Below are positions 1 to 64,000 of a stretch of 64,000 nucleotides of DNA, piece after piece. How positions within the stretch are numbered: the first letter of the stretch is position 1; every line of letters starts with the position of its first letter. Location: positions 107,064 to 171,063 of the forward strand of contig JAFWMN010000006.1 in the NCBI GenBank assembly GCA_017513865.1, given 5' to 3'. The notes beneath the pieces are model-generated. The model had not been told where the DNA came from. It searched no databases and saw only the letters and a list, made by a program, of their open reading frames with translations. The stretch is from Bacilli bacterium (GTDB lineage Bacteria; Bacillota_I; Bacilli_A; RF39; UBA660). Made by a program: the position numbers and the translations under genes.

Positions 1-1
1 T

Positions 2-370
2 TCTCATACCGAATCTGATACGAATGTAACTTACACAGTTACTTTAAGTAAGCCAACAGACTTTTATGAGTTTACTATCACTGTAATAAATGATGGTAAT
101 TTTAATGCTAATTTAACTTCAATCACAATGCCAACACTTACTGCACAACAAGCAAAATATTTGACTCATACTGTTACATATAACGGTACAGATTATAATT
201 CATCTCAAACAGGATTAGCTGTAGCTTTACCTTGTACTTCTGGTTCTAATACTAAAGTTTTAAAGGTTAGAGTTGCTTATATTCAACCTGAGTATAGTAC
301 AGATTTACCAACGACAGCTGATGCAACAGTAACTTTAAATGTAACTCTTCATTACGATCAAGTAGCTTAA
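2..370 (+). CDS. 3' fragment of a secreted beta-rich protein (gene starts upstream of the window). It shares a Thr/Asn-rich 'DFYEF...NDGNF' pattern with the 2605..4167 protein, making it a possible TasA-like / SipW-cognate fibre protein.
   Basis: The frame is open from base 2 to the stop at 368-370. The composition and motifs resemble the downstream secreted protein, and it lies immediately upstream of a SipW-type peptidase. Confidence 0.45.
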   Translation, partial: SHTESDTNVTYTVTLSKPTDFYEFTITVINDGNFNANLTSITMPTLTAQQAKYLTHTVTYNGTDYNSSQTGLAVALPCTSGSNTKVLKVRVAYIQPEYSTDLPTTADATVTLNVTLHYDQVA

Positions 371-418
371 TATGTATTCCATCATTTAGATGGAATATAC
401 CTGTTTAAAGGGGTATTT

Positions 419-1561
419 ATGAAAAAAAATGCGAAAATCATTTATGTTTGTGAGTTAATACTATTTATATATTTAATTTTGTTTGCAGTCTTAATAAATG
501 TAGTATCGCCATTTTTCAAAAGTGTTTCCACAATAGTGATTCTTGTGGTTATACTAGCTTTGTTAATTGCTTTTTTTGGCATGTCAAAAGATAAAAATTA
601 TTTACGAGGAACATCAACTAGGATTGTTATTTCTGGGTTGATGGCTTTCTTTCTAATAATATATGCATTAGGTATTCTTTTAGGATTTAATAAAGGTTAT
701 ATTTATAATGATTTTTTTACTTTAATGAAAAACATAATTTTTATTATATCTTTTACGGTGCTGCTTGAATTAATAAGATATTTAATTGCTAAAAATTCTT
801 TCCAGAATGGTAGATTAATCTTTGTTTTTACTATTTTAAGTGCAATTCTTAATATATTGTTAGAAATAAATATGGGCGTTTTGTCAACGTATGAGGATAA
901 ATTTATTTTTTTGAGTAAAGTTATTTTTCCAGTTGTTGCTGGAGAAGCTTTGTGCAGTTTTATGACAGTTAAAACCGGAATGTTACCTAGTGTTGTATAT
1001 AAATTGGTTATGAATTTATATATTTATATACTTCCTATTGTCCCTGATTTAGGAAATTATATTTATTCCGTTGCCAATATTCTTTTGCCATTTATTTTAT
1101 ATAGTGTTTTAAACAGAATAATTGTGCACTATGATAAAGAAAAAGAGCAATTAAGGAAGATTAATTTAGTTGTTTTTGTGACACCATTAATTATTCTGTT
1201 TTTGATTTTAGTAGCATTAGTTTCTGGAATTTTTAAGCATAGAATAATTGCGGTTGCTTCTAATTCAATGGCACCTACTTATAGACGTGGTGATGCTATT
1301 ATATATGAAAAAGTAGATGTATCAAATTTAGAGGTTGGTCATATATTAGCTTTTAAGCGTGAAGGCCTTATAATAACACATAGAATTACAAAAATATGGA
1401 AACAAAATGGCAAATATTACTTTACGACAAAAGGCGATAATAATAAAGACGTTGACCTTTATACGCCAAAAGAGGAAGATGTCTTAGGAAGGGTTAGGAT
1501 GACTTTTAAATTAATAGGTTATCCAACAGTTATAATAAATGAATATTTTGGAAAGGAGTAG
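419..1561 (+). CDS. Archaeal/ER-type signal peptidase I (SipW-like, S26B) fused to a ~250-aa N-terminal polytopic membrane domain.
   Basis: The C-terminal ~120 aa carry SNSMAPT (catalytic Ser), ITHRI (His) and TKGDNN motifs typical of SipW/Sec11. The N-terminal part has about 7 hydrophobic segments. An RBS (AAAGGGG) precedes the ATG. Confidence 0.75.
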   Translation: MKKNAKIIYVCELILFIYLILFAVLINVVSPFFKSVSTIVILVVILALLIAFFGMSKDKNYLRGTSTRIVISGLMAFFLIIYALGILLGFNKGYIYNDFFTLMKNIIFIISFTVLLELIRYLIAKNSFQNGRLIFVFTILSAILNILLEINMGVLSTYEDKFIFLSKVIFPVVAGEALCSFMTVKTGMLPSVVYKLVMNLYIYILPIVPDLGNYIYSVANILLPFILYSVLNRIIVHYDKEKEQLRKINLVVFVTPLIILFLILVALVSGIFKHRIIAVASNSMAPTYRRGDAIIYEKVDVSNLEVGHILAFKREGLIITHRITKIWKQNGKYYFTTKGDNNKDVDLYTPKEEDVLGRVRMTFKLIGYPTVIINEYFGKE

Positions 1562-1565
1562 AAAA

Positions 1566-2618
1566 ATGAAAAAGTATAAGAAAAATAAGTTTTTTCAGTT
1601 TTTATTTCCTTTCCTTTTTATTATTGGAATAGTTCTTATTTTTTTTGGTTTTAGAGATCGAAAAATTGTTAATTTAAAGTATAAGGAAGATAATAAAATA
1701 AATTATAATGTTTACTTGAAACCTAATAGTTTTTTTGAAACGCCATATTTAGGTGAAAACGAAACATATATTGCTAGTTTGATAGATTATATTGATATTC
1801 ATTTTCATTATGGAATAAAATATGATAAAAAGTTTTCGGGAAACTATAAATATAAATTTGTTGCTTTAGTTAGCGCTAATAAAAAGGATGCGAATGGTCA
1901 TTATTGGCAAAGAGAATATAGTTTAACCGAATTTAAAAATTTTGATGCAGTTAATCAGGATTTTATAGCAATAGATGATAATGTTAAAGTTAATTATGGT
2001 ACCTATAATGATATTTTAAATCAATTTAGAAAAGAATATGATTTAACAACACAGGGCGAATTAAAGGTTATTATGAAGGTAAGCAGTAATTTTCAGTTTA
2101 CCGAAGTAAAAGAACCTGTAGTTGATGATAGTGAACTTAATTTATCAATTCCTTTGTTAGAACAAGCTTTAGAACTTTCTATTAATAAAGATGTTTCTAA
2201 TGAAAGAGATGTTGTTTCTTTTGTTGAGAGTGATAATAGTATAATTTATATTTTCTTTAAAATTTTTGGAACACTTTGTATTATTTTTTCAATTGCTGGC
2301 TTTGTGATTGCTACAAAACGAGCAAGGGAATTTAGAAAAAACAATTTATATACGTTAAAACTTGATAAAATACTTAAAAATTATGACAGCATTATTGCTA
2401 ACGTTAAAAAGCTTCCTAATATTAATGATTTCAAAAAAATAGAAATAAGTAGTTTTGAAGAACTTTTAGATGTTTATAGTGAAGTTAGAATGCCTATAAA
2501 TTGTTATCAAGGAAGATATGAAGCTCTATTTGTTATAATTAATAATGAAACAGCATGGGTTTATAAGTTAAAAAGGTCAGACTTATCTGAAAAGAGTGAT
2601 GACTATGAAGAAGATTAA
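1566..2618 (+). CDS. Bitopic membrane protein of unknown function, with one N-terminal and one C-proximal TM helix, encoded in the SipW operon.
   Basis: An AAGGAG RBS precedes ATG 1566 (the track ORF starts earlier, at 1539). Hydrophobic segments are FFQFLFPFLFIIGIVLIFFGF and IYIFFKIFGTLCIIFSIAGFVIA. It overlaps neighbouring genes in an operon-like way. Confidence 0.55.
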   Translation: MKKYKKNKFFQFLFPFLFIIGIVLIFFGFRDRKIVNLKYKEDNKINYNVYLKPNSFFETPYLGENETYIASLIDYIDIHFHYGIKYDKKFSGNYKYKFVALVSANKKDANGHYWQREYSLTEFKNFDAVNQDFIAIDDNVKVNYGTYNDILNQFRKEYDLTTQGELKVIMKVSSNFQFTEVKEPVVDDSELNLSIPLLEQALELSINKDVSNERDVVSFVESDNSIIYIFFKIFGTLCIIFSIAGFVIATKRAREFRKNNLYTLKLDKILKNYDSIIANVKKLPNINDFKKIEISSFEELLDVYSEVRMPINCYQGRYEALFVIINNETAWVYKLKRSDLSEKSDDYEED

Positions 2619-4167
2619 TTTAAATAATAACGATAAAAAAACTATTAATATTAATATCTTTATGTCGGTATTGATTGTAGTTGTTTTATCGTTTATTTCT
2701 GTTGGTTATGCTTTATATGGTCAGAATTTAAGTGTGAGTGGTAATATTGGTTTTGGTCTTCAGGGTAAGATTGCGATTACTGATGTTACATTAACTTCAT
2801 CTACTAATGTTAGATCCGACAGTATTCCATCTTTTACTGATGATAGTGTTGATTTTAATTTGACTTTTGAAAAAGCTGCTGGGTCAACAGATCCGAATTA
2901 TCAAGCTGTTTATGAAATTACGATTTCTAATGGAACATTTTATGATTTTGAGTTTAATTTAGCAAATTTTCAACCAATTATAACTAATTCTCATGGAATA
3001 AATGTTGATCCGTCTTTTTTATCTACTTCTTTAAGTGGTATAAATATAGGGGATATGATTCCAGCTGGCGAGGATGTTACTTTTACGTTAACTTTGGATT
3101 TTAGACCTGACGTTGACGATACTTATTCAGTTAGTGGTGATATGGAAACAGAATTGGTAGAAGAACCACATGGGAGTCTTTTGGGATCTGTCCCTGAAGG
3201 TGCGCAAGGTGATTTGAAGGAAAGTTTAGGACATGATATTGTCTCTTTTACAGTAACAGTTATTAATTCTTATCAATCAAGTAGAACTTTTAATATAAAT
3301 ATTGCTGATACGAGTCATTTTCAACTTACTAATTCTGATGGTACTCCGCTTAGCAATTTTACAATAGCTGGAGGAACAACAGACACATATACTTTTTATG
3401 TAAAAAGAGTTAATGGAGCAATTTTTGGTGCTTCAAGTTTTACTACAGGAATTTATCTTTCTTATTCAGAAAATTCTAATGTTCCTTGCGGGAACGTTAC
3501 TTTATTTGTTGATGAAACGCAAATTGATGATACGACACCGCCACAAATTAGTGATGTAACTGCTGTTCAAAATAATGCGACAAGTAGCACAACTACTAAT
3601 GATACGGTTGGTTCAGTTACTGTTTCTTGGAACGGCGAAGATGCTGAATCTGGTGTAAAAAAATACTATGTTATTGTGAAAAATTCTAAAGGATCAACAA
3701 CTTATGAAACTACTGACAACACACCATCTTTAACGATTACGGGGCTTATAGATGACAGTAATTATACTTTCAAGGTTTATGGTGAAAACAACGATAATTA
3801 TAAGCCTAACGATAGTCAAATAGCTGTTGATTCGACAAGTCCTGGTGTTTGTTCAATGTCTACATCTTATTCATTTGATTGGCGTTATACAGTTGCATTT
3901 TCATCTGACACAAATAATATGCGAGAGTTGTCAACCACAGCCGTAAATAGGGGATATAATTATACCGTGACTCTTAGAGCCTCTAATAATTATAATCTTC
4001 CTAGTTCATTAAATTATGTAACCATGGGTGGGAATGAAATTACTTCTACCTCTGGGACAGAAACAGGACATTATAAATATACAAGTAGTAGTGGTTCTTT
4101 TAATGTATATGGGGTTACCGGAGATATTGTATTAAAACTAACACCAACAAGAAGTGGTGGATGTTAA
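2605..4167 (+). CDS. Large secreted protein with a SipW-cognate-type N-terminal signal (…ISVGYALYGQNLSVSG…) and a fibronectin-III-like domain. It is a likely SipW substrate or fibre/adhesin subunit.
   Basis: A basic N-terminus and hydrophobic core are followed by a GYAxY motif resembling the TasA/camelysin class. The FN3-like segment is 'TPPQISDVTAV…VSWNGEDAESGVKKYYVIV…YTFKVYGEN'. The start could be 2596 (GTG), 2599 or 2605; the AAAGAG RBS favours 2605. Confidence 0.6.
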   Translation: MKKINLNNNDKKTININIFMSVLIVVVLSFISVGYALYGQNLSVSGNIGFGLQGKIAITDVTLTSSTNVRSDSIPSFTDDSVDFNLTFEKAAGSTDPNYQAVYEITISNGTFYDFEFNLANFQPIITNSHGINVDPSFLSTSLSGINIGDMIPAGEDVTFTLTLDFRPDVDDTYSVSGDMETELVEEPHGSLLGSVPEGAQGDLKESLGHDIVSFTVTVINSYQSSRTFNINIADTSHFQLTNSDGTPLSNFTIAGGTTDTYTFYVKRVNGAIFGASSFTTGIYLSYSENSNVPCGNVTLFVDETQIDDTTPPQISDVTAVQNNATSSTTTNDTVGSVTVSWNGEDAESGVKKYYVIVKNSKGSTTYETTDNTPSLTITGLIDDSNYTFKVYGENNDNYKPNDSQIAVDSTSPGVCSMSTSYSFDWRYTVAFSSDTNNMRELSTTAVNRGYNYTVTLRASNNYNLPSSLNYVTMGGNEITSTSGTETGHYKYTSSSGSFNVYGVTGDIVLKLTPTRSGGC

Positions 4168-4170
4168 TAA

Positions 4171-4204
4171 AAAACACTATTTTTTATGAATAGTGTTTTT
4201 TTTG
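4171..4204. terminator. Bidirectional rho-independent terminator between convergent genes.
   Basis: A perfect 11-bp inverted repeat (AAAACACTATT / AATAGTGTTTT) has a 7-nt loop and is followed by a T-run on the + strand. Confidence 0.7.
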
Positions 4205-4860
4205 ATAATCAAAAAAGCGGTTATTATAAAGAGAAAAATGCTGAAAATTTGGTTTGAGGAAATTAGTTCTTTAATGTGACTATACCTTAGAAAATCTAAG
4301 GAAAATTTAAGGATTGAAATTAAAAGTAAAGTGATATAAGAAATGTTTTTTTTGTTTTTATTTGTATTACAGAAAAGAAATAAAATAAAAAACACGAAAG
4401 ATTCTAATAACTGTATAGGGAATAGGGGAATATTTAATCCATGAGGGTAGGTTACGCTGAAAGGTCCATTATAAGGAATGCCATAGCAACACCCAACAAA
4501 GAAACATCCAATTTTTCCGAAACTATAAATTAGCGGTAATGAAAGAATTGAATATTTAATTATTTTTTTATCTGAAGGATATATTTTTTCATAAATTAAT
4601 GGTGATATGATAACGCCAATTAATCCCCCATATGAGGAAAGACCACATTCTAAAAACTTTTTTTTAAAGCCACTTACAACAAATGTGTAAGTTTTAGCAG
4701 ACATATAGGTGATAATGAAGAAAAATATAAAAAAAAGTAGGATATTTTTTTTAGATATATTTTCATTTTTTAATGCAAAAAAAACATATAAAATGCCAAT
4801 GATAATTGAGAAGGACATCATTATTTTATAAAAAGGAAAAGGAATGTTATGTATTATCAT
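4177..4860 (-). CDS. Lgt-family (prolipoprotein diacylglyceryl transferase-like) paralog, short at 227 aa, with a mutated signature motif.
   Basis: It is colinear with Lgt (YGGLIGVII aligns with Lgt HGGLIGAIL). The Lgt signature GRWGNFxNxEAHG is replaced by GKIGCFFVGCCYG, and the C-terminal region is truncated. Confidence 0.55.
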   Translation of the reverse strand: MIIHNIPFPFYKIMMSFSIIIGILYVFFALKNENISKKNILLFFIFFFIITYMSAKTYTFVVSGFKKKFLECGLSSYGGLIGVIISPLIYEKIYPSDKKIIKYSILSLPLIYSFGKIGCFFVGCCYGIPYNGPFSVTYPHGLNIPLFPIQLLESFVFFILFLFCNTNKNKKNISYITLLLISILKFSLDFLRYSHIKELISSNQIFSIFLFIITAFLIIKKNTIHKK

Positions 4861-5084
4861 ATTATCACAACTTTCTATTTGAATTTTATCACAAAACTAG
4901 TTTTAAAACAATATTTTTTTATAATCGAAATTATGTGTATATTAGCTTTTTTGTGTTGATTATAAGTGATTATTTGTATGTAAACTAGGTTCTTGGAAAT
5001 ATAATTAATATATGATAAAATAGTTTTGATAAAAAGAGGCTATAATGAAATCTGGTTTACCAGTGTAAGAAAAGGAGATATGCG

Positions 5085-5924
5085 ATGATTTTACTAGATG
5101 GAAAAAAAGCCAAAATAAGTATTTTAGAAGAATTAAAAGAGGAATTATTAAAACTTGATAGAAAATTAGGATTAACAGTTATTCAAATTGGTGATGATCC
5201 AGCCAGTAATGTTTATGTTAGGAATAAAGGTAAGATGGCCAATGATTTAAATTATAATTTTAATCATATAAAACTTGATGATGACATTACTGAAGAAGAT
5301 GTTTTAGCTTTAATTAATAAGCTTAATAATGATGATATAGTTGATGGTATTTTAGTTCAAATGCCTATACCTAAACATTTAGATTCTAAAAAAATTCAAA
5401 ACGCGATTATTTCAGTTAAAGATGTTGATGGACTTACTGATATAAATATGGGTAAGCTTGCTCATGGAGTTGATTCTTTGGTCCCTTGTACAGCCATGGG
5501 AATATTAGATTTATTAAGATTTTATAACTTAGATGTTGAAAAGAAAAATGTAGCTATTGTTGGTAGAAGTGATTTAGTTGGTAAACCTTTAGCAAGTTTA
5601 TTAACTAATAATAATGCGACTGTGACTTTGTGTCATTCTAAAACAGAAAATTTAAAAGAACATACGAAACTTGCGGACATATTAGTAGTAGCCGTTGGAA
5701 AACCTAAGTTAATAAATGATGAATATATAAAAGAAGGAGCAGTAGTAGTCGATGTTGGAATAAACCGTACGGAAGAAGGTTTGGTTGGTGATGTCGATTT
5801 CGAAAAGGTTAAAGATAAGGTAAGTTATATTACACCAGTTCCTGGAGGAGTTGGTCAAATGACTGTAGCGGAACTTGGTAAAAACACATATAAAGCACAT
5901 GTGCTTAGAAAGAAAAAATTGTAG
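5085..5924 (+). CDS. folD: Bifunctional methylenetetrahydrofolate dehydrogenase / methenyl-THF cyclohydrolase.
   Basis: Hallmark FolD motifs are present: IQIGDDPASNVYVRNK, VPCTAMGILDLL, GRSDLVGKPLASLL, VGINR, PVPGGVGQMTVAEL. Confidence 0.92.
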   Translation: MILLDGKKAKISILEELKEELLKLDRKLGLTVIQIGDDPASNVYVRNKGKMANDLNYNFNHIKLDDDITEEDVLALINKLNNDDIVDGILVQMPIPKHLDSKKIQNAIISVKDVDGLTDINMGKLAHGVDSLVPCTAMGILDLLRFYNLDVEKKNVAIVGRSDLVGKPLASLLTNNNATVTLCHSKTENLKEHTKLADILVVAVGKPKLINDEYIKEGAVVVDVGINRTEEGLVGDVDFEKVKDKVSYITPVPGGVGQMTVAELGKNTYKAHVLRKKKL

Positions 5925-6063
5925 ATTTATTTAAGATTGAGGATAATAAAAAGGAAAATATTAAGATTGATAAAATTTTAAAATAAGAGAGCAAGATTTT
6001 TAAATCTTGTTTTCTTATGCTATAAATGTTAGAATATTTTTAGTTTTAGAAAGGAGGCTTTCC

Positions 6064-8010
6064 ATGTTTGAACTTGTATCAAATTTTAAACCAACTGGTG
6101 ATCAGCCAGAGGCTATAAAAGAGTTAGTTGATGGTGTGCGTGAAGGGAAAAGGCAGCAGGTCCTAAAAGGGGTTACTGGTTCTGGTAAAACCTTTACAAT
6201 GGCTAATGTTATAAAAGAACTTGGCAAACCTACTTTAGTTTTAGCGCACAATAAGACCTTAGCAGGACAACTTTATGCAGAGTTTAAAGAATTATTTCCA
6301 AACAATCATGTATGTTATTTTGTATCTTATTATGACTATTATCAACCAGAAGCATATGTGGCTAAGACTGACACATATATAGAAAAAGACGCTTCTATTA
6401 ATGATGAAATAGATGAGCTTAGACATTATGCTACGGCATCACTTTTAGCTCATAAAGATGTTATTGTTGTTGCTTCAGTTTCTTGTATTTATGGTATAGG
6501 TGAAATCGAAGATTATAAAGAAAAAGTATTATTTTTAAATGTTGGTGAAAATGTTAATAGAGATAAAATACTTGAAAAATTAGTTGATATGCTTTATGAA
6601 CGAAACAATATTGATTTAAAAAGAGGAACTTTTAGAGTTAGAGGAGATATTTTAGAAATTGTTCCCATAGGACAACATTCACATGGAATTAGAGTTGAGT
6701 TTTTTGGGGACGAAATTGATAGAATTTCAGAGTTTGATTTAGTAACGGGATCATTAATAACTGATAAGAAATCATATACTTTATTTCCTGCAAGTCATTT
6801 TGTAACAAGTGAGGATAAGCTTAACGTCGCTATTGAAAGAATAAAAAATGAACTAGATGAGCAGTTAAATAAATTTAAAAGTGAAAATAAACTTTTAGAG
6901 TATCAAAGATTAAAAGAGAGAACTAATTATGATATAGAAATGCTTAGTGAAACAGGGTTTTGTAGAGGGGTTGAAAATTATTCTAGGCACTTAGCTTTAA
7001 GAGAAGCTGGAGTTGCCCCAACCACTTTAATAGATTTTTTTGGTGATGATTTTTTACTTTTTGTAGATGAATCTCATGTTACATTACCTCAAGTTAAAGC
7101 AATGTATAATGGAGATAGAATGCGTAAGCAAGCGTTAGTTGATTATGGGTTTAGACTTCCTAGTGCTTTAGATAATAGACCGCTTACTTTTTCAGAGTTT
7201 GAAAAAAAATTAGATAACGTTATTTATGTTTCCGCAACACCAGGTGATTATGAAATAGAAAAAAGTTCTAATAGGGTTATTGAGCAAATTATAAGACCAA
7301 CCGGATTACTTGATCCAGAAATAGAGGTTAAACCAACGAAAAATCAAATTGATGATTTGGTTGAGCAAATACATAAGCAAAATGAGAAAAATGAAAGAAC
7401 CTTGATAACTACTTTGACTATTAGAATGGCTGAAGAACTTACGGTTTATCTTAAGGATTTAGATATTAAAGTTGCTTACTTGCACAATGAAATTAAAACT
7501 TTAGAGAGATTGCAAATAATTCATGATTTGCGTAGTGGCAAGTACGACGTAGTTGTAGGAATAAATTTACTTAGAGAAGGAATAGATATACCGGAAGTTA
7601 GCTTAATTGCGATAATGGATGCGGATAAACAAGGGTTTTTAAGAAGTGAACGCAGTTTAATTCAAACAATAGGAAGAGCGGCCAGAAATGCTTCTGGAAG
7701 AGTAATTATGTATGCTGATGAGGTTAGTTCAGCTATGGATGTTGCTATTAAAGAGACAAATAGACGAAGAAAAATTCAAGAAGAATATAATGAAAAGCAT
7801 GGCATTGTTCCTAAGACGATTGTTAAAGCAATTAGAGAAGTTATTTCTAATAATATAGAAATTAAAGAAAAGAAACAAAAGATATCTAAGAAAGATCGCA
7901 ATCTTATGATGATAAATATTGAAAAAGAAATGAAAGAAGCGGCCAAAAATTTAGACTTTGAAAGAGCTATGGAACTTCGTGACATATTATTTGAAATGAA
8001 GAGTGAATAA
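6064..8010 (+). CDS. uvrB: Excinuclease ABC subunit B.
   Basis: The N-terminus is [18 protein letters not shown] with a GVTGSGKTF Walker A, followed by helicase motifs and a C-terminal UvrB/UvrC interaction helix ([11 protein letters not shown]). An AAAGGAGG RBS precedes ATG 6064; the track ORF begins upstream at 6007. Confidence 0.95.
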
Positions 8011-8018
8011 GCCTCAAA

Positions 8019-8046
8019 TTGACAAAAACCCCTAAAATGGTATAAT
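8019..8046 (+). promoter_or_regulatory. Consensus sigma-A promoter (TTGACA, 16-nt spacer, TGgTATAAT) driving the AraC-HTH gene.
   Basis: Read directly from the sequence: 'aaTTGACAaaaacccctaaaatggTATAATttt'. Confidence 0.6.
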
Positions 8047-8081
8047 TTTATTAGCAATTTCTGAAAAGGGGGTTAGAAAAA

Positions 8082-8573
8082 GTGGATGAGAATCTTGTTA
8101 GAGAGATATGTAAATATATTATTAGTAATATAAATGATGATGTATCGCTTTCGTTTATTGCTGAAGAATTTAATTATAATATGTGTCATGTGGCCCGTAA
8201 ATTTAAGGATTATACGGGATTTACGATAACGGAGTTTATTAATGAGTGCCGTGTTTATAATACAATTGATCCTCTTGTTTTTACGGATGACACTATACTT
8301 AATATAGCTTTAATGCATGGTTTTAATAATCAAGAATATTATTCAGAAAAATTTAAAGATGTAATAGGAACATCACCACTTAGATTTAGAAAAGTGTTTT
8401 CTATCTTGACACAGCAGGCTTGTGAAAGTACCGATCTTGACGAATTAAAAACTATAAGAGAAGAATTCGAGAAATTAAAAGAGTATCAAGAATACTTAAA
8501 TGGTGCTTCGCTTGATTTTGTTTCGAAAGAAGAAAAAAGAATGGAAAAACCAAAAATTTTAAAACTACAGTAA
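8082..8573 (+). CDS. Small AraC-family helix-turn-helix protein (HTH domain plus a short tail, no ligand-binding domain).
   Basis: It has a GTG start with an AAAAGGGGG RBS. The AraC-type HTH is 'LSFIAEEFNYNMCHVARKFKDYTGFTITEFINECRV…GFNNQEYYSEKFKDVIGTSPLRFR'. Confidence 0.65.
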   Translation: MDENLVREICKYIISNINDDVSLSFIAEEFNYNMCHVARKFKDYTGFTITEFINECRVYNTIDPLVFTDDTILNIALMHGFNNQEYYSEKFKDVIGTSPLRFRKVFSILTQQACESTDLDELKTIREEFEKLKEYQEYLNGASLDFVSKEEKRMEKPKILKLQ

Positions 8574-8665
8574 TGTAGTTTTTTTGTCAATTTTGTTTAA
8601 AAAATAGTGTGTTTTCTGTGTTATATTTATTGTCAGAAAGGAAACTTTCTAAGGGGGAATATAAA

Positions 8666-8815
8666 ATGGAAACGATTGAAAAATTAAAATTACTAAAAGA
8701 AAAACTTTGTGAACAAGAAAAAGTAGAGAAACCTGCTTCTAAGGAAAAACCTAAAATAAAAAAGATAGGAACATTAAAAGATGGAAGACGACTTTTTGAA
8801 AAATCCCAATCCTAA
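8666..8815 (+). CDS. Small Lys/Glu-rich ORF of 49 aa (METIEKLKLLKEKL…) whose 3' end overlaps the next gene out of frame.
   Basis: A strong RBS (AAGGGGGA) lies 8 nt before ATG 8666, and the product is predicted helical. Its function is unknown. It could instead be a frameshifted leader of the downstream AAA gene. Confidence 0.35.
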   Translation: METIEKLKLLKEKLCEQEKVEKPASKEKPKIKKIGTLKDGRRLFEKSQS

Positions 8816-9680
8816 AAAAATCAAATTAGACGAAGATTTGTCTAATGAGGAACTTTGTAATAAAGTTCTTGACGATCTTCTTTCTTTAACTGGTTTGAAT
8901 TCTGTTAAAAAAGAGGTTATAAAACTTGCTCATTATTTAAAGTTTTTGAAAAAAGTAAGTTCAAAAGCAAATCTTGATAAGCTCAACTTACATATGGTTT
9001 TTAAGGGAAATCCAGGAACCGGAAAGACAACTGTAGCTAGAATTATGGCAAATATTCTTTATTATTTGGGCTATTTAGAAAATGATGAGATAGTGGAAGT
9101 AACACCGACAGATTTTATCGCGGGATACCTTGGTCAAACGGGTATAAAAACAAAAAAACTTTTAGAAAAGTGCCGTGGGGGTCTTATATTTATAGATGAG
9201 GCTTATAGTTTTAATAAAGGAAAAGACGAAGGTGATAATTCTTTTGCTGGAGAAGCTATTGCGGAGATAATCAAGGAAATGGAATCTAAAGAAACCGTAT
9301 TTATCTTTGCTGGATATGGTGATGAAATGGAAGAATTCATTAATTTGAATCCTGGTATTAGATCCCGCATCGGCTATCATATTGATTTTGAAGATTATTC
9401 TGAAGAAGAGCTTTTACAAATATTTTTTTCTAAATTGGAAAAAACTGGTTTTTCTTTATATGAAGATGCAGTTGAGGAGGTAAAAAAAATAATAAAAACC
9501 AAATCTCACGAAAAAAACTTTGGTAATGGTAGAATGATAGATAATTTATATAACAAATTACTTTTAGAACATGCAATGATTAACTGTGATGAGATTGATG
9601 AAGACAAATTATTAACTATTTCTAAAGAGGCAGTCTTAAATATTGAATTTAAAGGAAAGGCGGCGACTTATTTTGACTAA
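8781..9680 (+). CDS. SpoVK/CbbX-family AAA+ ATPase.
   Basis: Walker A 'MVFKGNPGTGKTTVARIMA' is essentially identical to SpoVK. Walker B is 'GLIFIDEAYSF', and arginine-finger and sensor regions are present. Confidence 0.8.
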   Translation: MEDDFLKNPNPKKIKLDEDLSNEELCNKVLDDLLSLTGLNSVKKEVIKLAHYLKFLKKVSSKANLDKLNLHMVFKGNPGTGKTTVARIMANILYYLGYLENDEIVEVTPTDFIAGYLGQTGIKTKKLLEKCRGGLIFIDEAYSFNKGKDEGDNSFAGEAIAEIIKEMESKETVFIFAGYGDEMEEFINLNPGIRSRIGYHIDFEDYSEEELLQIFFSKLEKTGFSLYEDAVEEVKKIIKTKSHEKNFGNGRMIDNLYNKLLLEHAMINCDEIDEDKLLTISKEAVLNIEFKGKAATYFD

Positions 9681-10212
9681 TATATTTGAAAACAAAATAT
9701 ATCAAAAACTAATTGATAATAGAATTATATTTTTAAATGGTGAAATAGATGATGAGTCGGCAAGCATGGTTGTTGCCAAGCTTTTGTATCTAGATTCTAT
9801 AAGCCATGAAGATATAGTAATATATATTAACTCTCCAGGAGGAAGTGTGACGAGCGGGCTTATGATATATGATACTATCAAATACTTAAAATCAGATGTT
9901 TCGACTATTAGTATAGGGTTATCAGCTTCGATGGCTTCAATTTTACTTATGTCGGGAACGCATGGTAAGCGAAAAATCCTTCCACACGGAAAAGTAATGC
10001 TTCATGAACTTTCAACAACAACGGGGGGAAAAATTTCCGATATTTTAGTTGCGGCTAATGAAGCAAAAAAAACGAATGAAATTCTCACAAAAATAATTTC
10101 TGAAAACAGCAAGTTAAATTATGAGCAGATTAAAGATAATTTAACCAAAGATTTATGGCTTGATAGTAATAAAGCTTTAGAATATGGCATTGTTGATAAA
10201 GTTATTTGCTAA
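9643..10212 (+). CDS. clpP: ATP-dependent Clp protease proteolytic subunit.
   Basis: ClpP motifs are present: 'IIFLNGEIDD…YINSPGGSVTSGLMIYDT…ISIGLSASMASILL…KRKILPHGKVMLHELS'. A TTG start (alternative TTG at ~9673) sits inside the 3' end of the AAA gene. Confidence 0.85.
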   Translation: MNLKERRRLILTNIFENKIYQKLIDNRIIFLNGEIDDESASMVVAKLLYLDSISHEDIVIYINSPGGSVTSGLMIYDTIKYLKSDVSTISIGLSASMASILLMSGTHGKRKILPHGKVMLHELSTTTGGKISDILVAANEAKKTNEILTKIISENSKLNYEQIKDNLTKDLWLDSNKALEYGIVDKVIC

Positions 10213-10283
10213 AAAGTGAATTTACTAATTCACTTTTTTAATATTTTATTAATAATATGATATAATTGTTAATAGGTGGAATT

Positions 10284-10676
10284 ATGAAAGAAAATTTAAA
10301 AAAATTATTTACTTTTTTTATAAAATTAGTCGGATATACTGTTATACTTATGGCAACTGCACTTATATTTCAAAACACGATATATATAGATAATTCAAAT
10401 TACGGATTATGGTGTTTTGTGGCAGCAGTACTAGTTTTTTTACTGAATGTGACAATAAAGCCATTTTTGGTGTGGCTTACAATTCCAATAACGGGAATTA
10501 CTTTGGGATTATTTTATCCTTTTATCAATTTAATTATATTAAAAATAGTTAGTATTATATTAGGAAGTCATTTTATAATATATGGTATTTTATATGCGGT
10601 GTTTGCTTCAGTTTTAATATCGTTTTTGAATATTTTATTGGATGAACTTGTTTTAAAAAAAATAGAGGGGAAATAA
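10284..10676 (+). CDS. YvlD/DUF360 (phage-holin-4_2-like) small membrane protein.
   Basis: It has four hydrophobic helices and an AGGTGG RBS. It is the synteny partner of uvrB, as in B. subtilis (uvrB-yvlD). Confidence 0.55.
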   Translation: MKENLKKLFTFFIKLVGYTVILMATALIFQNTIYIDNSNYGLWCFVAAVLVFLLNVTIKPFLVWLTIPITGITLGLFYPFINLIILKIVSIILGSHFIIYGILYAVFASVLISFLNILLDELVLKKIEGK

Positions 10677-10679
10677 TAT

Positions 10680-11483
10680 ATGAAATCAGTTATTGATTTG
10701 GGTTTTGTTTCTATTCATATTTATTCTTTATGTATTTTAATAGGTGTTTTACTATCTTTTTATTTAATTTTAAAAGAGAGCGAAAAGCATGGCTTTGATA
10801 AAGAAAAAATTTCAGATTTGCTTTTTTATACGATTATTTTTGGAATAATAGGTGCGAGATTATATTATTGTTTATTTAATTTAGATTATTATTTATCTAA
10901 TCCTTTTTCTGTTTTGAAAATATGGGAAGGGGGATTAGCTATACATGGAGGGATTATTGCTGGATTAATTACTATTTTTGTATATGCCAAAAGACATAAA
11001 TTAAACGTTCTTTGGCTTTTAGATTTTATAGTAGTTGGTTTAATAATTGCTCAAGCTATTGGTAGATGGGGAAATTTCTTTAATGGTGAGGCTCATGGGT
11101 CACTTACGACATTGTCTCATTTAAAAGGAATGAATTTACCTAGTTTTATTATTAAAGGAATGAAAATTGATGGAGTTTATTATATCCCAACCTTTTTATA
11201 TGAGTCTTTATGGTGTTTACTAGGGTTTATAATAATGATTTTAGTAAGACATAAAAAGAATATAAAAATAGGATATTTAACTGGTTTTTATTTTATTTGG
11301 TATTCTTTAGAAAGATTTTTTGTTGAAGGAATGCGTACAGATAGTTTAATGTTAGGTTTATTTAAAATCGCGCAAATAATCTCTATTATTATGTTTATAT
11401 GTGGTATTGTTATATTTATATATAGTTTTATTAATTCTTCAAACTATAATAAAAAACTTGAAAGGAATGATAAAAATGACTAA
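10680..11483 (+). CDS. lgt: Prolipoprotein diacylglyceryl transferase.
   Basis: 'LKIWEGGLAIHGGIIAGL' and the Lgt signature 'GRWGNFFNGEAHG' are present, along with 'PTFLYESLW…EGMRTDSLM'. Confidence 0.92.
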   Translation: MKSVIDLGFVSIHIYSLCILIGVLLSFYLILKESEKHGFDKEKISDLLFYTIIFGIIGARLYYCLFNLDYYLSNPFSVLKIWEGGLAIHGGIIAGLITIFVYAKRHKLNVLWLLDFIVVGLIIAQAIGRWGNFFNGEAHGSLTTLSHLKGMNLPSFIIKGMKIDGVYYIPTFLYESLWCLLGFIIMILVRHKKNIKIGYLTGFYFIWYSLERFFVEGMRTDSLMLGLFKIAQIISIIMFICGIVIFIYSFINSSNYNKKLERNDKND

Positions 11484-12420
11484 ACTTGCAGTTTTAGGGG
11501 GAGGAACAGGTCTTAGTATATTACTTAGAGGTCTAAAAAAACTTCCTTTTGATATTTCTGCGATTGTTTCTGTTTGTGATGATGGTAGTAGTACCGGAAG
11601 ACTTAGAAAAGAATTTAATACGCCAGCTGTTGGGGATATTAGAAAAGTTCTTATAAGTTTGTCAGAAAATGAAGAAACTGTTAAAAAATTACTTGATTAT
11701 CGTTTTGATACTTCTAGTGATTTGGATGGACATGCGCTTGGGAATTTATTATTAACTGGAGCAGATCATGTTGCTGGAAATATGTCAGGTGCTATTGAGC
11801 TGATTAATTCTTTACTTAATTTAAAAGGTAAAGTGATCCCGTTAACTGAGGAAAATGTTACCTTGGTAGGCAAAATGTATGGGGGAAAAACTGTTGTTGG
11901 TGAACATAACATAACAGAATCTAAAGAAAAAATAAAAGATGTTTTTTATAAAAAAATGCCTAAAGCAAACGAGGAAGTTTTAGAAGCAATTAAAGAAGCA
12001 GATGCTATTATCCTTAGCATGGGAAGTTTATTTACTAGTATTATTCCAAATTTGATTTGTAAAGATGTAGTTAAAGAAATAGATAAATCGACTGCAAAAA
12101 TAATATATGTTTGTAATATTATGACGCAGCCGGGAGAAACAGATGATTTTTCGGTTACAGATCATGTAAAACTAATAAACAAGTATTTAGGAAAAAGGAA
12201 AGTTGATGCGGTTGTTTTAAATAACGGTAGTATTTCACCAGAAATTATAAAAAAATATGAAACAACGGAACAAAAAGATTTAGTTAAAGTAGACCGTGAA
12301 AAAATAAATAAAATGAATGTTGATATTATTGAAAATGATTATATTTTAATTGAAAACGAAATTATTAGACACAATGCATTAAGGGTTGCTATTGATGTTA
12401 TTTCATATTTGTTAGATTAG
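11476..12420 (+). CDS. yvcK: Gluconeogenesis factor / UPF0052 (YvcK/GlmR, CofD-like).
   Basis: 'MTKLAVLGGGTGLSILLRGLK…VSVCDDGSSTGRLR' is present. It starts with an ATG overlapping the lgt stop, with RBS AAAGGAAT. Confidence 0.88.
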   Translation: MTKLAVLGGGTGLSILLRGLKKLPFDISAIVSVCDDGSSTGRLRKEFNTPAVGDIRKVLISLSENEETVKKLLDYRFDTSSDLDGHALGNLLLTGADHVAGNMSGAIELINSLLNLKGKVIPLTEENVTLVGKMYGGKTVVGEHNITESKEKIKDVFYKKMPKANEEVLEAIKEADAIILSMGSLFTSIIPNLICKDVVKEIDKSTAKIIYVCNIMTQPGETDDFSVTDHVKLINKYLGKRKVDAVVLNNGSISPEIIKKYETTEQKDLVKVDREKINKMNVDIIENDYILIENEIIRHNALRVAIDVISYLLD

Positions 12421-12431
12421 AGGGTGATTAC

Positions 12432-13346
12432 ATGTCATTTACGGGAGAAGTTAAAGATGAAGTAAGCAAATTAGAATTTATGGAAGCGGAGAATATTTCT
12501 GAACTTTCAGCTATTGTAAATTCTTTTTATGATTTTTCAGGGCAAATTAAAATAATTACTGAAAACAATAGTGTTGCCCGTAGAGTATATTCACTTTTTA
12601 AAGAAATTTATCATGTATATCCTAGTGTTTCGGTTAGAAAAGGGTATAATTATAGTCGTAAACTTTTATATATTGTTGAAGTAAAAAATAATGTTGACCG
12701 TATTTTAAAATCTTTGGGTATTACAAAATCTTTGCCAGAAAATTTTATTTGGTCTGATGAAGATCTTGTTAGAGCTTATTTACGAGGGTTGTTTTTGGTG
12801 TGTGCGAGTGTGAATGATCCAAAAAAATCAAGGTATCATTTAGAATTTAATTTAAATGATTTAAAATATGCTAAATTTGTTCAAAAATTATTAAATGGTT
12901 TTAATTTGAATAGTAAGGTTTTACACCGTGATAATAGATTTATGGTTTATATTAAAGAAGCCGAAAAAATAAGCGATTTACTTAGAGTAATAGGGGCAGT
13001 TAAGGCTGTATTATATTATGAAGATATTAGAATTTATCGTGATCATAAAAATATGACAAATAGATTAAACAATTGCGAACAAGCTAATGTCGATAGAATA
13101 ATTGAAACAGCAAATTCACAAGTAAAAGATATAGTCTTTTTAGAAAAAAATGACGCTTTTGATCTTTTAAGTGATAAAGAAAAAGAAGTGGCAATTTATA
13201 GAAAAAAATACCCCGACGCATCATTATTAGAACTTAGTCAGATAATAAGTTTGGAAACAGGTAATAAAATTACCAAGTCTGGTTTATATCATAGATTTAA
13301 TAAGATTAAAAAATTCGCTGTGAGAATTAAAAACAAAATGAAATAA
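12432..13346 (+). CDS. whiA: DNA-binding sporulation/cell-division regulator WhiA.
   Basis: The N-terminus is MSFTGEVKDE. It shows the conserved yvcK-whiA order, a LAGLIDADG-like middle domain and a C-terminal HTH. Confidence 0.85.
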   Translation: MSFTGEVKDEVSKLEFMEAENISELSAIVNSFYDFSGQIKIITENNSVARRVYSLFKEIYHVYPSVSVRKGYNYSRKLLYIVEVKNNVDRILKSLGITKSLPENFIWSDEDLVRAYLRGLFLVCASVNDPKKSRYHLEFNLNDLKYAKFVQKLLNGFNLNSKVLHRDNRFMVYIKEAEKISDLLRVIGAVKAVLYYEDIRIYRDHKNMTNRLNNCEQANVDRIIETANSQVKDIVFLEKNDAFDLLSDKEKEVAIYRKKYPDASLLELSQIISLETGNKITKSGLYHRFNKIKKFAVRIKNKMK

Positions 13347-13405
13347 TTTTGTTTTTTTTATTGTTAAAAAGTGGCATTTATGTTATCCTTATAATAGGTG
13401 ATAGT

Positions 13406-15229
13406 ATGAAAAAATATGTTAAATTTATATTTATATTTATATTTTTGATGATTGTGGGAATTTATAATGGAAGTGCGTTAAGTGATTCTGTTCATGTTCC
13501 TAATTATGAGAATTATAGATATATTATGGAAACTGAAAGTTTTGCGAACGGATCTAATAGACCGGTAATTTTTACTATTGGCGGTACAGATTATTTTTGT
13601 TCACATCTTCATTTAACTGAACCATGGGATAGAAATTGTTCTAAAATGTCTTTAAATGATAGTAATCCTGGTGATGGTCATTGGTCTCATCCAATGGCAG
13701 CAGCTATTGGTAAATTAGTTCAATATGTTTCTGAACATAAAACAGATGAGAATTTATATTATTTTGAAATCGCTACAAACCAATTCATTAAAAATAAAGG
13801 TGAGGGAGATAATGACAACTCTACAAATGGTGCTGGACCAACATCTACTTATGATAATTTTATGGATCTTATGAATACTGAGTATAATAGGGTTAAGAAT
13901 TTTGCGGCACCAACTATAACAATGACAGCTTTTACCCTTTCTAATAATAACTATACTTCAACTATAACTGTTTCTGGTTGTGAAAGTTGTGAAGTTGCAG
14001 TAAGTCCTAGTAATAAAGGAACATTATCTCATACAAGTGGTAGTAATGGTAATGGAAGTTATACTTTAACTGTTCCAGCAAGTGGTATTACAGCTGGTGC
14101 TAAAACAACATTTACGGTAACAGCTACTGACACTTTAACAGCTAGAATAGCTCGTAACTACAACTGTGGTGAAAACGTTCAAACAATCACACCTTTAGGA
14201 ACTGAAGGATATAGTACTTCTAAAAATGCATCAGCAACAAAAGATATTGAAAGATCTAAAATAATATTTAATAAAAAAGCAGCTGACACTAACGAAGTGC
14301 TTACTGGTGGTTCATTCGAATTTACTAAAAATAATACGGTAGTTGAAACTATTACTGTAGGGAATAAAACTTATCAAGATTTAGCTTTTGGAACTTATTG
14401 TATGGAAGAAAAAGAAGCACCAGAAGGTTATGTTAATGCTAAAGAAAAGAAATGTGTTACTCTTTCTAGTTCTAATCTTAATGCGACAATTACTATTTTT
14501 GATGATTTAACTTCAATTAAAATCAAAAAGATTGACGAAAACACAAAAGAAGCTTTAGAAGGGGCTAAACTAGTAATAGTTGATGAAGATGGTGAAGTTG
14601 TTAGTACAATTAACGATGAAGAATGTTCTTGGACTTCTGACGACGATTATGTATCGTTCTTTGGAATTCCAGTTGGAACATATTATATAAAAGAGCTAGA
14701 AGCCCCAGATGGCTACGAACTTATGCAAAATCAAGTAGAGTTTACAATAAATGAAGATGGATCAGTTGTAACTTCTAAAGAAGAAGATTTATCAGACGAT
14801 TCAATTGTAATTGTTAAGAATAAATTAACTAAAGTTGATATTAGTAAGCAAGACGCGACTACAGGAAAAGAACTTCCAGGAGCAAAATTACAAATTTTAG
14901 ATGCTGATGGCAATGTGGTAGAAGAGTGGACTTCTACAGATACTCCACACCGCGTTGAAGGGCTTAAAGCAGGACACTATTATTTAAAAGAAACAATTGC
15001 TCCTGCCGGTTATGAAAAAACAGAAACAACGGTAGAATTTGTAATATATTCTGATGGTTCTACAAAAGAAGTAGTTATGAAAAACGAACCAATAAAAGTT
15101 AAGGTTCCATCAACTGCTAAAAATATTTCGCTTATTTTAGCAGCAGGCGGCATTATATTTGTAGTTGTTGCCGGAACAATATTCCTTTATCAAGAAGGAA
15201 TAATAAAATCATCTAAGAATAAAAAATAA
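13406..15229 (+). CDS. Cell-wall-anchored surface adhesin with three SpaA/CnaB-type (prealbumin-like) repeats and a non-canonical sorting signal.
   Basis: A signal peptide starts at MKKYVKFIFIF. The repeats carry 'GTYYIKELEAPDGY', 'GHYYLKETIAPAGY' and 'GTYCMEEKEAPEGY'. The C-terminus is 'KVPSTAKN' plus a hydrophobic segment and a KSSKNKK tail. Confidence 0.75.
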   Translation: MKKYVKFIFIFIFLMIVGIYNGSALSDSVHVPNYENYRYIMETESFANGSNRPVIFTIGGTDYFCSHLHLTEPWDRNCSKMSLNDSNPGDGHWSHPMAAAIGKLVQYVSEHKTDENLYYFEIATNQFIKNKGEGDNDNSTNGAGPTSTYDNFMDLMNTEYNRVKNFAAPTITMTAFTLSNNNYTSTITVSGCESCEVAVSPSNKGTLSHTSGSNGNGSYTLTVPASGITAGAKTTFTVTATDTLTARIARNYNCGENVQTITPLGTEGYSTSKNASATKDIERSKIIFNKKAADTNEVLTGGSFEFTKNNTVVETITVGNKTYQDLAFGTYCMEEKEAPEGYVNAKEKKCVTLSSSNLNATITIFDDLTSIKIKKIDENTKEALEGAKLVIVDEDGEVVSTINDEECSWTSDDDYVSFFGIPVGTYYIKELEAPDGYELMQNQVEFTINEDGSVVTSKEEDLSDDSIVIVKNKLTKVDISKQDATTGKELPGAKLQILDADGNVVEEWTSTDTPHRVEGLKAGHYYLKETIAPAGYEKTETTVEFVIYSDGSTKEVVMKNEPIKVKVPSTAKNISLILAAGGIIFVVVAGTIFLYQEGIIKSSKNKK

Positions 15230-15250
15230 ACAGGTTTTCCTGTTTTTTTC
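15229..15250 (+). terminator. Rho-independent terminator after the adhesin gene.
   Basis: AACAGG-tttt-CCTGTT is followed by TTTTTTT. Confidence 0.6.
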
Positions 15251-15299
15251 TTTTTAGATGAGGACAAGTTTAATAAAATATAGTATAATGTTATAAAGG

Positions 15300-16274
15300 G
15301 TGATAATCGTGCAAAAATTCTTTGAAGATTTTACAAAATTGATAAAAAAACATGAACAAATTATTATTATGACACATTCTATACCTGATTTGGATGGTAT
15401 GGGTAGTGCAATTGTTTTAAATGAAATTTTAAATAAATTTAACAAAGAGAGCTATATTGTTGCCCCTAAAAAAATGATAAGAAATTCACTTAATAAAGCT
15501 ATTAAATATGTGAACGATGAAGGTTATCTAATTCCTTTTAAACATGAAAAATATATAAATTTTGACAAGGCTTTACTAATTATTTTAGATGTTTCAGAAC
15601 CAGAGCTTTTAGAGTGTGAAGAACTTATTAAAAGAGGGTATGATACGGTTATAATTGATCATCATTCGTTAAATGAAAGAACTATTCGCGATGCAGATCT
15701 TTTATACTTAAATGATGAAATGTCTAGCATTGTCGAAGTTATTACTAATTATATAAAATATTTAGAATTTAATGTTGATAAAATTTTTTATACAATATTA
15801 TTAACTGGTATATTTATAGACACGAATTATTTTAATTTAAAAACGACGCCAAAAACGTTTGAAACAGCTAGTTATTTACTTGAAAGAGGTGCGAATTTAA
15901 ATGTAAAACAACAGATTCTTAAAGAAAATTTAAATGATGTTTTGGAGCGTTATTCTTATATTGAAAAAATGATTAAGATAGACGAAAAGGTTTATCTAAG
16001 CATTATTGATGATAAATTATGTACAAATGTCGATGTGGCTAAGTTGGCTGATGAAATGCTTAAATTCTTTGAGGTAAAAGTAGCTTTAGCTATAGGAAAG
16101 AAAAATGATGAAGAAATTCTTGTAAGTGCAAGATCTCTTGGCGAAGTTGATGTATGTGAATATATGAGAAAACTTGGTGGTGGGGGTCATTTGGCCGCGG
16201 CAGCTGCTTTAGTAGAATCTAACAATTTTGAAGAAGTTATTGAAAAATTAAAAAATATTATTAAGGGGGAATAA
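15300..16274 (+). CDS. DHH-DHHA1 phosphoesterase (NrnA/GdpP-like catalytic domains only).
   Basis: DHH motifs ('IIMTHSIPDLDGMGSAI', 'IIDHH') and the DHHA1 motif 'GGGHLAAAAA' are present. It lies upstream of rplI, as gdpP does in Bacilli. It has a GTG start (alternative GTG at 15309). Confidence 0.75.
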   Translation: MIIVQKFFEDFTKLIKKHEQIIIMTHSIPDLDGMGSAIVLNEILNKFNKESYIVAPKKMIRNSLNKAIKYVNDEGYLIPFKHEKYINFDKALLIILDVSEPELLECEELIKRGYDTVIIDHHSLNERTIRDADLLYLNDEMSSIVEVITNYIKYLEFNVDKIFYTILLTGIFIDTNYFNLKTTPKTFETASYLLERGANLNVKQQILKENLNDVLERYSYIEKMIKIDEKVYLSIIDDKLCTNVDVAKLADEMLKFFEVKVALAIGKKNDEEILVSARSLGEVDVCEYMRKLGGGGHLAAAAALVESNNFEEVIEKLKNIIKGE

Positions 16275-16275
16275 T

Positions 16276-16713
16276 ATGCGTGTAATTTTACTTGAAGATG
16301 TGAAGAAGCAAGGAAAAAAAGATGATATTATAACAGTTAAAGATGGATATGGAACATACCTTATCAACAATAAAAAAGCAATTTTGGAAACTAAAGGTAG
16401 TGCAAAAGTATTACAGAAGCAAACGGAAACGAGAGCTTTAGAAGAAAATTTACTTATAAGAGATTGCGAAGAACTTAAGAAAAAACTTGAAAAAATGGTA
16501 TTAAAATTCAAAGTTAAAACAGGATCTAATGATCAAGTTTTTGGTAAAATAAGCTCTAAACAAATCGCTGAAGAACTTAATAATAAAGGAATAAAAATAG
16601 ATAAGAAAAAAATTAAGATTGCTGTTCCTATAAACAATTTAGGAACGACCAATGTAAAAATAAATTTACACAAAAAAGTGGAGGCAACTTTAAAAATCGA
16701 ATTACATAAGTAG
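16276..16713 (+). CDS. rplI: 50S ribosomal protein L9.
   Basis: The N-terminus MRVILLEDVKKQGKKDDIITVKDGYGTYL matches the L9 family. Confidence 0.93.
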   Translation: MRVILLEDVKKQGKKDDIITVKDGYGTYLINNKKAILETKGSAKVLQKQTETRALEENLLIRDCEELKKKLEKMVLKFKVKTGSNDQVFGKISSKQIAEELNNKGIKIDKKKIKIAVPINNLGTTNVKINLHKKVEATLKIELHK

Positions 16714-16722
16714 GTGATACAA

Positions 16723-18069
16723 ATGAATGAAAAATCTATGCCACAAAAAATTGATGCGGAGCAATCAATCCTTGGTTCAATGTTTTTAAGTGAACGAGCA
16801 TTAGAAAAAATAATAGAGACTTTAAATAAAGATATGTTTTATTTAGATTCTCACAAAAAAATATTTGAAACCATTAAAAATTTGGCTGATAATAAATCCC
16901 CCATTGATATTACAACAGTTACAGCAGAACTTGACCGAAAAAAACTTTTAAATCAAGTTGGCGGCGTTGAATATTTAACGCAAATTATTAGTTCTGTTCC
17001 AACCGCTGCTAATGCTGATGAATATATGAAAATTGTCGAAGAAAAGTTTTTGCGAAGAAACTTAATTGAAGCGGGAACAGATATTGCCAATAGCGGGTTT
17101 TCTTCAACGGAAGATATTGGCGACATATTAGATGAGGCTGAAAAGAAGATATTTGATGTAATAAGAAATAGAAGAGGAAGCGAATTTAAAACTATTCAGG
17201 ATGTCCTATTTAAAACACAGGCCGATTTAGAAAAATTAGCTTCTTTAAAAGGTGATATTACTGGAGTTCCAAGTGGATATTATGATATAGACAAGTTAAC
17301 TTCTGGTTTCCATGAAAATGAACTTATTATTTTGGCTGCGCGTCCTGCCATGGGTAAAACAGCTTTTGCTTTAAATATGGCTGTTAATATGGCTTTAAAT
17401 GCTAAAAAAAGTGTAGCTTTGTTTAATATGGAAATGGGGGCTGAACAGTTAACATCGAGAATGCTTTCTTCGGTTGGTCAAATAGAAGGTTCGAAACTTA
17501 GAACTGGTAGGCTTGAACATCATGATTGGAAGCGAATTAATGAAGCTATTAGTAGACTAGCTGATACAAAGATGTATATTGATGACACTCCAGGTATTAC
17601 TGTGAGCGAAATGCGTGCTAAGTGTAGGAGACTTGCAAATTCTGAAGATGGACTTGATGTTGTAATTATTGACTATTTACAATTAATTAGTGGTTCGTCA
17701 AAATATGTTGGGCAAAGGCAGCAAGAAGTGTCAGAAATTTCAAGATCTTTAAAAACGATGGCGATGGAGCTTAATATTCCAGTTATCGCTTTAGCGCAGC
17801 TTTCACGTAGTGTTGAAGGTAGGGAAGAAAAAAGACCGTTACTTTCAGATTTAAGAGAATCTGGTTCGATAGAACAGGATGCTGATATTGTTGCTTTCCT
17901 TTATCGTGATGATTATTATAATAAAGAAGCGGCGATTGATGAGAATACTAGCAAAAGTGAATTTATAATCGCGAAACATCGTAATGGACCAACAGCTACT
18001 GTTAATTTAGTATTTAAGCGAAATACTAGTTCATTTTTCAATATGGAAAATAGTGAGCAGGTGGTGTGA
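16723..18069 (+). CDS. dnaB: Replicative DNA helicase (DnaB-family; dnaC in the B. subtilis nomenclature).
   Basis: 'QSILGSMFL', Walker A 'ILAARPAMGKTAFALN', 'IIDYLQLI' and 'ALAQLSRSVE' are present. An AGGTGA RBS precedes ATG 16723. Confidence 0.95.
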   Translation: MNEKSMPQKIDAEQSILGSMFLSERALEKIIETLNKDMFYLDSHKKIFETIKNLADNKSPIDITTVTAELDRKKLLNQVGGVEYLTQIISSVPTAANADEYMKIVEEKFLRRNLIEAGTDIANSGFSSTEDIGDILDEAEKKIFDVIRNRRGSEFKTIQDVLFKTQADLEKLASLKGDITGVPSGYYDIDKLTSGFHENELIILAARPAMGKTAFALNMAVNMALNAKKSVALFNMEMGAEQLTSRMLSSVGQIEGSKLRTGRLEHHDWKRINEAISRLADTKMYIDDTPGITVSEMRAKCRRLANSEDGLDVVIIDYLQLISGSSKYVGQRQQEVSEISRSLKTMAMELNIPVIALAQLSRSVEGREEKRPLLSDLRESGSIEQDADIVAFLYRDDYYNKEAAIDENTSKSEFIIAKHRNGPTATVNLVFKRNTSSFFNMENSEQVV

Positions 18070-19520
18070 TGAAAAAAGTCATAGTTATATTTGTTGTTTT
18101 TATAAGTGTTTTTACTTGTGGCTTTGGGTACAGTAAAAATACAACACCAAACACGTTTTATCAAATTTATTTAAATGAAGACCTTCTTGGAGTAGTAAAA
18201 TCTAAAAAGGCTTTGGAAGATTATATTGATAAAAATGGTGAATATTATAAAAGAAAATTTGGCGTTTCAAAAATATATTCACCTAAAGGGTTAATTGTAA
18301 AAAAAATAAATACTTATAATAATAAAGTTGATTCTGTTTCATCAATATATAAAAAAATAAGTAAAAAGGCAGATTTTACTATTTTAGGATATGAATTTAA
18401 AATAAAGAAACATGCTGATAAAGATAAAATAGAAGTACAAAGTGTATATGTGTTAAAAAAGAAAACTTTTAGTGATGCGGTTAATGCTTTAATTACAACT
18501 TTTATTGGTGATGATAGATATACAGCTTATGTCGATGATACTCAAGTTAATATAGAATCTACTGGGGAGAACATCCAAAGTGTTTATATTAATGAAGATA
18601 TTACAGTTAGAAAAACAAATATACCAGTTACTGAAGTTATTTATACAGATTATAACGATCTTGCTCATTTTTTACTTTATGGTAAAAATAACAAGGAAAT
18701 GATATATGAAGTAAGAGCTGGCGATACGGTTGAGAGCGTTGCTTTTAATAACAAAATCAGCCCAGAAGAAGTGTTAATTTCTAATGTGGATTTAAATAGT
18801 AAAAACAATTTACTTTATCCAGGACAAAAATTAAAAATATCAGAAACAAATCCGCAAATTGGAATTGTTGAAGAATCTTATGTTGTTAAAGATATTGATA
18901 GCCAATTTACAACAGAAGAGCGTTATGACAATAATCTCGTGGTAGGGCAGGACAGAGTTATACAAGAAGGGGTTAAAGGCCTTGACCGAGTTTCGCAAAA
19001 GGTTAAAAAAATAAATGGAACGATAGTTTATGTTGACCCTAGAGGGAAAGTGGTTCTTAAGGATCCTGTAAGTAGAATAATTGTTAAAGGTAATAAAATT
19101 GTACCTGATGTTGGTAGTACTTCAAGTTGGGGTTGGCCAACAGATAGTGGATATACGATAAGTAGTGGATTTGTATGGCGTACTAATCCGGTTACTCATA
19201 GACGTGAATTACATGGTGGTCTTGATATAAGTGGTACTGGTTATGGTTCTAGAATATATGCTTCTAATAATGGACGTGTAGAGAAAGCAGAATATCATTA
19301 TAGTTTTGGTAATCATGTAATTATTAATCATAATAACGGATATCTTACAGTATATGCGCATATGTCGAGAATTGCTGTTAAAAAAGGTGATGTTGTATCA
19401 AGAGGACAAGTTATTGGATATGTTGGAATGACCGGAGTTGCTACGGGGCCACATCTTCATTATGAAATATGGCGAGGATGTAATTATTGCCGAATAAATC
19501 CAATGACAATGTATCGATGA
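18069..19520 (+). CDS. Secreted or lipid-anchored LysM / G5 / M23-family peptidoglycan endopeptidase.
   Basis: The signal peptide ends in VFTCGFG, a possible lipobox. The LysM segment is 'YEVRAGDTVESVA…LYPGQKL'. The M23 core is 'HGGLDISG…GNHVIINH…YAHM…GYVGMTGVATGPHLHYE'. Confidence 0.82.
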   Translation: MKKVIVIFVVFISVFTCGFGYSKNTTPNTFYQIYLNEDLLGVVKSKKALEDYIDKNGEYYKRKFGVSKIYSPKGLIVKKINTYNNKVDSVSSIYKKISKKADFTILGYEFKIKKHADKDKIEVQSVYVLKKKTFSDAVNALITTFIGDDRYTAYVDDTQVNIESTGENIQSVYINEDITVRKTNIPVTEVIYTDYNDLAHFLLYGKNNKEMIYEVRAGDTVESVAFNNKISPEEVLISNVDLNSKNNLLYPGQKLKISETNPQIGIVEESYVVKDIDSQFTTEERYDNNLVVGQDRVIQEGVKGLDRVSQKVKKINGTIVYVDPRGKVVLKDPVSRIIVKGNKIVPDVGSTSSWGWPTDSGYTISSGFVWRTNPVTHRRELHGGLDISGTGYGSRIYASNNGRVEKAEYHYSFGNHVIINHNNGYLTVYAHMSRIAVKKGDVVSRGQVIGYVGMTGVATGPHLHYEIWRGCNYCRINPMTMYR

Positions 19521-20275
19521 GAGTTTCGGTATTAGCTAGTGGTAGTAAAGGCAATTCAACATATATTGAGACTGAAAAGCTTAAATTTTTGGTTGATATA
19601 GGACCTAGTTGCGCATATATCGAAAGATCATTAAAAAGTATAGGTGTTAATCCTAACGATATTAAAATAATATTCTTAACTCATGCTCATGTTGATCATG
19701 TAGCTGGTCTTAGAGTATTTTTGAAAAAGTATAATCCGGTAGTTTATTTATCATCTAAAATGCACGAAGAATTGGGTTTGAAAATTGATAAATATATTTA
19801 TATAAATAAGGAAACATCTATAGAAGATTTAAATATTATTACTATAAAAACATCGCATGATACTTCTGATTCTCATGGTTTTGTGTTTACTTGCAATAAA
19901 AAATCAATTGTTTATATTACTGATACAGGATACATAAATATGCGTAATTTTGATAAATTAAGGGGAAAAAGTTTATATATATTTGAAAGTAACCATGATA
20001 TAAGAATGCTTAGAGAAGGGAAATATCCATATCATCTTCAGCAAAGAATATTAAGTGATAAAGGTCATTTGTCAAATAAAGATAGTTCATATTATTTATC
20101 AGAATTTATCGATAAGAATACTAAAAGGATTGTTTTGATTCATCTGAGTGAAGAAAATAATACTCCAGAAATTGCTTTGGAGACTTTGAAACAAACTTTA
20201 AAAAGCAAGAAAAAGAAGCGCCCAGAAATTATAATTGCTAAACAGAAGGAATGTACGGAGTTGATGGAAGTATGA
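19517..20275 (+). CDS. Metallo-beta-lactamase-fold hydrolase (YycJ/WalJ-like).
   Basis: 'LTHAHVDHVAGL' is present. The dnaC…yycJ…rlmH neighbourhood is conserved in Firmicutes. It shows ATGA start/stop coupling with the upstream gene. Confidence 0.8.
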   Translation: MRVSVLASGSKGNSTYIETEKLKFLVDIGPSCAYIERSLKSIGVNPNDIKIIFLTHAHVDHVAGLRVFLKKYNPVVYLSSKMHEELGLKIDKYIYINKETSIEDLNIITIKTSHDTSDSHGFVFTCNKKSIVYITDTGYINMRNFDKLRGKSLYIFESNHDIRMLREGKYPYHLQQRILSDKGHLSNKDSSYYLSEFIDKNTKRIVLIHLSEENNTPEIALETLKQTLKSKKKKRPEIIIAKQKECTELMEV

Positions 20276-20721
20276 TAAAAATAATTTGTGTAGGAAAATT
20301 AAAAGAAAAATATTTTTCATTAGCTATAAATGAATATTTGAAAAGGCTTTATAAATATGTAAAAATTGAAATGCTAGAGATTCCTGACGAATCTAATGTA
20401 GAAAAAGCTGTAAAAGCGGAAGGAGAGAAGATTCTTTCAAAAATTAAAGATGATGAATATGTTATTGCATTGGATATTTCTGGAAAGAGTCTTTCTTCTT
20501 TAGAATTTGCTGCAAAAATAGATAAGATATTTAATACTAATTCTAAGCTTACTTTTGTAATCGGTGGTTCGTATGGTCTTTCAGGAGAAGTAAAGGAACG
20601 AAGCAACTATTTACTTTCATTTTCTAAAATGACTTTTCCACATCAAATGTTTAGAGTAATTCTTTTAGAACAGATTTACCGGGCATATAAAATCAACAAC
20701 AATGAAAGTTATCATAAATGA
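20272..20721 (+). CDS. rlmH: 23S rRNA (pseudouridine1915-N3)-methyltransferase, SPOUT family.
   Basis: It has MIKIICVGKLKEKYF, an LDISGK segment and a VIGGSYGLS glycine-rich SAM-binding knot. Confidence 0.88.
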   Translation: MIKIICVGKLKEKYFSLAINEYLKRLYKYVKIEMLEIPDESNVEKAVKAEGEKILSKIKDDEYVIALDISGKSLSSLEFAAKIDKIFNTNSKLTFVIGGSYGLSGEVKERSNYLLSFSKMTFPHQMFRVILLEQIYRAYKINNNESYHK

Positions 20722-20765
20722 TGCCTGTAATTATAATATAATTTAAGAGAGGAGTCTGTGATGTT

Positions 20766-21137
20766 GTGAATAAAGACTTTATAAAAATTGATGTTAAAGA
20801 TTTGGTTGATTGGCATGGAGGATATGGTGAGGGATGTATTGTTTCTGATAGAATAACAAAAGAAGGTTACAAAGTTGGATATATGTATAGAGAAAAACCC
20901 GATGAGGGAAGACCAGATAGTGGTTGGCGATTTTTGGCTGGCAACGAAGACGATGAATATATGAATGATCCTAATAATGCTCATATTTTTGCAGTAAACA
21001 CAATATGTAATTATGATCCGGATATTATTCCTTATATTTTTTCTAATATTGGTAGTGTATATATTAGAATTAATGATAAGGAATTTATGATAGATAAAAA
21101 AGACCGAGAAATATTTATTGCAAGACAGAAAAGGTAA
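20766..21137 (+). CDS. DUF2185-like small cytoplasmic protein.
   Basis: The pattern 'GCIVSDRI…GYMYRE.P…DSGWRF' is recalled as DUF2185 and was not verified. Confidence 0.35.
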   Translation: MNKDFIKIDVKDLVDWHGGYGEGCIVSDRITKEGYKVGYMYREKPDEGRPDSGWRFLAGNEDDEYMNDPNNAHIFAVNTICNYDPDIIPYIFSNIGSVYIRINDKEFMIDKKDREIFIARQKR

Positions 21138-21164
21138 TCATTAAAAGATTTGAGAGGTGATTAA

Positions 21165-21530
21165 ATGAAAAAAAAGGGCATGTTACTTTTTGTTATATTA
21201 TTTACTTTAGTATTTGCGATACTGGTTTCACTAAAATTTTTTGATAGAAATAAATTAGTTCAACTAAATAGTGAATTTAGTTTAGAAAAAAATCAATTAG
21301 TTAAAGTTGCTAATAGAGATTATACTAATATTAAACTGATTTCAATAACTGATACTTGTGATGACAGCATTTGTTCTTTTAACGAGAAGTTAGAGTACAA
21401 GCTTATAGTAAATGGTAAAGAATATAAGATAACTAATATACCAACAAGTATAGATGTTTATGAAAATGCAGTGTTGGAAATACTAGATGGTGATGAGGAC
21501 AGATTGGTTTTGAAAGTTGTTGAAAAATAA
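21165..21530 (+). CDS. Hypothetical membrane-anchored protein (N-terminal TM helix).
   Basis: A GAGAGGTGA RBS is present, along with the hydrophobic stretch MLLFVILFTLVFAILV. No recognisable domain was found. Confidence 0.4.
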   Translation: MKKKGMLLFVILFTLVFAILVSLKFFDRNKLVQLNSEFSLEKNQLVKVANRDYTNIKLISITDTCDDSICSFNEKLEYKLIVNGKEYKITNIPTSIDVYENAVLEILDGDEDRLVLKVVEK

Positions 21531-21600
21531 AAAACTTATGTTTTTTATTTTTTTGTATATTTTTTTATAAATTTATTCATTATTAATTAGAGGTGAATTT

Positions 21601-22122
21601 ATGAAAAAATGTGTAATATTATTAATAATTATTAGTTTGTTTTATATATCTATATCTAGCTTTTTTTCTAAGAAACTTGCGGTACCTAGCGATGCTTTAA
21701 GGATAAGAATAATTCCTAATAGTAATTCTAACTATGATCAATTAGTTAAAGGAAAAGTTAAAGATAAGTTAGAAGTTACTCTCTATGATTTACTTAGAAA
21801 TGCTTCTAGTAGTGCAGAAGCCCGAAAAATTATAATTAATAATCTTGATTTGGTTGATAAAGATGTTTCCAAAATATTGTCTGGTGAAAATTATGGTTAT
21901 AAGATTAAATATGGTTATAATTATTTTCCAATGAAAAGATATAAAGGAATAAAATATGAAGAAGGTTATTATGAGTCTTTACTTGTTACCTTAGGAAAGG
22001 GTGAAGGGGATAATTGGTGGTGTGTTTTGTTTCCGCCTCTTTGTTTAATTGAGGCTGAAGAAAATACAGAAATTGAATATAAATCTATGGTGAAAGAGTT
22101 GTTAGAAAAATATTTGTCTTAA
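21601..22122 (+). CDS. spoIIR: Stage II sporulation protein R.
   Basis: It has a signal/TM anchor, 'ALRIRIIPNSNS', and the SpoIIR hallmark 'GEGDNWWCVLFPPLC'. Confidence 0.8.
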   Translation: MKKCVILLIIISLFYISISSFFSKKLAVPSDALRIRIIPNSNSNYDQLVKGKVKDKLEVTLYDLLRNASSSAEARKIIINNLDLVDKDVSKILSGENYGYKIKYGYNYFPMKRYKGIKYEEGYYESLLVTLGKGEGDNWWCVLFPPLCLIEAEENTEIEYKSMVKELLEKYLS

Positions 22123-22161
22123 ATATAAGTGCTTCCCATATTATTTTATAGGAGGCTTTTT

Positions 22162-22689
22162 ATGGACTTTGTTTTAGTAGTTTTGATGGCGGTTGGTTTA
22201 AGTATGGATGCTTTTTCATTATCACTTGCTTATGGAACTTTGAGTATTAATAAAAAAGATAAGTTTTTACTTTCATTAATAACTGGAACATTTCATTTTT
22301 TTATGCCGTTATTGGGTATGGCCACTGGCAATATAATTTTTAATTTTATTAAAATTAATTCAGATATTTTAGTTTTTATTATTTTGTTATTTATTGGTTT
22401 AGAAATGATTATTTCTTCTTTTAAAGAAAAAGAAATAAAATTAATGAAATTTTCAGAATTTTTTCTTTTTGCTTTGGCAGTTAGTATAGATAGTTTTTCT
22501 GTTGGCATTACCTTGACAAAAAGTATTGCCGGGGTCTTTTTTTCACCGGTTATATTTTCTTTTGTTAGCTTTCTATTTACCTATATTGGTTTATTTATAG
22601 GTAATAAAATTGCGAGATTACTTGGCAAAATAGCCCCAATCATAGGAGGTATTATTTTGATTGGGGTAGGAATAACCTATATCTTTTAA
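22162..22689 (+). CDS. mntP: MntP/YtaF-family manganese efflux pump (DUF204).
   Basis: 'GLSMDAFSLSLAYG' is duplicated in the second half as 'AVSIDSFSVGITL'. An AGGAGG RBS precedes ATG 22162. Confidence 0.7.
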   Translation: MDFVLVVLMAVGLSMDAFSLSLAYGTLSINKKDKFLLSLITGTFHFFMPLLGMATGNIIFNFIKINSDILVFIILLFIGLEMIISSFKEKEIKLMKFSEFFLFALAVSIDSFSVGITLTKSIAGVFFSPVIFSFVSFLFTYIGLFIGNKIARLLGKIAPIIGGIILIGVGITYIF

Positions 22690-22776
22690 TGTAAACCTTT
22701 TAATAAAAAATGAACTTATTTATAATTAAGTGATATAATATTATTAGGTGATTTATCTATATATGGAGGTGATTAT

Positions 22777-24027
22777 ATGGATAAAATAAAAGTTATAGGG
22801 GAGCAAACTTTGTCTGGCAAAATTTATATTAGTGGTGCTAAAAATAGTGCGGTAGCTTTGATACCTGCGGCTATACTTTCTGACAAAGCGGTTATTGATA
22901 GAGTTCCAAATATTTCTGATGTTAAAAGTTTAAGAGAAATTATGGAGTATTTGGGTGTTGAAACAAGAGTTAGTGATGGAAAAATGTTTGTTGATGCTAC
23001 AAATATAGAAAATAGAGATATTACTAAAGAATATTCTACAAAACTTCGCGCCTCATATTATTTTATGGGAGCTTTGTTAGCAAAATTTAAAAAAGTTGTT
23101 ATAAGCTTACCAGGTGGTTGTTCAATTGGCAAAAGATCTTTTGATTTTCATTTAAATGGGTTTGAAAAATTAGGAGCAAAAGTCACGGTTAACGAAGATA
23201 TTTATACAATTGAAGCTGATAAACTGGTTGGGGCGGATATTCATTTGCCTTTTCCAAGTGTGGGAGCGACAGTTAATATTATGTTGGCAGCAATATTTGC
23301 TGAAGGGGTTACTACAATTGATAATGCCGCTTTCGAACCAGAAATTGGTAATGTTATTGATTTTTTGAACAGTGCTGGTGCTAATATTGTAGGAAAAGAC
23401 ACTTCAAAGCTTACAATTACTGGTGTTAAAGAACTAAGTGGTGGAAATATTAGGGTGATTCCAGATAGAATAGAAGCTGGAACTTATATTTTAGCTGGGG
23501 TTATGAATGGCAAAAATTTAGAAATATGTGATATTTGCCCAGAGCATTTAACAAGTTTTTTTGAAAAATTAAAAGAGATGGGTGCTGACTTTGAAATAAA
23601 AGGAGACACAGTCATTACTAATAAAGTAGCCCATTTAAAACCAGTAAATATTGAAACAGCTGCTTATCCAGGTTTTGCAACTGATTTGCAGCAACCAATA
23701 ACAACTCTCTTACTTATGGCTGATGGTGTTAGTACCTTAAAAGAAACAATATATGAAAACAGATTTCAAAATACAAAATATTTAAATGAAATGGGCGCAC
23801 ACATTGAAATTACTGGAGATACTATAACAGTTTATGGTCCAACAAAATTAAATGGCAAAGTTGTTAAGACTAGTGATTTAAGAGCTGGGGCTGCGCTTAT
23901 TCTAGCCGCTTTATCAGCTCACGGGGAAACGACGATTACTGATATAAAACATCTTTTAAGAGGATATAGTAACTTAATTCAAAAATTAACTAATGTTGGA
24001 GCTAAAATATGGCTTGAGGAAGAATAG
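22777..24027 (+). CDS. murA: UDP-N-acetylglucosamine 1-carboxyvinyltransferase.
   Basis: 'KIYISGAKNSAVALIPAAIL', 'LPGGCSIGKRSFDFH' and 'DLRAGAALILAAL' are present. Confidence 0.95.
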   Translation: MDKIKVIGEQTLSGKIYISGAKNSAVALIPAAILSDKAVIDRVPNISDVKSLREIMEYLGVETRVSDGKMFVDATNIENRDITKEYSTKLRASYYFMGALLAKFKKVVISLPGGCSIGKRSFDFHLNGFEKLGAKVTVNEDIYTIEADKLVGADIHLPFPSVGATVNIMLAAIFAEGVTTIDNAAFEPEIGNVIDFLNSAGANIVGKDTSKLTITGVKELSGGNIRVIPDRIEAGTYILAGVMNGKNLEICDICPEHLTSFFEKLKEMGADFEIKGDTVITNKVAHLKPVNIETAAYPGFATDLQQPITTLLLMADGVSTLKETIYENRFQNTKYLNEMGAHIEITGDTITVYGPTKLNGKVVKTSDLRAGAALILAALSAHGETTITDIKHLLRGYSNLIQKLTNVGAKIWLEEE

Positions 24028-24085
24028 AAAAAAATATTTTGAGTAAAATTAAGTAGATATAATCTACTTTTTTTTGAGGTGTGAA

Positions 24086-24730
24086 ATGAAAAAATATTTG
24101 TTTTTGGGTTTTATTACAGTTATAACTTTTATTATATATTTAGTTAATGTCGACAATAAAGTGTATTATTTAGCTTTAGGTAATGTTAAATATAATAAAA
24201 ATTCTAATAGGAGTTATTTTCTTTATGTAAAAGATTATTTAAAAAAAGAAGATATTTTAGAAAAATTCGTTAATATTTATTCTAAGGAAGATGTTAGAAT
24301 AGCTGATATAATAAATAGTATTGAGAATAATAAGAAAACAAAGAATATAACTTTAAAAAACGCCTTAATAAAAGCAGATTTAATAACTTTAAATATAAGT
24401 GTTCAAGATATATATGATAGAATAAATAGAGAAGGTATAGATTATAACTATATATATGATTATATTGATGATTTACTAAAAGATATTGATAAATTATTTA
24501 GTTTGCTTAGACAATATTCTAAAGAAAAAATAATTTTTATAGGAAATTGTAGTAATATAAATAATGATGATGTAAAAGATGTTTTTGATTATTTAAATAG
24601 GTCTTATAAGAAAATGTGTGAAAAGTATGATATTATGTTTATAGATTTTGATGAAGTTAATTTTATAAGTGATGAAGTGATTGCTAATAAGATTATTCAT
24701 TTGATCAATAAAAATATGTCTAAGTCTTGA
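24086..24730 (+). CDS. Hypothetical N-terminally membrane-anchored protein.
   Basis: A GAGGTG RBS is followed by ATG (MKKYLFLGFITVITFIIYL). It is Lys/Asn/Asp-rich with no recognisable domain. Confidence 0.4.
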   Translation: MKKYLFLGFITVITFIIYLVNVDNKVYYLALGNVKYNKNSNRSYFLYVKDYLKKEDILEKFVNIYSKEDVRIADIINSIENNKKTKNITLKNALIKADLITLNISVQDIYDRINREGIDYNYIYDYIDDLLKDIDKLFSLLRQYSKEKIIFIGNCSNINNDDVKDVFDYLNRSYKKMCEKYDIMFIDFDEVNFISDEVIANKIIHLINKNMSKS

Positions 24731-24814
24731 TTTTTAAAAAAATGTTTGCTACAATATATTCGCTTATGAATTTCTATGGCTTGATTTTTAAGTCATGGCG
24801 GAAGGAGAGATAAT

Positions 24815-25027
24815 ATGAAAAAAGGTATTCATCCAGAATATATGGAAACAAAAGTTACTTGTGCTTGTGGAAATACTTTTACAGTAAAATCTAACAAGCC
24901 AGAATTAGAAGTGGAAGTTTGTGATAAATGTCACCCATTCTTTACTGGAAAACAAGGAGCAGTAAAAAAAGCTGGTAGAGTTGAAAAATTCAACAAAAAA
25001 TATGGTTTTGATAAAGAGGCTAAATAG
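24815..25027 (+). CDS. rpmE: 50S ribosomal protein L31 (zinc-ribbon type).
   Basis: MKKGIHPEY…CACGNTF…[10 protein letters not shown] is present, preceded by a GGAAGGAGAG RBS. Confidence 0.93.
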
Positions 25028-25054
25028 GCTTCTTTTTAGTAATGAGGGATATAT

Positions 25055-25390
25055 ATGTTGTGGGATGCTTTATATGAAATTAGCGATTATTTGAAGCAGA
25101 AAAAGTTTGCTATAGATAAGAAAAAATCTTTAAATAAAAAAGGATTAATTTTAGATAATTATTATCTTATTAGTGTTGTTAGAGGCGAAAATACAGAATT
25201 TTTTCTTGTTGAAGGAGAAGTTTTTGTTTCTGGTAATTCTGTTATGTTTTTTAAGGATGACAATCTTGAGCATTATATATTGGTTAATGATGGAACGCTG
25301 CATATTGAACATATAAATAAGAGTAGAGCAAAAGTTTTATCAAAAGATGAAAGCATTAAAAAATTTTTAAATAATAAAAAAGATTCCTAA
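25055..25390 (+). CDS. Hypothetical protein.
   Basis: The ORF has an AATGAGGGA RBS and no recognisable motifs. Confidence 0.35.
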   Translation: MLWDALYEISDYLKQKKFAIDKKKSLNKKGLILDNYYLISVVRGENTEFFLVEGEVFVSGNSVMFFKDDNLEHYILVNDGTLHIEHINKSRAKVLSKDESIKKFLNNKKDS

Positions 25391-25401
25391 AATGGAATCT
25401 T

Positions 25402-26367
25402 TTATTTTTCGATTAAGAAGTCAATTAGTTTTGTCGGTTTTTCATTTTCATAAATTATTCTTTCTATTAAGTTTATCATTGGCATTTCAACATCTTTGTC
25501 TTTAACTAAATCATTTATAGATTTTAACGTATATAAGCCTTCTATTGTCGTGTTTTTTATATATTCATCAACAACTTCTTTTGGATTTCCGCTACCTATT
25601 AAATAGCCAAGGGAATAGTTTCGGCTTTTTTCTGATGTTGCTGTTAATAGTAAGTCACCAAAGCCGGCATATGTTAAAACTGTATCTCCATCACTACCTA
25701 AACCTTTGATGAGTGATTTTATGTCATGGAGAGATTCAGTTATAAACATCGCTTTAGTTGAATCAGAAACTTTCATTCCAGCAATTATACCAGCAGCAAT
25801 AGCTATGACATTTTTTATGGCGCCACATATTTCAACCCCAACTATGTCATTTGTTTTTCTTAATTTAAATCTTTTATTTGCTAAAGCTTTTATAACTAAA
25901 TCAATTGTTTCTTTATCTTGTGAAGCTAAGGCTAAGCCAACTGGGAAATTATTAGCTATATCAATCGCAAAAGAAGGGCCTGATATAACAGCTAATTTTT
26001 CAGTGTCTAAATTTTCTTTTAAAATGTCATAAACAAAACGGCAGCTACCTTGCTCTATTCCTTTGGTGGCAATACATATAGGTGTATTATTGTAGTATTT
26101 TTTTAATTTTTGGGCCACCTCATTTAAATAAGCAGTAGGAATAGCAATAATTATGAGATCGGCTTTTTTTACTTCTTCCATATTAGTTGTAAACTTTAGT
26201 TCTTTCGGAAGTTTAATTCCTGGAAGTCTTGGGCTTTCCCTTTTTTCTGAAAGGTCCTTGGCATCTTTTTCAAAGTGAGCCCATAAAGTTACAGAATGAT
26301 TATTTTCATTTAAAACTGTTGCGAGTGCACAACCATAGGCTCCTGCGCCCAATATCATTACTTTCAT
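25402..26367 (-). CDS. gpsA: NAD(P)H-dependent glycerol-3-phosphate dehydrogenase.
   Basis: 'MKVMILGAGAYGCALA' Rossmann motif, 'GPSFAIDI' and 'GVEICGAIKNVIAIAAGI' are present. Confidence 0.93.
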   Translation of the reverse strand: MKVMILGAGAYGCALATVLNENNHSVTLWAHFEKDAKDLSEKRESPRLPGIKLPKELKFTTNMEEVKKADLIIIAIPTAYLNEVAQKLKKYYNNTPICIATKGIEQGSCRFVYDILKENLDTEKLAVISGPSFAIDIANNFPVGLALASQDKETIDLVIKALANKRFKLRKTNDIVGVEICGAIKNVIAIAAGIIAGMKVSDSTKAMFITESLHDIKSLIKGLGSDGDTVLTYAGFGDLLLTATSEKSRNYSLGYLIGSGNPKEVVDEYIKNTTIEGLYTLKSINDLVKDKDVEMPMINLIERIIYENEKPTKLIDFLIEK

Positions 26368-26456
26368 TTAATCACCATCTTAATTATATCACAAATTTTA
26401 TTATGGTTGCTTAAGTTAATTTCAAATGTTATAATTTTTATAGTAGAGGTGTATAT

Positions 26457-27059
26457 ATGGCATCATTAATTGTACATATGGCGGTAGCAAAAGAAGTTAA
26501 TAAACAGATATTAAAAGATGAAAAAAAATATTTATTAGGGGCATTAGCTCCGGATCTTGCTAAAGAATTTGGTGTTTCTCGTAAGAAAGGACATTTTGTT
26601 ACTGACAAGTTTGCGCCTAATATCGATTTGTTTTTAGAAAAATATGGTAAAAATTTAGATGACGATTTTGTATTTGGTTATTATGTTCATTTGCTTACAG
26701 ATTATTATTGGGAGAAAAAATTTATACCTAAAATCTTTAACGGAAAAATGGCCCGTTTTCGCAATGGTAAAAAAATGTATTGTACTTATAAAAGGTTTAT
26801 GAAGTACATGTATGAGGATTATAATAATTTGGATTTGCTAATTATAAAAAAATATGATTTAGATTTTAAAAAGCTTAAAGGATTAAAAATCAAACCAATA
26901 ATTAATGAGATTCCAACTAATGATATTTGTAATTTAGATTTTAATCGTTTTAAATATTCGGAGTATGATAAAGAGAAGTGCTTTTTCGTGACTAGTGAGA
27001 TGATTGATACATTTATTGATGATGTATATCATTATATTTTAGAAATTTTGAAAAGTTAG
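26457..27059 (+). CDS. Uncharacterised protein, possibly a zinc-dependent phospholipase-C-like / metal-dependent hydrolase fold.
   Basis: 'HMAVAKEV…LLGALAPD…GHF…YYVHLLTDYYW' shows His/Asp spacing reminiscent of Zn-PLC-like proteins. This rests on recall only. Confidence 0.3.
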   Translation: MASLIVHMAVAKEVNKQILKDEKKYLLGALAPDLAKEFGVSRKKGHFVTDKFAPNIDLFLEKYGKNLDDDFVFGYYVHLLTDYYWEKKFIPKIFNGKMARFRNGKKMYCTYKRFMKYMYEDYNNLDLLIIKKYDLDFKKLKGLKIKPIINEIPTNDICNLDFNRFKYSEYDKEKCFFVTSEMIDTFIDDVYHYILEILKS

Positions 27060-27111
27060 ATTTGCTAACTTTTTAATTTGTAAAAATAAATAAAAAAAGT
27101 CAAAAAAACCC

Positions 27112-27140
27112 TTGATTTTCATATAATTATTGTGTATAAT
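27112..27140 (+). promoter_or_regulatory. Strong sigma-A promoter of the S10 operon (TTGATT, 17-nt spacer, TGtgTATAAT), followed by a ~130-nt GC-richer leader.
   Basis: Read directly from the sequence. The leader at 27141-27274 is noticeably GC-richer than the flanks and contains inverted repeats. Confidence 0.6.
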
Positions 27141-27274
27141 CGTGTATGTGTGACGTGCTTAGATGTGTGAGGTTGTCGATACGCCAGGTTAAGTTGCAAA
27201 TCATTTTAACTTGTCTGTCGGGTTTTTACACGGAGCAAGTCTATACTTCGATATAGGCGAAAGGAGGATACAAT

Positions 27275-27586
27275 ATGTCAAGTGCTAAAGTTCGAATCAA
27301 ATTAAAATCTTTTGAACATAAAAATCTTGATGCTGCTTGTGCTAAAATTGTTGATACAGTTAAAAGAACTGGCGGAGAAGTTAGTGGGCCTGTGCCACTA
27401 CCAACTGAAGTCGAAAAAATAACAATTTTAAGAGCTGTTCATAAGTATAAAGATTCACGTGAACAATTTGAAAAAAGAACACATAAAAGACTTATTGATG
27501 TCAATAATCCAAGTAAGGAGACTATCGATGCTTTATCGCATCTAGATATTCCAAGTGGCGTTGATATTCAAATTAAACAAAATTAA
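27275..27586 (+). CDS. rpsJ: 30S ribosomal protein S10.
   Basis: '[15 protein letters not shown]…VSGPVPLPT…[26 protein letters not shown]' is present. Confidence 0.96.
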
Positions 27587-27603
27587 AATAGGAGGAAAAA
27601 ATT

Positions 27604-28428
27604 ATGAAAGGAATCTTAGGTCGTAAAATCGGAATGACTCAAGTATTTAATCAAGATGGAAAACTTATTCCGGTAACTGTTGTTGAAGTTACTCCTAATG
27701 TAGTAACACAAATTAAGACTAAAGAAAACGATGGTTATGAAGCTATTCAACTTGGTTTTGATACAAAAAGAGAAAAACTTGCGACAAAAGCTTCTGCTGG
27801 AATTACTAGCAAAGCAAAAACTACACCTAAGCGCTTCTTTAAAGAAATCAGAGGTGTAAATGTTAACGATTATACTTTAGGTCAAGAAATTAAAGCTGAC
27901 ATTTTTGAAGTAGGTGAAGTCGTTGACGTAACTGGAACTTCTAAAGGTAAAGGGTTCCAAGGATCAATCAAAAAATATAACCAACATAGAGGACCAATGG
28001 GACATGGGTCACATTATCATAGAGGACCTGGTTCACTTGGTACTATGAGACCAATGCGTGTGTTTAAAGGTAGAGGTTTACCAAGTCATATGGGAGTACT
28101 TACAGTAACTATTCAAAATTTAGAAATTGTTGCTGTTGATGTTGAAAATAATGTAATTTTAGTTAAAGGAAATATTCCTGGACCTAAAAAGTCATTAGTT
28201 GTTATTAAAAGTGCTGTTAAAAATCCTGGTAAAATTAACAAGACGTCTGAACTTGTAAATTGGAATAAAGAAGAAGTTGCTCCAGAAGTAGAGGAAACTA
28301 CTACTGAAGTTCCAGTTGAAAATGTAGAAGAAGCTACTGAAGAGGTTGCTCCAGAAGTTGCTGAAGAAAAAGAAGTAGAAGAAGCTGCTTCAGAAAAAAC
28401 TGAAACAGATGCAGAAGGTCAAAACTAG
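27604..28428 (+). CDS. rplC: 50S ribosomal protein L3 with a ~60-aa acidic C-terminal extension.
   Basis: The L3 core runs from '[15 protein letters not shown]' to '[22 protein letters not shown]'. An Glu/Val/Ala-rich tail '[52 protein letters not shown]' follows. Confidence 0.93.
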
Positions 28429-28438
28429 GAGGCAAATT

Positions 28439-29062
28439 ATGAAAAAGAATCAAATAGTTAACCTTAAAGGCGAAAAAGTTAGTGATATCACTTTAAACGA
28501 AAAAGTTTGGGGTATTACTCCAAATGATGCAGTACTTTATGATGCAATAACAACAGCTCAAAGTGCTCAAAGACAAGGTACAGCAAGTACTAAAACACGC
28601 AGTGATGTAAGTGGTGGTGGAAGAAAACCATGGAGACAAAAAGGTACTGGTCACGCAAGACAAGGTAGTACAAGAGCTCCTCATTGGTATCATGGTGGTG
28701 TAGTATTTGGACCACATCCACGTACTTATGGTAAAAAAATGAATAAAAAGGAAAGAGTTTTAGCCCTTAAATCTGCACTTAGTTATAAAGTGCAAGACAA
28801 TGCTTTAATTGTTGTAGATGACTTAACTCTTAAAACAAACAAAACAAAAGACATGATTAAAATCTTAAATGAATTAAAAGTTTCTAAAAATATTTTAATC
28901 GTTGTTAAAGAATTAACTGACAATTTAATTTTAGCAACAAGAAATATTCCAAAAGTGGAACTTCTTCAAAATGATGAAATTAACACTTTGGATATTATAG
29001 CTGCTGATTATTTAGTTATTACTAAGGATGCAGTAAGTGCTATAGAGGAGGTGCTTTCTTAA
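28439..29062 (+). CDS. rplD: 50S ribosomal protein L4.
   Basis: An AGGAGG RBS precedes ATG 28439. '[20 protein letters not shown]' is present. Confidence 0.95.
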
Positions 29063-29343
29063 TGGATAGATTTAGAGACATTATAAAAGCTCCAATTATA
29101 ACTGAAAAAAGTTCAGAGCTTGCTAGGGAACACAACACATTTGTATTTAGTGTAGATCCTAAAGCAACAAAAATAGAAATTAAAGAGGCTATTGAAAAAC
29201 TTTTCAATGTAGAAGTTTTAAATGTTAATACATTAAACACATATCCTAAGAAAAAAAGAGTTGGAAGATATGTTGGTAGAGCCAATAAAGTAAAAAAAGC
29301 AATTGTTAAATTAAAAGAAGGAAGTTCAATCGAACTTAGTTAA
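29062..29343 (+). CDS. rplW: 50S ribosomal protein L23.
   Basis: '[11 protein letters not shown]…[22 protein letters not shown]' is present. Confidence 0.95.
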
Positions 29344-29360
29344 TAAGGGAGGAACGAAAA

Positions 29361-30188
29361 ATGGCAATTAGATCATATAGACCGGTGACTAATGGAAGAC
29401 GTGGTATGACAACTTTAATCAATGATGAAGTTACTAAAACTACTCCAGAAAAGTCACTTGTTGTAACAATAAAAAAATCTGGTGGTCGTAATAATCAAGG
29501 TAAAATTACAGTGAGACATCACGGTGGTGGAGCTAAAAGAAAATACAGAATCATCGATTTTAAAAGAAATAAAGATGGTATCGTTGGAACAGTTGCTTCA
29601 ATTGAATACGATCCAAATAGAAGTGCTAACATTGCTTTAATAAATTATGCCGATGGAGAAAAAAGATATATTATTGCTCCAAATGGTTTAAAAGTTGGAA
29701 TGAAAATAGAAAGTGGAGAAAAAGCAGATATTAAAATTGGCAACAACTTACCACTTGCCTATATTCCAGAAGGTACTTTAGTTCACAATGTTGAATTAAT
29801 GCCTGGTAAAGGTGGCCAAATGGCTAGAAGTGCTGGTTCAAGTGCACAAATTCTTGGTAGAGAAGATAATTACACATTACTTCGTTTAACAAGCGGTGAA
29901 GTAAGAAAAGTATTAAGCGTTTGTAGAGCTACAATTGGTGAAGTTGGAAATGCTGATTATGAGCTTGTTAATTTAGGAAAAGCTGGTAGAAAAAGACATA
30001 TGGGTATTAGACCTACAGTTCGTGGATCTGTTATGAACCCTAATGATCACCCACACGGTGGTGGTGAAGGTAGAGCTCCAGTTGGTAGAAAAGGGCCTGT
30101 TACTCCTTGGGGTAAACCTGCTCTTGGATACAAGACACGTAATAAGAAAAAGGCTTCAAACAAGTTAATTGTTCGCCGAGGAAAATAA
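29361..30188 (+). CDS. rplB: 50S ribosomal protein L2.
   Basis: '[14 protein letters not shown]…HHGGG…[18 protein letters not shown]' is present. Confidence 0.96.
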
Positions 30189-30206
30189 GGAAAGGATGAT
30201 TTATAA

Positions 30207-30479
30207 ATGGCTAGAAGTTTGAAAAAAGGACCTTTTGTTGATAAAAGTTTAATGAAAAAGGTTAAAGAGATGAACGAATCTGGTAAAAAAGAAGTAATTA
30301 AAACTTGGTCTCGCCGTTCTACAATTTATCCTGAATTTGTTGGACACACATTTGCTGTTCATAATGGTAAAGAGTTTATTCCTGTTTATGTAACAGAAGA
30401 TATGGTTGGTCATAAATTAGGAGAATTTTCTTTGACACGTAAATTTGGCGGTCACGGCGATGATAAAAAGAAAAAATAA
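30207..30479 (+). CDS. rpsS: 30S ribosomal protein S19.
   Basis: '[12 protein letters not shown]…[23 protein letters not shown]' is present. Confidence 0.96.
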
Positions 30480-30498
30480 GCTGAAAGGAATGATATAA

Positions 30499-30831
30499 AT
30501 GGAAGCTAAAGCAATTGCAAAAGGCGTTAGAATTGCTCCAAGAAAAGCGCGCTTAGTTATCGACCTTATACGTGGCAAAGATGTTGTTGAGGCCGATACG
30601 ATTTTAGCAAACATAAATAAAGAAGCTTCAAGATTAATTCGTAAAGTTTTAACTTCTGCAGTAGCGAACGCAGAGAACAATTTAGAACTTAAGAAAGAAA
30701 ATCTTTATGTTAAAGAAGCTTATATAAATGAAGGCAGAACTCTTAAAAGAGGACGTGCTGGGGCTAAAGGTAGTCCAAAACCAATATTAAAAAGATCAAG
30801 CCACATTACTGTGGTTGTAGGTGAAAAATAA
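30499..30831 (+). CDS. rplV: 50S ribosomal protein L22.
   Basis: '[27 protein letters not shown]' is present. Confidence 0.95.
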
Positions 30832-30851
30832 AGTAAAGGAGGGTAATACTA

Positions 30852-31532
30852 ATGGGTCAAAAAGTTAGTCCAGTTGGACTTAGAATTGGAATTAATAAAA
30901 CTTGGGAATCTAAATGGTATGCAGGAAATAAAGATTTTGCTAAATTCTTAGGTAATGATTATAAAATTCGTAAATTCTTAGAAAAAAAATTATCTGGAGC
31001 TGCTGTTTCTAACATTGAAATTGAAAGAAACGGCGAAAAGACCGAAGTTATTATCAATACTGCTAAACCTGGTGTTGTTATTGGGCATGGCGGTGACGAA
31101 ATAGAAAAACTAAGAAAAGAACTTGCAAAATTAACTAAAGAAGAAATTCACATTTCTATTAAAGAAATTAAAAACCCTAATTTAGTTGCGGCTTTAGTTG
31201 CTGAAACTATAGCTCATCAAATAGAAGGTCGTGCTTCTTATAAAGTGGCTCAAAAGAAAGCAATTAGAAACACAATGAAAGCTGGGGCTAAGGGTATTAA
31301 AACTGAAGTTTCAGGCCGTTTAAATGGTAATGAAATTGCTAGAAGTGAACATTACACTGAAGGTAAAGTACCACGTCATACTTTAAGAGCTGATATTGAT
31401 TATGCTCATAAAGAAGCTGATACTATATACGGTAAAATCGGTGTTAAAGTATGGATATATAAAGGAGAAATCCTACCTGAAAAAGATGGTAAGGAGGGCA
31501 AGAAAAATGGCAGTCATTCCAAAAAGAACTAA
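30852..31532 (+). CDS. rpsC: 30S ribosomal protein S3.
   Basis: It has '[24 protein letters not shown]' and a KH domain. Its 3' end overlaps rplP by ~26 nt. Confidence 0.94.
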
Positions 31533-31929
31533 ATATCGTAGACCTCACCGTCTAAAATATACAGGAAGAAGTAAAGGTAATAGAACCTTATCATTTGGTG
31601 AATTTGGTCTTCAAGCACAAGAAGGTGCTTGGATAAGCCAACAACAGATAGAAGCTGCCCGTGTAGCTATGACTCGTTATATGAAACGTGGAGGAAAAAT
31701 ATGGATAAATATTTTCCCACATTTATCATTAACAGCTAAAGGAATTGGTGTTCGTCAAGGAAAAGGTAAAGGATCACCTGAAAAATGGGTTGCGGTTGTT
31801 AAAGAAGGAAAAATCATGTTTGAAGTTGCCGGTGTAAGTGAAGAAATTGCTAGAGAAGCATTGAGACTAGCTATGCACAAACTTCCAATAAAATGTAAAT
31901 TTGTAAAGAAAGAGAGTGGTGAGGCGTAA
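31507..31929 (+). CDS. rplP: 50S ribosomal protein L16.
   Basis: An AAGGAGGG RBS precedes ATG 31507 ('[15 protein letters not shown]'). The track ORF starts upstream only because there is no in-frame stop. Confidence 0.93.
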
Positions 31930-32123
31930 TGAAAATTAATGAACTTCGTGAACTTAGCGATAAAGAATTAAAAGCTAAAATTTCTGAATGCAAAGCTGAA
32001 TTATTTAATTTGCGTTTTAGCCAAGCTACTGGTAGTCTTGAAAAACCAGCTAGAATAAATGAACTTAGAAAGGCTGTCGCACGTATGAAGACAATTCTTC
32101 GCGAACGTGAATTACAAGGCTAG
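31929..32123 (+). CDS. rpmC: 50S ribosomal protein L29.
   Basis: '[35 protein letters not shown]' is present. It shows a TAATG overlap with rplP. Confidence 0.93.
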
Positions 32124-32134
32124 GAGGAATAGTA

Positions 32135-32392
32135 ATGGAAAATATTAAACAAGAATTAGTTGGAAAAGTAGTTAGTGATAAAACTGATAAAACTATTACA
32201 GTTTTAGTAGAAACTTACAGAACAGATAAAAAATACGGCAAAAGAGTTAAATACTCTAAAAAATATGCTGCACATGATGAAAATAATGAGGCTAAAGTTG
32301 GCGATACAGTAAGAATCGCTGAGACAAGACCACTATCTAAAACTAAACATTATCGTTTGGTTAAAGTAGTTGAGAAAGCAGTTATTTTATAA
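32135..32392 (+). CDS. rpsQ: 30S ribosomal protein S17.
   Basis: '[18 protein letters not shown]…[25 protein letters not shown]' is present. Confidence 0.94.
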
Positions 32393-32414
32393 CTTTTAGA
32401 AGGAGGAATTATAT

Positions 32415-32783
32415 ATGATTCAACAAGAAAGCCGTTTAAAAGTAGCTGACAACTCTGGTGCTCGTGAGCTTCTAGTTATTAGAGTATTAGGTGGCAGCAA
32501 AGTAAAAACTGGCAATATTGGAGATATCGTTGTAGGAACTGTTAAAAAAGCTATGCCTAACGGTACAATTCGTGCTGGGCAAGTTGTTAAAGCAGTTGTT
32601 GTTAGAACTAAATTTGGTCTTAGAAGAGAAGACGGGTCTTATATTAAATTTGATGAGAATGCTTGTGTTCTTATTAAAGAAGATAAAAGCCCAATCGGAA
32701 CTCGTGTATTTGGACCAGTAGCTCGTGAACTTCGTGACAAAGACTTCATGAAAATTGTGTCACTTGCTAAGGAAGTTTTATAA
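32415..32783 (+). CDS. rplN: 50S ribosomal protein L14.
   Basis: '[18 protein letters not shown]…' is present. Confidence 0.96.
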
Positions 32784-32801
32784 ATCGTTTGGAGGAATAA
32801 T

Positions 32802-33107
32802 ATGAAAATTAAACAAGGAGATAAAGTTGTCATCATTGCTGGTAAAGATAAAGGCAAAGAAGGCAAAGTTTTAAAAACATTTGCATCTTCTTCAAAGGTT
32901 ATCGTTGAAGGCGTTAATATTGTTAAAAAACATATTAAACCAAACGGTGGAGAAGATGGAAGAATAGCTGAAGTAGAAGCACCTTTACATGTTTCAAATG
33001 TTATGCTTTATGATGATAAAGCTAAAAAGGGAACTAGAGTAGGCTATGAAATAAAAGATGGTAAAAAAATAAGAGTGTCAAAAAAATCTGACAAGAAATT
33101 TAACTAG
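32802..33107 (+). CDS. rplX: 50S ribosomal protein L24.
   Basis: '[23 protein letters not shown]' (KOW motif) is present. Confidence 0.94.
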
Positions 33108-33126
33108 ACTTGAAAGGAGGGCATTT

Positions 33127-33666
33127 ATGAACCGCCTAGAAAAAGAGTATAAAGAAAAAATCGTACCAAGTTTATGTGAAAAATATAATTATAAAAGTCA
33201 TATGGCTGCGCCTAAGCTTGAAAAAATTGTTGTTAATATGGGTGTTGGTGATGCAACAACTAATAGTAAATTAATTGATGCCGCAGTAGAAGATTTAAAA
33301 GTTATTACTGGTCAACAACCAATTATCACTAAAGCTAAAAAAGCGGTGGCTGGTTTTAAAGTTAGAGAAGGTCAACCAATTGGCTGCAAAGCTACGCTTA
33401 GAGGCGAGAATATGTATAACTTTTTAGATAAGTTAATTAGTATTACACTTCCACGTGTAAGAGACTTTAGAGGTATTAGTCCAAAATCATTCGATGGTAG
33501 AGGTAATTACACTTTAGGTCTTACTGAACAATTAATCTTTTCTGAAATAGATTATGATAAAGTTGTTAAAGTTCGTGGAATGGATATTGTATTTGTTACC
33601 ACAGCAAAAACTAACGAAGAAGCTTTAGACTTACTTAAAGGTTTCGGTATGCCGTTTAGAAAATAA
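33127..33666 (+). CDS. rplE: 50S ribosomal protein L5.
   Basis: '[16 protein letters not shown]…[13 protein letters not shown]…' is present. Confidence 0.95.
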
Positions 33667-33683
33667 TTATTTAGGAGGAATTT

Positions 33684-33869
33684 ATGGCAAGAAAGAGTAT
33701 GATTGTTAAAGCTAATCGTAAACCAAAATATAAAGTACGTGAATATACACGTTGCCAAATTTGTGGCAGACCACATTCAGTACTTAAAAAATATGGAATA
33801 TGCCGTATTTGTTTTAGAGAATTAGCTTACAAAGGACAAATACCTGGATTTACAAAATCAAGTTGGTAA
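33684..33869 (+). CDS. rpsN: 30S ribosomal protein S14, type Z (zinc-binding, 61 aa).
   Basis: CQICGRPH…CRIC forms a C4 zinc ribbon. Its length matches the short S14 type. Confidence 0.93.
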
Positions 33870-33885
33870 GAAGGGAGGATTAATT

Positions 33886-34281
33886 ATGGTAGTATCAGAT
33901 CCAATTGCTGATATGCTTACGAGAATCCGTAATGCAAATCAATTAAGATATCAAGAAGTTGAAATGCCAACTTCAAAGATGAAAGAAGAAATTGCTAGAA
34001 TTTTAAAAGAAGAAGGTTTTATTTCTGAATATAAAATAGTAGAAGAAAAACCACAAAATAAATTAGTATTATCTTTAAAATATGATAATAAAACACGTGT
34101 TATTACTGGTCTTAAGAAAATTTCTAAACCAGGATTACGTGTATATGCTAAAGCCGCAGAAATACCTAGTGTACTTAACGGTTTAGGTATTGCTATCGTG
34201 TCAACATCAGAAGGTGTTATGACTGGTAGAGATGCTAAGAAAAAATCATTAGGTGGAGAAGTTTTAGCTTATATTTGGTAG
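33886..34281 (+). CDS. rpsH: 30S ribosomal protein S8.
   Basis: '[14 protein letters not shown]…' is present. Confidence 0.95.
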
Positions 34282-34296
34282 AAAGGAAAGATTTTA

Positions 34297-34827
34297 ATGA
34301 GTCGTATAGGAAACAGAGTATTAACAGTACCTGCCGGTGTTACAGTTGAGACTAATGGTAATATTGTTACAGTTAAGGGTCCTAAAGGTGAACTTTCTAC
34401 TGAAATAAATAAAAATATTACTGTTAAGGTGGAAGGAACAGAACTTACTACTTCAAGAAAAAGTGATGAGTTTAAAAGCTTTCATGGAACTGCTAATGCT
34501 AACATTAGTAATATGATTACTGGTGTAACTAAAGGTTTTGAAAAAAGATTAGAAACAGTTGGTGTTGGTTACCGTTTTGATGTACAAGGAAAGAAAATTA
34601 AAGTTACTGCTGGTTATTCTCATCCAGTTATGGTTGATATTCCAGAAGGATTAACCGCAGAAGCTCCAAGTAATACAGAACTTGTTATTAAAGGCGTTGA
34701 CAAACAGTTAGTTGGCGAATTTGCTGCTAATATTAGAAAAATCAGAAAACCTGAGCCTTATAAAGGTAAAGGAATTCGTTACCAAGACGAACATATTATT
34801 CGTAAAGTTGGTAAGAAAGCTGCTTAA
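34297..34827 (+). CDS. rplF: 50S ribosomal protein L6.
   Basis: '[18 protein letters not shown]…' is present. Confidence 0.95.
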
Positions 34828-34844
34828 TAGAAAGGAAGAAGAAT

Positions 34845-35207
34845 ATGATTAAAAAAGAAAGTCGTAACGATGTGCGTAGGGCTAGACATACAAGAGTTAG
34901 AAATAAAATGTCTGGTACTAAAGATATTCCTAGACTTAATGTGTTTAGATCTAATAGTAATATTTTTGCACAAATAATCGATGATACTAAAGGCGAAACT
35001 TTAGTGAGCGCTTCTTCAATTGATAAAGAATTAAAATTAGAAAATGGTGGAAATGTAGAAGCAGCTATTAAAGTTGGTAAATTAATTGCTGAAAGAGCGA
35101 AAAAAGCAAAAATTAAAAATGTAGTATTCGATAGAGGTGGATACTTATATCATGGTCGTGTTAAAGCTTTAGCTGAAGCGGCACGTGAAAATGGATTAAA
35201 TTTCTAG
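34845..35207 (+). CDS. rplR: 50S ribosomal protein L18.
   Basis: '[15 protein letters not shown]…RLNVFRSN…IFAQIIDD' is present. Confidence 0.94.
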
Positions 35208-35220
35208 AGGAGGGAAAATA

Positions 35221-35724
35221 GTGGAAAAACAAAGAAGAGAAGCCCGTCCAAAAATATTTGACGAAGAAGTTATTAGTATCGGCCGTGTAACTAAAGTAAC
35301 TAAAGGTGGACGTCAATTACGTTTTGCAGCTACAGCTGTTGTTGGCGATCGTAAAGGTCGTGTTGGTATTGGTTCAGGAAAAGCCGCTGAAGTACCAACA
35401 GCTATTAAAAAAGCAGTTGCTGCAGCCACTAAAAATGTTACAAGAGTTGCTATTGTCGATGGAAATACAATCCCACATGAAGCTATTGGAACAAGAGGAG
35501 CTAGTAAGGTATTATTAAGACCAGCTGTAAAAGGTACAGGAGTTAAAGCGGGAGGACCTGTTAGAACTGTATTAGAACTTGCTGGGGTTAAAGATATTTT
35601 GTCTAAATCTTTAGGTTCAAGCACTAAAATTAATATGGCTTATGCCACACTAGATGCACTTAAACAACAAAAAACTGCGGAACAAGTTGCTAAGTTACGT
35701 GGTAAAAAAGTGGAGGAATTATAA
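35221..35724 (+). CDS. rpsE: 30S ribosomal protein S5.
   Basis: It has a GTG start and '[39 protein letters not shown]'. Confidence 0.94.
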
Positions 35725-36167
35725 TGAAGTTACATACTATTACACCAGCAGAAGGTGCTACTAAAAATCGTAAAAGAGTTGGTAGAGGACCTGGAAGTGG
35801 AACTGGTAAAACAGCAGGCCGTGGTGAGAATGGACAAAATTCTAGAAGCGGTGGAGGCGTAAGAGTAGGCTTCGAAGGTGGTCAAACTCCTTTATTTAGA
35901 AGACTACCTAAAAGAGGTTTCTCTAATGCTAGATTTAAAAAAGTGTATGTAGTTATTAATTTAGATGATTTAAATAGATTTGATGATGGTGCTTTAGTAA
36001 ATCCTACAATTTTAAAAGAAATGGGATTAGTTAAAAAGGCGACAGATGGGATTAAAGTACTAGGTAATGGTACATTGAAGAAAAAATTGAATGTTCAGGC
36101 AAATAAATTCTCTGTTTCTGCCAAAAAACAAATTGAAGATTTAGGTGGAAAAGCTGAGGTGATTTAG
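35724..36167 (+). CDS. rplO: 50S ribosomal protein L15. It directly follows rpsE, with no rpmD/L30 gene in between.
   Basis: '[34 protein letters not shown]' is present. A TAATG overlap with rpsE leaves no room for L30. Confidence 0.94.
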
Positions 36168-36170
36168 CCT

Positions 36171-37412
36171 ATGAAAAAAATAAAACAATTCTTTAGTTCT
36201 TCAAACAAAGAACTTAGAAAAAAATTATTATTTACATTTTTCTGTTTGTTTGTATTTAAATTAGGTACAGCAATCGTTGTACCAGGAGTTAATTCTAATT
36301 TAAATATGGGGTTTTTGGAGCTACTTAATATCATGGGTGGCGGAGCTATGCAAAATTTTTCTATTTTTGCGCTTGGTGTTATGCCTTATATTACAGCTTC
36401 AATCATTATGCAGCTTTTGCAAATGGATATAATTCCTTATTTTTCAGATTTAGCTAAACAAGGTCAAACTGGCAGAAACAAATTAAATCAAATAACTAGA
36501 ATACTTGGTATAGTTTTGGCGTTTGTCCAAGGGTATATGTTCTCTTTTGCTTTTATAAAAGGAGGAACAGTGTCTGAATATATGCAAGTATCTTTAGTTC
36601 TGACTGCAGGTACATGTTTACTGCTTTGGATCGGTGATGAAATCACTAAAAAAGGTTTAGGAAATGGTACCTCAATGATAATTATGGCTGGTATTTTAGC
36701 AACTACTCCACATATGTTCACAGTTGCGTGGTCAAGTTTAGTTGGAGGAGCTTCTAATACAGCTATTGGTGCATTATTATTTGCTTTATTTGTTGTTGTT
36801 TATTTAATTGTTGTTCTTGGAGTATTATTTGTTGAACTTGCTGCAAGAAGAATACCTATTCAATATGCAAATAAAACAAATAATGTGTTTGGAAGTAAGA
36901 AAACTTACATTCCATTTAAATTAAATTCAGCTGGAGTTGTACCAGTAATATTTGCATCTGCACTTATTTCTGTACCAGCACTTATTGCTCAATTTTCTAA
37001 AAATGAGAGTATGATGAAATTTGTTCAGAAGTGGCTTAGTCTTTCTTCAGGAACAGGATTTGCCTTATTTGTATTATTTATCTTGGCATTTTCTTACTTT
37101 TATACATTTATTGTTATTAAACCTAAGGAAATGGCTGAGGATTTACAAAAATCAGGTGGATACATTCCAGGTATTAGACCAGGGGATGAAACTATAAAAT
37201 ATGTTAATAAAGTGTTAATAAGATTAACGGTTGTTGGATCACTTGCTTTAGCGCTAGTGGCTGGTCTTCCTTATGTGCTTAGTATGGTAACTAGTTTACC
37301 TACCACAGTTTCTATTGGAGGAACAGGGCTTATAATCGTTATTGGTGTTATTTTAGACACTTATAAGCAAATTGAAAGTAGTTTAATCAGTCAAAGTTAT
37401 AAGAGGAGATGA
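36171..37412 (+). CDS. secY: Preprotein translocase subunit SecY.
   Basis: It has 10 TM segments and 'FALGVMPYITASIIMQLL…GIQP…' motifs, in its expected position in the spc operon. Confidence 0.95.
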   Translation: MKKIKQFFSSSNKELRKKLLFTFFCLFVFKLGTAIVVPGVNSNLNMGFLELLNIMGGGAMQNFSIFALGVMPYITASIIMQLLQMDIIPYFSDLAKQGQTGRNKLNQITRILGIVLAFVQGYMFSFAFIKGGTVSEYMQVSLVLTAGTCLLLWIGDEITKKGLGNGTSMIIMAGILATTPHMFTVAWSSLVGGASNTAIGALLFALFVVVYLIVVLGVLFVELAARRIPIQYANKTNNVFGSKKTYIPFKLNSAGVVPVIFASALISVPALIAQFSKNESMMKFVQKWLSLSSGTGFALFVLFILAFSYFYTFIVIKPKEMAEDLQKSGGYIPGIRPGDETIKYVNKVLIRLTVVGSLALALVAGLPYVLSMVTSLPTTVSIGGTGLIIVIGVILDTYKQIESSLISQSYKRR

Positions 37413-37417
37413 TATAA

Positions 37418-38053
37418 GTGAATATAACGTTTATCGCTCCTCCAGCGGCTGGTAAAGGGGCACTTTCAAATATGATTTATGAAAAGTATGGTTTTCCTCA
37501 TATTTCAATTGGTGGTCTTTTACGTAATGTAGAAGATCCTGAAATTAAAAAAGAGCTTGAGGAAGGTGCTTTTGTAGATAATAAAATTGTGGCAAAACTT
37601 TTATATGATCGAATTAAAAAGGATGATTGCAAGGAAGGGTTTATTTTAGATGGCTTTCCGCGCAATGAATCACAAGTTGATATATATAATGATCTTTGTC
37701 ATAAAAATGATTTAAAAAATATTATTATTGTTGTGGATATACCTAAAGAAGTCGGTGAACTTAGAATTACTGGAAGAAGAGTATGTCCAAATTGTTCAAG
37801 TGTTTACAATGTCAATATTGATGATAGTAAACCTAAAGTTAAAAATATATGCGATGACTGTGGTCATGAGTTAGAAAAGCGATCTGATGATAACTTAGAA
37901 ACTTATGATCATAGATTTGAAGTTTATGAAAATGAAACGGCTCCTATATTAAATCATTTTTCTTCTAGTAGTAATTTGTATCATGTAGATGGTACTAAAT
38001 CAGTTGGTGAAGTTTTTAGCTCAATTGACGAAATTATAAAGGAAAATTTATGA
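37418..38053 (+). CDS. adk: Adenylate kinase (zinc-lid type).
   Basis: It has a GTG start, a 'IAPPAAGKG' P-loop and a CPNC…CDDCGHEL zinc-binding lid. Confidence 0.93.
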
Positions 38054-38796
38054 TTAGTATTAAAAATAAAGATGAAATCGAAAAACTTAGAATAGCTGGT
38101 GAAATAACTGGTAGTACACATAATCATTTAAAAAAATATATAAAGCCAGGGGTTACTACTAAAGAACTTGATAAAATTGCTGAAGAATATATTTTAAGCA
38201 GGGGAGCTACGCCATCTTTTAAAGGTTATGATGGTTTTCCGGGTACTATTTGTGCCTCAGTAAATAACGAAGTTGTTCACGGTATTCCAGACAATAGAGT
38301 TTTAAAAGAGGGAGATATTATTTCTCTTGATATTGGAGCGTGCTATGAAGGGTACCATGGTGATTCAGCTTGGACTTATTCTGTTGGAAAAATTAGTGAT
38401 GAGAAACAGTATTTACTTACGCATACAGAAAAATCCTTGTTTAAAGGATTAGAAGCTATACATGATGGATGTCATGTTGGTGATATTGGTTATGCAGTTT
38501 CAAAATATGCGAAAGAACATAACCTTGGTGTAGTTAGAGAGCTTGTTGGTCATGGTGTAGGGACTGATGTCCATGAGGAACCCGATGTTCCAAATTATGG
38601 AGCTCGTGGTGTAGGACCAGTTTTAAAAGAAGGAATGGTTATTGCTGTTGAACCTATGCTTAATTTAGGGTCTAGGAAAGTTTATATTTTAGATAATGGT
38701 TGGACAATTGTAACAGCTGATAATAAACCGTCTGCTCATTTTGAACACACTGTTCTAATTACTAAAGATGGATATGAAATATTAACAAGGAGGTGA
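38050..38796 (+). CDS. map: Methionine aminopeptidase type I.
   Basis: '[13 protein letters not shown]…[13 protein letters not shown]…EPMLN…FEHTVLIT' metal-ligand motifs are present. Confidence 0.95.
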
Positions 38797-38800
38797 TAAT

Positions 38801-39022
38801 ATGGCTAAAGAAGCAGTCATTGAACTTGAAGGAATAGTAGAAGAAATTTTGCCGGGAGGCGGATTTAAAGTTAGATTAGATAATAATCAAGTTATTAAGG
38901 CCCACATTTCTGGTAAAATGCGTGTTAATCGCATTCGTATTTTACTAGGCGACAAAGTAAAAGTAGAATTATCACCTTATGATTTAACATGTGGGCGTAT
39001 AACCTATAGAGTAACAAGGTAG
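38801..39022 (+). CDS. infA: Translation initiation factor IF-1.
   Basis: '[40 protein letters not shown]…' is present. Confidence 0.95.
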
Positions 39023-39033
39023 GAGGAATATTT

Positions 39034-39147
39034 ATGAAAGTTAGACCATCTGTAAAAAAGATATGTGATAAATGTAAAATTATCAAACGTAACGGAAAAA
39101 CAATGGTAATTTGTGCAAATCCTAAGCACAAACAAAGACAAGGTTAA
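39034..39147 (+). CDS. rpmJ: 50S ribosomal protein L36 (37 aa; absent from the ORF track because of its length).
   Basis: Manual translation gives [37 protein letters not shown], preceded by AGGAGG. Confidence 0.88.
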
Positions 39148-39157
39148 GGAGGTTTTT

Positions 39158-39523
39158 ATGGCACGTATTAAAGGTGTTGATGTACCTAATAATAAGAGAG
39201 CAGAGGTTGCTTTAACTTATATTTATGGTATTGGAAGAAGTTTGTCTAATAAAATCTTAGCTGATGCTAAAGTAGATAAGAATAAAAAAGCTGGAAGTTT
39301 AGATAATGATGAACTAGCTAGAATTCGTGACGAAGTTAATAAATATTTAACTGAAGGTGATTTAAGACGTGAAGTTAATATGAGTATTAAAACTAAGATG
39401 GAAATTAATTCTTATCAAGGAACTCGTCATAAAAAAGGGTTACCAGTACATGGTCAAAGAACTCGTAGTAATGCCAGAACTCGTAAGGGTAAACCAAAAA
39501 CAATAGCTAATAAGAAAAAATAA
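39158..39523 (+). CDS. rpsM: 30S ribosomal protein S13.
   Basis: An AAGGAGG RBS precedes ATG 39158 ('[14 protein letters not shown]'). Confidence 0.95.
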
Positions 39524-39538
39524 TTTAAGGAGGATATT

Positions 39539-39922
39539 ATGGCTTATAAAGCAAGAAAACGTAAAGTTAAAAAGAATGTCCCAGAGGGTAAAGCTTTTGT
39601 TCATTCAACCTTTAATAATACTATCGTAACTCTTACTGATAAAGACGGTAATGCGATTAGTTGGGCCTCTGCTGGTACACTTGGATTTAAAGGTAGTAAA
39701 AAATCTACGCCATTTGCTGCTGGTATGGCTGCTGAAGCTGCAGGAAAAGCAGCTGCAGAAATGGGAATGAAAAAAGTAGAAGTATATGCTAAAGGTTTAG
39801 GATCTGGACGTGAAACAGCTATTAGATCACTTCAAACTGCTGGTTTAGAGATTACATCTATTTCTGATGTAACACCTATTCCACACAATGGTTGTCGTCC
39901 ACCTAAAAGACCTCGTGGATAA
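39539..39922 (+). CDS. rpsK: 30S ribosomal protein S11.
   Basis: '[28 protein letters not shown]' is present. Confidence 0.95.
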
Positions 39923-39936
39923 GAAAGGAGCTCTTT

Positions 39937-40884
39937 ATGAACTTTGAAAAACCAGATTATAAAATAACAGAATATGTTGAAAATAATTTTTATGGAAAAT
40001 TTGAATTAGAACCTTTAGAAAGAGGATTTGGTCTTACTTTGTCAAATGCTCTTAGAAGAGTAATGCTATCTTCAATGCCTGGTTCAGCAATAGTTGCTGT
40101 TAAAATAGATGGGGTTATGCATGAATTCCAAACTATTGAAGGAGTTATTGAAGATGTAACTGCTATTATTCTTAATTTAAAAGGTGTCGTTATTAGAAAT
40201 CATTCTGATGAAGTTAAAACTGCTCGTTTATCAGTTAAAGGTGAGAGAGAAGTTACAGCCGCTGATATAGTATGTGATGCGGATATTGAAATTATTAATA
40301 AAGATCATGTTATCGCAACACTTGCTAAGGGTGGTAAAATCGATATGGAATTTATTATTGCTAACGGTAGAGGCTCTGCTCTTTCTTCAGAAAACAAAAA
40401 GTATATTGAAGATGCTAGCTTAGGATATATTCCTGTTGATGCTAATTATTCACCAATTGAACTTGTGGTTCCTTATGTTGAAAAAACTCGTGTTGGACAA
40501 GATGCTTCATATGATAAATTAATTATGGAGGTTCAAACAAATGGATCTATTAGACCTGAAGAAGCAATGGCTTTAGGGGCAAAGATCCTTATTGAGCACT
40601 TGAACATAATAACTAATTTATCAGAAATAGCTGATGCTACAGGTATTATGAATGCTAAACAAGAGGACAGCAAGCTTAAGAAATTAGAAACTTCAATTGA
40701 TGATTTAGATTTCTCAGTAAGAGCTTATAACTGTTTAAAAAGAGCAAACATCAATACCCTTGGTGATTTAACACAAAAGTCAGAACTTGAAATGATGAAA
40801 ATACGTAATTTAGGGAAAAAATCTTTAAAAGAAGTTATTGACAAAATTAAAGATTTAGGTCTTAAATTCCGTGATGAAGATTAA
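39937..40884 (+). CDS. rpoA: DNA-directed RNA polymerase alpha subunit.
   Basis: The N-terminal dimerisation domain carries 'GFGLTLSNALRRVMLSSMPG'. The C-terminal domain carries 'SVRAYNCLKRANINTLGDL'. Confidence 0.95.
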   Translation: MNFEKPDYKITEYVENNFYGKFELEPLERGFGLTLSNALRRVMLSSMPGSAIVAVKIDGVMHEFQTIEGVIEDVTAIILNLKGVVIRNHSDEVKTARLSVKGEREVTAADIVCDADIEIINKDHVIATLAKGGKIDMEFIIANGRGSALSSENKKYIEDASLGYIPVDANYSPIELVVPYVEKTRVGQDASYDKLIMEVQTNGSIRPEEAMALGAKILIEHLNIITNLSEIADATGIMNAKQEDSKLKKLETSIDDLDFSVRAYNCLKRANINTLGDLTQKSELEMMKIRNLGKKSLKEVIDKIKDLGLKFRDED

Positions 40885-40902
40885 TAGTTAGGAGGAATAA
40901 TA

Positions 40903-41259
40903 ATGGCTTATAGAAAATTAGGTCGTGACAATAAACATAGAAGAGCAATGCTTGCCAATCTAACTAAAGATGTCATAAATAATGAAAGTATTAAAACTAC
41001 TGAAACTAGAGCTAAAGAAGTACGTAAGTTTGTCGACAAGATGATTACTTATGGAAAAGATGGTTCAGTAGGTGCTAGAAGAAGAGCTTTAGCTTTCTTA
41101 CATAATGATAAGAAAACAGTTGATAAAATATTTAATGATTTAGCTGTTCGTTATGCCAAAAGAGAAGGCGGTTATACTAGAATTTTAAAACTAGATGAAC
41201 GTAGGGGCGATGATGCTTTAGTTGTTATTTTAGAATTAGTAGAAGGAGATGCTAAATAA
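40903..41259 (+). CDS. rplQ: 50S ribosomal protein L17.
   Basis: '[20 protein letters not shown]' is present. Confidence 0.95.
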
Positions 41260-41271
41260 GCATCTTTTTTT
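41248..41271 (+). terminator. Rho-independent terminator of the alpha operon.
   Basis: GATGCT-aaataa-GCATC plus T7; the rplQ stop lies in the loop. Confidence 0.6.
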
Positions 41272-41301
41272 GTTTTAAAACGTTTCTGCTATCAAGACAC
41301 A

Positions 41302-41330
41302 TTGTTTTTTGCTTTGGAATGTGCTATAAT
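41302..41330 (+). promoter_or_regulatory. Sigma-A promoter (TTGTTT, 17-nt spacer, TGcTATAAT) for the 41366 gene.
   Basis: Read directly from the sequence. Confidence 0.5.
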
Positions 41331-41365
41331 TTAGATGATAATAATGATAATTACGAGGTGTTTAT

Positions 41366-42514
41366 GTGAGAAGACTTAAACGAAATAGATTTAAAAATCA
41401 AAAAAATATATTAATAATTGCTGTATTAGGTCTTTTTTCTGTATTTACGGTTGGCTATGCAGCTTTTCAAACTAATATTAGTCTAACGGCTAAAGGTAAT
41501 GTATCACCAACCGCAACGTATACAGTAGATGATTTAAAAGAGCTTGTTACAGTTACTGGTGATGGACTATATACGGATTCTGATGAGCAAGGTAGATATG
41601 TTTATAAAGGAGCAAGTCCTAATAATTATTTATCTTTAAATGGAGAAACATGGAGGATAATGAGTATTGAATCAGATGATACTTTAAAAATAATAAGAGA
41701 AAATTCAGTTGGAAACGTTCTTTTTGATCCAGGAAGAGCTTCTGTAATATCCGGCATAACGGCAAGTAATTCAGACGTGGGAACAAGGTATTCATCTTCT
41801 TCCTCTGATTATTGTTATGCTTCCTCATTTAACTTGGGATGTAATGTATGGGGCAGTAAAGACACAATGGCAGATTCTGGTGGGTCATTATTGCGTAATA
41901 CTCAAGGTGGTGCCAAGATTAAAAGGAGTGTAACTGATACAGTTACATATAATCTTCCGGATGATGAAGCTTATGTAAATGTTTACTTAAATGGTGGAAC
42001 TTATGCTGGTGTTACAGTCCCTGGATGGTATAGCACTTGGTCTAATAGTTTGAGTAATGTTGTTAAAAGTTATATATCAATTCATCTACACAATGTTGGT
42101 TTGGTTTCAAATACGAGTGGGCAACTTACAGCCACAGATATAGTTCAAGAACATACTTATACTTGGTGGGGAATTGTAGGTCTTATGAATGCTTCTGATT
42201 ATGTAAGGGCCAGTTCTAATTCCGCTTGTACTGGTGTTTATGCTTATGCAAATAATTCATCATGTTATAATAATAGTTCTTCACATAACTATTTAATGAA
42301 ATCGACAACCCAGTGGACAATAGCGCCCCTTTCTGGAGCTATACATCGTCCATGGGCAACTAATTCATCAAATCTAAGTTTTTTCAATGCTTCCAACGCA
42401 TATAGTGTTCGTCCGGTTCTTTATTTGTATGAGGGTGTTTTATTAAAAGGTGAGGGAACAATTTCAAAAATGTATCAAATTGCTAATACGGAAGTTTTTA
42501 TGCCAATTGCTTAA
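41366..42514 (+). CDS. Secreted Ser/Asn/Thr-rich protein with a SipW-cognate-type signal peptide (…FTVGYAAFQTNISLTAKG…).
   Basis: Its N-terminal motif is nearly identical to that of the 2605 protein. The C-terminal 'TQWTIAP…AYSVRPVLYL' is reminiscent of DUF1566/Lcl-like domains, though that is recall only. Confidence 0.6.
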   Translation: MRRLKRNRFKNQKNILIIAVLGLFSVFTVGYAAFQTNISLTAKGNVSPTATYTVDDLKELVTVTGDGLYTDSDEQGRYVYKGASPNNYLSLNGETWRIMSIESDDTLKIIRENSVGNVLFDPGRASVISGITASNSDVGTRYSSSSSDYCYASSFNLGCNVWGSKDTMADSGGSLLRNTQGGAKIKRSVTDTVTYNLPDDEAYVNVYLNGGTYAGVTVPGWYSTWSNSLSNVVKSYISIHLHNVGLVSNTSGQLTATDIVQEHTYTWWGIVGLMNASDYVRASSNSACTGVYAYANNSSCYNNSSSHNYLMKSTTQWTIAPLSGAIHRPWATNSSNLSFFNASNAYSVRPVLYLYEGVLLKGEGTISKMYQIANTEVFMPIA

Positions 42515-42538
42515 AAGATGTTTTATACATCTTTTTTC
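42515..42538 (+). terminator. Rho-independent terminator.
   Basis: AAGATGT-tttata-ACATCTT plus T6. Confidence 0.6.
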
Positions 42539-42599
42539 TTTATTCAATTTACTTTTATTAATACATAATATATAATAGTTAATGGGGTAAGGTGATTTT

Positions 42600-43352
42600 A
42601 TGAAAGCTTTAATAACAGGTGCGAGTAGTGGACTTGGAGCAGATATGGCTAGAGTATTAGTCGAAGAAGGCTATGAAGTAATACTAGTTGCTAGAAGAAA
42701 AGGGAAATTGGAAAAGTTAGCTAAAGAACTTGGCGACAATGCTAAAATAATTGTTAAAGATATTTCTAGTACTTATAACTGTGTGGAACTTTATAATGAA
42801 GTTAAGAATGAAGATATCGATATTTTAATTAATAATGCTGGTTTTGGATTATGCGGATTTTTTAATGAAACTAATTTAGATAAGGAACTAGATATGATTG
42901 ATTTAAATATTAAATCACTTCATACTTTAACCAAATTATTTTTAAAAGATTTTGTAAAAAAGGATCAAGGCTATATTTTAAATGTAGGTAGTAGTGCAGG
43001 GTTTATGCCTGGACCTTTAATGACTACTTATTATTCTACTAAAAACTATGTTGTTAGCTTTACATCAGCTTTATATGAGGAACTTAGAAGACTTGGTAGT
43101 AATGTGTCTATTAGCTGTCTATGCCCTGGACCAGTTGATACTGAATTTAATAAAGTAGCTAGAGTTAAATTTGCAGTTAAGGCTATGGAAAGTAATAAAG
43201 TCGCAAGATATGCCATTAAAAAAATGTTTGATGAAAAATTAATAATAGTTCCTGGTTTTGGAATGAAAGCGGCTTTGTTTTTTAGTAAGTTTATGTCTAG
43301 AAAAAGTTTACTTAAAATGACTTATAAGATTCAAGAAAAGAAGACAAAATAA
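42600..43352 (+). CDS. Short-chain dehydrogenase/reductase (SDR) family oxidoreductase.
   Basis: It has the 'ITGASSGLG' cofactor motif, 'NNAG' and a catalytic YxxxK (YSTKNYV → Y…K). Confidence 0.85.
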   Translation: MKALITGASSGLGADMARVLVEEGYEVILVARRKGKLEKLAKELGDNAKIIVKDISSTYNCVELYNEVKNEDIDILINNAGFGLCGFFNETNLDKELDMIDLNIKSLHTLTKLFLKDFVKKDQGYILNVGSSAGFMPGPLMTTYYSTKNYVVSFTSALYEELRRLGSNVSISCLCPGPVDTEFNKVARVKFAVKAMESNKVARYAIKKMFDEKLIIVPGFGMKAALFFSKFMSRKSLLKMTYKIQEKKTK

Positions 43353-43373
43353 ATATAATATTTTGAGGTGTTT

Positions 43374-44540
43374 ATGAAAAAGATATTAGATTATGAAGAG
43401 ATGAATGATTTACTTTTATCTTTAGATAAAAGTATAATAGAAAAATGTGAGCCTATTGGATATAGTAATTTTGGTTATCCAATTGATCATTATAAATATG
43501 GTCATGGGGATAATCACGTTATTATTACAGCAGGTACTCATGGGGCAGAATTAATAACGAATGTTTTTGTTGTTAGATTTATGGAAATGCTTTCTAAAAA
43601 GGAAATTAATATTGATTCTGATCTTTATACAATCCACTTTGTTCCTTTTGTAAATCCTGAAGGAACAAAGATTGTAACGACAGCTATACGAAGTTTAATT
43701 CCAAGAGATATCAGTGAAGATCAAGAACAAACATACTGTTTAGCTTATTATAGAAATGCTTATATTGAAGGGGAGTATTCTAAACAAGGAGATAAAGATA
43801 TTAAACTGCACCAATGGATGTTCAGACATGCTACGCCTGATTTAATAGGTGGTGAACTAGGTAAAAGTGTTTTTAATATAATTAACAAATATAACTTACC
43901 TAAAGGCGTGATGATAAACTGGTCTAGCAATGGTAGAGGAGTAGATTTAAATAGTAATATTGAACTTGGTGAATTTGTAGATCAGGTTTCTAATGGTGAA
44001 GTAATATATGACACTTTGCATATGAATACCTTAAGACGTGATTTGCCTGGTCCAAAAGGAAGGCCATTTTATGAAGTGAAAGGCGATATTGAACCAGAAA
44101 ATGAGGCGTTATTTAAGTTTTATAATGAAATTAATGATAATCATAATTTAATAGGTTCTTTTATTTATCATAGCTGCGGTAATTTAGTTTATTATTTGGG
44201 TGATGAAAACAAGAAAAATCCATGGAATGAAAATTATGGTAAAAAAGAAATTGAAAATACTTTATATGTGGCTTCAAAATATGCGGAAATTACTAATTAT
44301 AAATTAGACGGAACAGAACCTTATACAACAATGGATACAAAATTAAAAACATTTTTCCCAGTTACTTTGCTTGTTGAACTTGGAGGTGTAAGGGCAACTC
44401 CACTGTCACAATTTATGGATTTAGATATACCTGGAAGTGGTGATGGTTTTAAAAATATTTATTCCAAGGTAATTAACGATAATGCCAAAGCCATTATTGA
44501 AACAATTCCTTATATGTTAGAAATTAATAAAACATCTTAA
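43374..44540 (+). CDS. M14-family zinc carboxypeptidase (gamma-D-glutamyl-diamino acid peptidase-like).
   Basis: 'TAGTHGAELIT' (HxxE zinc ligands) and 'FVPFVNPEG' are present. There is no signal peptide. Confidence 0.7.
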   Translation: MKKILDYEEMNDLLLSLDKSIIEKCEPIGYSNFGYPIDHYKYGHGDNHVIITAGTHGAELITNVFVVRFMEMLSKKEINIDSDLYTIHFVPFVNPEGTKIVTTAIRSLIPRDISEDQEQTYCLAYYRNAYIEGEYSKQGDKDIKLHQWMFRHATPDLIGGELGKSVFNIINKYNLPKGVMINWSSNGRGVDLNSNIELGEFVDQVSNGEVIYDTLHMNTLRRDLPGPKGRPFYEVKGDIEPENEALFKFYNEINDNHNLIGSFIYHSCGNLVYYLGDENKKNPWNENYGKKEIENTLYVASKYAEITNYKLDGTEPYTTMDTKLKTFFPVTLLVELGGVRATPLSQFMDLDIPGSGDGFKNIYSKVINDNAKAIIETIPYMLEINKTS

Positions 44541-44606
44541 ATAAGGTGTTTTTTTCTTGTAAAAAACTAATAATTTTATTATAATAATAAATCAAGGTGT
44601 GATTAT

Positions 44607-45383
44607 ATGAATGCAGTTGATATTGAAAATTTAAATTTTAGTTATAATGATACTTTAGTGTTTAATGATTTAAGCTTAAGTATTGATGAAAAATCTATCA
44701 CTACTATTTTAGGCAAAGGTTCCATTGGCAAAAGTACTTTATTTAAAATATTATGTGGTGATTTAAAATATGATGGCAATATTTTAGTTTTAAATAAATC
44801 TATTAAATACAATTTAGAAAAAGGATATTTGGGATTCATATCGACTGATTCATATAGTTTTAAAAAAAGAATAGTTAAAGACGAAATCTTATATTGTTTA
44901 GAAAATAAAGGTATAGCTTTTTCAAAGATTGATGCTGAATTAAAAAGAATTTCTAAAAAGGTTTGTCTTCAAAATATATTAGATTTTAAAATAAGTGATT
45001 TAAATGTTAAAGAAAAAAATTTATTAATGGTGGCTATTCAAATTATTAATAAGCCGAAAATCATAATAATAGATAATGTTTTTGATTATTTAGATAATGA
45101 AAAGAAAACTATTTGGAAAGAACTTATAAGATTAAATAGAAAAGGAACTACAATAGTAAATATAACAAATAACCCCGAGGAATGTCTGTTTGGTAAAGAT
45201 ATTATTATTTTGAATGATTCAGTTTTATATTTTAAGACTAAAGATATTTTAGAAGAAGATTTTTTAAATAATGATTTAGATGTTCCTTTTATAATTTCTT
45301 TATCTAACAAATTAAAATTTTATAATTTACTTGATAAGAATTATTTGGATATAGATAAGTTGGTCGATGTTTTATGGCAATAG
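44607..45383 (+). CDS. ECF/ABC-type ATPase subunit with degenerate catalytic motifs (likely a non-catalytic partner).
   Basis: Walker A is LGKGSIGKST. The signature is replaced by ISDLNVKEKN, Walker B reads IIIIDNVFDYLD (no Glu), and the H-loop His is replaced (ITNNPEE). Confidence 0.65.
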   Translation: MNAVDIENLNFSYNDTLVFNDLSLSIDEKSITTILGKGSIGKSTLFKILCGDLKYDGNILVLNKSIKYNLEKGYLGFISTDSYSFKKRIVKDEILYCLENKGIAFSKIDAELKRISKKVCLQNILDFKISDLNVKEKNLLMVAIQIINKPKIIIIDNVFDYLDNEKKTIWKELIRLNRKGTTIVNITNNPEECLFGKDIIILNDSVLYFKTKDILEEDFLNNDLDVPFIISLSNKLKFYNLLDKNYLDIDKLVDVLWQ

Positions 45384-46153
45384 TATTTGACGATGTTACA
45401 TATTATGATGAAATATATGATGCTTCTTTTAATATAGAAAGTGGTAAAATAACCGGTATTGTTGGTAGTAGTAATTCTGGCAAAAGTACAATAGTTGATT
45501 TAATAAGTGGTTTAATATATCCTGAGGATGATTCAATAATATATGATGATGTGAGGACAGATAATATTGGGGTATTATTTCAAGATATTAATGATCAATT
45601 TTTCTACGATAGTATTATTAAAGATTTTTACTTAATTTTAAAAAGACATCATATAAAAAATGCAGAGAAGAAAATGGTTGATTCTTTAAAAATGGTAGGG
45701 TTAGACAGTTCTTATTTATATCTTTCACCATTTGAACTCAGTCATAGTGAGCAAAAGAAGGTTTCTTTAGCCTTAATTCTTTCTTTTAATCCTAAAGTTA
45801 TTGTTTTGGATGAACCATTTTTAGGGCTTGATTATAAAGACAAGATGTGTTTTATAAATCTTATAAGAATGATGAAAATAAGATATGGTAAAACTATTGT
45901 TGTTGCTAGCAGGGATACAAATATTATTCATAGTTTTGCGGATAGTGTTATTTTATTAAATGAAGGTAGAGTTATAAAAACAGGCGACAAATATGAAGTT
46001 TTATCTGACAATAAGCTTTTAAATAAGTGTAATTTGTCGGTTCCTGATATTATAGGTTTTTCTAATTTGGTTCGAGATAAAAAGGGAATCAATATTGGAT
46101 ATCGTGATGATATAAATGATTTAGCTAAAGATATATATCGAAATTTAAGGTAA
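45374..46153 (+). CDS. ECF/ABC-type ATPase subunit (EcfA-like) with a variant signature.
   Basis: Walker A is GSSNSGKST, the Q-loop is LFQD, the signature is LSHSEQKKV, Walker B is VIVLDEPFLGLD, and the H-loop reads ASRDTN. It sits in the rplQ-ecfA-ecfA'-(ecfT)-truA position. Confidence 0.7.
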   Translation: MAIVFDDVTYYDEIYDASFNIESGKITGIVGSSNSGKSTIVDLISGLIYPEDDSIIYDDVRTDNIGVLFQDINDQFFYDSIIKDFYLILKRHHIKNAEKKMVDSLKMVGLDSSYLYLSPFELSHSEQKKVSLALILSFNPKVIVLDEPFLGLDYKDKMCFINLIRMMKIRYGKTIVVASRDTNIIHSFADSVILLNEGRVIKTGDKYEVLSDNKLLNKCNLSVPDIIGFSNLVRDKKGINIGYRDDINDLAKDIYRNLR

Positions 46154-46189
46154 TTTGTGTTACAATATAGCTAATGGAAGGAGAATATT

Positions 46190-46933
46190 ATGAGATATTT
46201 AATGACATTTTCTTATGATGGATCTAGATATAAAGGTTATCAAAAACAACCTGAAGAAAAAACGATTCAAGGAGAAATAGAAAAAGCTTTGGAAACTATA
46301 AATAGTAATGTGCCCGTTACTATTTATGCCTCTGGAAGAACGGATGCGGGAGTTCATGCTTATAATCAAAAAGCACATTTTGATTTAGAAAATAAGCAAC
46401 TTACTCCAGATAAAATAAAAGATTCATTAAATAGTTTGCTTCCAAAAGATATTTATATTAAAAATATAGAAATTGTCTCTGATGAGTTTCACGCCAGATA
46501 CAATGTTAAAGCTAAGGAATATATTTATGTAATAAATATGGGTGAGTATAATCCAATTGAAAAAGACTATGTTTTTCAGTATAATAAGCAATTAGATGTT
46601 GTTGAGATGGAAAGAGCTTTAAAGTATTTAGAAGGCACACATGATTTTAAATCATTCGCAAAAGCTGATGATGAAAGAGAGGATTATACAAGGACAATAG
46701 TTCAAACTCATTTGCTTAGAGATTTAAAAAATGTAAATAAATTAACAATTAGCTTTTTAGGAACTGGTTTTTTGCGTCATCAAATAAGAAATATGATGGG
46801 AATTTTACTTGAAATTGGTGAAGGCAAAAGAAAAAGTGAAGAAATCATTGAAATATTAGCGGCTAGAGATAGAACTAAGGCTGGAATAGCTGCCAATCCT
46901 GAAGGATTATATCTTAAAGATGTTTTATATTAA
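46190..46933 (+). CDS. truA: tRNA pseudouridine(38-40) synthase.
   Basis: 'RYLMTFSYDGSRYKGYQKQP…ASGRTDAGVHAYNQKAHFD' is present. Confidence 0.93.
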   Translation: MRYLMTFSYDGSRYKGYQKQPEEKTIQGEIEKALETINSNVPVTIYASGRTDAGVHAYNQKAHFDLENKQLTPDKIKDSLNSLLPKDIYIKNIEIVSDEFHARYNVKAKEYIYVINMGEYNPIEKDYVFQYNKQLDVVEMERALKYLEGTHDFKSFAKADDEREDYTRTIVQTHLLRDLKNVNKLTISFLGTGFLRHQIRNMMGILLEIGEGKRKSEEIIEILAARDRTKAGIAANPEGLYLKDVLY

Positions 46934-46958
46934 AGTACATGTATTGTACTTTTTTATT
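46932..46958 (+). terminator. Rho-independent terminator after truA.
   Basis: AAGTACA-tgtat-TGTACTT plus T5. Confidence 0.55.
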
Positions 46959-47003
46959 TTTGTAAATATTAGTGATAAAAATGCATAAAATTTATTATAT
47001 TTG

Positions 47004-47111
47004 TTGACTTTTTAAGGGGTTTTTAATATAATTAATACTGGTACATTTATTTATCCCACATGAGTGAGCCCCTGGGAAGGCTTACTAATGTAAAGGAGAA
47101 AGGAAAAAATT
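47004..47111 (+). promoter_or_regulatory. Perfect-consensus sigma-A promoter (TTGACT, 17-nt spacer, TATAAT) plus an ~80-nt leader preceding rplM. It is a candidate L13 ribosomal-protein leader.
   Basis: The promoter is read directly from the sequence. The leader contains GAGCCCCTGGGAAGGCTTAC-type paired segments. Its position matches the Rfam L13_leader context in Firmicutes, but it was not covariance-tested. Confidence 0.45.
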
Positions 47112-47543
47112 ATGAAAACATACATGCAAAGGAAAGAAGACGTCCAAAGAAATTGGTATGTTGTTGACGCTGAAGGACAAACTTTAGGTCGTCTAGCAAC
47201 AAAAGTAGCTAATGTTTTAAGAGGAAAACATAAACCTACTTATACACCACATGTCGATGGCGGAGATTTTGTTATTGTTATTAATGCTAGCAAAGTAGTT
47301 TTAACTGGAAACAAATTAAATGATAAAATTTATTACAACCATAGTAGATATACTGGTGGTCTTAGAGAAAGAACTGCCAAAGAAATGGTTGAAAATTATC
47401 CGGTTGAAATGATTGAAAGAGCAGTTAAAGGAATGCTTCCAAAAGGAAGACTTGGAAGACAAATGTATAAAAAGTTATTTGTATATGCAGAAGGGAATCA
47501 TCCACATAGTGCACAAAAACCAAGTGCATTAGAGGTTAAATAG
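47112..47543 (+). CDS. rplM: 50S ribosomal protein L13.
   Basis: '[45 protein letters not shown]' is present. Confidence 0.95.
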
Positions 47544-47552
47544 GAGGTTTAA

Positions 47553-47972
47553 ATGGCAGAAGTTAGAAAATTTTATGGAACTGGTAGAAGAAAAGCTTCT
47601 ATCGCTAAAGTTACATTAGTTGCTCCAGGAACTGGAAAAATTACTGTTAATGGTAGAGATGTTAGAGAATTTATGCCATATGAAACTAATGTTATGGATT
47701 TAATGCAACCTTTAGTTGCGACAAATAACGAAAAAACATTTGATGTAGAAGTTAAGGTTAATGGTGGAGGATTTACTGGCCAAACCGGTGCTATTCGTTT
47801 AGGAATAACTAGAGCTTTACTTGAATATGATAAAGATAACGAAGCAAAGGAAGACAGTTATCGTAAAACTTTAAAAAGAGCTGGTTTTGTTACTCGTGAT
47901 CCTAGAGTTAAGGAAAGAAAGAAACCTGGACTTAAAGGTGCACGTAGAGCTCCACAATTTAGTAAGAGATAA
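47553..47972 (+). CDS. rpsI: 30S ribosomal protein S9.
   Basis: '[13 protein letters not shown]…[19 protein letters not shown]…[25 protein letters not shown]' is present. Confidence 0.95.
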
Positions 47973-47977
47973 TTTTG

Positions 47978-48003
47978 AAAAGTCCGTATTTACGGGCTTT
48001 TTT
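47978..48003 (+). terminator. Rho-independent terminator after rpsI.
   Basis: AAAGTCCGT-attt-ACGGGCTTT (one G·U pair) plus T6. Confidence 0.6.
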
Positions 48004-48155
48004 CAATGTTTAATTATAAAAAATAGTATTTTTTATGGGATGCAGGCTACAAGTATATTACAAGGTTTTAAAAACTTTTATTTATGTTGGTAATATAAAT
48101 CAGAGAAACAGATTAAGATTAGTGTGGTATAATTATAATTGAAAGGAGCATAGAT

Positions 48156-48404
48156 ATGTATAAGGATTTTATTGGTGAAAAAGTTATAATTGTTGTTTCT
48201 TCAAGAGGGGATAATTTGCTAGAGTATATTGGTACTTTATCATCTGAAAATGGTGATTTGATAGAATTAATTAATGTAGATATTTCATATTTAATGCTTA
48301 ATTTTCAAAAAGGAATTTTTGGAGATAATATTACCAGATATAAACAAGGTTTAAATAAAGTAATTATAAATAAGAGATATATTATTTCTTGCAATAAACA
48401 ATGA
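48156..48404 (+). CDS. Hypothetical small protein (82 aa).
   Basis: An AAAGGAGCA RBS is present, with an upstream TGtggTATAAT -10 element. No domain was recognised. Confidence 0.4.
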   Translation: MYKDFIGEKVIIVVSSRGDNLLEYIGTLSSENGDLIELINVDISYLMLNFQKGIFGDNITRYKQGLNKVIINKRYIISCNKQ

Positions 48405-48478
48405 AAAATGGTATCTTGAAGAACATGATAAGCTGTTATTGATGAGGTCATATGCTATAATTATATAAGGGTGATGAT

Positions 48479-49102
48479 ATGAATGATTACTTTGGTCATG
48501 ATGAATATTGGAAAGAACATATGAATGAAAGTTTAGAAGCAGACATGTGGATTGATGAATATAAAAGTTATTTTAATACTGGCGGATTATGTTTAGATTT
48601 AGGTTGCGGTATGGGTCAATTTACAAAAAGGCTTATGGAATACGGATATGAAGTTATCCCGTTAGATATTTCTGAAATAGCTCTTAATAAAGTGCAAGAG
48701 TTTAACAGTAATATTTTAAAAGCTGATATGCGACATTCTTTACCTTTTCATGATGAGACGTTTGATTTAGTGTTTGCTAATTTATCTATTCATTATTTTT
48801 CAGATGATGATACAAAAAAGCTTATTAATGAGGTTAAAAGAATTTTAAAAAATGGTGGATTATTTATTGGTAGTGTTAATGGTATAAAAAATTTTCAAAG
48901 TATTAAAGATACTGCAGAAGTGCTTGATTATCATTTTTATTTAAATAGAGTAAAACACATTAGATTATTTGATGTAGATGATTTAAAGAAATATTTAAAT
49001 ATATTTAAAGTGTTAAAAATAGATGAAAGAGAAATAACAAGGTTTGAAAAAAACAATAGTTGTTTATTGTTTTTTACGAAAAAGCAGGATTTTAATTATT
49101 GA
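48479..49102 (+). CDS. Class I SAM-dependent methyltransferase (YbaJ-like).
   Basis: Motif I is 'LDLGCGMGQF'. It sits in the rpsI-ybaJ-ybaK-cwlD position seen in Bacillus. Confidence 0.75.
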   Translation: MNDYFGHDEYWKEHMNESLEADMWIDEYKSYFNTGGLCLDLGCGMGQFTKRLMEYGYEVIPLDISEIALNKVQEFNSNILKADMRHSLPFHDETFDLVFANLSIHYFSDDDTKKLINEVKRILKNGGLFIGSVNGIKNFQSIKDTAEVLDYHFYLNRVKHIRLFDVDDLKKYLNIFKVLKIDEREITRFEKNNSCLLFFTKKQDFNY

Positions 49103-49167
49103 TTATAAAATGATTTTTTTGTGGAGGCACACAAATTTTATATTTCATGATATAATTAAGGTGTAGG

Positions 49168-49540
49168 ATGATAGATATGGTAAAAAAGCTATTTGGGGAA
49201 ATTAATTTAACATGGAAGAAGTTGATTATATTTTCTGTTGTGATTGGAGTATATACCGGTATAGTGGCAATGCTTCCTATAACAAAAGATACTTCTTTTG
49301 CTGATATATCTATTTCTTTTGAGTGGTGGAGAATCTTGAATAGTTTTTGATGATACTTATAAAGTTTCTTTGAAAGATGAGAAATATGGGAAATTATATA
49401 TTGTTTATGAAAAAAATATTGAAGATTATATGATAAATGCTGAATTTAAGAAAACTGGAATCTTGAATCACCAAGTGGTGAGAAAACGGAATTTGATTTA
49501 AAAATTGAAAGAAGTTCATATGATGTTAGGAAAAAATAAT
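49168..49540 (+). pseudogene. Frameshifted small membrane-anchored protein, broken at homopolymer runs into three reading-frame pieces.
   Basis: The ORF 49168-49350 (TM helix) stops after a T5 run. The +1 frame then continues 'DDTYKVSLKDEKYGKLYIVYEKN…' and a further shift continues '…ESPSGEKTEFDLKIERSSYDVRKK'. Confidence 0.35.
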
Positions 49541-49548
49541 TTAGAAAG

Positions 49549-49776
49549 TTGAGTATAATTATGAATGGATTTTCTTGTTTAATGTTAATATTTGCTGTTT
49601 TAGTATTTATAGCTGGCCTTTATATTTATACCGGTCATAATAGCGAACTATTAATATGGAAAGGATATAATAAAAATGCGACTAAAAGTGAATTAGAAAA
49701 TATTGGCAAATGGACAATGATAGCTAGTTTAGTTCCATTTATATTATTTATAGTAGGATTTTTTATAGAGGTTTGA
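49549..49776 (+). CDS. Small two-TM membrane protein (75 aa).
   Basis: It has two hydrophobic helices flanking a short polar loop. Its function is unknown. Confidence 0.4.
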   Translation: MSIIMNGFSCLMLIFAVLVFIAGLYIYTGHNSELLIWKGYNKNATKSELENIGKWTMIASLVPFILFIVGFFIEV

Positions 49777-49782
49777 GACGTT

Positions 49783-50238
49783 ATGAAAAAGATATTTATA
49801 TATTATAGTTTAAGTGGTAATGGTGATTTTGTTGCTTCCTACTTAAAAGAAAAAGGCTTTGATATTAGAAAAGTAATATCTAGTGATAAGATGCCCCAGA
49901 ATACTTTTTTAAGAATTATGACTGGTGGTTTTTTGGCAGGAATTGGTCATAAATCAAAACTAATTAATTTTGATAATGATATAAGGGATTATGATGAGAT
50001 AATAATTGGTTCACCTATTTGGAATGGTAGACTTTCTTGTCCTATTAATTCAGTATTAGATAATCTTGATTTAAACAACAAAAGATTAACTTTTATATTA
50101 TATAGTGGTTCTGGCGAGGCGCCCAAAGTAAATGAAAAATTGTCTCAGAAATTTCCCCAATCTAAAATTATTCATTTAAAAGAACCAAAAAGTAACATAG
50201 AAAACATGAAAACAATTTTTAATGAGGAGGACATATGA
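49783..50238 (+). CDS. Flavodoxin-like fold protein (Flavodoxin_4-type).
   Basis: 'KIFIYYSLSGNGDF' and 'IIIGSPIWNG' FMN-binding-like motifs are present. Confidence 0.55.
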   Translation: MKKIFIYYSLSGNGDFVASYLKEKGFDIRKVISSDKMPQNTFLRIMTGGFLAGIGHKSKLINFDNDIRDYDEIIIGSPIWNGRLSCPINSVLDNLDLNNKRLTFILYSGSGEAPKVNEKLSQKFPQSKIIHLKEPKSNIENMKTIFNEEDI

Positions 50239-51323
50239 ATAAAATTGATATTTTAAAATTTAATAATGAAAAAAAGAATATGGTGTATGGACCTTATTCA
50301 ATATTAGTGGCTTTATCAATGCTTGATGAAGGAGCTACGGAGGCTACTAAAGAAAGTTTAGATTTGTTTTTAGGAAATATTCCTATAAATAAATATAATA
50401 ATATTGAAAATGTTTTGTCAGTAGCTAATAAAATGTATATTAAAGATGATATAGCGAAAGATATAAACGAATCTTATAAAAATGTTTTAAGTGACAAGTA
50501 TAATGCTGAAATTGAAATTAATGATTTTAGCGATGAGTTTGTTATGAATAATTGGATTAACAATAAAACTTTCGGGCAGATAAAAAATATTGTTACTAAA
50601 GATGCTCTTTTAAATAATAATTTATTCTTAATTAATACTACGGCGATCGATATGGAATGGCAAGCAGAAATAAATGGTAGTTCTGTTAATGGCGGAATAT
50701 TTAACAATGGTTCAGAAGTAGAGGCAAGTTATATTTATGGTTTTACAAAGAATATGGCTTCTTATTATGAGAATGACGAGGTTTTATCTTTAGGTCTTAA
50801 TTTAAAAAAATATGATGATAATGATTATGAATTTGTGGCTATTCAACCTAAAGGTGTTGAACTTAGTGAGTATATAAATAATTTAAGTGACAATAAAGTA
50901 AATAATATTCTTGCAAATTTGAAATCTTTGTTAGACGAACCAAGAAATGTAGATATAAGTATTCCTAAATTTTCTTTTAATTATAGTTTGAATTGTTTAA
51001 GTACTTTTAAAAATATGGGTTTAGAAAATGTTTTTGAAAATGCCCATTTTGGCAAAATTGGAGATCTTCCAACACTTAATTTAGATGTTCTTCATAAAAC
51101 TAATATCGATTTTTCTGAGGTTGGTTTAAAAGCCGCAAGTGCAACAGTAGTATTATTATTTGAAGGTGCTTATTTCGATCCAAATGAAAGACTAATTATT
51201 GAAATAAACAAACCATTTATGTTTGTTATAAGAGAAAAGAATAAAAACGATATTTTGTTTATGGGTACTGTTTATAATCCTGTTTTATGGGCTGATGATT
51301 CAAAAAACTATGCTTATAAATAA
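50235..51323 (+). CDS. Serpin-family serine protease inhibitor (intracellular, no signal peptide).
   Basis: It has the 'YGPYSILVALSMLDEGATEATKESL' serpin N-terminal helix, a hinge/RCL 'EVGLKAASATVVLL', and the C-terminal 'KPFMFVIRE…ILFMGTVYNP'. A GAGGAGG RBS is present, and the start overlaps the flavodoxin stop (ATGA). Confidence 0.75.
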   Translation: MNKIDILKFNNEKKNMVYGPYSILVALSMLDEGATEATKESLDLFLGNIPINKYNNIENVLSVANKMYIKDDIAKDINESYKNVLSDKYNAEIEINDFSDEFVMNNWINNKTFGQIKNIVTKDALLNNNLFLINTTAIDMEWQAEINGSSVNGGIFNNGSEVEASYIYGFTKNMASYYENDEVLSLGLNLKKYDDNDYEFVAIQPKGVELSEYINNLSDNKVNNILANLKSLLDEPRNVDISIPKFSFNYSLNCLSTFKNMGLENVFENAHFGKIGDLPTLNLDVLHKTNIDFSEVGLKAASATVVLLFEGAYFDPNERLIIEINKPFMFVIREKNKNDILFMGTVYNPVLWADDSKNYAYK

Positions 51324-51332
51324 ATTTGTGTA

Positions 51333-51360
51333 AAAAATGGTGTAAAGTGCCATTTTTTTG
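51333..51360 (+). terminator. Rho-independent terminator after the serpin gene.
   Basis: AAAATGG-loop-CCATTTTTTT. Confidence 0.5.
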
Positions 51361-51371
51361 TTTCAAAAATA

Positions 51372-51502
51372 TTGTTATTTTGAAAAAGTGTGCATATAAT
51401 TGTATCATAAGGGAGGATGTTAAAGTGGGGCTTGCTATAGCGCTAAATTCAATTTAAGACATCTTCTTCCTTTACAAAAGTCCAAGTTTATTGGACTTTT
51501 TT
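51372..51502 (+). promoter_or_regulatory. Micro transcription unit or attenuator-like leader: a promoter (TTGTTA, 17-nt spacer, TATAAT), SD AAGGGAGG, a 7-codon ORF (MLKWGLL, 51417-51440) and an intrinsic terminator (51477-51502).
   Basis: All elements were read directly from the sequence. It lies 34 nt upstream of an rRNA methyltransferase / RluA operon that also has its own -10 element (TGaTATAAT). Confidence 0.4.
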
Positions 51503-51535
51503 GTTTATAATGATATAATGTTAATAGGTGATTTT

Positions 51536-52405
51536 ATGCTTAGAATTAGTGAATGGGAAGAGTATGAATGTATCGAAGCTGGCAATGGTGAAAAATTAGA
51601 AAGATGGGGAAATATAATTTTAAGGAGACCAGAACCACAAGCGATGTGGGGAATATCTTTTGATGATGATTGGAACAAGATAGATGGATTTTATCATCGA
51701 TCAGATAAAGGTGGTGGTTATTGGGATTTTAAAAATGAACTTCCTTTATTTTGGACTGTATCTTATAAAGATTTAACCTTTAAAGTAACACCTACTAATT
51801 TTAAGCACACAGGATTATTCCCAGAACAAGCAATTAATTGGGATTTTATGATGGATAAGATTAAGAAGGCGGGAAGAGAAGTTAAAGTTCTTAATTTGTT
51901 TGCTTATACAGGTGCGGCTAGTATGGCTTGTGCGAAAGCTGGGGCTTCAGTTGTTCAAGTTGATGCGTCAAAAGGAATGACGGAATGGGCTAAAGAAAAT
52001 AAGCATTTATGTGGGCTTGATGATGCTAATATAAGATTTATTGTTGACGATGTGGTAAAATTTGTTCAAAGAGAATATAGACGTGGTAATAAGTATGATG
52101 CGATTGTGATGGATCCACCTAGTTATGGTAGAGGGCCAAATAAAGAAGTGTGGAAATTTGAAAAGAACATGACTTTTTTACTTGAAGAATGTTTAAAAAT
52201 TATGAGTGATAAGCCATTATTTTTACTTATTAATGCCTATACTACTGGTATCTCAAGCATTGTTCTTGCCAATATGCTTAAGACAATGATGCTTCCACTT
52301 TATCCTAACGGAAAGATTGATGCTGGTGAGGTTGGACTTAAAATTAGTAAAAACAATTTAGTTCTTCCTTGCGGAATATATGGAAGATGGGAAGAAAATG
52401 ATTAA
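51536..52405 (+). CDS. Class I SAM-dependent RNA methyltransferase (RlmI/RlmK-like catalytic domain).
   Basis: 'LNLFAYTGAASMACAKAGASVVQVDAS' (motif I) and 'AIVMDPPSYGRG' (motif IV) are present. An AGGTGA RBS precedes ATG 51536. Confidence 0.6.
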   Translation: MLRISEWEEYECIEAGNGEKLERWGNIILRRPEPQAMWGISFDDDWNKIDGFYHRSDKGGGYWDFKNELPLFWTVSYKDLTFKVTPTNFKHTGLFPEQAINWDFMMDKIKKAGREVKVLNLFAYTGAASMACAKAGASVVQVDASKGMTEWAKENKHLCGLDDANIRFIVDDVVKFVQREYRRGNKYDAIVMDPPSYGRGPNKEVWKFEKNMTFLLEECLKIMSDKPLFLLINAYTTGISSIVLANMLKTMMLPLYPNGKIDAGEVGLKISKNNLVLPCGIYGRWEEND

Positions 52406-53048
52406 TATAATTTATGAGGATAATCATTTGTTGATAGTTGAAAAACCTGTAAACATTCCGGTTCAAGCTGATAGTAGTGGCGATGAAGATTTACTTTCGA
52501 TGTTGAAAAAATATCTAAAAGAAAAATATAATAAACCAGGCAATGTATATCTTGGATTAGTCCACAGGCTTGATAGACCAGTATCCGGGATTATGGTTTT
52601 TGCTAAAACTAGTAAAGCAGCCAGTAGACTTTCTAAGCAAATTGCTAGTCATGAATTTAGAAAGACTTATTTAGCTGTATGTGAAGGCAAAGTTATGAAA
52701 TTTGGAACTTTTACTGACAAGCTAGAGAAAGATAAAAAAAATAATATTACAAAAGTTTCTGCTAATGGTAAAGAGGCTATTCTTAGTTTTAATTTGCTTG
52801 ATTATAAAGATGGCTTGTCTTTGGTTGAAATATATTTAAAAACAGGAAGAAGCCATCAAATAAGGGTTCAATTTTCTTCTAGAGGTTTTCCTTTATATGG
52901 TGATCAAAAATATAATGTAAATTCTAAAAAAGATAATATTGCTTTATTTGCTAAAGAAGTAGAATTTTATCATCCTGTAACTAATGAGTTAATTAAATTT
53001 TCTTTATCAAAACCTCAAAGATATCCTTTTAATATATTTAAAGATTAG
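52398..53048 (+). CDS. RluA-family pseudouridine synthase.
   Basis: 'IIYEDNHLLIVEKPVNIPV' and the catalytic 'GLVHRLDRPVSGIMVFAKT' are present. Confidence 0.85.
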   Translation: MINIIYEDNHLLIVEKPVNIPVQADSSGDEDLLSMLKKYLKEKYNKPGNVYLGLVHRLDRPVSGIMVFAKTSKAASRLSKQIASHEFRKTYLAVCEGKVMKFGTFTDKLEKDKKNNITKVSANGKEAILSFNLLDYKDGLSLVEIYLKTGRSHQIRVQFSSRGFPLYGDQKYNVNSKKDNIALFAKEVEFYHPVTNELIKFSLSKPQRYPFNIFKD

Positions 53049-53056
53049 GTGATTTT

Positions 53057-53728
53057 ATGAAATTATTAAAAAGATTAATTTATGTTTTAATATTTTTGTT
53101 AATATGTTATTGTATTAGTTTTTCTTTTTTAAATAAAGCCAATTTAAAACCAGTTAATGCTCAGCTTAATGATCTGGATTTAAGTGGTTTTAATAAGCTT
53201 ATGATAGTAGCTCATCCAGAAGATGAAACTGTTTGGGGTGGAGTTCATCTCCTTTCTGATAATTATTTAGTTGTTTGTGTATCATGTGGTTTTGATAGTA
53301 AAAAGGAAAAAAAAATGGAAAAAGTATTGGAAATCACTAAAGATAGGTTAGTAAAATTAGGTTATTCCGACAAATTTTTAGTGCGTAGACATTATAGAGG
53401 CGTTAAAAAACGCATAAAAAAAATTCTCAATTATAAAACTTGGGAGTTAGTTGTTACGCATAATCCTGATGGTGAAACTGGTAATTTAGAACATAAACAA
53501 ATTAGTGAAATTGTTTCTAATTTAGATATTTATAATTTATATTATTTTGGGAATTATTATAATAAAAAGGAATTAATTAAATTAGATAAAGTGACAACAT
53601 TGAAAGGAGATTTAATTAAAGACAAAATAAATGTTTTAATTAAAACATATCATGATAAAAATTTAAATAATTATAAGCACATGTTTCCTTTTGAAGACTG
53701 GATAAGTAGAGAAAATTATAAGGTATAA
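53057..53728 (+). CDS. PIG-L / LmbE-family deacetylase with an N-terminal membrane anchor.
   Basis: The 'LMIVAHPEDETVWGG' (AHPDDE-type) motif follows a TM helix. Confidence 0.65.
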   Translation: MKLLKRLIYVLIFLLICYCISFSFLNKANLKPVNAQLNDLDLSGFNKLMIVAHPEDETVWGGVHLLSDNYLVVCVSCGFDSKKEKKMEKVLEITKDRLVKLGYSDKFLVRRHYRGVKKRIKKILNYKTWELVVTHNPDGETGNLEHKQISEIVSNLDIYNLYYFGNYYNKKELIKLDKVTTLKGDLIKDKINVLIKTYHDKNLNNYKHMFPFEDWISRENYKV

Positions 53729-53807
53729 CTTATAATTTTTTTTATTAAAAAAAGGAAATGATATTTTTTTTCAGTATATATATAGTAGAGGGGCAGAAAG
53801 GAGAGGC

Positions 53808-54707
53808 ATGAAAAAAATTGTTTTTGCAGTACTATTATCCCTTTTTGTTTTTACAAAGCCCGTTTTAGCTGAAGAAACAACAATAACGTATAATAAGTTG
53901 CAAGGAATTGCTTATAACCAGAAAATAGGCAACGAATTAAAATCGAATATAGTAACTTTTTTCCAAATGAAAAATCGAATTGCTTACTGTATTGAGCCAG
54001 GTGTGGAAATAAATGAAAGGTATTATGATATTGGCTATGATTGGAATGTGACTAATTTGTCTAGTGAATTGAAAGAAGAAATAGAAAAAATAGGATATTA
54101 TGGCTATGAATATCCCGGGCATAATAATAGTTATTATTATATTGCAGCTCAAGAGTTGATTTGGAAAGCTGTAAGACCAGATATCGAAGTGACATGGACT
54201 ACTGAAAAAAATTTAGGTGGGTCAATTATTGATATCAGTAAAGAGAAAAATGAAATAATGGATTTAGTTAATAATCATTCTTTAGTTCCAAGTTTTGCAG
54301 ATCAAATGTTTATTGATTATACGGGCAAAGAAATAATTTTAAAAGATGAAAATAATGTTCTAGATTATTATGAAGTTTCTGATAGTAACAATCATGCAAT
54401 TATTAGAGATGGTAATGTGTTAAAAATAAAGCTCAACGAAAAAAAAGTAGATGATGAAGAAATATTTTTGACCCGAAAATATTATGATAAGGAACCATTA
54501 TTAGTTTATAGTAGAGGAAATTCACAAAAATTAGCTGCTCTTAGAATTACAATGGATAGAAGATCTAGTTTCACTATTGGAAATAAAGAAGAACCAGAAG
54601 AAATTATAGAAGTTCCTGATACTGGGATTGATATTAATTTAGGGGAGTCAATATTTATGACTGTCTTAGGCTTAGGAATGATTATTAGTGTTTTTAAAAT
54701 TAATTAA
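53808..54707 (+). CDS. Sortase-anchored surface protein with a putative thioester (TQXA-like) domain and a VPDTG sorting signal.
   Basis: A signal peptide is present. 'AYCIEPG' fits the TED Cys motif [YFL]C-phi-[DNE], and 'IAAQELIWKA' fits the Gln motif phi-Q-x-phi-phi-W. The C-terminus is 'VPDTG' plus a hydrophobic segment and a 'KIN' tail. Confidence 0.55.
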   Translation: MKKIVFAVLLSLFVFTKPVLAEETTITYNKLQGIAYNQKIGNELKSNIVTFFQMKNRIAYCIEPGVEINERYYDIGYDWNVTNLSSELKEEIEKIGYYGYEYPGHNNSYYYIAAQELIWKAVRPDIEVTWTTEKNLGGSIIDISKEKNEIMDLVNNHSLVPSFADQMFIDYTGKEIILKDENNVLDYYEVSDSNNHAIIRDGNVLKIKLNEKKVDDEEIFLTRKYYDKEPLLVYSRGNSQKLAALRITMDRRSSFTIGNKEEPEEIIEVPDTGIDINLGESIFMTVLGLGMIISVFKIN

Positions 54708-55239
54708 ATTTTTATCATTTGTATTTTTGTTTTTTTCATTTAGTCTATGTAATTATAATGAAAACAGATTAAATAATAAAGTAGATGAATATATAAGTCA
54801 CAATTATTTAAACGAAAAAGTTTCAGCAGAGCCATCTAAACCGATTACTTTAAGATCTAATCAAAGTATTTATATTCCTAAAATTAATTTAGAGAAAAAT
54901 TTATATAGCATTAATTCTAAACTTAATACAGTTAATAAGAATATTCAAATATTAAAAAATTCTGATATGCCGGATAAAGAAAACGGTAATTTTGTATTAG
55001 CCGCACATAGTGGGAATAGTTCTGTTTCTTATTTTCATAATTTATATAAACTTGATATCGGTGATGAGGTAATAATAAAATATAATAATCATAAATATAT
55101 TTATGCTGTGGATAAAAAATATGAGGTAATTAAAACAGGTAAAGTATCAATTAAAAGGGATAAAAACAAAAATTCAATAACGTTAATAACTTGTAAGGAA
55201 AAAGACAAGCAATTAGTTGTTATTGGCTATTTAACTTAA
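54688..55239 (+). CDS. Sortase (small, class B/D-like) transpeptidase.
   Basis: It has an N-terminal TM anchor, a 'LAAHSG' His motif and the 'TLITC' catalytic Cys motif. A GTG start overlaps the substrate gene's 3' end. Confidence 0.8.
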   Translation: MFLKLIKFLSFVFLFFSFSLCNYNENRLNNKVDEYISHNYLNEKVSAEPSKPITLRSNQSIYIPKINLEKNLYSINSKLNTVNKNIQILKNSDMPDKENGNFVLAAHSGNSSVSYFHNLYKLDIGDEVIIKYNNHKYIYAVDKKYEVIKTGKVSIKRDKNKNSITLITCKEKDKQLVVIGYLT

Positions 55240-55295
55240 AAAGACGAAATGTCTTTTTTTATTAGTAATATGAATATATTTATATAGGTGATTGA

Positions 55296-55958
55296 ATGAG
55301 GAAAACTCGTATAGTTATATTTGTGGTTTTTTTAATATTTTTATCGTTTTTTAATGTAGTTTGGGCTAGTGATAAAAAAATGAATTTGTTTTCAAAAGTA
55401 ATATATTTAGATCCTGGACATGGAGGGGCAGATAGTGGGGCTTATTATAAGAATTATAGAGAAGCTGACATTAATCTCCAAATAAGTAAAAAACTTATGG
55501 ATATTTTAAAAAAAGAAGGGGCTATAGTTTATTTGACAAGGTATGATGATTATGATTTATCTATTTCTAATGCTTGGAATAGAAAACGTAGTGATTTGTC
55601 TAGAAGAGCTAATATTATAAATAAATCTAAATGTGATTTATATTTATCTATTCATTTAAATGCTGAGGATAGTGGTTTATTTAGAGGAGCTGAAGTTTAT
55701 TATGATACGATAAATGCTGAAAATGAAAAAATTGCTTATATTTTTCAAGATGAATTCAGAAGACATTTGAATTCAAATAGGAGTTTTAAGGAAAACAGTA
55801 CTAAATATTTACAAAGAAGAGTTAATAGACCAGGTGTTTTATTAGAGGTTGGCTTTTTATCTAATGCTAGCGATAGGGCTTTATTAATAGATGCGACTTA
55901 TCAAAATAAAATAGCTAATGTTATAAAAACTGGTATTATTAGATATTTTGATAGTTAA
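55296..55958 (+). CDS. cwlD: N-acetylmuramoyl-L-alanine amidase, Amidase_3 family (CwlD-like, germination-specific).
   Basis: A signal/TM segment is followed by 'VIYLDPGHGGADSGA', 'SIHLNAED' and 'RGAEVYY'. It sits in the rpsI-…-cwlD synteny seen in Bacillus. Confidence 0.8.
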   Translation: MRKTRIVIFVVFLIFLSFFNVVWASDKKMNLFSKVIYLDPGHGGADSGAYYKNYREADINLQISKKLMDILKKEGAIVYLTRYDDYDLSISNAWNRKRSDLSRRANIINKSKCDLYLSIHLNAEDSGLFRGAEVYYDTINAENEKIAYIFQDEFRRHLNSNRSFKENSTKYLQRRVNRPGVLLEVGFLSNASDRALLIDATYQNKIANVIKTGIIRYFDS

Positions 55959-56022
55959 TGTGCATAGGAAAAAAATGTCTATAATACCTTTTTTTGTGTT
56001 ATAATGAATAATAGGTGATAAT

Positions 56023-56955
56023 ATGACAACGAAAACATTTCGAACTTTAGATGAACAAATTGGTATTTTAAGAAGCAAGGGACTTACTGTTAATGACGAA
56101 GAAAATGCTAGAAAAGTTTTATATAGAGAAAATTACTTTTTTATAAGTGGATATAGGCATTTATTTACGCTTAAAGGAGAAAAAGATAATTATATAAAGG
56201 GAACCACTTTTGATGAACTTTATGCGACTTTTGTTTTTGATAGAAGAATTAGAAATACCTTTTTTAAGAATATTTTAATTGTTGAAAATAATTTAAAATC
56301 AATTATGAGTTATCAATTGTCTAAGAAATATGGTATTAAAGAAAAAGACTATTTGGAACCAACAAATTTTTCTGATGATGCGATTAGATCAAGGCAAGTT
56401 TACGATGTTTTAAATAAAGTTAAAAGGCAAATTAGAGTTAATGGTAATAAGCATACAGCTACTTATCATTATATAAATAATTATGGATATATTCCTTTAT
56501 GGATTTTAGTTAAAGTTTTATCATTTGGAATTATGTCGGAGTTTTTTGATATTTTAAAACTAGAAGATAAAGAAGAAATTATAAAACCATATCAAATTGA
56601 TGTTGAAACAATGGTTGTATTTTTAGCTTTGCTTTCTAATTTTAGAAATGTTTGTGCGCATGAGGATATGCTTTATGATCATAGAACTCAAAGATCTATT
56701 CCTGATACAAAATATCATGAGGCATTAGGCATTGAAAAAAATGAGGATGGTTATATATACGGTAAAAATGATTTATTTAGTTTGGTAATTATTCTTAAAT
56801 ATATGCTTAGAGATGAAGAATTTTATGAAATGATAGATGAGATTAAAAGAGAAGTTGATCTTTTAGATGAAAATGTTGACATTGTTCCTTTAGACCATAT
56901 TTTAAACAAAATTGGTTTTCCTAGTAATTGGTATGATATAAAGGATCTTGATTAG
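56023..56955 (+). CDS. Abi_2 family (AbiD/AbiF-like) abortive-infection protein.
   Basis: It is ~310 aa, with 'RRIRNTFFKNILIVENNLKS' and the conserved 'LSNFRNVCAHEDMLYD' block typical of Abi_2. It has its own promoter (TGtgTTATAAT at ~55995). Confidence 0.65.
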   Translation: MTTKTFRTLDEQIGILRSKGLTVNDEENARKVLYRENYFFISGYRHLFTLKGEKDNYIKGTTFDELYATFVFDRRIRNTFFKNILIVENNLKSIMSYQLSKKYGIKEKDYLEPTNFSDDAIRSRQVYDVLNKVKRQIRVNGNKHTATYHYINNYGYIPLWILVKVLSFGIMSEFFDILKLEDKEEIIKPYQIDVETMVVFLALLSNFRNVCAHEDMLYDHRTQRSIPDTKYHEALGIEKNEDGYIYGKNDLFSLVIILKYMLRDEEFYEMIDEIKREVDLLDENVDIVPLDHILNKIGFPSNWYDIKDLD

Positions 56956-56965
56956 GAGGAGTAGT

Positions 56966-58042
56966 ATGAGAGAAAAAGGTAGAAATTTAATAATTTTAAT
57001 AATAGTATTTTGTTTAGGTGCTTGTGTGGCTTACTTTTTTATGGACAATAGTACACCTAGTTCTAATGGCCCAACAATAAATAAAAAAGTTACAATTACC
57101 TCTAATGATTCAATTAATGAATCTATTCAAAAAATTTATGATTCAGTAGTTGTGATTAGTAATTATCGAAATGGCAGATTAGCTGGTTATGGCTCAGGTT
57201 TTGTGTATAAGAAAGATAATAAAAATGGTTATATAATGACTAACAACCATGTTGTCGAAGGAGCTAGTGAGATTAAAGTTACTTTAAACTCTGGTGAAGA
57301 AGTAGAAGCCAAAGTTTTAGGAACCGATAGTTATATGGATATCGCTATTGTATCTATCGATGCTGACAAGGTAATGAATGTTGCAGAGATAGGTGATAGT
57401 TCTAAATCTAAGTTAGGTGATACTATTTTTACTGTAGGAACTCCAATAAGTACTGATTATTCAGGTACAGTTACTAAAGGAATTATTTCTGGTGAAAACA
57501 GAGAAATTACTGTTACTAATAAAGGAACATCCTATGTAATGGAGGCAATTCAAATTGATGCTTCTATTAATCCAGGGAATAGTGGTGGACCTCTCGCTAA
57601 CATTAATGGAGAAGTTATTGGTGTTAATTCTGTTAAACTTGTAGAAAACTCTATTGAAGGTATGGGCTTTGCTATTCCAATTGAAGTAGCTATGTCACAA
57701 GTTTCTAAACTCGAAAAGGGTGAAAAAATTGATAGACCTTTAATAGGAATCTCTTCTTATGATTTATCAATGGCAGTATATCTTGGTAGAACAGATATAA
57801 ATTCTAATATTAAAAATGGAGTTATTGTAAATTCTGTTGAAGAGGGTTCAGATGCAGCTGAAGCAGGAATTTTAAAAAATGATATAATTACTAAAGTTGA
57901 TGGTAAAGAAGTTAAAAGTTCCGCTCATTTAAAATATTTACTTTATAAGCATGAAATAGGAGATATTGTTAAATTAACTGTTTATAGAGAAAACAAAGAA
58001 AAAGAACTTACTTTAAAACTAACACATAAAATAGGAGACTAA
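56966..58042 (+). CDS. htrA: HtrA/DegP-family serine protease with a C-terminal PDZ domain.
   Basis: A TM anchor is present, with catalytic 'MTNNHVV' (His), a 'DIAIV' Asp and 'NPGNSGGPL' (Ser). The PDZ segment is 'GVIVNSVEEGSDAAEAGI'. A GGAGGAG RBS precedes ATG 56966. Confidence 0.88.
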   Translation: MREKGRNLIILIIVFCLGACVAYFFMDNSTPSSNGPTINKKVTITSNDSINESIQKIYDSVVVISNYRNGRLAGYGSGFVYKKDNKNGYIMTNNHVVEGASEIKVTLNSGEEVEAKVLGTDSYMDIAIVSIDADKVMNVAEIGDSSKSKLGDTIFTVGTPISTDYSGTVTKGIISGENREITVTNKGTSYVMEAIQIDASINPGNSGGPLANINGEVIGVNSVKLVENSIEGMGFAIPIEVAMSQVSKLEKGEKIDRPLIGISSYDLSMAVYLGRTDINSNIKNGVIVNSVEEGSDAAEAGILKNDIITKVDGKEVKSSAHLKYLLYKHEIGDIVKLTVYRENKEKELTLKLTHKIGD

Positions 58043-58054
58043 AATTAGTCTCCT

Positions 58055-58480
58055 TTATCTTATTTCCGGACAAGTTCCTATACTTGGAATGTAGAAACAA
58101 TGATTTTTATATCTTCCACTATTATATTGATCCCACCATGTTTTAGCGCAATTCTCATTATTTTTAGGGGCATAAAACCATAAAGCATTGGTTGCTGGAT
58201 AGTAGTATTCTCCTTTTAATACTCTTTCAGCCAGATTTTGTTCAGTAGTTGTTGGATTACTAAAAAAAAGAGGGTTATTAATTCCTGAAAAACCACCAGG
58301 GTTTTGATAAATAACATCAGTTATTGTTTTTGTATTAGTGAAAGTTAGGCAGTTTGCTAGGGCTCTATTGACAACGACATTGCCTACCATTAACATACCT
58401 AAATCACCTTCACCAAGAGCTTCGGCTCGCATTATTCTAGCTAGCAATTCTTTTTCTTTTGTTGATGCCTGTAAAATCAT
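58055..58480 (-). CDS. SleB/CwlJ-family spore cortex-lytic cell-wall hydrolase (Hydrolase_2).
   Basis: 'ELLARIMRAEALGEGDLGMLMVGNVVVNRA' is characteristic of the family, and the 141-aa length matches CwlJ. Confidence 0.75.
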   Translation of the reverse strand: MILQASTKEKELLARIMRAEALGEGDLGMLMVGNVVVNRALANCLTFTNTKTITDVIYQNPGGFSGINNPLFFSNPTTTEQNLAERVLKGEYYYPATNALWFYAPKNNENCAKTWWDQYNSGRYKNHCFYIPSIGTCPEIR

Positions 58481-58565
58481 AGATAAATCACCACTACATT
58501 ATATGTTTGAAATTTAAAGAAGTTGAATAATATTTAATGATATGGTATAATTATTGTGTCCTTTT

Positions 58566-58641
58566 AGGGGAATAGTTCAGCTGGTAGAACGTCGGTCTCC
58601 AAAACCGAATGTCGTGGGTTCAAATCCTGCTTCCCCTGCCA
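58566..58641 (+). tRNA. tRNA-Trp (anticodon CCA).
   Basis: The cloverleaf has acceptor AGGGGAA/TTCCCCT, an anticodon loop CTCCAAA, a T-loop TTCAAAT and an encoded 3' CCA. It is 76 nt long. Confidence 0.9.
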
Positions 58642-58651
58642 TTTAGAATAT

Positions 58652-58682
58652 TAAAACACTAACAAATAAGTTAGTGTTTTTC
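58652..58682. terminator. Bidirectional intrinsic terminator between the tRNA and the convergent minus-strand gene.
   Basis: AACACTAAC-aaataa-GTTAGTGTT plus TTTT. Confidence 0.6.
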
Positions 58683-59327
58683 TTTGGTCCATTTTTTCGC
58701 TTCTTCAAAGATAAAATCGGCTTTTTCTCTTAGGTAATTAGGATTAGAGTATAATTTGTATATTTCTTCATCAGAATAGTTGGATAGGATATAGTTAATA
58801 ATCGTATATGAAAATTTATATCCACCTTTATAATGTCTGAAATCTTTTTTAAGTTTATCAAAATCACATTTATCTAAGTTTTGAAGAGTGTAATCTTGGT
58901 TTGAAAGATTCGTAGCCAAGCCTTCAGCAAACCAAGTTATTTGATTATAATCCATGTGATATGTGTGATGGCATTGATGGACAATTTCATGTAGGACGGT
59001 TTTTTTAATTTTATCTACATTTGCATCTTTATGAGTAGTGTGTTTTATTTGATCTTCAACATTTAATATTCTAATAGTATTAGTCGGGGAATCAGAATCA
59101 GCGGATATATAATTTAAAATTTCTCCGTATTTAGAAATGATAAAATTTTTAAAAGGCTCATAACTAAGTAATATTATTCTTACTTTATTTGGCAATTTTT
59201 CTAAATTGAAGAAATTTAATATTCTTTTTTCATTACTAATAATGTAGTCAATGATATCATTAAAATAAGTATGTGGAAAATCACTTTCAATAATAAAGTT
59301 TTTTAATTCTTTTTTCACGAATATCAC
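58671..59327 (-). CDS. Putative zinc metalloprotease-like protein (HExxH).
   Basis: 'VLHEIVHQCHH' is an HExxH motif. No other domain was recognised. Confidence 0.4.
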   Translation of the reverse strand: MIFVKKELKNFIIESDFPHTYFNDIIDYIISNEKRILNFFNLEKLPNKVRIILLSYEPFKNFIISKYGEILNYISADSDSPTNTIRILNVEDQIKHTTHKDANVDKIKKTVLHEIVHQCHHTYHMDYNQITWFAEGLATNLSNQDYTLQNLDKCDFDKLKKDFRHYKGGYKFSYTIINYILSNYSDEEIYKLYSNPNYLREKADFIFEEAKKWTKEKH

Positions 59328-59422
59328 CTATATATATTATATCATAATTGTAATTTATACTATGTATAATTTGTTGTATGTATATTAAGATTGTGCTAAA
59401 ATTATATTGTAGGAGGTATAAG

Positions 59423-60610
59423 ATGCGTGATTTAGGTACAGTTGTAAGAGGTGTGCGCACACCAATAATTAAAGAAGGAGACGATTTAGCTAATATAGTT
59501 GTTGATTCAATCATGGAGGCTAGTAGAAATAATGATTTTGAATTTAATGATAGGGATGTAATCGCTATTACAGAAGCTGTGGTAGGAATTAGTGAAGGAA
59601 ATTATGTTACAGTTTCTGAAGTGTCAGAGGATATTAAAAGAAAATTTAAAAATCCAGAAGTATTAGGTATCGTTTTTCCAATTTTAAGTAGAAATAGATT
59701 TTCTTTAATTTTAAAAGCTATTGCTAGAAGCACTAAGAAATTATATGTACAGTTATCTTTTCCAAGTGATGAGGTTGGTAATGGAATTTTGGATGAAGAA
59801 AAATTATATAGAAGTGATTATACTTTAGGTAGCGTTATTACAGAAGAAGAATATAGAAAGCATTTTGGTGACTTTCTTCACCCTTTTACAGGAATTAATA
59901 TGATTGATTTTTATAAAGAATTAATTGAAAAAGAAGGCTGTGAAGCTGAATTTGTTTTATCAAATAATGTTTTAGATATTTTAAAATATACCAAAAATGT
60001 TATTAACTGCGATATTCACACAAGATATAGGACTAAAGAAATTTTAAAAGATGGCGGAGCTAATGTTATTGGTTTATTTGAAATAATGACTGAACCAATT
60101 AATGGTAGTGGTTTTAATAAAGAGTATGGGATGCTTGGTTCTAATAAATCAACTGAAGAAAGATTGAAATTATTTCCGAGAACTGGTCAAGAATTAGTTG
60201 AAAAAATTCAAAAGGAGCTAAAAGAAAAGACTGGTAAAATGATTGAAGTAATGGTATATGGGGATGGAGCATTTAAAGATCCCGTAGGGAAGATTTGGGA
60301 ACTTGCTGATCCAGTTGTTTCACCAGCTTATACTAAAGGTTTAGAAGGAACGCCTAATGAAATAAAATTAAAATATGTTTCGGATAATAAGTATGCTGAC
60401 TTAGAGGGCGATGAATTAAAAGAAGCTATAAAAGAAGAAATTAGACAAAAAGAAGATAATTTAAAAGGAAAAATGATAACTCAAGGGACTACCCCTAGAC
60501 GACTTACTGATTTAATAGGATCATTATGTGATTTAACTAGTGGTAGTGGTGATAAAGGAACACCAGTTGTATTTATTCAAGGCTATTTTGATAATCTAGC
60601 AAGTGAATAG
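59423..60610 (+). CDS. CofE-like (F420-0:gamma-glutamyl ligase family) protein.
   Basis: 'VRGVRTPIIKEGDDLANIV' resembles the CofE N-terminal ligand-binding motif (recall only). An AGGAGG RBS precedes ATG 59423. Confidence 0.4.
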   Translation: MRDLGTVVRGVRTPIIKEGDDLANIVVDSIMEASRNNDFEFNDRDVIAITEAVVGISEGNYVTVSEVSEDIKRKFKNPEVLGIVFPILSRNRFSLILKAIARSTKKLYVQLSFPSDEVGNGILDEEKLYRSDYTLGSVITEEEYRKHFGDFLHPFTGINMIDFYKELIEKEGCEAEFVLSNNVLDILKYTKNVINCDIHTRYRTKEILKDGGANVIGLFEIMTEPINGSGFNKEYGMLGSNKSTEERLKLFPRTGQELVEKIQKELKEKTGKMIEVMVYGDGAFKDPVGKIWELADPVVSPAYTKGLEGTPNEIKLKYVSDNKYADLEGDELKEAIKEEIRQKEDNLKGKMITQGTTPRRLTDLIGSLCDLTSGSGDKGTPVVFIQGYFDNLASE

Positions 60611-60682
60611 AAAGCTAACTTTGTTTAGCTTTTTTATTTGCAAAAACAAGTTAGTTTGTTATATAATTTAATTGGTGATAAT

Positions 60683-61315
60683 ATGAAAGAAATTTATTTA
60701 ATTAGGCATTCGGCACCATTTGTGGATATTTTAAATTACAAAGATTTTGAAAATACTGTTTTGTGGGATGAATTTAATAAAAATATGATTTTATCGGTAG
60801 AGGGGGAAGAAAACGCTAAAAAATTATGTGATGTTCCTTGTTTAAAATCTTTGGATGCAGTTTATGCTAGTAATTCAGCTAGAGCAATAGGTACAGCCAA
60901 ATATATTTCAGAAGCAAATAATATTCCTTTGATGCTTGATGATAGAATAAATGAACGTAGTTTTGGAGTTAATTATATAAAAGAGTTACCAGAAGATTAT
61001 AGTGTTAGATCTTTTAATGATAAAGATTTTAAGATGGAAAATGGCGAATCTTTAAATGAGCTTGATAGTAGATTTAACTTATTTATTGATGATATTTTAA
61101 ATAGTGATTATGATAATGTAGCTTTAGTTATTCATGGAATTATCCTACTTTCATTTTTGCAAAATAGTTGTGATTTTAATGCTGACGGGAAAAAGTTTTT
61201 AATTAAATATAATGGTAATATTATTTTGGATGGAAATCCTAAAAATCCTGATATATATAAAGTAGAATTTGATAATAAAAAAGTAATTAATATTAGTAAT
61301 ATAGAAATTAATTAA
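60683..61315 (+). CDS. Histidine phosphatase superfamily (phosphoglycerate-mutase-like) protein.
   Basis: 'IYLIRHSAP' (catalytic RHx) and a later 'VIHG' are present. A GGTGA RBS precedes ATG 60683. Confidence 0.6.
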   Translation: MKEIYLIRHSAPFVDILNYKDFENTVLWDEFNKNMILSVEGEENAKKLCDVPCLKSLDAVYASNSARAIGTAKYISEANNIPLMLDDRINERSFGVNYIKELPEDYSVRSFNDKDFKMENGESLNELDSRFNLFIDDILNSDYDNVALVIHGIILLSFLQNSCDFNADGKKFLIKYNGNIILDGNPKNPDIYKVEFDNKKVINISNIEIN

Positions 61316-61320
61316 GGAGA

Positions 61321-62010
61321 ATGAACATGAATGATTTAATAATATATGGTTTAACATTTTTAGCGGTTATAATAACTGGGGCAGCTCAAGCTTTTATTAC
61401 TTCTGCCTATAAAAAATATAGTGAAGTAGCAAATACCAAAGGTATGTCAGGAGCTACAGCAGCTAGAAAAATTTTAGATGAAAATGGTTTATCTAATGTT
61501 AAAGTTACGGAGGTTAGCGGTTATTTGTCTGATCATTATGATCCTTCAGCTAAAGAAATTAGGCTTTCTAGTAGTAATTTTAATGGAAAGTCTATTGCTG
61601 GACTTAGTGTGGCGGCTCATGAATGTGGTCATGCCATTCAAGATAAGGAAAATTATACTTTTTTAAGGCTTAGAGCTTCTTTAGTTCCCCTTGTAAATTT
61701 TTCCTCTTATGCTGGTTATTTAGCTATTACGATTGGTTGTTTAACGGGGTTAATTGGTATAGTTAAAATAGGAATATTACTGGAATGTGTAATTTTACTT
61801 TTCCAGGTAGTTACTTTACCGGTTGAAATTGATGCGAGTAGTCGAGCTTTAAAGGAAGTAGAAAAATACAACCTTTTGAGTAGCAGCGAGCATGAAAAAG
61901 GAAAGACAGTTTTAAAGGCAGCAGCTTTAACTTATGTTGCTAGTGTAGCTTCAACATTAATTCAAATACTTAGATTAATATTTATGTTTAGGCGAAATGA
62001 TAGAGATTAA
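61321..62010 (+). CDS. YugP-family membrane zinc metallopeptidase.
   Basis: It has an N-terminal TM, 'AAHECGHAIQ' (HExxH) and C-terminal TM helices, as in YugP. Confidence 0.7.
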   Translation: MNMNDLIIYGLTFLAVIITGAAQAFITSAYKKYSEVANTKGMSGATAARKILDENGLSNVKVTEVSGYLSDHYDPSAKEIRLSSSNFNGKSIAGLSVAAHECGHAIQDKENYTFLRLRASLVPLVNFSSYAGYLAITIGCLTGLIGIVKIGILLECVILLFQVVTLPVEIDASSRALKEVEKYNLLSSSEHEKGKTVLKAAALTYVASVASTLIQILRLIFMFRRNDRD

Positions 62011-62027
62011 AAAAATAGTATTAAATA

Positions 62028-62744
62028 CTATTTTTTTATTTCAACACTTACGGGATAGTGATCACTTATATATTTATTTTTATATTTATAATCGTGTTTT
62101 ATAGGATTTTCAAATTTCAAATTTTTATCGATTAGTATGTGATCTAAGTGATATATTTCTTTTTTTGTTGTAAAGGTTTTTCCAATATTTTTAGTGGTAT
62201 CGATGAAATTGTTTTTTTCACAGAAGTTTTTAATTCTTTTTATGCCTAGGTTGAAATCACCGGTCATAATAATTGGTTTATCTTTTTTTAATAAATTTGT
62301 AATACATTTTAACTGAAGCATTTTATTTTTATCTACTTTGTTAGATAAATGAGTATTATAAAGATAAAATTCTTTTGTTTCAATTTCAGTTATTATTCTT
62401 GGGAATTTATCATTTTTAAACTTAGTTTTTGGTATTAATGGAGTTTCTGATAGTGAAAATGTATTAGTTTTTAACACTTTTATTTTTGAATTTACTAATA
62501 TACAGTTATATTCATCAAAAGTTCTATGATTTCTATTTCGGCTTTCACCATAGAAATTATATTGTAAATTGTTTTCTTTTAATAATTTTTCTAATCTTTT
62601 TTTAGCTTTATAAGTCATTTCTTGAGTGCCGATTATATCTGGTTTTTCTTCTTTTATTAAATTTACAAAGCCTTTCAATCTTTTTTTCCATTTACCAAAA
62701 ATAAATAGTCCATCATTTTTTAGATTAAATGTCATTATTTTCAT
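62028..62744 (-). CDS. Endonuclease/exonuclease/phosphatase (EEP) family protein.
   Basis: 'MKIMTFNLKN', 'IIGTQEM' and 'DHYPVSVEI' are present. Confidence 0.75.
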   Translation of the reverse strand: MKIMTFNLKNDGLFIFGKWKKRLKGFVNLIKEEKPDIIGTQEMTYKAKKRLEKLLKENNLQYNFYGESRNRNHRTFDEYNCILVNSKIKVLKTNTFSLSETPLIPKTKFKNDKFPRIITEIETKEFYLYNTHLSNKVDKNKMLQLKCITNLLKKDKPIIMTGDFNLGIKRIKNFCEKNNFIDTTKNIGKTFTTKKEIYHLDHILIDKNLKFENPIKHDYKYKNKYISDHYPVSVEIKK

Positions 62745-62773
62745 GGAATCACCTCTATTTTAAGAAAACGCTT

Positions 62774-63394
62774 TTAAGAGCGTTTCACTTTTTTTCTTTT
62801 TTTAAAATATATTATAACAGTTATAATAAATAAAATAATTAGAACTACTAGTGTTAAATGAGCATAAGTATCGAAGACTGCTAATATCTTTTCCCATTTT
62901 TTACCGACAATGCTTCCGGATATAGAAAGCACAGAATTCCATATTGCTGAACCAACAATGGTGTATAAAAGGAATTTCGGCATTTCCATTTCACTCATAC
63001 CGGCTGGGATGGAAATTAAACTTCTTAATATTGGCACAAATCTGCAGAAAAACACTGTTTTATTTCCTTTGGTATCAAACCATTCATCAGCTTTATCAAT
63101 ATCTTTTTCTTTTAATCTTAATATTTTTCCTATTTTTCCTTTAACTAGTTTTTTTAATCTTTCTTTGTTTAATATTTTTCCAATATAGTATAAGATTAAA
63201 GCTCCTATTAAAGATCCTAAAGTAGAGGCAATTATAACACCAATAATATTTAATTTAGAATAAGTAGTCATAAATCCACCGAATAGTAAAATAACTTCTG
63301 ATGGGATTGGTGGGAATATATTTTCAATTGCTATTAAAGAAAAAACGCCCAAATAGCCAAATTTATTCATAATTGAAATTATAGCAGTTTTCAT
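62774..63394 (-). CDS. DedA-family membrane protein.
   Basis: The 'ENIFPPIPSEVILLFGG' motif and multiple TM helices are present. Confidence 0.8.
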   Translation of the reverse strand: MKTAIISIMNKFGYLGVFSLIAIENIFPPIPSEVILLFGGFMTTYSKLNIIGVIIASTLGSLIGALILYYIGKILNKERLKKLVKGKIGKILRLKEKDIDKADEWFDTKGNKTVFFCRFVPILRSLISIPAGMSEMEMPKFLLYTIVGSAIWNSVLSISGSIVGKKWEKILAVFDTYAHLTLVVLIILFIITVIIYFKKRKKVKRS

Positions 63395-63424
63395 AAAAAC
63401 ACCTCTTTATAAGTATAACATATT

Positions 63425-64000
63425 TTACTCAAATGGTTTATATATTTTAGCGATAGCTTCGGCAACTTTTATACCATCCATGGCAGCACTCATAATTCCG
63501 CCAGCATATCCGGCTCCTTCACCGCAAGGGTATATGCCTTTAATATTACTTATTAAATTATCGTCTCTTATTATTTTTATAGGTGATGACGTTCTGCTTT
63601 CAACAGCTGATAATATGGCATCATCTGAAGCAAAACCATTTATTTTTTTATCGAAGTGTAATATAGCTTCTTTTAACGATGTGTTTATATATTTTGGAAA
63701 TATATTATTTAAATTAGCGAAAGTATAATTTCCTTTAAATATAGGAGCTATATTTCCCAATTTGTTACTTATTTTATTATCTATAAAATCTTTAAATAAC
63801 TGTGTTGGTATTTTCCCTTTTCCCTCATTATACGTTGCTTTTTCTAATTTTCTTTGAAATTTTGCACCATCTAGTGGATTATAACCGAAATCATCAGGCG
63901 TGATAGTTACGATAATTGCGCTGTTGGCATTTTCTTCATCCCTTTTATGGTTACTCATTCCATTTATGGAAAGCATACCTTCTTCTGATGAAGAATTTAC
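63425..64000 (-). CDS. C-terminal part of an FAD-dependent oxidoreductase (HI0933/YhiN-like). The gene continues beyond the window end.
   Basis: 'YPCGEGAGYAGGIMSAAMDGIKVAEAI' is typical of the C-terminus of this flavoprotein family. The frame is open to position 64000. Confidence 0.6.
   Translation of the reverse strand, partial: VNSSSEEGMLSINGMSNHKRDEENANSAIIVTITPDDFGYNPLDGAKFQRKLEKATYNEGKGKIPTQLFKDFIDNKISNKLGNIAPIFKGNYTFANLNNIFPKYINTSLKEAILHFDKKINGFASDDAILSAVESRTSSPIKIIRDDNLISNIKGIYPCGEGAGYAGGIMSAAMDGIKVAEAIAKIYKPFE

Follow-up and report, generated by a model that had tools for sequence, protein, structure and literature searches.

What does a signal peptidase of the archaeal and ER type process in an uncultured member of the Bacilli, where it is encoded among genes for secreted beta-rich proteins? 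In the initial annotation, the first genes of the 64,000-nt stretch analysed here (the window) were read as a five-gene, operon-like fibre or sorting module that resembles tapA-sipW-tasA but uses different components. The ORF listing of the window contained all five ORFs with their annotated coordinates, and every gene is conserved in dozens to hundreds of relatives, which rules out chance ORFs. The features of the locus are as follows.

2..370, + strand: 3' part (last 122 codons) of a pilin-like gene whose full product has 186 aa, with its start outside the window
373..399, + strand: RNA hairpin (-16 kcal/mol) between the pilin stop codon and the peptidase gene
419..1561, + strand: polytopic signal peptidase I, 380 aa (TIGR02228 match at aa 249-376)
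1566..2618, + strand: DUF5305 protein, 350 aa (Pfam PF17231 match), a putative TafG-like accessory subunit of the signal peptidase
2605..4167, + strand: putative large minor subunit, 520 aa (hhalign to the pilin family, AF2 model, fn3 match)
4147..4164, + strand: C-terminal tail T-R-S-G-G-C of the large subunit, its terminal Cys aligning with Cys1 of a Hint domain
4168..4203, both strands: bidirectional terminator-like hairpin (folding energy and U-runs)
4177..4860, - strand: Lgt-family paralog, 227 aa (Pfam LGT match)
10680..11483: canonical Lgt, ~6 kb from the module-side paralog

The four + strand genes most likely constitute one operon for an extracellular fibre, and we assign a probability of about 0.72 to the reading that this fibre is made by donor-strand complementation within the superfamily of TasA and the archaeal bundling pili. 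Gene content, predicted folds, a motif common to both secreted proteins and co-conservation carry this reading and support the suspected parallel to tapA-sipW-tasA. Co-occurrence across relatives had been set as the test by which that parallel could be refuted; essentially all relatives examined conserve the four + strand genes jointly, and the gene order (pilin, peptidase, DUF5305 protein, large subunit) is kept across many different flanks, with ten modules in nine loci having unrelated surroundings. Among the assessable metagenomic loci, the pilin-like gene lies upstream of the peptidase gene in 59/59, the DUF5305 gene immediately downstream of it in 76/76, and a motif-bearing large protein is encoded in fourth position in 46/52. 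Because this order holds across such varied flanks, the module adds a new bacterial branch, in uncultured low-GC Bacillota, to the known fibre systems of the TasA superfamily.

In the proposed mechanism, the 186-aa protein (the putative major subunit) and the 520-aa protein (the minor subunit) would be exported by Sec and stay tethered via an unusual signal peptide ending in ...S-[VI]-G-[FY]-A. The polytopic signal peptidase I and the two-span DUF5305 protein would cut after the Ala of this signal and thereby release an amphipathic strand at the new N-terminus that follows the pattern x-[YF]-x-x-x-L-x-I-x-G, represented in this locus by AFFTDLTINGTA and LYGQNLSVSGNI. By entering the open beta-sandwich of an adjacent subunit, the freed strand would join the subunits into a non-covalent polymer that assembles chaperone-free. 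Since the large subunit combines one pilin-like domain with a stalk of three beta domains, it would occupy one fibre end, most likely the one near the cell, as a nucleator or anchor in the manner of TapA or TafF, or alternatively the distal one, as an adhesin.

The large-subunit ORF (520 aa from 2605, or 523 aa from GTG 2596) and the DUF5305 stop overlap by 14 nt. Its product consists of the signal and donor-strand motif also present in the pilin, the pilin-like domain D1, beta domain D2, an FN3 domain, beta domain D4 and a Gly-rich tail with Cys as its last residue; the annotated FN3 domain was recovered by an fn3 match at aa 334-405 (28 bits, cut-off 25), and the AF2 model (pLDDT 84) has four beta domains with residues 33-55 disordered. 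The family comprises 68 clusters. In longer relatives, D4 is followed by a C-terminal intein-like domain whose junction in 27 long relatives reads ...VTGDIxITAxx/C-L-x-E-G-T-K-I-L-L-A-N-G..., the slash preceding Cys1. From its sequence, this domain is predicted to be a self-cleaving Hint domain, although all its Pfam Hint matches are below gathering thresholds: like Hedgehog/Hog and BIL Hint domains (best PDB match BIL2, 6y75/6tmm), it starts with C-L-x-E-G-T and has an invariant Cys1 and a block-B-like His, and with no C-extein and ~155 residues following, its layout is the Hedgehog-like one, in which the Gly before the domain is the site of cleavage or transfer. The large subunit of the window, in contrast, has lost the domain and kept only the Cys, ending in ...TRSGGC with its final Cys aligned to Hint Cys1 of the longer relatives. 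Hint loss is general in the clade linked to the Lgt-like gene, where the C-terminus often lies exactly at the former Hint Cys1. An anchoring device (LPXTG, SLH or C-terminal TM) is absent, which leaves cell attachment unexplained and speaks against the fibre reading; the evidence is suggestive of a C-terminal anchoring role.

The Lgt-like gene had been counted as the fifth member of the operon-like layout, but it is a separate convergent unit behind a strong bidirectional terminator-like hairpin, which has U-runs on both strands (+ strand, -15.9 kcal/mol, z -5.8; - strand, -11.1 kcal/mol, z -7.2) and overlaps the last codons of the gene. The protein matches Pfam LGT with 86.7 bits and scores well under both NCBIfam Lgt cut-offs (60 vs 334, 47 vs 119); given the canonical Lgt at 10680..11483, its designation as a paralog is correct, while its assignment to the module applies to one clade only. 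As in the prolipoprotein diacylglyceryl transferase Lgt of E. coli (PDB 5azb), the LGT fold spans the entire protein, Y26 and G154 have counterparts, and the positive charges of R143, R239 and R246 persist as K116, K185 and R192. The paralog differs in being ~40-65 residues shorter, in having Tyr in place of H103, and in replacing N146, E151 and L152 by Cys residues that are invariant in its family. The catalytic motif is remodelled to an invariant K-x-x-C-x-x-x-G-C-C-x-G, here K116-I-G-C119-F-F-V-G123-C124-C125-Y-G127, encoded at ~4480..4515.

Whether this enzyme belongs to the fibre system is about an even bet. It may instead be a conserved neighbour from a separate, widespread membrane system whose usual partner is a small zinc-ribbon membrane protein, with no part in the fibre and with the terminal Cys as a Hint relic: the module is nearby in only 5 of 80 genomic loci with the Lgt-like family, a Zn_Ribbon_1 membrane protein precedes the gene on the same strand in 40-52 of them, and the gene in the window is convergent and lies behind the terminator. 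The module-linked copies and the short class of large subunits moreover form one clade each, so their association (5/6 vs 0/21) may reflect a single ancestral rearrangement, and the two features also come apart, the gene being kept in sub-lineages without the Cys tail (L006, L008, L010, L099) and a Cys tail occurring in L145 with no Lgt-like gene within 8 kb. Against mere neighbourhood, the five-gene block persists down to 40% large-subunit identity amid a complete change of both flanks, the zinc-ribbon partner retained by its relatives has been lost from beside the module-linked paralog, and the two kinds of copy occur together in one MAG (L018 and L024). The Gly-rich tail ends in Cys in 27/44 short-class proteins, and L145, which represents a second, independent Hint loss, also retained the Cys. 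The Lgt-like enzyme is probably an accessory that the clade gained when its large subunit lost the Hint domain; our best guess for its unproven role is attachment of a lipid to the retained terminal Cys, and the module holds no lipobox substrate. A modified Lgt-like gene where relatives have a predicted self-cleaving Hint domain is a so far undescribed twist.

The fibre reading itself builds on predicted monomer models of the subunits. The complete gene of the 186-aa protein was recovered from the same contig (L001 9392..9952), and its mature part contains 34% Thr+Ser+Asn, in line with the Thr/Asn-rich beta-type fragment initially described. As the window begins inside the gene and covers just its last 122 codons, a 96%-identical relative was modelled, which yielded a high-confidence beta fold (AF2 pLDDT 89.8) with residues 23-46 unstructured. 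Its best fold matches are the donor-strand fibre subunits archaeal thread, AbpA bundling pilus, Tafi, cannulae and TasA, and an independent Foldseek search ranked CanX, TasA, AbpA and thread first. The unstructured N-terminal segments of both monomers (pilin residues 23-46, large protein residues 33-55) are as expected of donor strands. By hhalign, the pilin family aligns with the large-subunit family over 142 columns at aa 21-175 (97.3% probability, E 1.8e-11), and the combined signal and strand motif (E 2.9e-7) occurs in all large subunits examined, even in one whose distal domains are unrelated. The predicted mature position +2 is aromatic in 40/48 pilin family members. The likeness to TasA is one of fold and logic only: the profile search gave no TIGR04088 match for the pilin-type signals, and the pilin and the large protein have no Peptidase_M73 match and no sequence-level link to TasA, which amends the proposed TasA/camelysin-class signal. 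This missing link counts against the fibre reading, as do the weak link of the pilin family to AbpX (hhalign probability 41%, E 3e-4) and the lack of the acidic +4 residue typical of AbpX.

Both secreted proteins might alternatively be monomeric surface or matrix proteins (adhesin or camelysin-like) that need a dedicated peptidase and form no filament. The non-polymeric CEP192, adaptin ear and FN3-like domains do match the beta-sandwich at similar scores and the large protein is built of adhesin-like Ig/FN3 domains, but we regard this as unlikely: both independent fold searches placed only donor-strand filament subunits in their top ranks, the small, abundant-type subunit and the large one have in common a conserved amphipathic strand at the N-terminus that is unstructured and carries an aromatic at +2, and the peptidase/DUF5305 pair serves proven filaments (PMC11821415, PMC12337348).

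The fused SipW-type peptidase of the initial annotation was borne out. Its N-terminal multi-TM domain (aa 1-245) is fused to a SipW-like catalytic domain (aa 249-376) that matches TIGR02228, the archaeal/ER-type signal peptidase I, with 89.9 bits (cut-off 51.85), and the protein has ~9 hydrophobic segments; with the SipW equivalog model it reaches 60 bits (cut-off 190). At E<=1e-30, the family comprises 323 full-length cluster representatives. The Ser/His/Asp set typical of ER/archaeal-type SPase I is invariant (S283, H321, R322, D340, N342 and D346 being invariant in the catalytic domain), and in the membrane domain G85, E117, P206 and P209 are invariant and R120 is present in ~98%. No Pfam match was obtained for the N-domain in any of 56 members. 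The DUF5305 protein matches PF17231 over model positions 1-217 of 217 (53.3 bits, cut-off 29), as the initial annotation had proposed to check; it had been described as bitopic, but has two TM segments (aa 16-44 and 233-260) in the layout TM, extracellular domain, TM, cytoplasmic domain. Its likely start is ATG 1566, 4 nt past the peptidase stop, with the Shine-Dalgarno sequence GGAAAGGAG inside the 3' end of the peptidase gene; the mechanically listed ORF is open from 1539. ER/archaeal-type SPase I can be general peptidases in archaea, and our view is limited to 64 kb of the genome, but it is very improbable that this enzyme is the general signal peptidase of the organism and lies here incidentally, given its invariant neighbours (in the 59 and 76 loci above), a polytopic N-domain specific to the family, an ordinary short SPase (176 aa, L018) elsewhere in a related MAG, and two complete modules in some genomes (L012).

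This kind of fibre system has been described only recently, and its class is known, contrary to the label 'uncharacterised' in the initial annotation: a DUF5305 protein with a dedicated signal peptidase I corresponds to the TafG/TafD pair of haloarchaeal Tat-fimbriae (PMC11821415; PMC12337348) and to the pair of ten-TM SPase I and DUF5305 accessory protein in AbpX loci (bioRxiv 10.64898/2026.01.04.697558). The AbpX loci of archaea and Clostridia share with the module a small subunit with a donor strand (predicted here) that is aromatic at mature position 2 (W2 in AbpX, F2 in TasA; bioRxiv 10.64898/2026.01.04.697558) and hydrophobic at 6, 8 and 12, their own signal peptidase I (of the 'ten-TM' kind in AbpX loci), a DUF5305 protein of the same TM/extracellular/TM/cytoplasmic layout, and extra minor or tip subunits with the same donor strand. 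They differ in a conserved acidic +4 (here in 2/48 pilin family members) and in D+E content (~15%, vs ~10% here), whereas the present module lacks LPXTG or SLH anchors, sortase and regulators, has a large subunit with a Cys tail beside an Lgt-like gene (and a Hint domain in relatives), and occurs in uncultured low-GC Bacilli-type gut/rumen MAGs, which are absent from the listed AbpX hosts.

In the tafA-G locus of Tat-fimbriae (PMC11821415; PMC12337348; PDB 9p0a), the signal peptidase I TafD is needed for subunit processing, as proposed for the module, being required for TafA processing and Tafi formation (PMC11821415), TafG is a DUF5305 protein encoded in the locus (PMC11821415), major and minor subunits are joined by strand donation, and an anchor or tip role has been suggested for a larger subunit (TafF or TafC). 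The module differs in its Sec-type rather than Tat signal, its bacterial host and the lack of an Lrp-like regulator, and its peptidase has an N-terminal polytopic domain, whereas TafD has four TM segments and an N-terminal catalytic domain. With tapA-sipW-tasA of Bacillus subtilis (PDB 8aur; PMC9674648; PMC10151520) it shares an ER/archaeal-type signal peptidase beside its substrates, a fibre subunit (putative here) that polymerises by means of an N-terminal donor strand freed by cleavage (...TWA/AFND in TasA, predicted ...GFA/AFFTD here) and a second substrate whose donor strand serves to nucleate or anchor the fibre, in Bacillus TapA; unlike in the module, a polytopic domain is missing from SipW, and a DUF5305 gene from the Bacillus operon. 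Small secreted subunits with hydrophobic N-termini beside a larger FN3-containing one could also recall a type IV (pseudo)pilus or a sortase-assembled Gram-positive pilus, but these are contradicted by the tested sequence features and can be dismissed, as a class III signal (G/F-x-x-x-E) is missing, as are a prepilin peptidase, an assembly ATPase and a platform protein, the module has neither an LPXTG motif nor a sortase, and the subunit fold is unlike type IV pilin or SpaA-type.

The hairpin at 373..399 is of uncertain significance, given its lack of conservation in L004 and L008; it was more stable than expected in folding against shuffled sequences (z -4.45, 0/200 shuffles equally stable) and might act as a partial terminator or stabilise the transcript.

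The four + strand genes with which the window opens most likely form an operon for a donor-strand fibre, a reading made here from the genes and from monomer models. All five open reading frames described in the initial annotation were found where it had placed them, and the window opens inside the first, whose beginning was read from the same contig, retrieved through an exact match to the peptidase with 10 kb more upstream DNA (locus L001, in which window position equals L001 position minus 9582; other L numbers denote loci of relatives).

Features of the locus (window coordinates)
2..370, + strand: last 122 codons of the gene for the pilin-like 186-aa protein, which begins MEKKRNGQIAVILVLSVAILFMSIGFAAFFTDLTINGTATVKANRW...
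373-399, + strand: stable hairpin after the pilin stop codon (z -4.45)
419..1561, + strand: signal peptidase gene
1566 to the stop at 2618, + strand: DUF5305 gene; ATG 1566 is the most likely start, with the Shine-Dalgarno sequence GGAAAGGAG 7 nt before it, within the end of the peptidase gene
2605 (or 2596)..4167, + strand: large-subunit gene, overlapping the DUF5305 stop at 2618
4177..4860, - strand: Lgt-like gene, convergent to the operon

Between the operon and the Lgt-like gene lies a hairpin with U-runs on both strands (z -5.8 and -7.2); the Lgt-like gene, convergent and separated by this hairpin, is therefore a separate transcription unit. Conservation of the hairpin 3' of the pilin gene was checked in relatives and not found. 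Consensus scans for promoters and terminators were uninformative in this AT-rich window (36 promoter-like sites versus 37.5 expected).

The initial annotation had made its case depend on co-conservation of the fibre genes in relatives, which was borne out by a constant gene order amid changing flanks. In all neighbourhoods of homologues (large-protein homologues 61%, 52%, 40% and 36% identical; pilin homologues 53%, 42% and 38%), the pilin gene is followed by a peptidase gene (374-383 aa), a DUF5305 gene and the large-protein gene, with unrelated sequences on either side, and by an HMM check the nine loci contain ten modules. Scanning metagenomes with a 12-sequence peptidase alignment yielded 80 loci, 33-66% identical. 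There, as judged from ORFs that we called ourselves, from HMMs and from a regular expression for the motif, a pilin-like gene lies upstream in 59/59 loci where the contig allowed judgement, a DUF5305 gene immediately downstream of the peptidase in 76/76 assessable loci, and the motif-bearing large protein next in 46 of 52; the six exceptions are three-gene modules (L120 inspected). One locus, L012, carries two complete modules (782-6202 and 10001-15090) about 4 kb apart, with a serine-recombinase and a RhuM/Fic-like gene between them; in the large subunit of the second module (858 aa), the signal and strand motif are preserved, and an unrelated, Cys-containing repeat of ~330 aa occurs twice.

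Residues 249-376 of the peptidase are an archaeal/ER-type signal peptidase I (TIGR02228, 89.9 bits versus a cut-off of 51.85), and the Bacillus SipW equivalog NF046067 scores 60.3 bits, far under its cut-off of 190. SipW lacks a polytopic domain, whereas the peptidase here carries one of 245 aa, with about nine hydrophobic segments up to and including the anchor of the catalytic domain. When 1.84 billion representative proteins were searched exhaustively with phmmer, 323 of them matched at E<=1e-30, almost all being 370-390 aa long and aligning end to end, which makes the fusion a fixed, widespread architecture. Across the family (139 and 56 members), S283, H321, R322, D340, N342 and D346 are invariant, among them the Ser/His/Asp catalytic residues S283, H321, D340 and D346, as are G85, E117, P206 and P209 of the membrane domain, where R120 is conserved at ~98% and G89 is nearly invariant; a Pfam match to this domain was found in 0/56 family members, and NCBIfam likewise gave it no significant match. 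A charged E-x-x-R pair lies inside a membrane segment of this N-domain (window 419-1150, aa 1-245) and, as a sequence feature, suggests that the domain may have a role beyond anchoring, e.g. substrate or lipid binding. The DUF5305 scan proposed in the initial annotation gave a match over the full model (PF17231, 53.3 bits versus a cut-off of 29; model positions 1-217 of 217). TM segments of this protein span aa 16-44 and 233-260, and its TM / extracellular / TM / cytoplasmic layout is that published for the 'SPase I accessory protein'; by analogy it may act as a signal-peptidase accessory, a role proposed in the literature.

The pilin family consists of ~185-aa proteins in 80 clusters, none of them named. 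No significant match to Pfam or NCBIfam models was found, and searches of all PDB chains with the pilin as a single sequence or as a profile gave chance-level FN3 matches only. All structure predictions were of monomers, and the AlphaFold2 model of a 96%-identical relative, which stands in for the window pilin (49 homologues, pLDDT 89.8), has a signal helix and a beta-sandwich, with residues 23-46 unstructured. The sandwich has the beta-sandwich/jelly-roll fold of TasA-superfamily donor-strand subunits (TasA, AbpA, AbpX, Tafi, thread, CanA/CanX). The first four entries in the Foldseek ranking are CanX, TasA, AbpA and thread, and the specificity of this ranking for a predicted fold is striking despite moderate fold scores. 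The large-protein family counts 68 clusters, one of which is named, as 'fibronectin type III domain-containing protein [Bacilli bacterium]'. Its fibronectin type III domain scores above the PF00041 cut-off, and Pfam and NCBIfam scans found nothing significant in the rest of the protein. Profile-profile comparison aligned the whole pilin domain with large-protein residues 21-175 (97.3%, E 1.8e-11), and the two proteins have the signal and following motif in common (hhalign E 2.9e-7). The large-protein model (pLDDT 84) has a disordered stretch at 33-55 and beta domains at 59-186, 195-305, 317-398 (FN3) and 419-515.

Both subunit families start with a positive N-terminus, a hydrophobic core of 18-20 residues and S-[VI]-G-[FY]-A, followed by x-[YF]-x-x-x-L-x-[IV]-x-G. 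Cleavage by signal peptidase behind this Ala, predicted by the -3/-1 rule alone, fits the small residues at -3 and -1 and would give mature N-termini AFFTDLTINGTA... and LYGQNLSVSGNI... for the pilin and the large protein, respectively. The residue at +2 is aromatic in 40/48 pilins, and the N-terminal segment is unstructured in the monomer models. The initial annotation had assigned the large protein a SipW-cognate signal of the TasA/camelysin class, which did not hold up: TIGR04088, the model of the SipW-cognate signal, has no match at E<=10 in the pilin or in the first 101 aa of the large protein, and the TasA/camelysin family of Pfam, Peptidase_M73, matches neither protein even at E<=10. 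The likeness between ...TWA/AFND in TasA and GFA/AFFTD here is by eye only. The AbpX junction reads ...LTYA/QWSETLSLSATIS; W2 serves there as an 'aromatic clamp', and L6, L8, A10 and I12 are buried (bioRxiv 10.64898/2026.01.04.697558). The motif here parallels that junction in its aromatic at position 2, whereas the acid typical of AbpX at +4 is found in 2/48 pilins; the pilin family has a median D+E content of 10.2% and a pI of 4.4, versus ~15% D+E and a pI of about 4 in AbpX for Ca-dependent assembly. In hhalign, the pilin profile and P. abyssi AbpX are in register over 131 columns, but the alignment is weak (41%, E 3e-4). Likeness in fold and logic, but with no TIGR04088 signal, no +4 acid and a weak AbpX alignment, therefore assigns the pilin family to the TasA superfamily but to no named family within it; it stands outside Peptidase_M73, TIGR04088 and, on present evidence, AbpX.

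Chaperone/usher-free donor-strand fibres (TasA, archaeal bundling pili, threads, Tafi, AbpX) have been recognised only since 2022, and the part played in them by a dedicated signal peptidase and its DUF5305 partner is so far a proposal. In Haloarcula, deletion of the signal peptidase TafD abolishes Tafi and leaves TafA unprocessed, and the DUF5305 protein TafG is a proposed TafD helper (PMC11821415); Tafi of Natrinema are built through strand donation (PMC12337348). AbpX polymerises by complementation with an N-terminal donor strand, and AbpX loci of archaea and Clostridia encode a 'ten-TM' SPase I, a DUF5305 protein and minor or tip subunits (bioRxiv 10.64898/2026.01.04.697558). It is this same cast that leads us to read the module as a donor-strand fibre operon, its organisation being closest to AbpX loci and its pilin fold closest to archaeal threads and bundling pili. 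The module core would thus be a new bacterial member of the TasA-superfamily donor-strand fibres with dedicated SPase I and DUF5305 protein. In the proposed assembly, the peptidase/DUF5305 pair would cleave the subunits and free their N-terminal strand, which would then complete the sandwich of the neighbouring subunit and so build a polymer. The large subunit, with one pilin-like domain and a three-domain stalk, is therefore placed at one fibre end, where analogy to TapA and TafF favours a cell-proximal nucleator or anchor; the opposite polarity, with the large subunit as a distal adhesin as with TafC, is less favoured. Sequence features speak against a type IV pilus and against a sortase pilus, and both readings were rejected. 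This compact operon of four genes, which is tightly conserved among uncultured low-GC Bacillota of gut and rumen metagenomes and built on a subunit family without a database model, would widen the range of donor-strand fibres to abundant host-associated bacteria and offers a simple model for how a polytopic signal peptidase and a DUF5305 protein license polymerisation. The fibre reading itself will not surprise a specialist; the unexpected lead is anchoring.

Possibly relevant to anchoring is the gene convergent to the operon, which the initial annotation had rightly called an Lgt-family paralog. The canonical Lgt (267 aa, AIGRWGNFFNGEAHG) is encoded at 10680..11483 (+), 6 kb from the paralog, between a holin-like gene and a CofD-family gene; with canonical enzyme and paralog both in the window, the organism has at least two Lgt-fold enzymes. 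The Lgt-like protein passes the Pfam LGT model and reaches neither equivalog (TIGR00544, 47.3 bits versus 118.9; NF000778, 60.2 versus 334). The Lgt signature is G-R-x-G-N-F-x-N-x-E-x-x-G, and R143, N146, E151 and G154, plus R239, are important in E. coli by mutagenesis and structural studies. Alignment to E. coli Lgt shows that this signature is not kept in the Lgt-like protein, and all eight positions listed are invariant in 46 relatives.

Residues of E. coli Lgt and their counterparts in the Lgt-like protein
H103: Y77
R143: K116
N146: C119
E151: C124
L152: C125
G154: G127 (Gly kept)
R239: K185
R246: R192 (Arg kept)

The Lgt-like family, with its invariant K..C...GCC, is widespread in Bacillota and was found at 264 genome loci, whose hosts include Bacilli-type MAGs, Lachnospiraceae, Ruminococcus and Roseburia. 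A small Zn_Ribbon_1 membrane protein precedes the gene in 40-52 of 80 fetched loci, on the same strand and often overlapping; this partner has 130-270 aa, with an N-terminal Zn_Ribbon_1 followed by membrane segments (L013, L017-L020, L022, L023, L025-L027 and ~30 further genome loci). The fibre module is near the Lgt-like gene in only 5/80 fetched loci, so that, with a zinc-ribbon protein as its usual partner, the family at large does not belong to the fibre. In a neighbour-joining tree (quick and without support values, like that of the large-subunit core below), the copies linked to the module fall into one clade, which is nested among the zinc-ribbon-linked ones, and one MAG has both kinds (L018 and L024). 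One Lgt-like lineage has parted with its zinc-ribbon protein and remained next to the module through a change of all flanks. A literature search returned no paper describing the Lgt-like family or its zinc-ribbon partner, and the module is a first genomic handle on this widespread family. At L091 5475-6148, two Zn_Ribbon_1 genes lie downstream of a module with a longer large subunit, just before the contig end, and may be a clue to how the Lgt-like gene reached the module.

The large subunit of the window ends ...TPTRSGGC, and ~60% of the short large subunits (512-547 aa) have such a Gly-rich tail with a Cys within the last 0-3 residues. Relatives of 750-830 aa run on at the same point with C-L-x-E-G-T-K-I-L-L-A-N-G-x-Y-K-N-I-E-D-I..., the junction aligning with window 4162-4164. 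A profile of this C-terminal region matched BIL2 (6y75/6tmm) in the PDB at E 2e-6 over positions 3-142 and an intein at E 3e-3, and in relatives of at least 700 aa Pfam returned Hom_end_hint in 12/24, Hint in 6/24 and Intein_splicing in 5/24, none of them reaching threshold. Cys1 and a His of the Hint region are invariant, the C-terminal His-Asn of inteins is not conserved, there is no C-extein, and ~155 further residues follow. This is a Hedgehog-like layout, in which only cleavage or transfer at the preceding Gly is possible. Hint-bearing large subunits were found at L007, L089-L091 and 24 metagenome loci (e.g. L139 8417-9313); no paper describing Hint domains in pilus or fibre subunits was found. 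A Hint profile search of the window gave no match, and the window protein stops at the Cys from which its longer relatives continue into the Hint domain, so that this terminal Cys is read as a relic of Hint Cys1.

In the metagenome set, the Lgt-like gene is adjacent to 5/6 complete short forms versus 0/21 Hint-bearing forms; outside this set it lies beside 5/5 short-form modules and no Hint-bearing one. The short, Lgt-linked class forms one clade nested among Hint forms in the shared-core tree, and the association may therefore rest on a single event. An independent short form at L145 (10169-11647; 492 aa, ending ...TSGTGGCVG) is sister to a Hint-bearing protein and represents a second Hint loss in which Cys1 was again kept; a convergent Mur-ligase-like gene takes the place of the Lgt-like gene downstream. 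Odds are about even that the Lgt-like gene is functionally involved with the fibre. That the Lgt-like enzyme specifically lipidates the C-terminal Cys of the large subunit is unlikely. In favour of such a direct link, the Cys tail was retained over deep divergence and again in L145, the module-linked paralog has lost its zinc-ribbon partner, and the module has no other anchoring device; against it, two sub-lineages (L006; L008/L099) lost the tail and keep the Lgt-like gene, and L145 keeps the Cys with no Lgt-like gene within 8 kb. A conserved pilin Cys as disulfide partner of the tail Cys was rejected, as 7/9 module pilins checked lack Cys; L004 and L012, whose large subunits have the Cys tail, are among these seven.

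As a whole, the picture of the large subunit as a cell-proximal anchor, C-terminally fixed to the membrane by two interchangeable chemistries, Hint transfer or lipidation by the Lgt paralog, is a long shot. In most lineages, a Hedgehog-like Hint domain with a C-terminal adduct-recognition region would cleave itself off between Gly and Cys1 and pass the C-terminus so formed to a nucleophile of lipid or wall. In the window lineage, the Hint domain would have been deleted down to Cys1, and a recruited Lgt paralog with a K...C...GCC active site would attach diacylglycerol or another lipid there. If true, a bacterial pilus would be anchored C-terminally through a lipid, independently of sortase, and the Lgt fold would gain a new class of substrate. 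A Hint domain, or a bare terminal Cys beside a remodelled Lgt, in any case raises the question of how a fibre is attached to a Gram-positive cell without sortase.

Directly before the pilin gene lies a gene for a TMEM43-family membrane protein (L001 8188-9282, Pfam E 2e-62). It and the Fic gene were rejected as module members because they are missing in other module contexts, and the TMEM43-family gene is for this reason probably unrelated. Fic, Bro-N, ORF6N and RhuM-type genes recur beside the module in unrelated contexts (L001 7040-8125; L004 2460-4223; L089 886-2921; L012 7346-8278), and from these neighbours the module may be located in variable or mobile regions. Rfam identified an L31-Firmicutes ribosomal-protein leader and one tRNA at window 24774-24807 (+) and 58566-58638 (+), respectively. 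The leader agrees with a Bacillota host, the G+C content is low (~28%) and relatives are labelled Bacilli; the public contig L009, nearly identical to the window, is labelled Muribaculaceae, which is hard to reconcile with the G+C content, the L31 leader and the labels of the relatives.

Follow-up and report, generated by a model that had tools for sequence, protein, structure and literature searches.

The window analysed here is a 64,000-nucleotide stretch of contig JAFWMN010000006.1 from a Bacilli bacterium. At its left end lies a cassette of four genes on the forward strand, the second of which encodes a signal peptidase fused to a polytopic membrane domain. The features are as follows.

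1..370, + strand: 3' part of the gene for a 186-aa AbpX/TasA-like small secreted beta-sandwich subunit, cut by the window edge (full gene, L001 9392..9952).
419..1561, + strand: fusion gene, 380 aa plus stop, start codon ATG; CPBP-fold domain (predicted), linker, transmembrane (TM) anchor and SipW/Sec11-type catalytic domain.
419..1126, + strand: N-terminal 8-helix membrane domain, residues 1-236, with predicted CPBP/Rce1/SpdC fold, catalytically degenerate; predicted topology N-in, C-in.
767..778, + strand: codons for Glu117-Leu-Ile-Arg120 in helix 4; GAA and AGA are read directly from the sequence.
1127..1159, + strand: basic cytoplasmic linker HYDKEKEQLRK, residues 237-247, joining helix 8 to the peptidase anchor.
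1160..1228, + strand: ninth TM helix, the signal-peptidase anchor, residues 248-270, running in to out; hydropathy maximum 3.28; aligned with the N-terminal TM helix of SEC11A/C.
1229..1558, + strand: extracytoplasmic S26B catalytic domain, residues 271-380.
1265..1267, 1379..1381, 1436..1438 and 1454..1456, + strand: S26B active-site codons for Ser283, His321, Asp340 and Asp346, respectively.
1566..2618, + strand: DUF5305 membrane protein, 350 aa, two TM helices (PF17231, 52.4 bits, cut-off 29).
2605..4167, + strand: large secreted fn3-containing protein, 520 aa (fn3, 28 bits, cut-off 25).

The 380-aa reading frame was present as the first-pass annotation had described it, with the S26B module in the C-terminal third and its motifs SNSMAPT, ITHRI and TKGDNN at residues 281-287, 319-323 and 337-342. 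Residues 249-376 matched the NCBIfam model TIGR02228 (sigpep_I_arch) at 89.9 bits (cut-off 51.85), and alignment of the peptidase domain with human SEC11A/C (E 4e-14 to 1e-19) matched the SxSM, HR and GDNN boxes. The equivalog model for Bacillus SipW, NF046067, scored 60.3 bits, below its cut-off of 190. Ser283, His321, Asp340 and Asp346 were each conserved in 98-99% of 222 homologues. As judged from the sequence, the C-terminal third is a SipW/Sec11-type (S26B) signal peptidase with an intact-looking active site. Its anchor is predicted to be N-in: the hydrophobic helix at residues 248-270 comes after a basic linker, and the loops before it obey the positive-inside rule. The only label now given to proteins of this family is 'signal peptidase I', and no family model covers the N-terminal domain.

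The fusion is a conserved arrangement. A homologue search returned 241 proteins at E≤0.001; among the 120 listed, about 110 were 368-386 aa long, with approximately 98-100% query coverage and 41-100% identity. In the best 150 of 499 representative clusters, most members measured 360-400 aa and carried the N-terminal domain at positions 1-245, and essentially all full-length matches, in the first homologue search as in a profile search with the N-domain alignment A2, included the peptidase. A genome scan with the full-length alignment A1 found the complete fusion in 80 GTDB species representatives, including the HiFi chromosome OZ007025.1 (L039). All carriers are uncultured gut or rumen Bacilli or Mycoplasmatota-like metagenome-assembled genomes. 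The suspicion that the long frame is an artefact, with a membrane-protein gene and an adjacent gene for a short SipW run together by a frameshift in sequencing or assembly, could draw on the metagenome-type assembly of the source and on the canonical short SipW of 194 aa that adjoins one related cluster (L040 4083..4667). Its probability is close to nil: 11 contigs from independent samples encode the identical protein, the single frame is kept in >200 clusters down to approximately 25% identity as well as in the 80 species representatives, the linker length is conserved, and no stop codon or frameshift separates two genes. This phyletic conservation refutes the frameshift reading and bears out the fusion seen in the first pass, which is conserved at full length.

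Fused forms were also near-universal when set against split ones. Homologues of 110-340 aa were mostly gene-call or contig fragments; the one short homologue confirmed as stand-alone, on contig L084, consists of the N-terminal domain alone, ends at a genuine stop codon and adjoins a subunit gene. The N-terminal domain may therefore function without the peptidase. A profile built from the N-domain alignment A2 matched only the same fused family in an index of 5.8 billion proteins, with no stand-alone CPBP relative bridging to the domain. Whether the N-terminal extension might simply be a well-known feature of SipW had been raised at the outset. It does occur in essentially all orthologues of the clade; it is, however, neither well known nor annotated.

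We then examined the topology and fold of the N-terminal domain. Instead of the 'about 7' helices first counted, eight were found; with the anchor helix, which comes after a basic linker of 12 residues, the protein has nine predicted TM helices. The loops between the eight helices follow the positive-inside rule with both ends of the domain in the cytoplasm, so that the ninth helix is predicted to place the catalytic domain outside. The linker (alignment positions 236-247) comprises 12 residues in 150 of the 222 family members, with a median of five Lys/Arg at positions 236-249. In the full-length AF2 model (pTM 0.63), helix 8, linker and anchor are drawn as one continuous helix, of which the linker is the least confident block of the entire model (pLDDT 61). 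The model shows no inter-domain contacts and no sign of the anchor packing on the CPBP-like domain.

Searches with sequence left the N-terminal domain without a family. Residues 1-250 gave no match to Pfam or NCBIfam at E≤1, 45 diverse family members gave no consistent Pfam match in this region and none to PF02517 at E≤0.1, and the A2 profile matched no PDB sequence even at E 10. The earlier statement that the domain matches no family thus holds for sequence-family models. It does not hold for the fold, since the predicted structure is that of the CPBP/Rce1/SpdC (CAAX protease-like) proteins with eight TM helices, a relationship drawn from predicted structure only; homology between the domain and CPBP proteins was not detected at the sequence level in the Pfam, NCBIfam and PDB-sequence profile searches.

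The pattern of conservation within this domain was sharply focused. Glu117 (222/222) and Arg120 (218/222) are its only invariant polar residues. No histidine is conserved in residues 1-247, the highest frequency at any position being 11% of the 222 members, and the catalytic His residues of CPBP motif 2 (FxxxH) and motif 3 (HxxxN/D), as defined in PMC12260438, are both absent. F162 is conserved, with Ser, Cys or Thr at position 166, where FxxxH would have its His. The E117-x-x-R120 pair resembles CPBP motif 1 (EExxxR), with an E-to-R spacing of i+3 versus i+4 and i+5; a Glu at position 116 is seen in no more than 16 of the 222 members. Because the spacing differs, Glu117 and Arg120 may not be equivalent to the motif 1 residues. 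No canonical CPBP gene (EExxxR...FxxxH...HxxxN) was found in the window or in approximately 1 Mb of related loci. The cysteine that had been placed in a conserved-looking patch, Cys179, turned out to be present in only 125 of the 222 members (56%). From these residues we infer that the N-terminal domain has no catalytic activity.

The neighbouring genes point to a function for the peptidase. The DUF5305 gene starts 4 nt past the peptidase stop codon, with an AAAGGAG ribosome-binding site in front. The order AbpX/TasA-like subunit(s), peptidase, DUF5305, large fn3 protein is conserved across the 80 species representatives: in nearly all 80 loci the peptidase gene is preceded by a small-subunit gene in one to six tandem copies, DUF5305 lies directly downstream in 79 of 80 related loci and in L001, and the large fn3 protein follows DUF5305 in most of the closer loci. 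A promoter and terminator scan of the cassette gave counts equal to the shuffled expectation. The alignment of the small subunit with Pyrococcus abyssi AbpX spanned 130 columns and kept register from the cleavage site onward, although the match was weak (hhalign, E 2.3e-4, probability 44%); its profile against PDB sequences returned AbpX chains, again weakly, at E 0.12 and 0.63, and DUF11 matched 10 of 33 small-subunit members.

Both kinds of secreted protein carry the same type of signal. The small-subunit alignment A3 contains the conserved signal MSVGFA|A[YF]xxTLNINGTATV, and the large protein carries SVGYA|LYGQNLSVSG, which gives [VIL]-G-[FY]-A|x-[FY] as the common site. Among the small subunits, 93 of 95 have xG[FY]A after the hydrophobic h-region, as do 51 of 52 among the large proteins; P2' is aromatic in 82 of 93 and 51 of 51, respectively. 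By the -3/-1 rule, cleavage is predicted after the Ala of GFA. This candidate site is conserved in the adjacent genes, and the peptidase would probably cleave the signal peptides of these exported neighbours. The 186-aa small subunit is presumably the main substrate and the large fn3 protein presumably a second one, acting as a tip, minor or anchoring subunit. Most likely, the four-gene cassette builds a surface fibre in these uncultured gut bacteria. The proposal that the fusion belongs to a dedicated protein-export or assembly module is borne out by the conserved cassette and its shared motif. The word 'uncharacterised' does not fit that module, however, as the combination of SPase I, DUF5305 and donor-strand fibre subunits has already been described for Tafi and AbpX loci.

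Two groups of known proteins can be compared with the fusion. SipW of B. subtilis and the Sec11/archaeal SPase I enzymes (MEROPS S26B, TIGR02228) share its catalytic family and Ser-His(-Asp) residues, as well as an N-in anchor helix directly before the catalytic domain. SipW-type enzymes are also found in operons with TasA-superfamily fibre subunits that have an aromatic P2' at the cleavage site, as here; PMC10269814 describes the P2' Phe of TasA as requiring SipW. Unlike SipW and Sec11, the protein studied here is 380 aa long, has an extra 8-helix domain of predicted CPBP fold before the anchor and lacks a C-terminal TM helix. Similar by description is the SPase I with ten TM helices of AbpX loci, which a January 2026 preprint (bioRxiv 10.64898/2026.01.04.697558) reports, together with DUF5305 as its accessory, from Bacillota, Chloroflexota and archaea. 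Like the present protein, it is a polytopic TIGR02228-type enzyme encoded near DUF5305 and minor or tip subunits; its locus also contains a donor-strand subunit of the AbpX kind, which the small subunit of the present cassette weakly resembles. Here nine TM helices are predicted, the lineage is that of gut Mycoplasmatota-like Bacilli, and the two were compared by their descriptions. The terms CPBP, CAAX and Rce1 do not occur in that preprint (bioRxiv 10.64898/2026.01.04.697558), and the membrane domain is not identified there. Polytopic ten-TM signal peptidases of AbpX loci were thus already known, and what the model-based comparison adds is a predicted fold for the membrane domain. DUF5305, which co-occurs with SPase I in Tafi and AbpX fibre loci, has been proposed as an SPase I accessory subunit. 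In the haloarchaeal Tat-fimbriae (TafD/TafG), a dedicated SPase I and DUF5305 likewise share a donor-strand fibre locus, and deletion of tafD blocks TafA processing. TafD, in contrast, has 4 TM helices, a second extracellular domain and no CPBP-like domain, and its substrates use the Tat pathway.

The second group comprises degenerate CAAX-protease homologues of S. aureus. SpbR is a CAAX-protease-like protein with 8 TM helices in which both His are missing while the E and R remain in motif 1 (HELYMR). Its contacts with SpsB, which modulate cleavage, are made to the TM helix and the extracellular domain of SpsB (PMC12260438). As in the fusion, a degenerate CAAX-protease-like protein is coupled to a type I signal peptidase. 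There, however, the two are separate proteins, SpsB is P-type (Ser-Lys) and the effect is inhibitory, whereas here one polypeptide contains an ER-type enzyme. SpdC (LyrA) scaffolds SagB via the SagB TM helix (bioRxiv 10.1101/2020.05.21.109470); SpdC (SpdC-SagB, PDB 6U0O) has 8-9% sequence identity to the N-terminal domain, and its partner is a glucosaminidase to which it is not fused. Compared with the Rce1/CPBP (Abi, PF02517) proteases, our domain has no PF02517 match and no motif 2 or 3 His, and its motif-1-like spacing is different.

Starting from the observed domain identities, predicted fold, residue conservation, conserved operon and shared cleavage-type motif, we favour, by a modest degree of belief, the reading that the fusion is a signal peptidase dedicated to the fibre cassette, whose N-terminal domain is a His-less, non-catalytic intramembrane scaffold of CPBP fold. 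The Ser-His-Asp peptidase domain of ER/archaeal type would be active on the outer face of the membrane and would process the neighbouring subunits by cutting off their signal peptides at [VIL]-G-[FY]-A|x-[FY]. Cleavage would free an N-terminal strand, A[FY]xxTLNINGTATV, probably the donor strand for fibre polymerisation; we infer that the subunits assemble by donor-strand exchange of this kind. Tethered by its fixed 12-residue linker, the N-terminal domain would hold the single anchor helix of the peptidase and may also hold the hydrophobic core of the substrate signal peptide or the TM helices of DUF5305, and such docking of anchor or substrate on the CPBP-like domain would position or gate cleavage. 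The fusion would then represent a covalent version of the SpbR-SpsB and SpdC-SagB complexes of S. aureus.

A bolder and more doubtful proposal, which we offer tentatively, is that the fusion and DUF5305 form a multi-part bacterial signal peptidase complex, in which the dead CAAX-protease fold would serve as an intramembrane receptor for a special class of signal peptide, with recognition of the h- and n-regions in the cytoplasmic leaflet and cleavage by the Sec11-like domain at the outer one.

The N-terminal domain might instead have nothing to do with control of the peptidase, being a binder of lipids or polyprenyls, a localisation or oligomerisation module, or a platform for fibre anchoring or polymerisation, fused only for co-expression and co-localisation. 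SpdC has been proposed to bind a lipid carrier in a membrane-open cavity (bioRxiv 10.1101/2020.05.21.109470), and both the stand-alone gene beside a subunit gene on L084 and the lack of inter-domain contacts in the AF2 model would suit such a role. We consider it unlikely, however, as the domain is almost exclusively fused (in most of the best 150 of 499 representative clusters) and the fixed linker length argues for a constrained geometry between the two parts.

Less probable still is an active, His-less intramembrane protease of CPBP type that would use Glu117 and Arg120 either to cut the substrate a second time or, as a signal-peptide peptidase built into the fusion, to degrade the signal peptide that remains in the membrane after SipW cleavage. 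The motif 1 glutamate of Rce1 lies in helix 4, within the half of the membrane that faces the cytoplasm. The invariant Glu117 and the 98% conserved Arg120 occupy the same helix and membrane half, the predicted fold is that of a protease family, and it would be functionally plausible to join two successive processing steps; conservation this strict within the membrane could mean that a chemical function has been kept, as opposed to a salt bridge with a structural role. The histidines of both catalytic motifs are nevertheless missing, with none above 11%, the spacing is unlike EExxxR, and SpbR, SpdC and LnsB of S. aureus are non-catalytic with similarly degenerate motifs; mutation of the E and R of SpbR gave no phenotype (PMC12260438). 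Finally, an exosortase- or archaeosortase-like Cys transpeptidase that sorts proteins, suggested by the polytopic architecture, Cys179 and a downstream NR pair (N232, R233), has almost no chance of being correct: this and any Cys-catalytic reading were rejected on residue conservation (C179 in 125/222, position 233 K, R or other, no conserved His), no NCBIfam exosortase model matches at E≤1, the neighbouring proteins carry no C-terminal sorting signal or TM tag, and the structures matched by the fold are those of CPBP proteins.

Bacteria contain many degenerate CAAX-protease homologues, most of them unexplained, and two were recently shown to scaffold single-pass envelope enzymes, one of which is a signal peptidase. 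Under the favoured scaffold reading, the widely conserved covalent fusion would provide independent 'Rosetta-stone' evidence for a general CPBP-signal peptidase partnership and a compact single-chain system in which to study scaffold control of cleavage. It also offers a predicted fold and a testable role for the polytopic region, so far unexplained, of the signal peptidases in fibre loci. Should the receptor reading be true, the arrangement would have a counterpart in the accessory subunits of the eukaryotic signal peptidase complex, and the CPBP-signal peptidase partnership seen in SpbR-SpsB would be ancient and widespread instead of a staphylococcal peculiarity. To our knowledge, no surface structures are known from the uncultured small-genome gut bacteria that carry the fusion; the cassette described here defines in them a probable surface-fibre locus with a clear cleavage motif.

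The fusion peptidase is encoded by one reading frame without interruption:

Window 419..1561, + strand: fusion peptidase, 380 codons, ATG start, AAAGGGG ribosome-binding site 5' of it

Residues 249-376 scored 89.9 bits against TIGR02228, the NCBIfam model of archaeal/ER-type signal peptidase I (cut-off 51.85), and did not reach the Bacillus SipW equivalog model (60.3 bits versus a cut-off of 190). The catalytic domain could be aligned to human SEC11A/C (E 4e-14 with the single sequence, 1.5e-19 with the family profile), with SNSMAPTYRRGD as the counterpart of SGSMEPAFHRGD, ITHRI corresponding to IVHRV and TKGDNN identical. Ser283, His321, Asp340 and Asp346 are 98-99% conserved across 222 full-length homologues. 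Residues 1-250 gave no Pfam or NCBIfam match at E<=1, and scanning 45 diverse members one by one revealed no consistent family for this N-terminal domain (N-domain). The first-pass annotation had correctly described the frame, the S26B-type boxes and an N-terminus matching no family.

The gene lies in a cassette whose order is conserved in the full parent contig (L001) and 80 related loci:

Before the peptidase gene: one to six tandem genes for small secreted proteins, ~185-240 aa; nt 1-370 of the window are one such gene's 3' end
Next, with its start 4 nt beyond the stop of the peptidase gene: DUF5305 gene (PF17231; 52.4 bits, cut-off 29)
After DUF5305, in closer relatives: gene for an fn3-containing protein, 520-800 aa

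Directly 5' of the cassette, upstream of the window start, are a Fic-domain gene and a TMEM43-family membrane protein gene (L001 7040..9282). Two lgt (prolipoprotein diacylglyceryl transferase) paralogues lie less than ~7 kb apart (window 4177..4860, - strand; L001 20262..21065, + strand), one of them convergent with the end of the fibre cassette across a 9-nt gap. Further along, the window carries an L31-Firmicutes leader (Rfam RF03156; 24774..24807, + strand; 35.0 bits, gathering score 33.3), which fits a host related to Bacillota, and a tRNA at 58566..58638.

The small proteins share a signal consisting of M-x-K-x-x-N-x-Q, an h-region and M-S-V-G-F-A, after which comes A-[YF]-x-x-T-L-N-I-N-G-T-A-T-V. 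Few columns are invariant in the whole family, those of the GFA Gly and Ala among them, and h-region-x-G-[FY]-A was found in 93 of 95 small and 51 of 52 large proteins across all loci. The residue two past the Ala is aromatic in 82/93 small and 51/51 large proteins, and would be P2' if cleavage obeys the -3/-1 rule. P2' of TasA is also aromatic, and PMC10269814 reports that its P2' Phe makes TasA SipW-dependent. In P. abyssi AbpX, ...AIGLTYA is cut from QWSETLSLSATISTG, and the post-cut residues form its donor strand (bioRxiv 10.64898/2026.01.04.697558, supplement). With hhalign, 130 columns of the small-protein family and AbpX aligned in register, starting at the cleavage site, with a probability of 44% (E 2.3e-4), and AbpX chains were among the top sub-threshold PDB matches of the family profile (E 0.12 and 0.63). 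Family models matched DUF11 in 10/33 small proteins, Peptidase_M73/camelysin in 1/33 and TIGR04089 (exported by SipW) in 2/33. We consider the small proteins probable, not proven, AbpX/TasA-superfamily fibre subunits, which would assemble by donor strand. In some species their gene has multiplied into tandem copies upstream of the peptidase, as many as six paralogues (locus L079 1033..5902; also L075, L038, L048 and L064), which suggests that the fibre subunit has diversified in antigenicity or function.

Just past the ribosomal-protein/rpoA/rplQ block, the window encodes a secreted 382-aa protein (41366..42514, + strand) whose signal, …LFSVFTVGYA followed by AFQTNISLTAKGN, is of the same type as in the cassette proteins. 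Possibly this protein is one more substrate, with its gene ~40 kb from the peptidase; if so, the motif would define a small regulon-like class not confined to the operon. In more distant relatives, the large fn3 protein gave Hint-like matches: in the 801-aa large subunit at L010 8413..10818, residues ~501-572 weakly matched Hint/intein-N-terminal models (PF05203, E 0.007; TIGR01445, E 0.078), which could reflect an autoprocessing module or chance.

The fold of the N-domain was predicted with AlphaFold2 from homologue alignments. The N-domain alone gave a pLDDT of 93.8 and a pTM of 0.90, the full-length fusion 86.2 and 0.63. The model has eight helices (5-24, 31-53, 63-88, 99-125, 131-149, 158-185, 189-204 and 212-247) rather than the approximately seven first counted, and SpdC is its best structural match:

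Structural matches of the N-domain model
S. aureus SpdC/LyrA (6u0o_A): 13.3; 216
M. maripaludis Rce1 (4cad_C): 12.3; 211
APH-1B: 8.1; 151
Best unrelated: 7.3; 52

It is the predicted structure that points to a CPBP relationship. CPBP proteases carry the motifs EExxxR, FxxxH and HxxxN/D (quoted in PMC12260438). In the N-domain, Glu117 (222/222) and Arg120 (218/222) lie on helix 4 with i+3 spacing, and the conserved Phe162 is followed four residues further by Ser, Cys or Thr, compared with the His of FxxxH. Histidine never exceeds 11% at any of the 247 N-domain positions in the 222 homologues. Strong conservation is also seen at Gly85, Gly89/Phe90, Pro171, the P206-I-x-P209-x-L-G-x-Y214 loop and Pro224; the cysteine earlier placed in a conserved-looking patch, Cys179, is present in only 125/222 members. 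Judged by these residues, the N-domain is degenerate relative to the CPBP motifs.

Rce1 has eight transmembrane segments and both termini in the cytoplasm. For the N-domain we likewise predict eight segments with both ends cytoplasmic, and loop charges are compatible with an N-in orientation (MKKNAK at the N-terminus; KDKNYLR, KNSFQNGR, K and HYDKEKEQLRK after helices 2, 4, 6 and 8, respectively). Helix 248-270 is predicted to run from inside to outside, placing Ser283 at the outer surface as a signal peptidase requires. The Glu117/Arg120 pair would occupy helix 4's cytoplasmic half, across the membrane from the peptidase active site. The cytoplasmic linker (alignment positions 236-247) is basic and has 12 residues in 150/222 members; because it is short and of fixed length, the anchor helix must sit near helix 8. 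In the full-length model, helix 8, linker and anchor run on as a single straight helix, which is where confidence is lowest (pLDDT 61), and the model was uninformative on anchor packing against the CPBP-like domain, on which the anchor or substrate helix may dock.

The most economical reading is that a catalytically competent SipW/Sec11-type peptidase dedicated to an AbpX/TasA-like fibre cassette would carry a CPBP-fold pseudo-protease as intramembrane scaffold or regulator, with DUF5305 as an additional accessory. In the Tafi and AbpX papers, fibre loci encode a dedicated SPase I together with a DUF5305 protein, which is proposed to help the SPase and in some cases is fused to it; when tafD is deleted, TafA stays unprocessed. 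S. aureus SpbR is CAAX-protease-like with motifs that are degenerate, namely HELYMR, FIYLD and QIVAI (PMC12260438), and SpdC serves as non-catalytic scaffold for the single-pass hydrolase SagB, which it orients by way of SagB's TM helix (bioRxiv 10.1101/2020.05.21.109470). SpbR-SpsB and SpdC-SagB are separate partners, whereas the fusion peptidase is proposed as a covalent counterpart. The main alternative is an intramembrane protease that is active without His and works through Glu117/Arg120, clearing signal peptides for instance. The absolute conservation of this pair speaks for it, but the loss of both His residues and the S. aureus precedents speak against it.

Fusion is the rule among homologues. 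A word-indexed search with the fusion peptidase returned 241 proteins (E<=0.001); among the 120 matches listed, ~110 were 368-386 aa with ~98-100% query coverage and 41-100% identity, and the only name given was "signal peptidase I [Bacilli bacterium]". When the N-domain was used by itself in an exhaustive phmmer search of 1.84 billion cluster representatives, 499 matched (E<=1e-3), and most of the best 150 were 360-400 aa with the N-domain at 1-245. The full-length fusion is encoded by 80 GTDB species-representative genomes, all of them uncultured gut/rumen MAGs whose labels vary between Bacilli, Tenericutes and Erysipelotrichaceae; Candidatus Faecisoma, a named relative, is classed under Mycoplasmatota. 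The split versions considered in the first-pass annotation came down to one contig, the shorter homologues being mostly fragments or truncated gene calls:

L084 1953..2660 (contig ERZ14209547 NODE_61438, coverage ~3.9): stand-alone N-domain homologue, 235 aa, LEELIRY kept, true TAA stop

An AbpX-like subunit gene precedes it and an rsmG-like gene follows, with no peptidase or DUF5305 gene; either the split or remnant form is genuine, or this low-coverage contig is a chimera. An N-domain on its own beside a subunit gene would fit a role unrelated to peptidase control, which the domain may have. A frameshift or mis-join origin of the long frame is excluded by the identical protein on 11 contigs of independent samples, the many full-length homologues and a HiFi-assembled 1.34-Mb chromosome (L039), which gives the fused architecture long-read support.

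Locus L040 also encodes a canonical short SipW of 194 aa (4083..4667) with one TM at each terminus, ~1.3 kb upstream of the gene for the fused peptidase (5974..7140) and ~0.7 kb before the subunit gene (5344..5928), so both forms coexist within a single genome. Second, divergent fused peptidases lie close to the first copies:

L009 1255..3544: order reversed, DUF5305 then peptidase
L032 and L052 ~10740..12628
L036 3..746

These second copies have ~30% identity and keep the E..R on helix 4, which indicates paralogous cassettes.

The enzyme family (signal peptidase I) and the locus type (fibre locus) are already known. A polytopic SPase in AbpX-type loci is mentioned once, in bioRxiv 10.64898/2026.01.04.697558, which does not state the identity of its membrane domain; CPBP, CAAX and Rce1 occur nowhere in its text. 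What appears new is the recognition of a degenerate CAAX-protease fold in the membrane part, its link to the SpbR/SpdC scaffold paradigm, a definition of the substrate motif and the fusion's distribution among gut Mycoplasmatota-like Bacilli. Rather than a categorically new system, the fusion peptidase is a source of hypotheses for secretion and CPBP researchers.

Follow-up and report, generated by a model that had tools for sequence, protein, structure and literature searches.

Prolipoprotein diacylglyceryl transferase (Lgt) is usually treated as one near-universal enzyme with a housekeeping role and is regarded as an antibiotic target. In the E. coli enzyme Arg143 and Arg239 are absolutely required, R143K, R239K and E151A/Q are each inactive, and Glu151 binds the head group of phosphatidylglycerol (PG) as a "substrate-selection filter" (PMC4728403). 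The specificity for protein substrates is set by arm-2, His103 and the head, and in the Lgt proteins of Firmicutes tyrosine is the usual residue at the His103 position (PMC13251419). Variants with N146C and E151C were already noted by Legood et al. 2026 (PMC13251419); the Cys signature as such is not new. The signature of the Leptospira interrogans Lgt reads GRLGCWVSGDGCYG; this enzyme complements poorly in E. coli, and a disulfide has been proposed for it (PMC13251419). The second Lgt homologue of M. smegmatis, MSMEG_5408, carries Y26H and N146C and is presumed to have low activity (PMC13251419). An Lgt subgroup lacking both Arg143 and Arg239, for which a different lipid substrate or mechanism was suggested, occurs in Deinococci, Acidimicrobiales, Anaerolineales, Acidobacteriales as well as Myxococcales (PMC13251419). 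Two lgt copies are present in about 1,300 of 12,956 genomes, and in the Bacillus cereus group a second, plasmid-borne lgt, described as an ordinary Lgt, is linked to conjugation lipoproteins (PMC13251419).

The second described system to which the present locus can be compared is the donor-strand fibre locus of the TasA/AbpX type. These loci encode a ten-TM signal peptidase I (SPase I), DUF5305 as an accessory subunit of the signal peptidase, minor and tip subunits, and SLH or LPXTG anchors; the preprint describing them makes no mention of an Lgt-like gene (10.64898/2026.01.04.697558). Here we describe a divergent Lgt paralog that is encoded tail-to-tail with a fibre cassette of this architecture in a 64-kb stretch of DNA, the whole of which is referred to below as the window.

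Results

The paralog is encoded on the minus strand at 4177..4860 by an open reading frame of 227 aa, and its product is identical to NCBI MBR3198764.1, an entry named prolipoprotein diacylglyceryl transferase. The product matches the Pfam profile PF01790 over positions 7-239 of its 240, with a score of 86.7 bits (cut-off 24.9; E=2e-24), which is far above chance. The NCBIfam equivalogs were not reached, TIGR00544 (lgt) giving 47.3 bits against a cut-off of 118.9 and NF000778 giving 60.2 bits against 334. The canonical housekeeping lgt lies about 6 kb away on the plus strand (10680..11483, 267 aa). It carries the signature GRWGNFFNGEAHG, scores 210 bits with TIGR00544 and 254.7 bits with PF01790, and matches PDB 5AZB with E=9e-25. 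A sequence-only reading of the window had placed the 227-aa paralog and the authentic lgt with its diacylglyceryl-transferase signature at these same positions, and both placements were confirmed. The gene at 4177..4860 is a genuine Lgt paralog beside the authentic lgt and is not the housekeeping Lgt.

The passed Pfam threshold, the NCBI name and the frequency of genomes with two lgt copies (PMC13251419) are in favour of a redundant Lgt isoenzyme, which would lipidate ordinary lipobox prolipoproteins with phosphatidylglycerol as the annotation says. However, the TIGR00544 score is less than half of the equivalog cut-off, and we consider this explanation unlikely.

The paralog and the folD gene (5085-5924) are divergent, and the promoter of the paralog should be located in the intergenic region 4861..5084. 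Two minus-strand sites, 4959-4930 and 4883-4856, are promoter-like; such sites show no enrichment over shuffled sequences. No foreign-DNA signal was detected, the GC content being uniform at 24-34%.

The codons of the paralog signature GKIGCFFVGCCYG (G115-G127) were read at 4480..4518 on the minus strand. In the alignments with E. coli Lgt, K116 corresponds to R143, C119 to N146, C124 to E151, C125 to L152 and G127 to G154. This agrees with the sequence-only reading, according to which a Cys-rich motif had taken the place of the signature and the essential Asn and Glu had been replaced by Cys. The TM6 motif KFSLDFLR (K185-R192), assigned by profile and multiple alignments to 4285..4308 on the minus strand, corresponds to RIIVEFFR of the E. 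coli enzyme, with K185 at R239, D189 at E243 and R192 at R246, and the TM7 motif reads NQIFS against GQILS. The Asn146 of the canonical signature G-R-x-G-N-x-x-N-x-E-x-x-G is absent (C119), as are Arg143 and Arg239, replaced by K116 and K185, which are invariant within the subfamily; Tyr26 and Gly154 are present as the invariant Y11 and G127. The paralog had also been described as colinear with Lgt through an HGGLIG block. The colinearity holds, but the block reads YGGLIG (Y77-G78-G79), so that the Gly-Gly pair is preceded by one of the two residues, Tyr or Trp, that take the place of His103 in monoderms. Conserved equivalents were found for Y26 (Y11), G104 (G78), G142, G145, G150, G154, P197, Q199 and E202 (P148, Q150 and E153) and R246. 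The alignments show that the polar and charged residues of the central cavity (Y11, G78, K116, G127, P148/Q150/E153, K185, D189 and R192) are kept or conservatively replaced. The differences from the E. coli protein are H103Y, R143K, N146C, E151C, L152C, R239K and E243D, together with a length of 227 instead of 291 aa.

The positions affected in H103Y, R143K, E151 and R239K are four at which change is lethal to activity in E. coli (PMC4728403). Since the R to K changes at 143 and 239 abolish the E. coli activity, a loss of catalysis in the paralog is possible. The protein would then be an inactive pseudo-enzyme whose retained Lgt fold would serve as a scaffold to bind lipid or protein. It might, for instance, act as a subunit or regulator and dock either the fibre machinery or the Cys-rich tail of a membrane protein, both described below. 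The M. smegmatis N146C paralog, with its presumed low activity (PMC13251419), is in line with this explanation. Against it, the remainder of the network in the cavity (Y26, E202, R246 and the Q/S motif of TM7) is kept, H103Y is normal in Firmicutes, and Lgt proteins with a Cys signature can be active. We regard the pseudo-enzyme as distinctly improbable. The same observations bear on the redundant isoenzyme, which is favoured by the Tyr at His103 and by the partial function of the Leptospira enzyme, with Cys at 146 and 151-153, in E. coli, but is disfavoured by R143K and R239K, each inactivating in the E. coli enzyme.

The paralog aligns with E. coli Lgt end to end and colinearly, including the TM6 and TM7 motifs. 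The AF2 model (pLDDT 91.3, pTM 0.84) gave in Foldseek a sole significant match in the PDB, the E. coli Lgt 5AZB (E=1.6e-6, probability 1.0, TM-score 0.76). These data show that the seven-helix Lgt core is kept and that the earlier claim of a missing C-terminal third was wrong, the PF01790 match also extending to profile position 239. The approximately 40 missing residues are instead accounted for by deletions from arm-2, from the head domain and from the TM6-TM7 loop. Little is left of arm-2 and of the N-terminal arm, the L6-7 loop is shortened, and the head domain, of about 47 aa in E. coli Lgt (E151-P197), is reduced to about 25 aa (C124-P148), with just short strands modelled at 123-148. 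The paralog is therefore without the canonical arm-1, arm-2 and head of some 50 residues, and its arms and head are minimal. The near-complete deletion of the elements that set specificity is a further argument against a general isoenzyme. The positive-inside rule places the signature on the outer side of the membrane. The protein family, the seven-TM fold and the topology are thus shared with 5AZB/5AZC.

Homologues of the paralog form 399 clusters at 90% identity. At 50% identity 781 clusters were found with E<1e-10, and the pattern C...GCC.G is present in 142 of the best 147. Among 112 homologues 22 positions are invariant, which comprise cavity residues and all three cysteines; they include K116, C119, G123, C124, C125 and G127, and also K185 and R192. 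The gene is intact, selectively maintained and widely conserved. A decaying or strain-specific gene, which had been named as an alternative, is ruled out by the intact open reading frame, the 399 homologous clusters and the invariant cysteine motif. Comparison with the 96%-identical L006 copy gave a dN/dS of 0.33, a weak figure obtained from only 16 differences.

The changes R143K, R239K and E243D co-vary, about 230 sequences having K/K with D or E against about 18 with R/R/E. Such a coordinated change is typical of a remodelled rather than a dead site, and the invariance of the replaced residues, with no sign of free drift, is a second point against the pseudo-enzyme. The proteins form a subtype of their own, here called "mini-Lgt", which has about 225 aa, the Cys signature C-x3-G-C-C-x-G, Lys in place of both essential Arg and Asp in place of Glu243. 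What sets the subtype apart is the K/K pair with E243D, the minimal arms and head, and a canonical lgt 6 kb away.

The Cys signature also occurs in otherwise canonical R143/R239 proteins of Clostridia, Defluviitaleaceae and Neomarinimicrobiota (GR[LV]GCFFVGCCYG). Together with the Leptospira enzyme, these proteins resemble the paralog in having Cys at 146 and 151-153 and an unconserved His103. In contrast to the paralog, which is K/K/D, minimal and accompanied by a canonical Lgt, they keep R143, R239 and E243 and are longer (256-318 aa), their heads and arms being larger; those of Neomarinimicrobiota are found among housekeeping genes. Compared by description, MSMEG_5408 is likewise a second member with N146C beside a major Lgt, but it lost Y26, which is kept in the paralog as the invariant Tyr11. 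The subgroup of Legood et al., also compared by description, shares the absence of both essential Arg and belongs to different phyla. The plasmid-borne lgt of the B. cereus group is similar in being an extra copy tied to particular exported proteins; the paralog differs from it in its remodelled site and in its linked genes, a fibre cassette or a Zn-ribbon protein.

The three cysteines may be a structural stand-in for the hydrogen-bond network of N146 and E151, through a disulfide or tight packing, or they may bind a metal. In a more radical explanation they would form a catalytic or metal (e.g. Zn) centre with a chemistry other than direct diacylglyceryl transfer, the options being thioester-mediated acyl transfer as in Lnt, thiol-disulfide exchange with Cys-rich tails, or a metal-activated alkylation of thiols. 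Alkyl transfer by zinc thiolates and acyl-enzymes on Cys are both well known, and C119, C124 and C125 are invariant and lie where the E. coli enzyme has N146 and E151, its ligands for the PG head group. Nevertheless, GCFFVGCCYG is also found in the otherwise canonical R143/R239/E243 proteins of housekeeping contexts, and the Leptospira motif is related. A structural role, such as the disulfide proposed for Leptospira, is therefore simpler, and a switch of chemistry is doubtful even with all of its options taken together.

A gene for a Zn-ribbon membrane protein with three TM segments (ZnRib) is located directly upstream of the mini-Lgt gene in 31 of 91 loci, in sister clades of the window's clade, and most of the listed pairs are separated by 0-8 nt. 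The last helix of ZnRib leaves the membrane into a Cys-rich tail, which is either a canonical lipobox (...LLA[SA]C-x3-5) or reads ...DTSGC-x. A Cys is present within the last 6 residues in 92 of 120 ZnRib clusters, a canonical lipobox there in about 30%. According to the topology, the tails and the mini-Lgt signature are on the same, outer side of the membrane. No ZnRib homologue was found in the 64-kb window, in whose clade ZnRib is not the adjacent gene, and the large human-gut group L028-L046 has neither ZnRib nor the fibre partner adjacent. Shared descent by itself would lead one to expect the co-variation between tail type and enzyme clade. These neighbours bear on all three alternatives. 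The tight gap would suit an obligate complex with a pseudo-enzyme; the 2-3 conserved Cys of ZnRib on the same membrane side as the signature would suit a thiol or metal chemistry; and, the type-2 tail being a canonical lipobox, the acceptor logic of an isoenzyme may be unchanged, although a tight linkage to particular partners is unexpected for a general enzyme.

In the window the neighbouring partner is a fibre cassette on the plus strand, which at 1-4167 has the architecture of the TasA/AbpX loci (SPase I, DUF5305 and subunits). It begins with the 3′ part of a gene for a small fibre subunit of about 186 aa, cut by the window edge (1..370); in tblastn the 186-aa protein of L004 shows 63% identity over 20-361. 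The gene at 419..1561 encodes a 380-aa protein in which a multi-TM N-terminal domain is joined to a signal peptidase I of the SipW/archaeal type. The protein has at least 7 hydrophobic segments and, over residues 249-376, a TIGR02228 match of 89.9 bits (cut-off 51.85). Its gene is followed by the DUF5305 gene (1539..2618; PF17231, E=3.4e-14) and by the gene for a 523-aa secreted subunit with Pfam fn3 (2596..4167). The fn3 subunit carries a signal peptide of the SipW type, its pilin-like N-terminal domain shows homology to the 186-aa subunit (E=6e-6), and its C-terminal tail reads ...TPTRSGGC. An SLH or LPXTG anchor, as encoded by the TasA/AbpX loci, was not seen in the cassette, and no lipobox was found in its other proteins. 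A Cys in TM1 of the SPase (IIYVCE), shared by the window and L004, is located on the inner side, and a Cys in TM2 of the DUF5305 protein is not conserved.

As the sequence-only reading had it, the paralog is convergent with the SipW locus, with 9 bases between its stop codon (4177) and that of the fn3 gene (4167). An inverted repeat at 4160..4210, a hairpin with A-tract, stem and T-tract (RNA fold of -17 kcal/mol, z=-5.16), spans both stop codons, overlaps the last approximately 9 codons of the paralog and is probably a bidirectional terminator common to the paralog and the fn3 gene. The tail-to-tail arrangement was found in all 15 loci with a readable 512-546-aa fn3 homologue and downstream sequence (window, L004-L006, L019, L022, L023, L027, L037, L049, L052, L061, L095 and L097-L099). 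All SipW-linked loci form one clade nested within the ZnRib-linked radiation. Their paralog/fn3 junction persists at fn3 identities as low as 40%, although the flanks vary on both sides and the one beyond the paralog is different in every locus. The variant locus L100, with its 798-aa protein, has no Lgt-like gene. In L098 an apparently truncated call of 182 aa is in fact intact, with a non-ATG start upstream. The fixed position beside the fibre cassette suggests a specialised job for the paralog; the adjacency of a convergent pair about 10-60 nt apart could, however, also persist for mechanical reasons.

Homologues of the fn3 subunit form 68 clusters, about 38 of them with a Gly-rich Cys tail and about 26 (~40%) without a tail. 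In L095, L097, L098 and L099 the fn3 homologue has no Cys tail and the Lgt-like neighbour is intact. The tail is therefore no necessary acceptor, and its C-terminal Cys was downgraded as a required substrate.

Discussion

The sequence-only reading had proposed, from the Cys motif, either an inactive pseudo-enzyme or a neofunctionalised transferase. The paralog proved genuine and conserved; the argument from the cysteines is weakened, because natural variants of Lgt with Cys at 146 and 151 are documented (PMC13251419). The Cys signature is compatible with activity, as the weakly complementing Leptospira enzyme carries it. Specialisation is still argued for by R143K and R239K, the minimal arms and head, the low equivalog score and the conserved partner genes. 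As the likeliest of the explanations considered, we propose, with a confidence somewhat short of even, that the paralog is a specialised, active Lgt-type transferase, for which candidate substrates are named below. An anionic glycerolipid would be bound in the mini-Lgt cavity, and a diacylglyceryl or related lipid group would be passed to a Cys thiol entering laterally at the outer-leaflet interface. With an altered head-group filter (E151C, N146C and the R to K changes) and without the specificity elements of the arms and head, the donor may be different, or the acceptor set may be narrow and distinct from the general lipobox proteome, or both.

The neighbourhoods point to candidate acceptors of this specialised transferase, which are the Cys tails of ZnRib in the relatives and the ...TRSGGC tail in which the large fn3 subunit often ends in the window's clade. 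In its strongest form the proposal would be that mini-Lgt S-lipidates the extreme C-terminal Cys of its partners in an "inverted lipobox" (fn3 fibre subunit ...TRSGGC, ZnRib ...LLASC-xxxx or ...DTSGC-x), which we regard as a rather improbable extension. We know of no case of C-terminal S-diacylglyceryl anchoring in bacteria. A literature search found no precedent for an Lgt-SipW link or for C-terminal diacylglyceryl lipidation, and in the DAG-RiPP system only short peptides after an N-terminal lipobox were shown to be lipidated, through the housekeeping pathway (PMC13056109). If the proposal is true, the large fibre subunit would carry a C-terminal lipid anchor where related TasA/AbpX-like loci have SLH or LPXTG anchors, and the ZnRib tail, if also cut by signal peptidase II, could yield a diacylglyceryl-Cys lipopeptide of 2-6 residues. 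It would mean a new lipid-anchoring of surface fibres, or small lipopeptides, in gut commensals; if it is false, the paralog is an ordinary divergent one.

Divergent Lgt copies, including the present paralog, are annotated like the housekeeping enzyme. The mini-Lgt proteins form a large subfamily of gut and rumen "Bacilli" with a minimal Lgt core, both essential Arg replaced by Lys and an invariant Cys triad, which coexists with the canonical Lgt and is genetically locked to specific partners. The subfamily cautions against the transfer of the label "prolipoprotein diacylglyceryl transferase" to such copies and provides a concrete handle on how the donor and acceptor specificity of Lgt can be re-tuned.

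Two Lgt genes and the fold of the paralog

The window carries two genes of the Lgt family. The first, at 4177..4860 on the minus strand, encodes a 227-aa paralog containing ...SLPLIYSFGKIGCFFVGCCYGIPYNGP..., with the codons of the signature motif at 4480-4518 (minus strand); the second, canonical gene is located at 10680..11483 and its product contains ...AIGRWGNFFNGEAHG.... The paralog matches PF01790 with 86.7 bits (cut-off 24.9, E=2e-24) over profile positions 7-239 of 240, and the canonical Lgt scores 254.7 bits. The canonical Lgt also passes the NCBIfam lgt equivalog TIGR00544 (210 bits, cut-off 118.9), whereas the paralog reaches only 47.3. The exact window protein is deposited as MBR3198764.1 on a 190-kb 'Bacilli bacterium' MAG contig. 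The ORF listing, direct reading of the sequence and the PF01790 and TIGR00544 scores bear out the sequence-only reading in its coordinates, its motif and the paralogous relationship.

That reading had also described the C-terminal third as absent, which is incorrect, as is evident from the full-profile match and from the fold. The AlphaFold2 model of the paralog (112 homologues; pLDDT 91.3, pTM 0.84) contains the helices expected of the Lgt core, and among PDB structures it significantly matches E. coli Lgt alone (5AZB; TM-score 0.76, probability 1.0, E=1.6e-6). In the multiple alignment the paralog is colinear to its end with the E. coli, the Leptospira and the window's own Lgt, with KFSLDFLR against E. 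coli RIIVEFFR in TM6 and NQIFS against GQILS in TM7. The paralog is shorter by approximately 40-60 residues through deletions in arm-2, the head, the L6-7 loop and the tail. The head extends over E151-P197 in E. coli Lgt (PMC4728403) and over C124-P148 in the paralog.

Active-site residues and their conservation

The residues of E. coli Lgt were mapped onto the paralog using pairwise/profile and multiple alignments. Y26, G104, G150, G154, P197/Q199/E202 and R246 are retained as Y11, G78, G123, G127, P148/Q150/E153 and R192. H103 is replaced by Y77, R143 by K116, N146 by C119, E151 by C124, L152 by C125, R239 by K185 and E243 by D189. In E. coli, R143 binds the phosphatidylglycerol (PG) of the second site, and E151, termed a 'substrate-selection filter', forms a hydrogen bond to the head group of the first-site PG; the mutants R143A/E/K, R239A/E/H/K/Q, H103A/N/Q/R/Y and E151A/Q do not complement (PMC4728403). 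Y26, H103, R143, N146, G154 and R239 have been reported as absolutely required, and E151A as tolerated in a delta-lpp background (Legood et al. 2026, PMC13251419).

A search of 5.8 billion proteins returned 399 matches to the paralog. The best 120 of these are all 219-262 aa long with 48-96% identity and come mainly from gut and rumen metagenomes; the rare entries that bear a name read 'MAG: prolipoprotein diacylglyceryl transferase [Bacilli bacterium / Oscillospiraceae bacterium]'. When representatives at 50% identity were searched exhaustively, 4,040 matched at E<1e-3, of which 781 also passed E<1e-10, and the motif C-x3-G-C-C-x-G is present in 142 of the 147 best representatives. Y11, Y25, K56, G78, L108, Y112, K116, C119, G123, C124, C125, G127, Y138, P148, Q150, E153, F161, K185, R192, N203, Q204 and S207 are invariant in the 112-sequence alignment; judged from these sequences, the invariant set consists of the cavity residues and the Cys triad. 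The 399 matches and this invariance rule out a strain-specific or decaying gene, a possibility raised earlier. A non-catalytic scaffold is quite improbable. In its favour, the paralog carries R143K, R239K and H103Y, which are among the non-complementing E. coli mutations; against it, the cavity network is retained.

The Cys signature as a natural variant

The Cys signature is a natural variant of Lgt. MSMEG_5408 of M. smegmatis carries Y26H and N146C, and a subgroup of Lgts from Deinococci and others that has neither R143 nor R239 may use another substrate or mechanism (Legood et al. 2026, PMC13251419). The synthetic L. interrogans lgt of the same study, translated here, reads GRLGCWVSGDGCYG at the signature. 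Proteins of 256-294 aa with GR[LV]GCFFVGCCYG that keep R143, R239, E243 and R246 are encoded in Neomarinimicrobiota (loci L011-L016), Defluviitaleaceae (L009) and Clostridia (L010). The Neomarinimicrobiota genes sit amid trkA/trkH/lepA-type housekeeping genes and may encode the sole Lgt of those organisms. Tyrosine at the His103 position is general in Firmicutes Lgts (PMC13251419). Since both features occur naturally, the Cys motif and Y77 are not by themselves a sign that function has been lost or altered. A different chemistry built around the Cys triad, for which its invariance speaks, is quite improbable. The earlier choice between an inactive pseudo-enzyme and a neofunctionalised transferase was reasonable, but little of its argument from the cysteines survives in view of published work and of the Cys-signature proteins that retain both arginines.

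Three features distinguish the paralog: the double Arg-to-Lys replacement accompanied by E243D, a head and arms reduced to a minimum, and a canonical Lgt alongside it. Among all Cys-signature sequences collected here, K/K/D(E) at E. coli positions 143/239/243 occurs in approximately 230 and R/R/E in approximately 18, and the two are alternative, co-varying states. A plain Lgt isoenzyme, for which the PF01790 match speaks, is unlikely in view of the two Arg-to-Lys replacements. Divergent Lgt copies, N146C/E151C variants and subgroups without R143/R239 are already published (PMC13251419), and the paralog itself would not surprise a specialist. Our literature search found no account of the minimal K/K/D subtype, nor of how large it is among Bacilli of gut and rumen or of the two gene neighbourhoods conserved around it.

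The fibre cassette

An operon of four plus-strand genes converges on the Lgt-like gene. This cassette, complete but for the cut at the window edge, comprises at 1-370 the 3′ part of a small fibre subunit gene, at 419-1561 a 380-aa signal peptidase I of the SipW/archaeal type (TIGR02228, 89.9 bits) whose N-terminal domain is multi-TM, at 1539-2618 a DUF5305 protein and at 2596-4167 a 523-aa fn3 protein with a SipW-type signal peptide. Over its first ~190 aa the fn3 protein shows homology to the small subunit (E=6e-6). The 23-nt ORF overlaps at 1539-1561 and 2596-2618 suggest translational coupling. The cassette shares the architecture of AbpX/TasA-like donor-strand fibre loci, which contain a ten-TM signal peptidase I, a DUF5305 accessory protein and minor/tip subunits, and in bacteria often extra SLH or LPXTG anchors; Lgt is not mentioned in that work (preprint 10.64898/2026.01.04.697558). 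The window cassette (1-4167) has no gene for an SLH or LPXTG anchor. The stop codons of the fn3 and Lgt-like genes lie 9 nt apart and are covered by a strong hairpin (4160-4210; z=-5.2), and on its other side the Lgt-like gene is divergent from folD. It is among the few minus-strand genes of the window, nearly all others being on the plus strand. Elsewhere, a 183-aa ORF at 63425-63976 (minus strand) weakly resembles the multi-TM part of the cassette peptidase (tblastn E=0.008, residues 187-328) and has no NCBIfam match. The Rfam scan of the window gave an L31-Firmicutes ribosomal-protein leader at 24774-24807 (plus strand; 35 bits, just over the gathering score), a single tRNA gene at 58566-58638 (plus strand) and no further matches.

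One hundred homologous loci were inspected, and context classes were assigned to the 91 with a callable Lgt-like ORF. Fifteen loci have the Lgt-like gene and the fibre cassette as convergent neighbours: the window, L004/5, L006, L019, L022, L023, L027, L037, L049, L052, L061, L095, L097, L098 and L099. The linkage is kept down to 40% fn3 identity (L099), and 17 fn3 clusters have their longest contig in common with an Lgt-like cluster among the best 120 of the 399 matches. In L100, with a 798-aa fn3 variant, the remaining 770 nt contain no Lgt-like gene. In the neighbour-joining tree the cassette-linked loci group in a single clade, which is nested within the remainder of the family; its only interruptions are contigs whose shortness precludes a judgement. 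The gene on the far side of the Lgt-like gene differs at every cassette-linked locus (folD, yhcG-like, serine recombinase, murD-like, NUDIX, HAD and others), and the upstream flank of the cassette varies too. Serine-recombinase-like genes of ~500 aa adjoining the Lgt-like gene in L019 (8338-9828, minus strand) and L022 (4474-5979, minus strand), together with phage-type genes (ORF6N, Bro-N) flanking the cassette in L004, hint that the five-gene block may be mobile. The 8.9-kb contig of L006 (CAZKKR010000037.1) shows 96-98% protein identity to window 200-5400 (cassette, Lgt-like gene and folD); its MAG bears the name 'uncultured Muribaculaceae' (Bacteroidota) and the identical window protein that of 'Bacilli bacterium', a discrepancy probably due to a binning error.

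The Zn-ribbon neighbour and C-terminal cysteines

The commonest context of the Lgt-like gene is a same-strand gene directly upstream for a Zn-ribbon protein (ZnRib) of ~130-190 aa, assigned by the classifier in 31 of the 91 loci and in more by manual inspection (examples: L001 7449-7943, L003 7541-7996, L058 1010-1456; ~30 other loci). The gap is 0-8 nt in most of the 31 extracted pairs. ZnRib is an uncharacterised family with an N-terminal zinc ribbon (PF13240 only), three TM helices, a cytoplasmic loop with invariant RVK[YC]P and, outside the cytoplasm, a Cys-rich C-terminus. One conserved cysteine (94%) sits where the last helix reaches the outer face, and another (87%) lies close to the extreme C-terminus. 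Among the best 120 of 702 family matches, 92 have a cysteine among their six C-terminal residues; roughly half end in ...C[YF][VI]TC..MDTSGC[GSN] and ~30% in ...MV[TA]C[VA]G[LI]LA[SA]C-x3-5, a canonical lipobox near the terminus. The lipobox takes the forms LLASC, AIASC and LLAAC, 3-5 residues before the end. No ZnRib homologue is encoded in the 64-kb window, and neither ZnRib nor the cassette adjoins the Lgt-like gene in the human-gut group L028-L046.

The fn3 subunit of the window ends in ...TPTRSGGC (codons within 4144-4167), and a similar tail, TR-x(2-5)-GG-x-C-x(0-3), is found in ~38 of 68 homologous clusters. These Gly-rich tails (TRSGGC, GGGC, SGCG, GGGCGG...) have a cysteine at most three residues from the C-terminus and occur, besides the window, in L004, L019, L022, L023, L027, L037, L049 and L061; tail-less homologues end directly after the last beta-strand. 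The fn3 tail is similar to the ...TSGC-x ending of those ZnRib proteins whose linked enzymes are the nearest sisters, and the positive-inside rule places the two tails, like the enzyme signature, outside the membrane. This suggests that the paralog might lipidate C-terminal cysteines of its partners. We consider it improbable, because the loci of ~26 fn3 clusters without the Cys tail retain an intact Lgt-like gene, co-variation of tail type and enzyme clade is expected from co-inheritance, and convergent genes with a tiny spacer are mechanically hard to separate.

Proposed function

The best-supported reading, ranked above its rivals, is that the paralog is a putative active but specialised Lgt-type transferase. 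It is favoured by the fully retained fold and cavity network, the invariant concerted replacements, the functional Cys-signature relatives and the dedicated partner genes. Such an enzyme would bind an anionic glycerolipid, and a cysteine of the partner would be alkylated. The partner-gene associations make the substrate specificity of the paralog directly testable.
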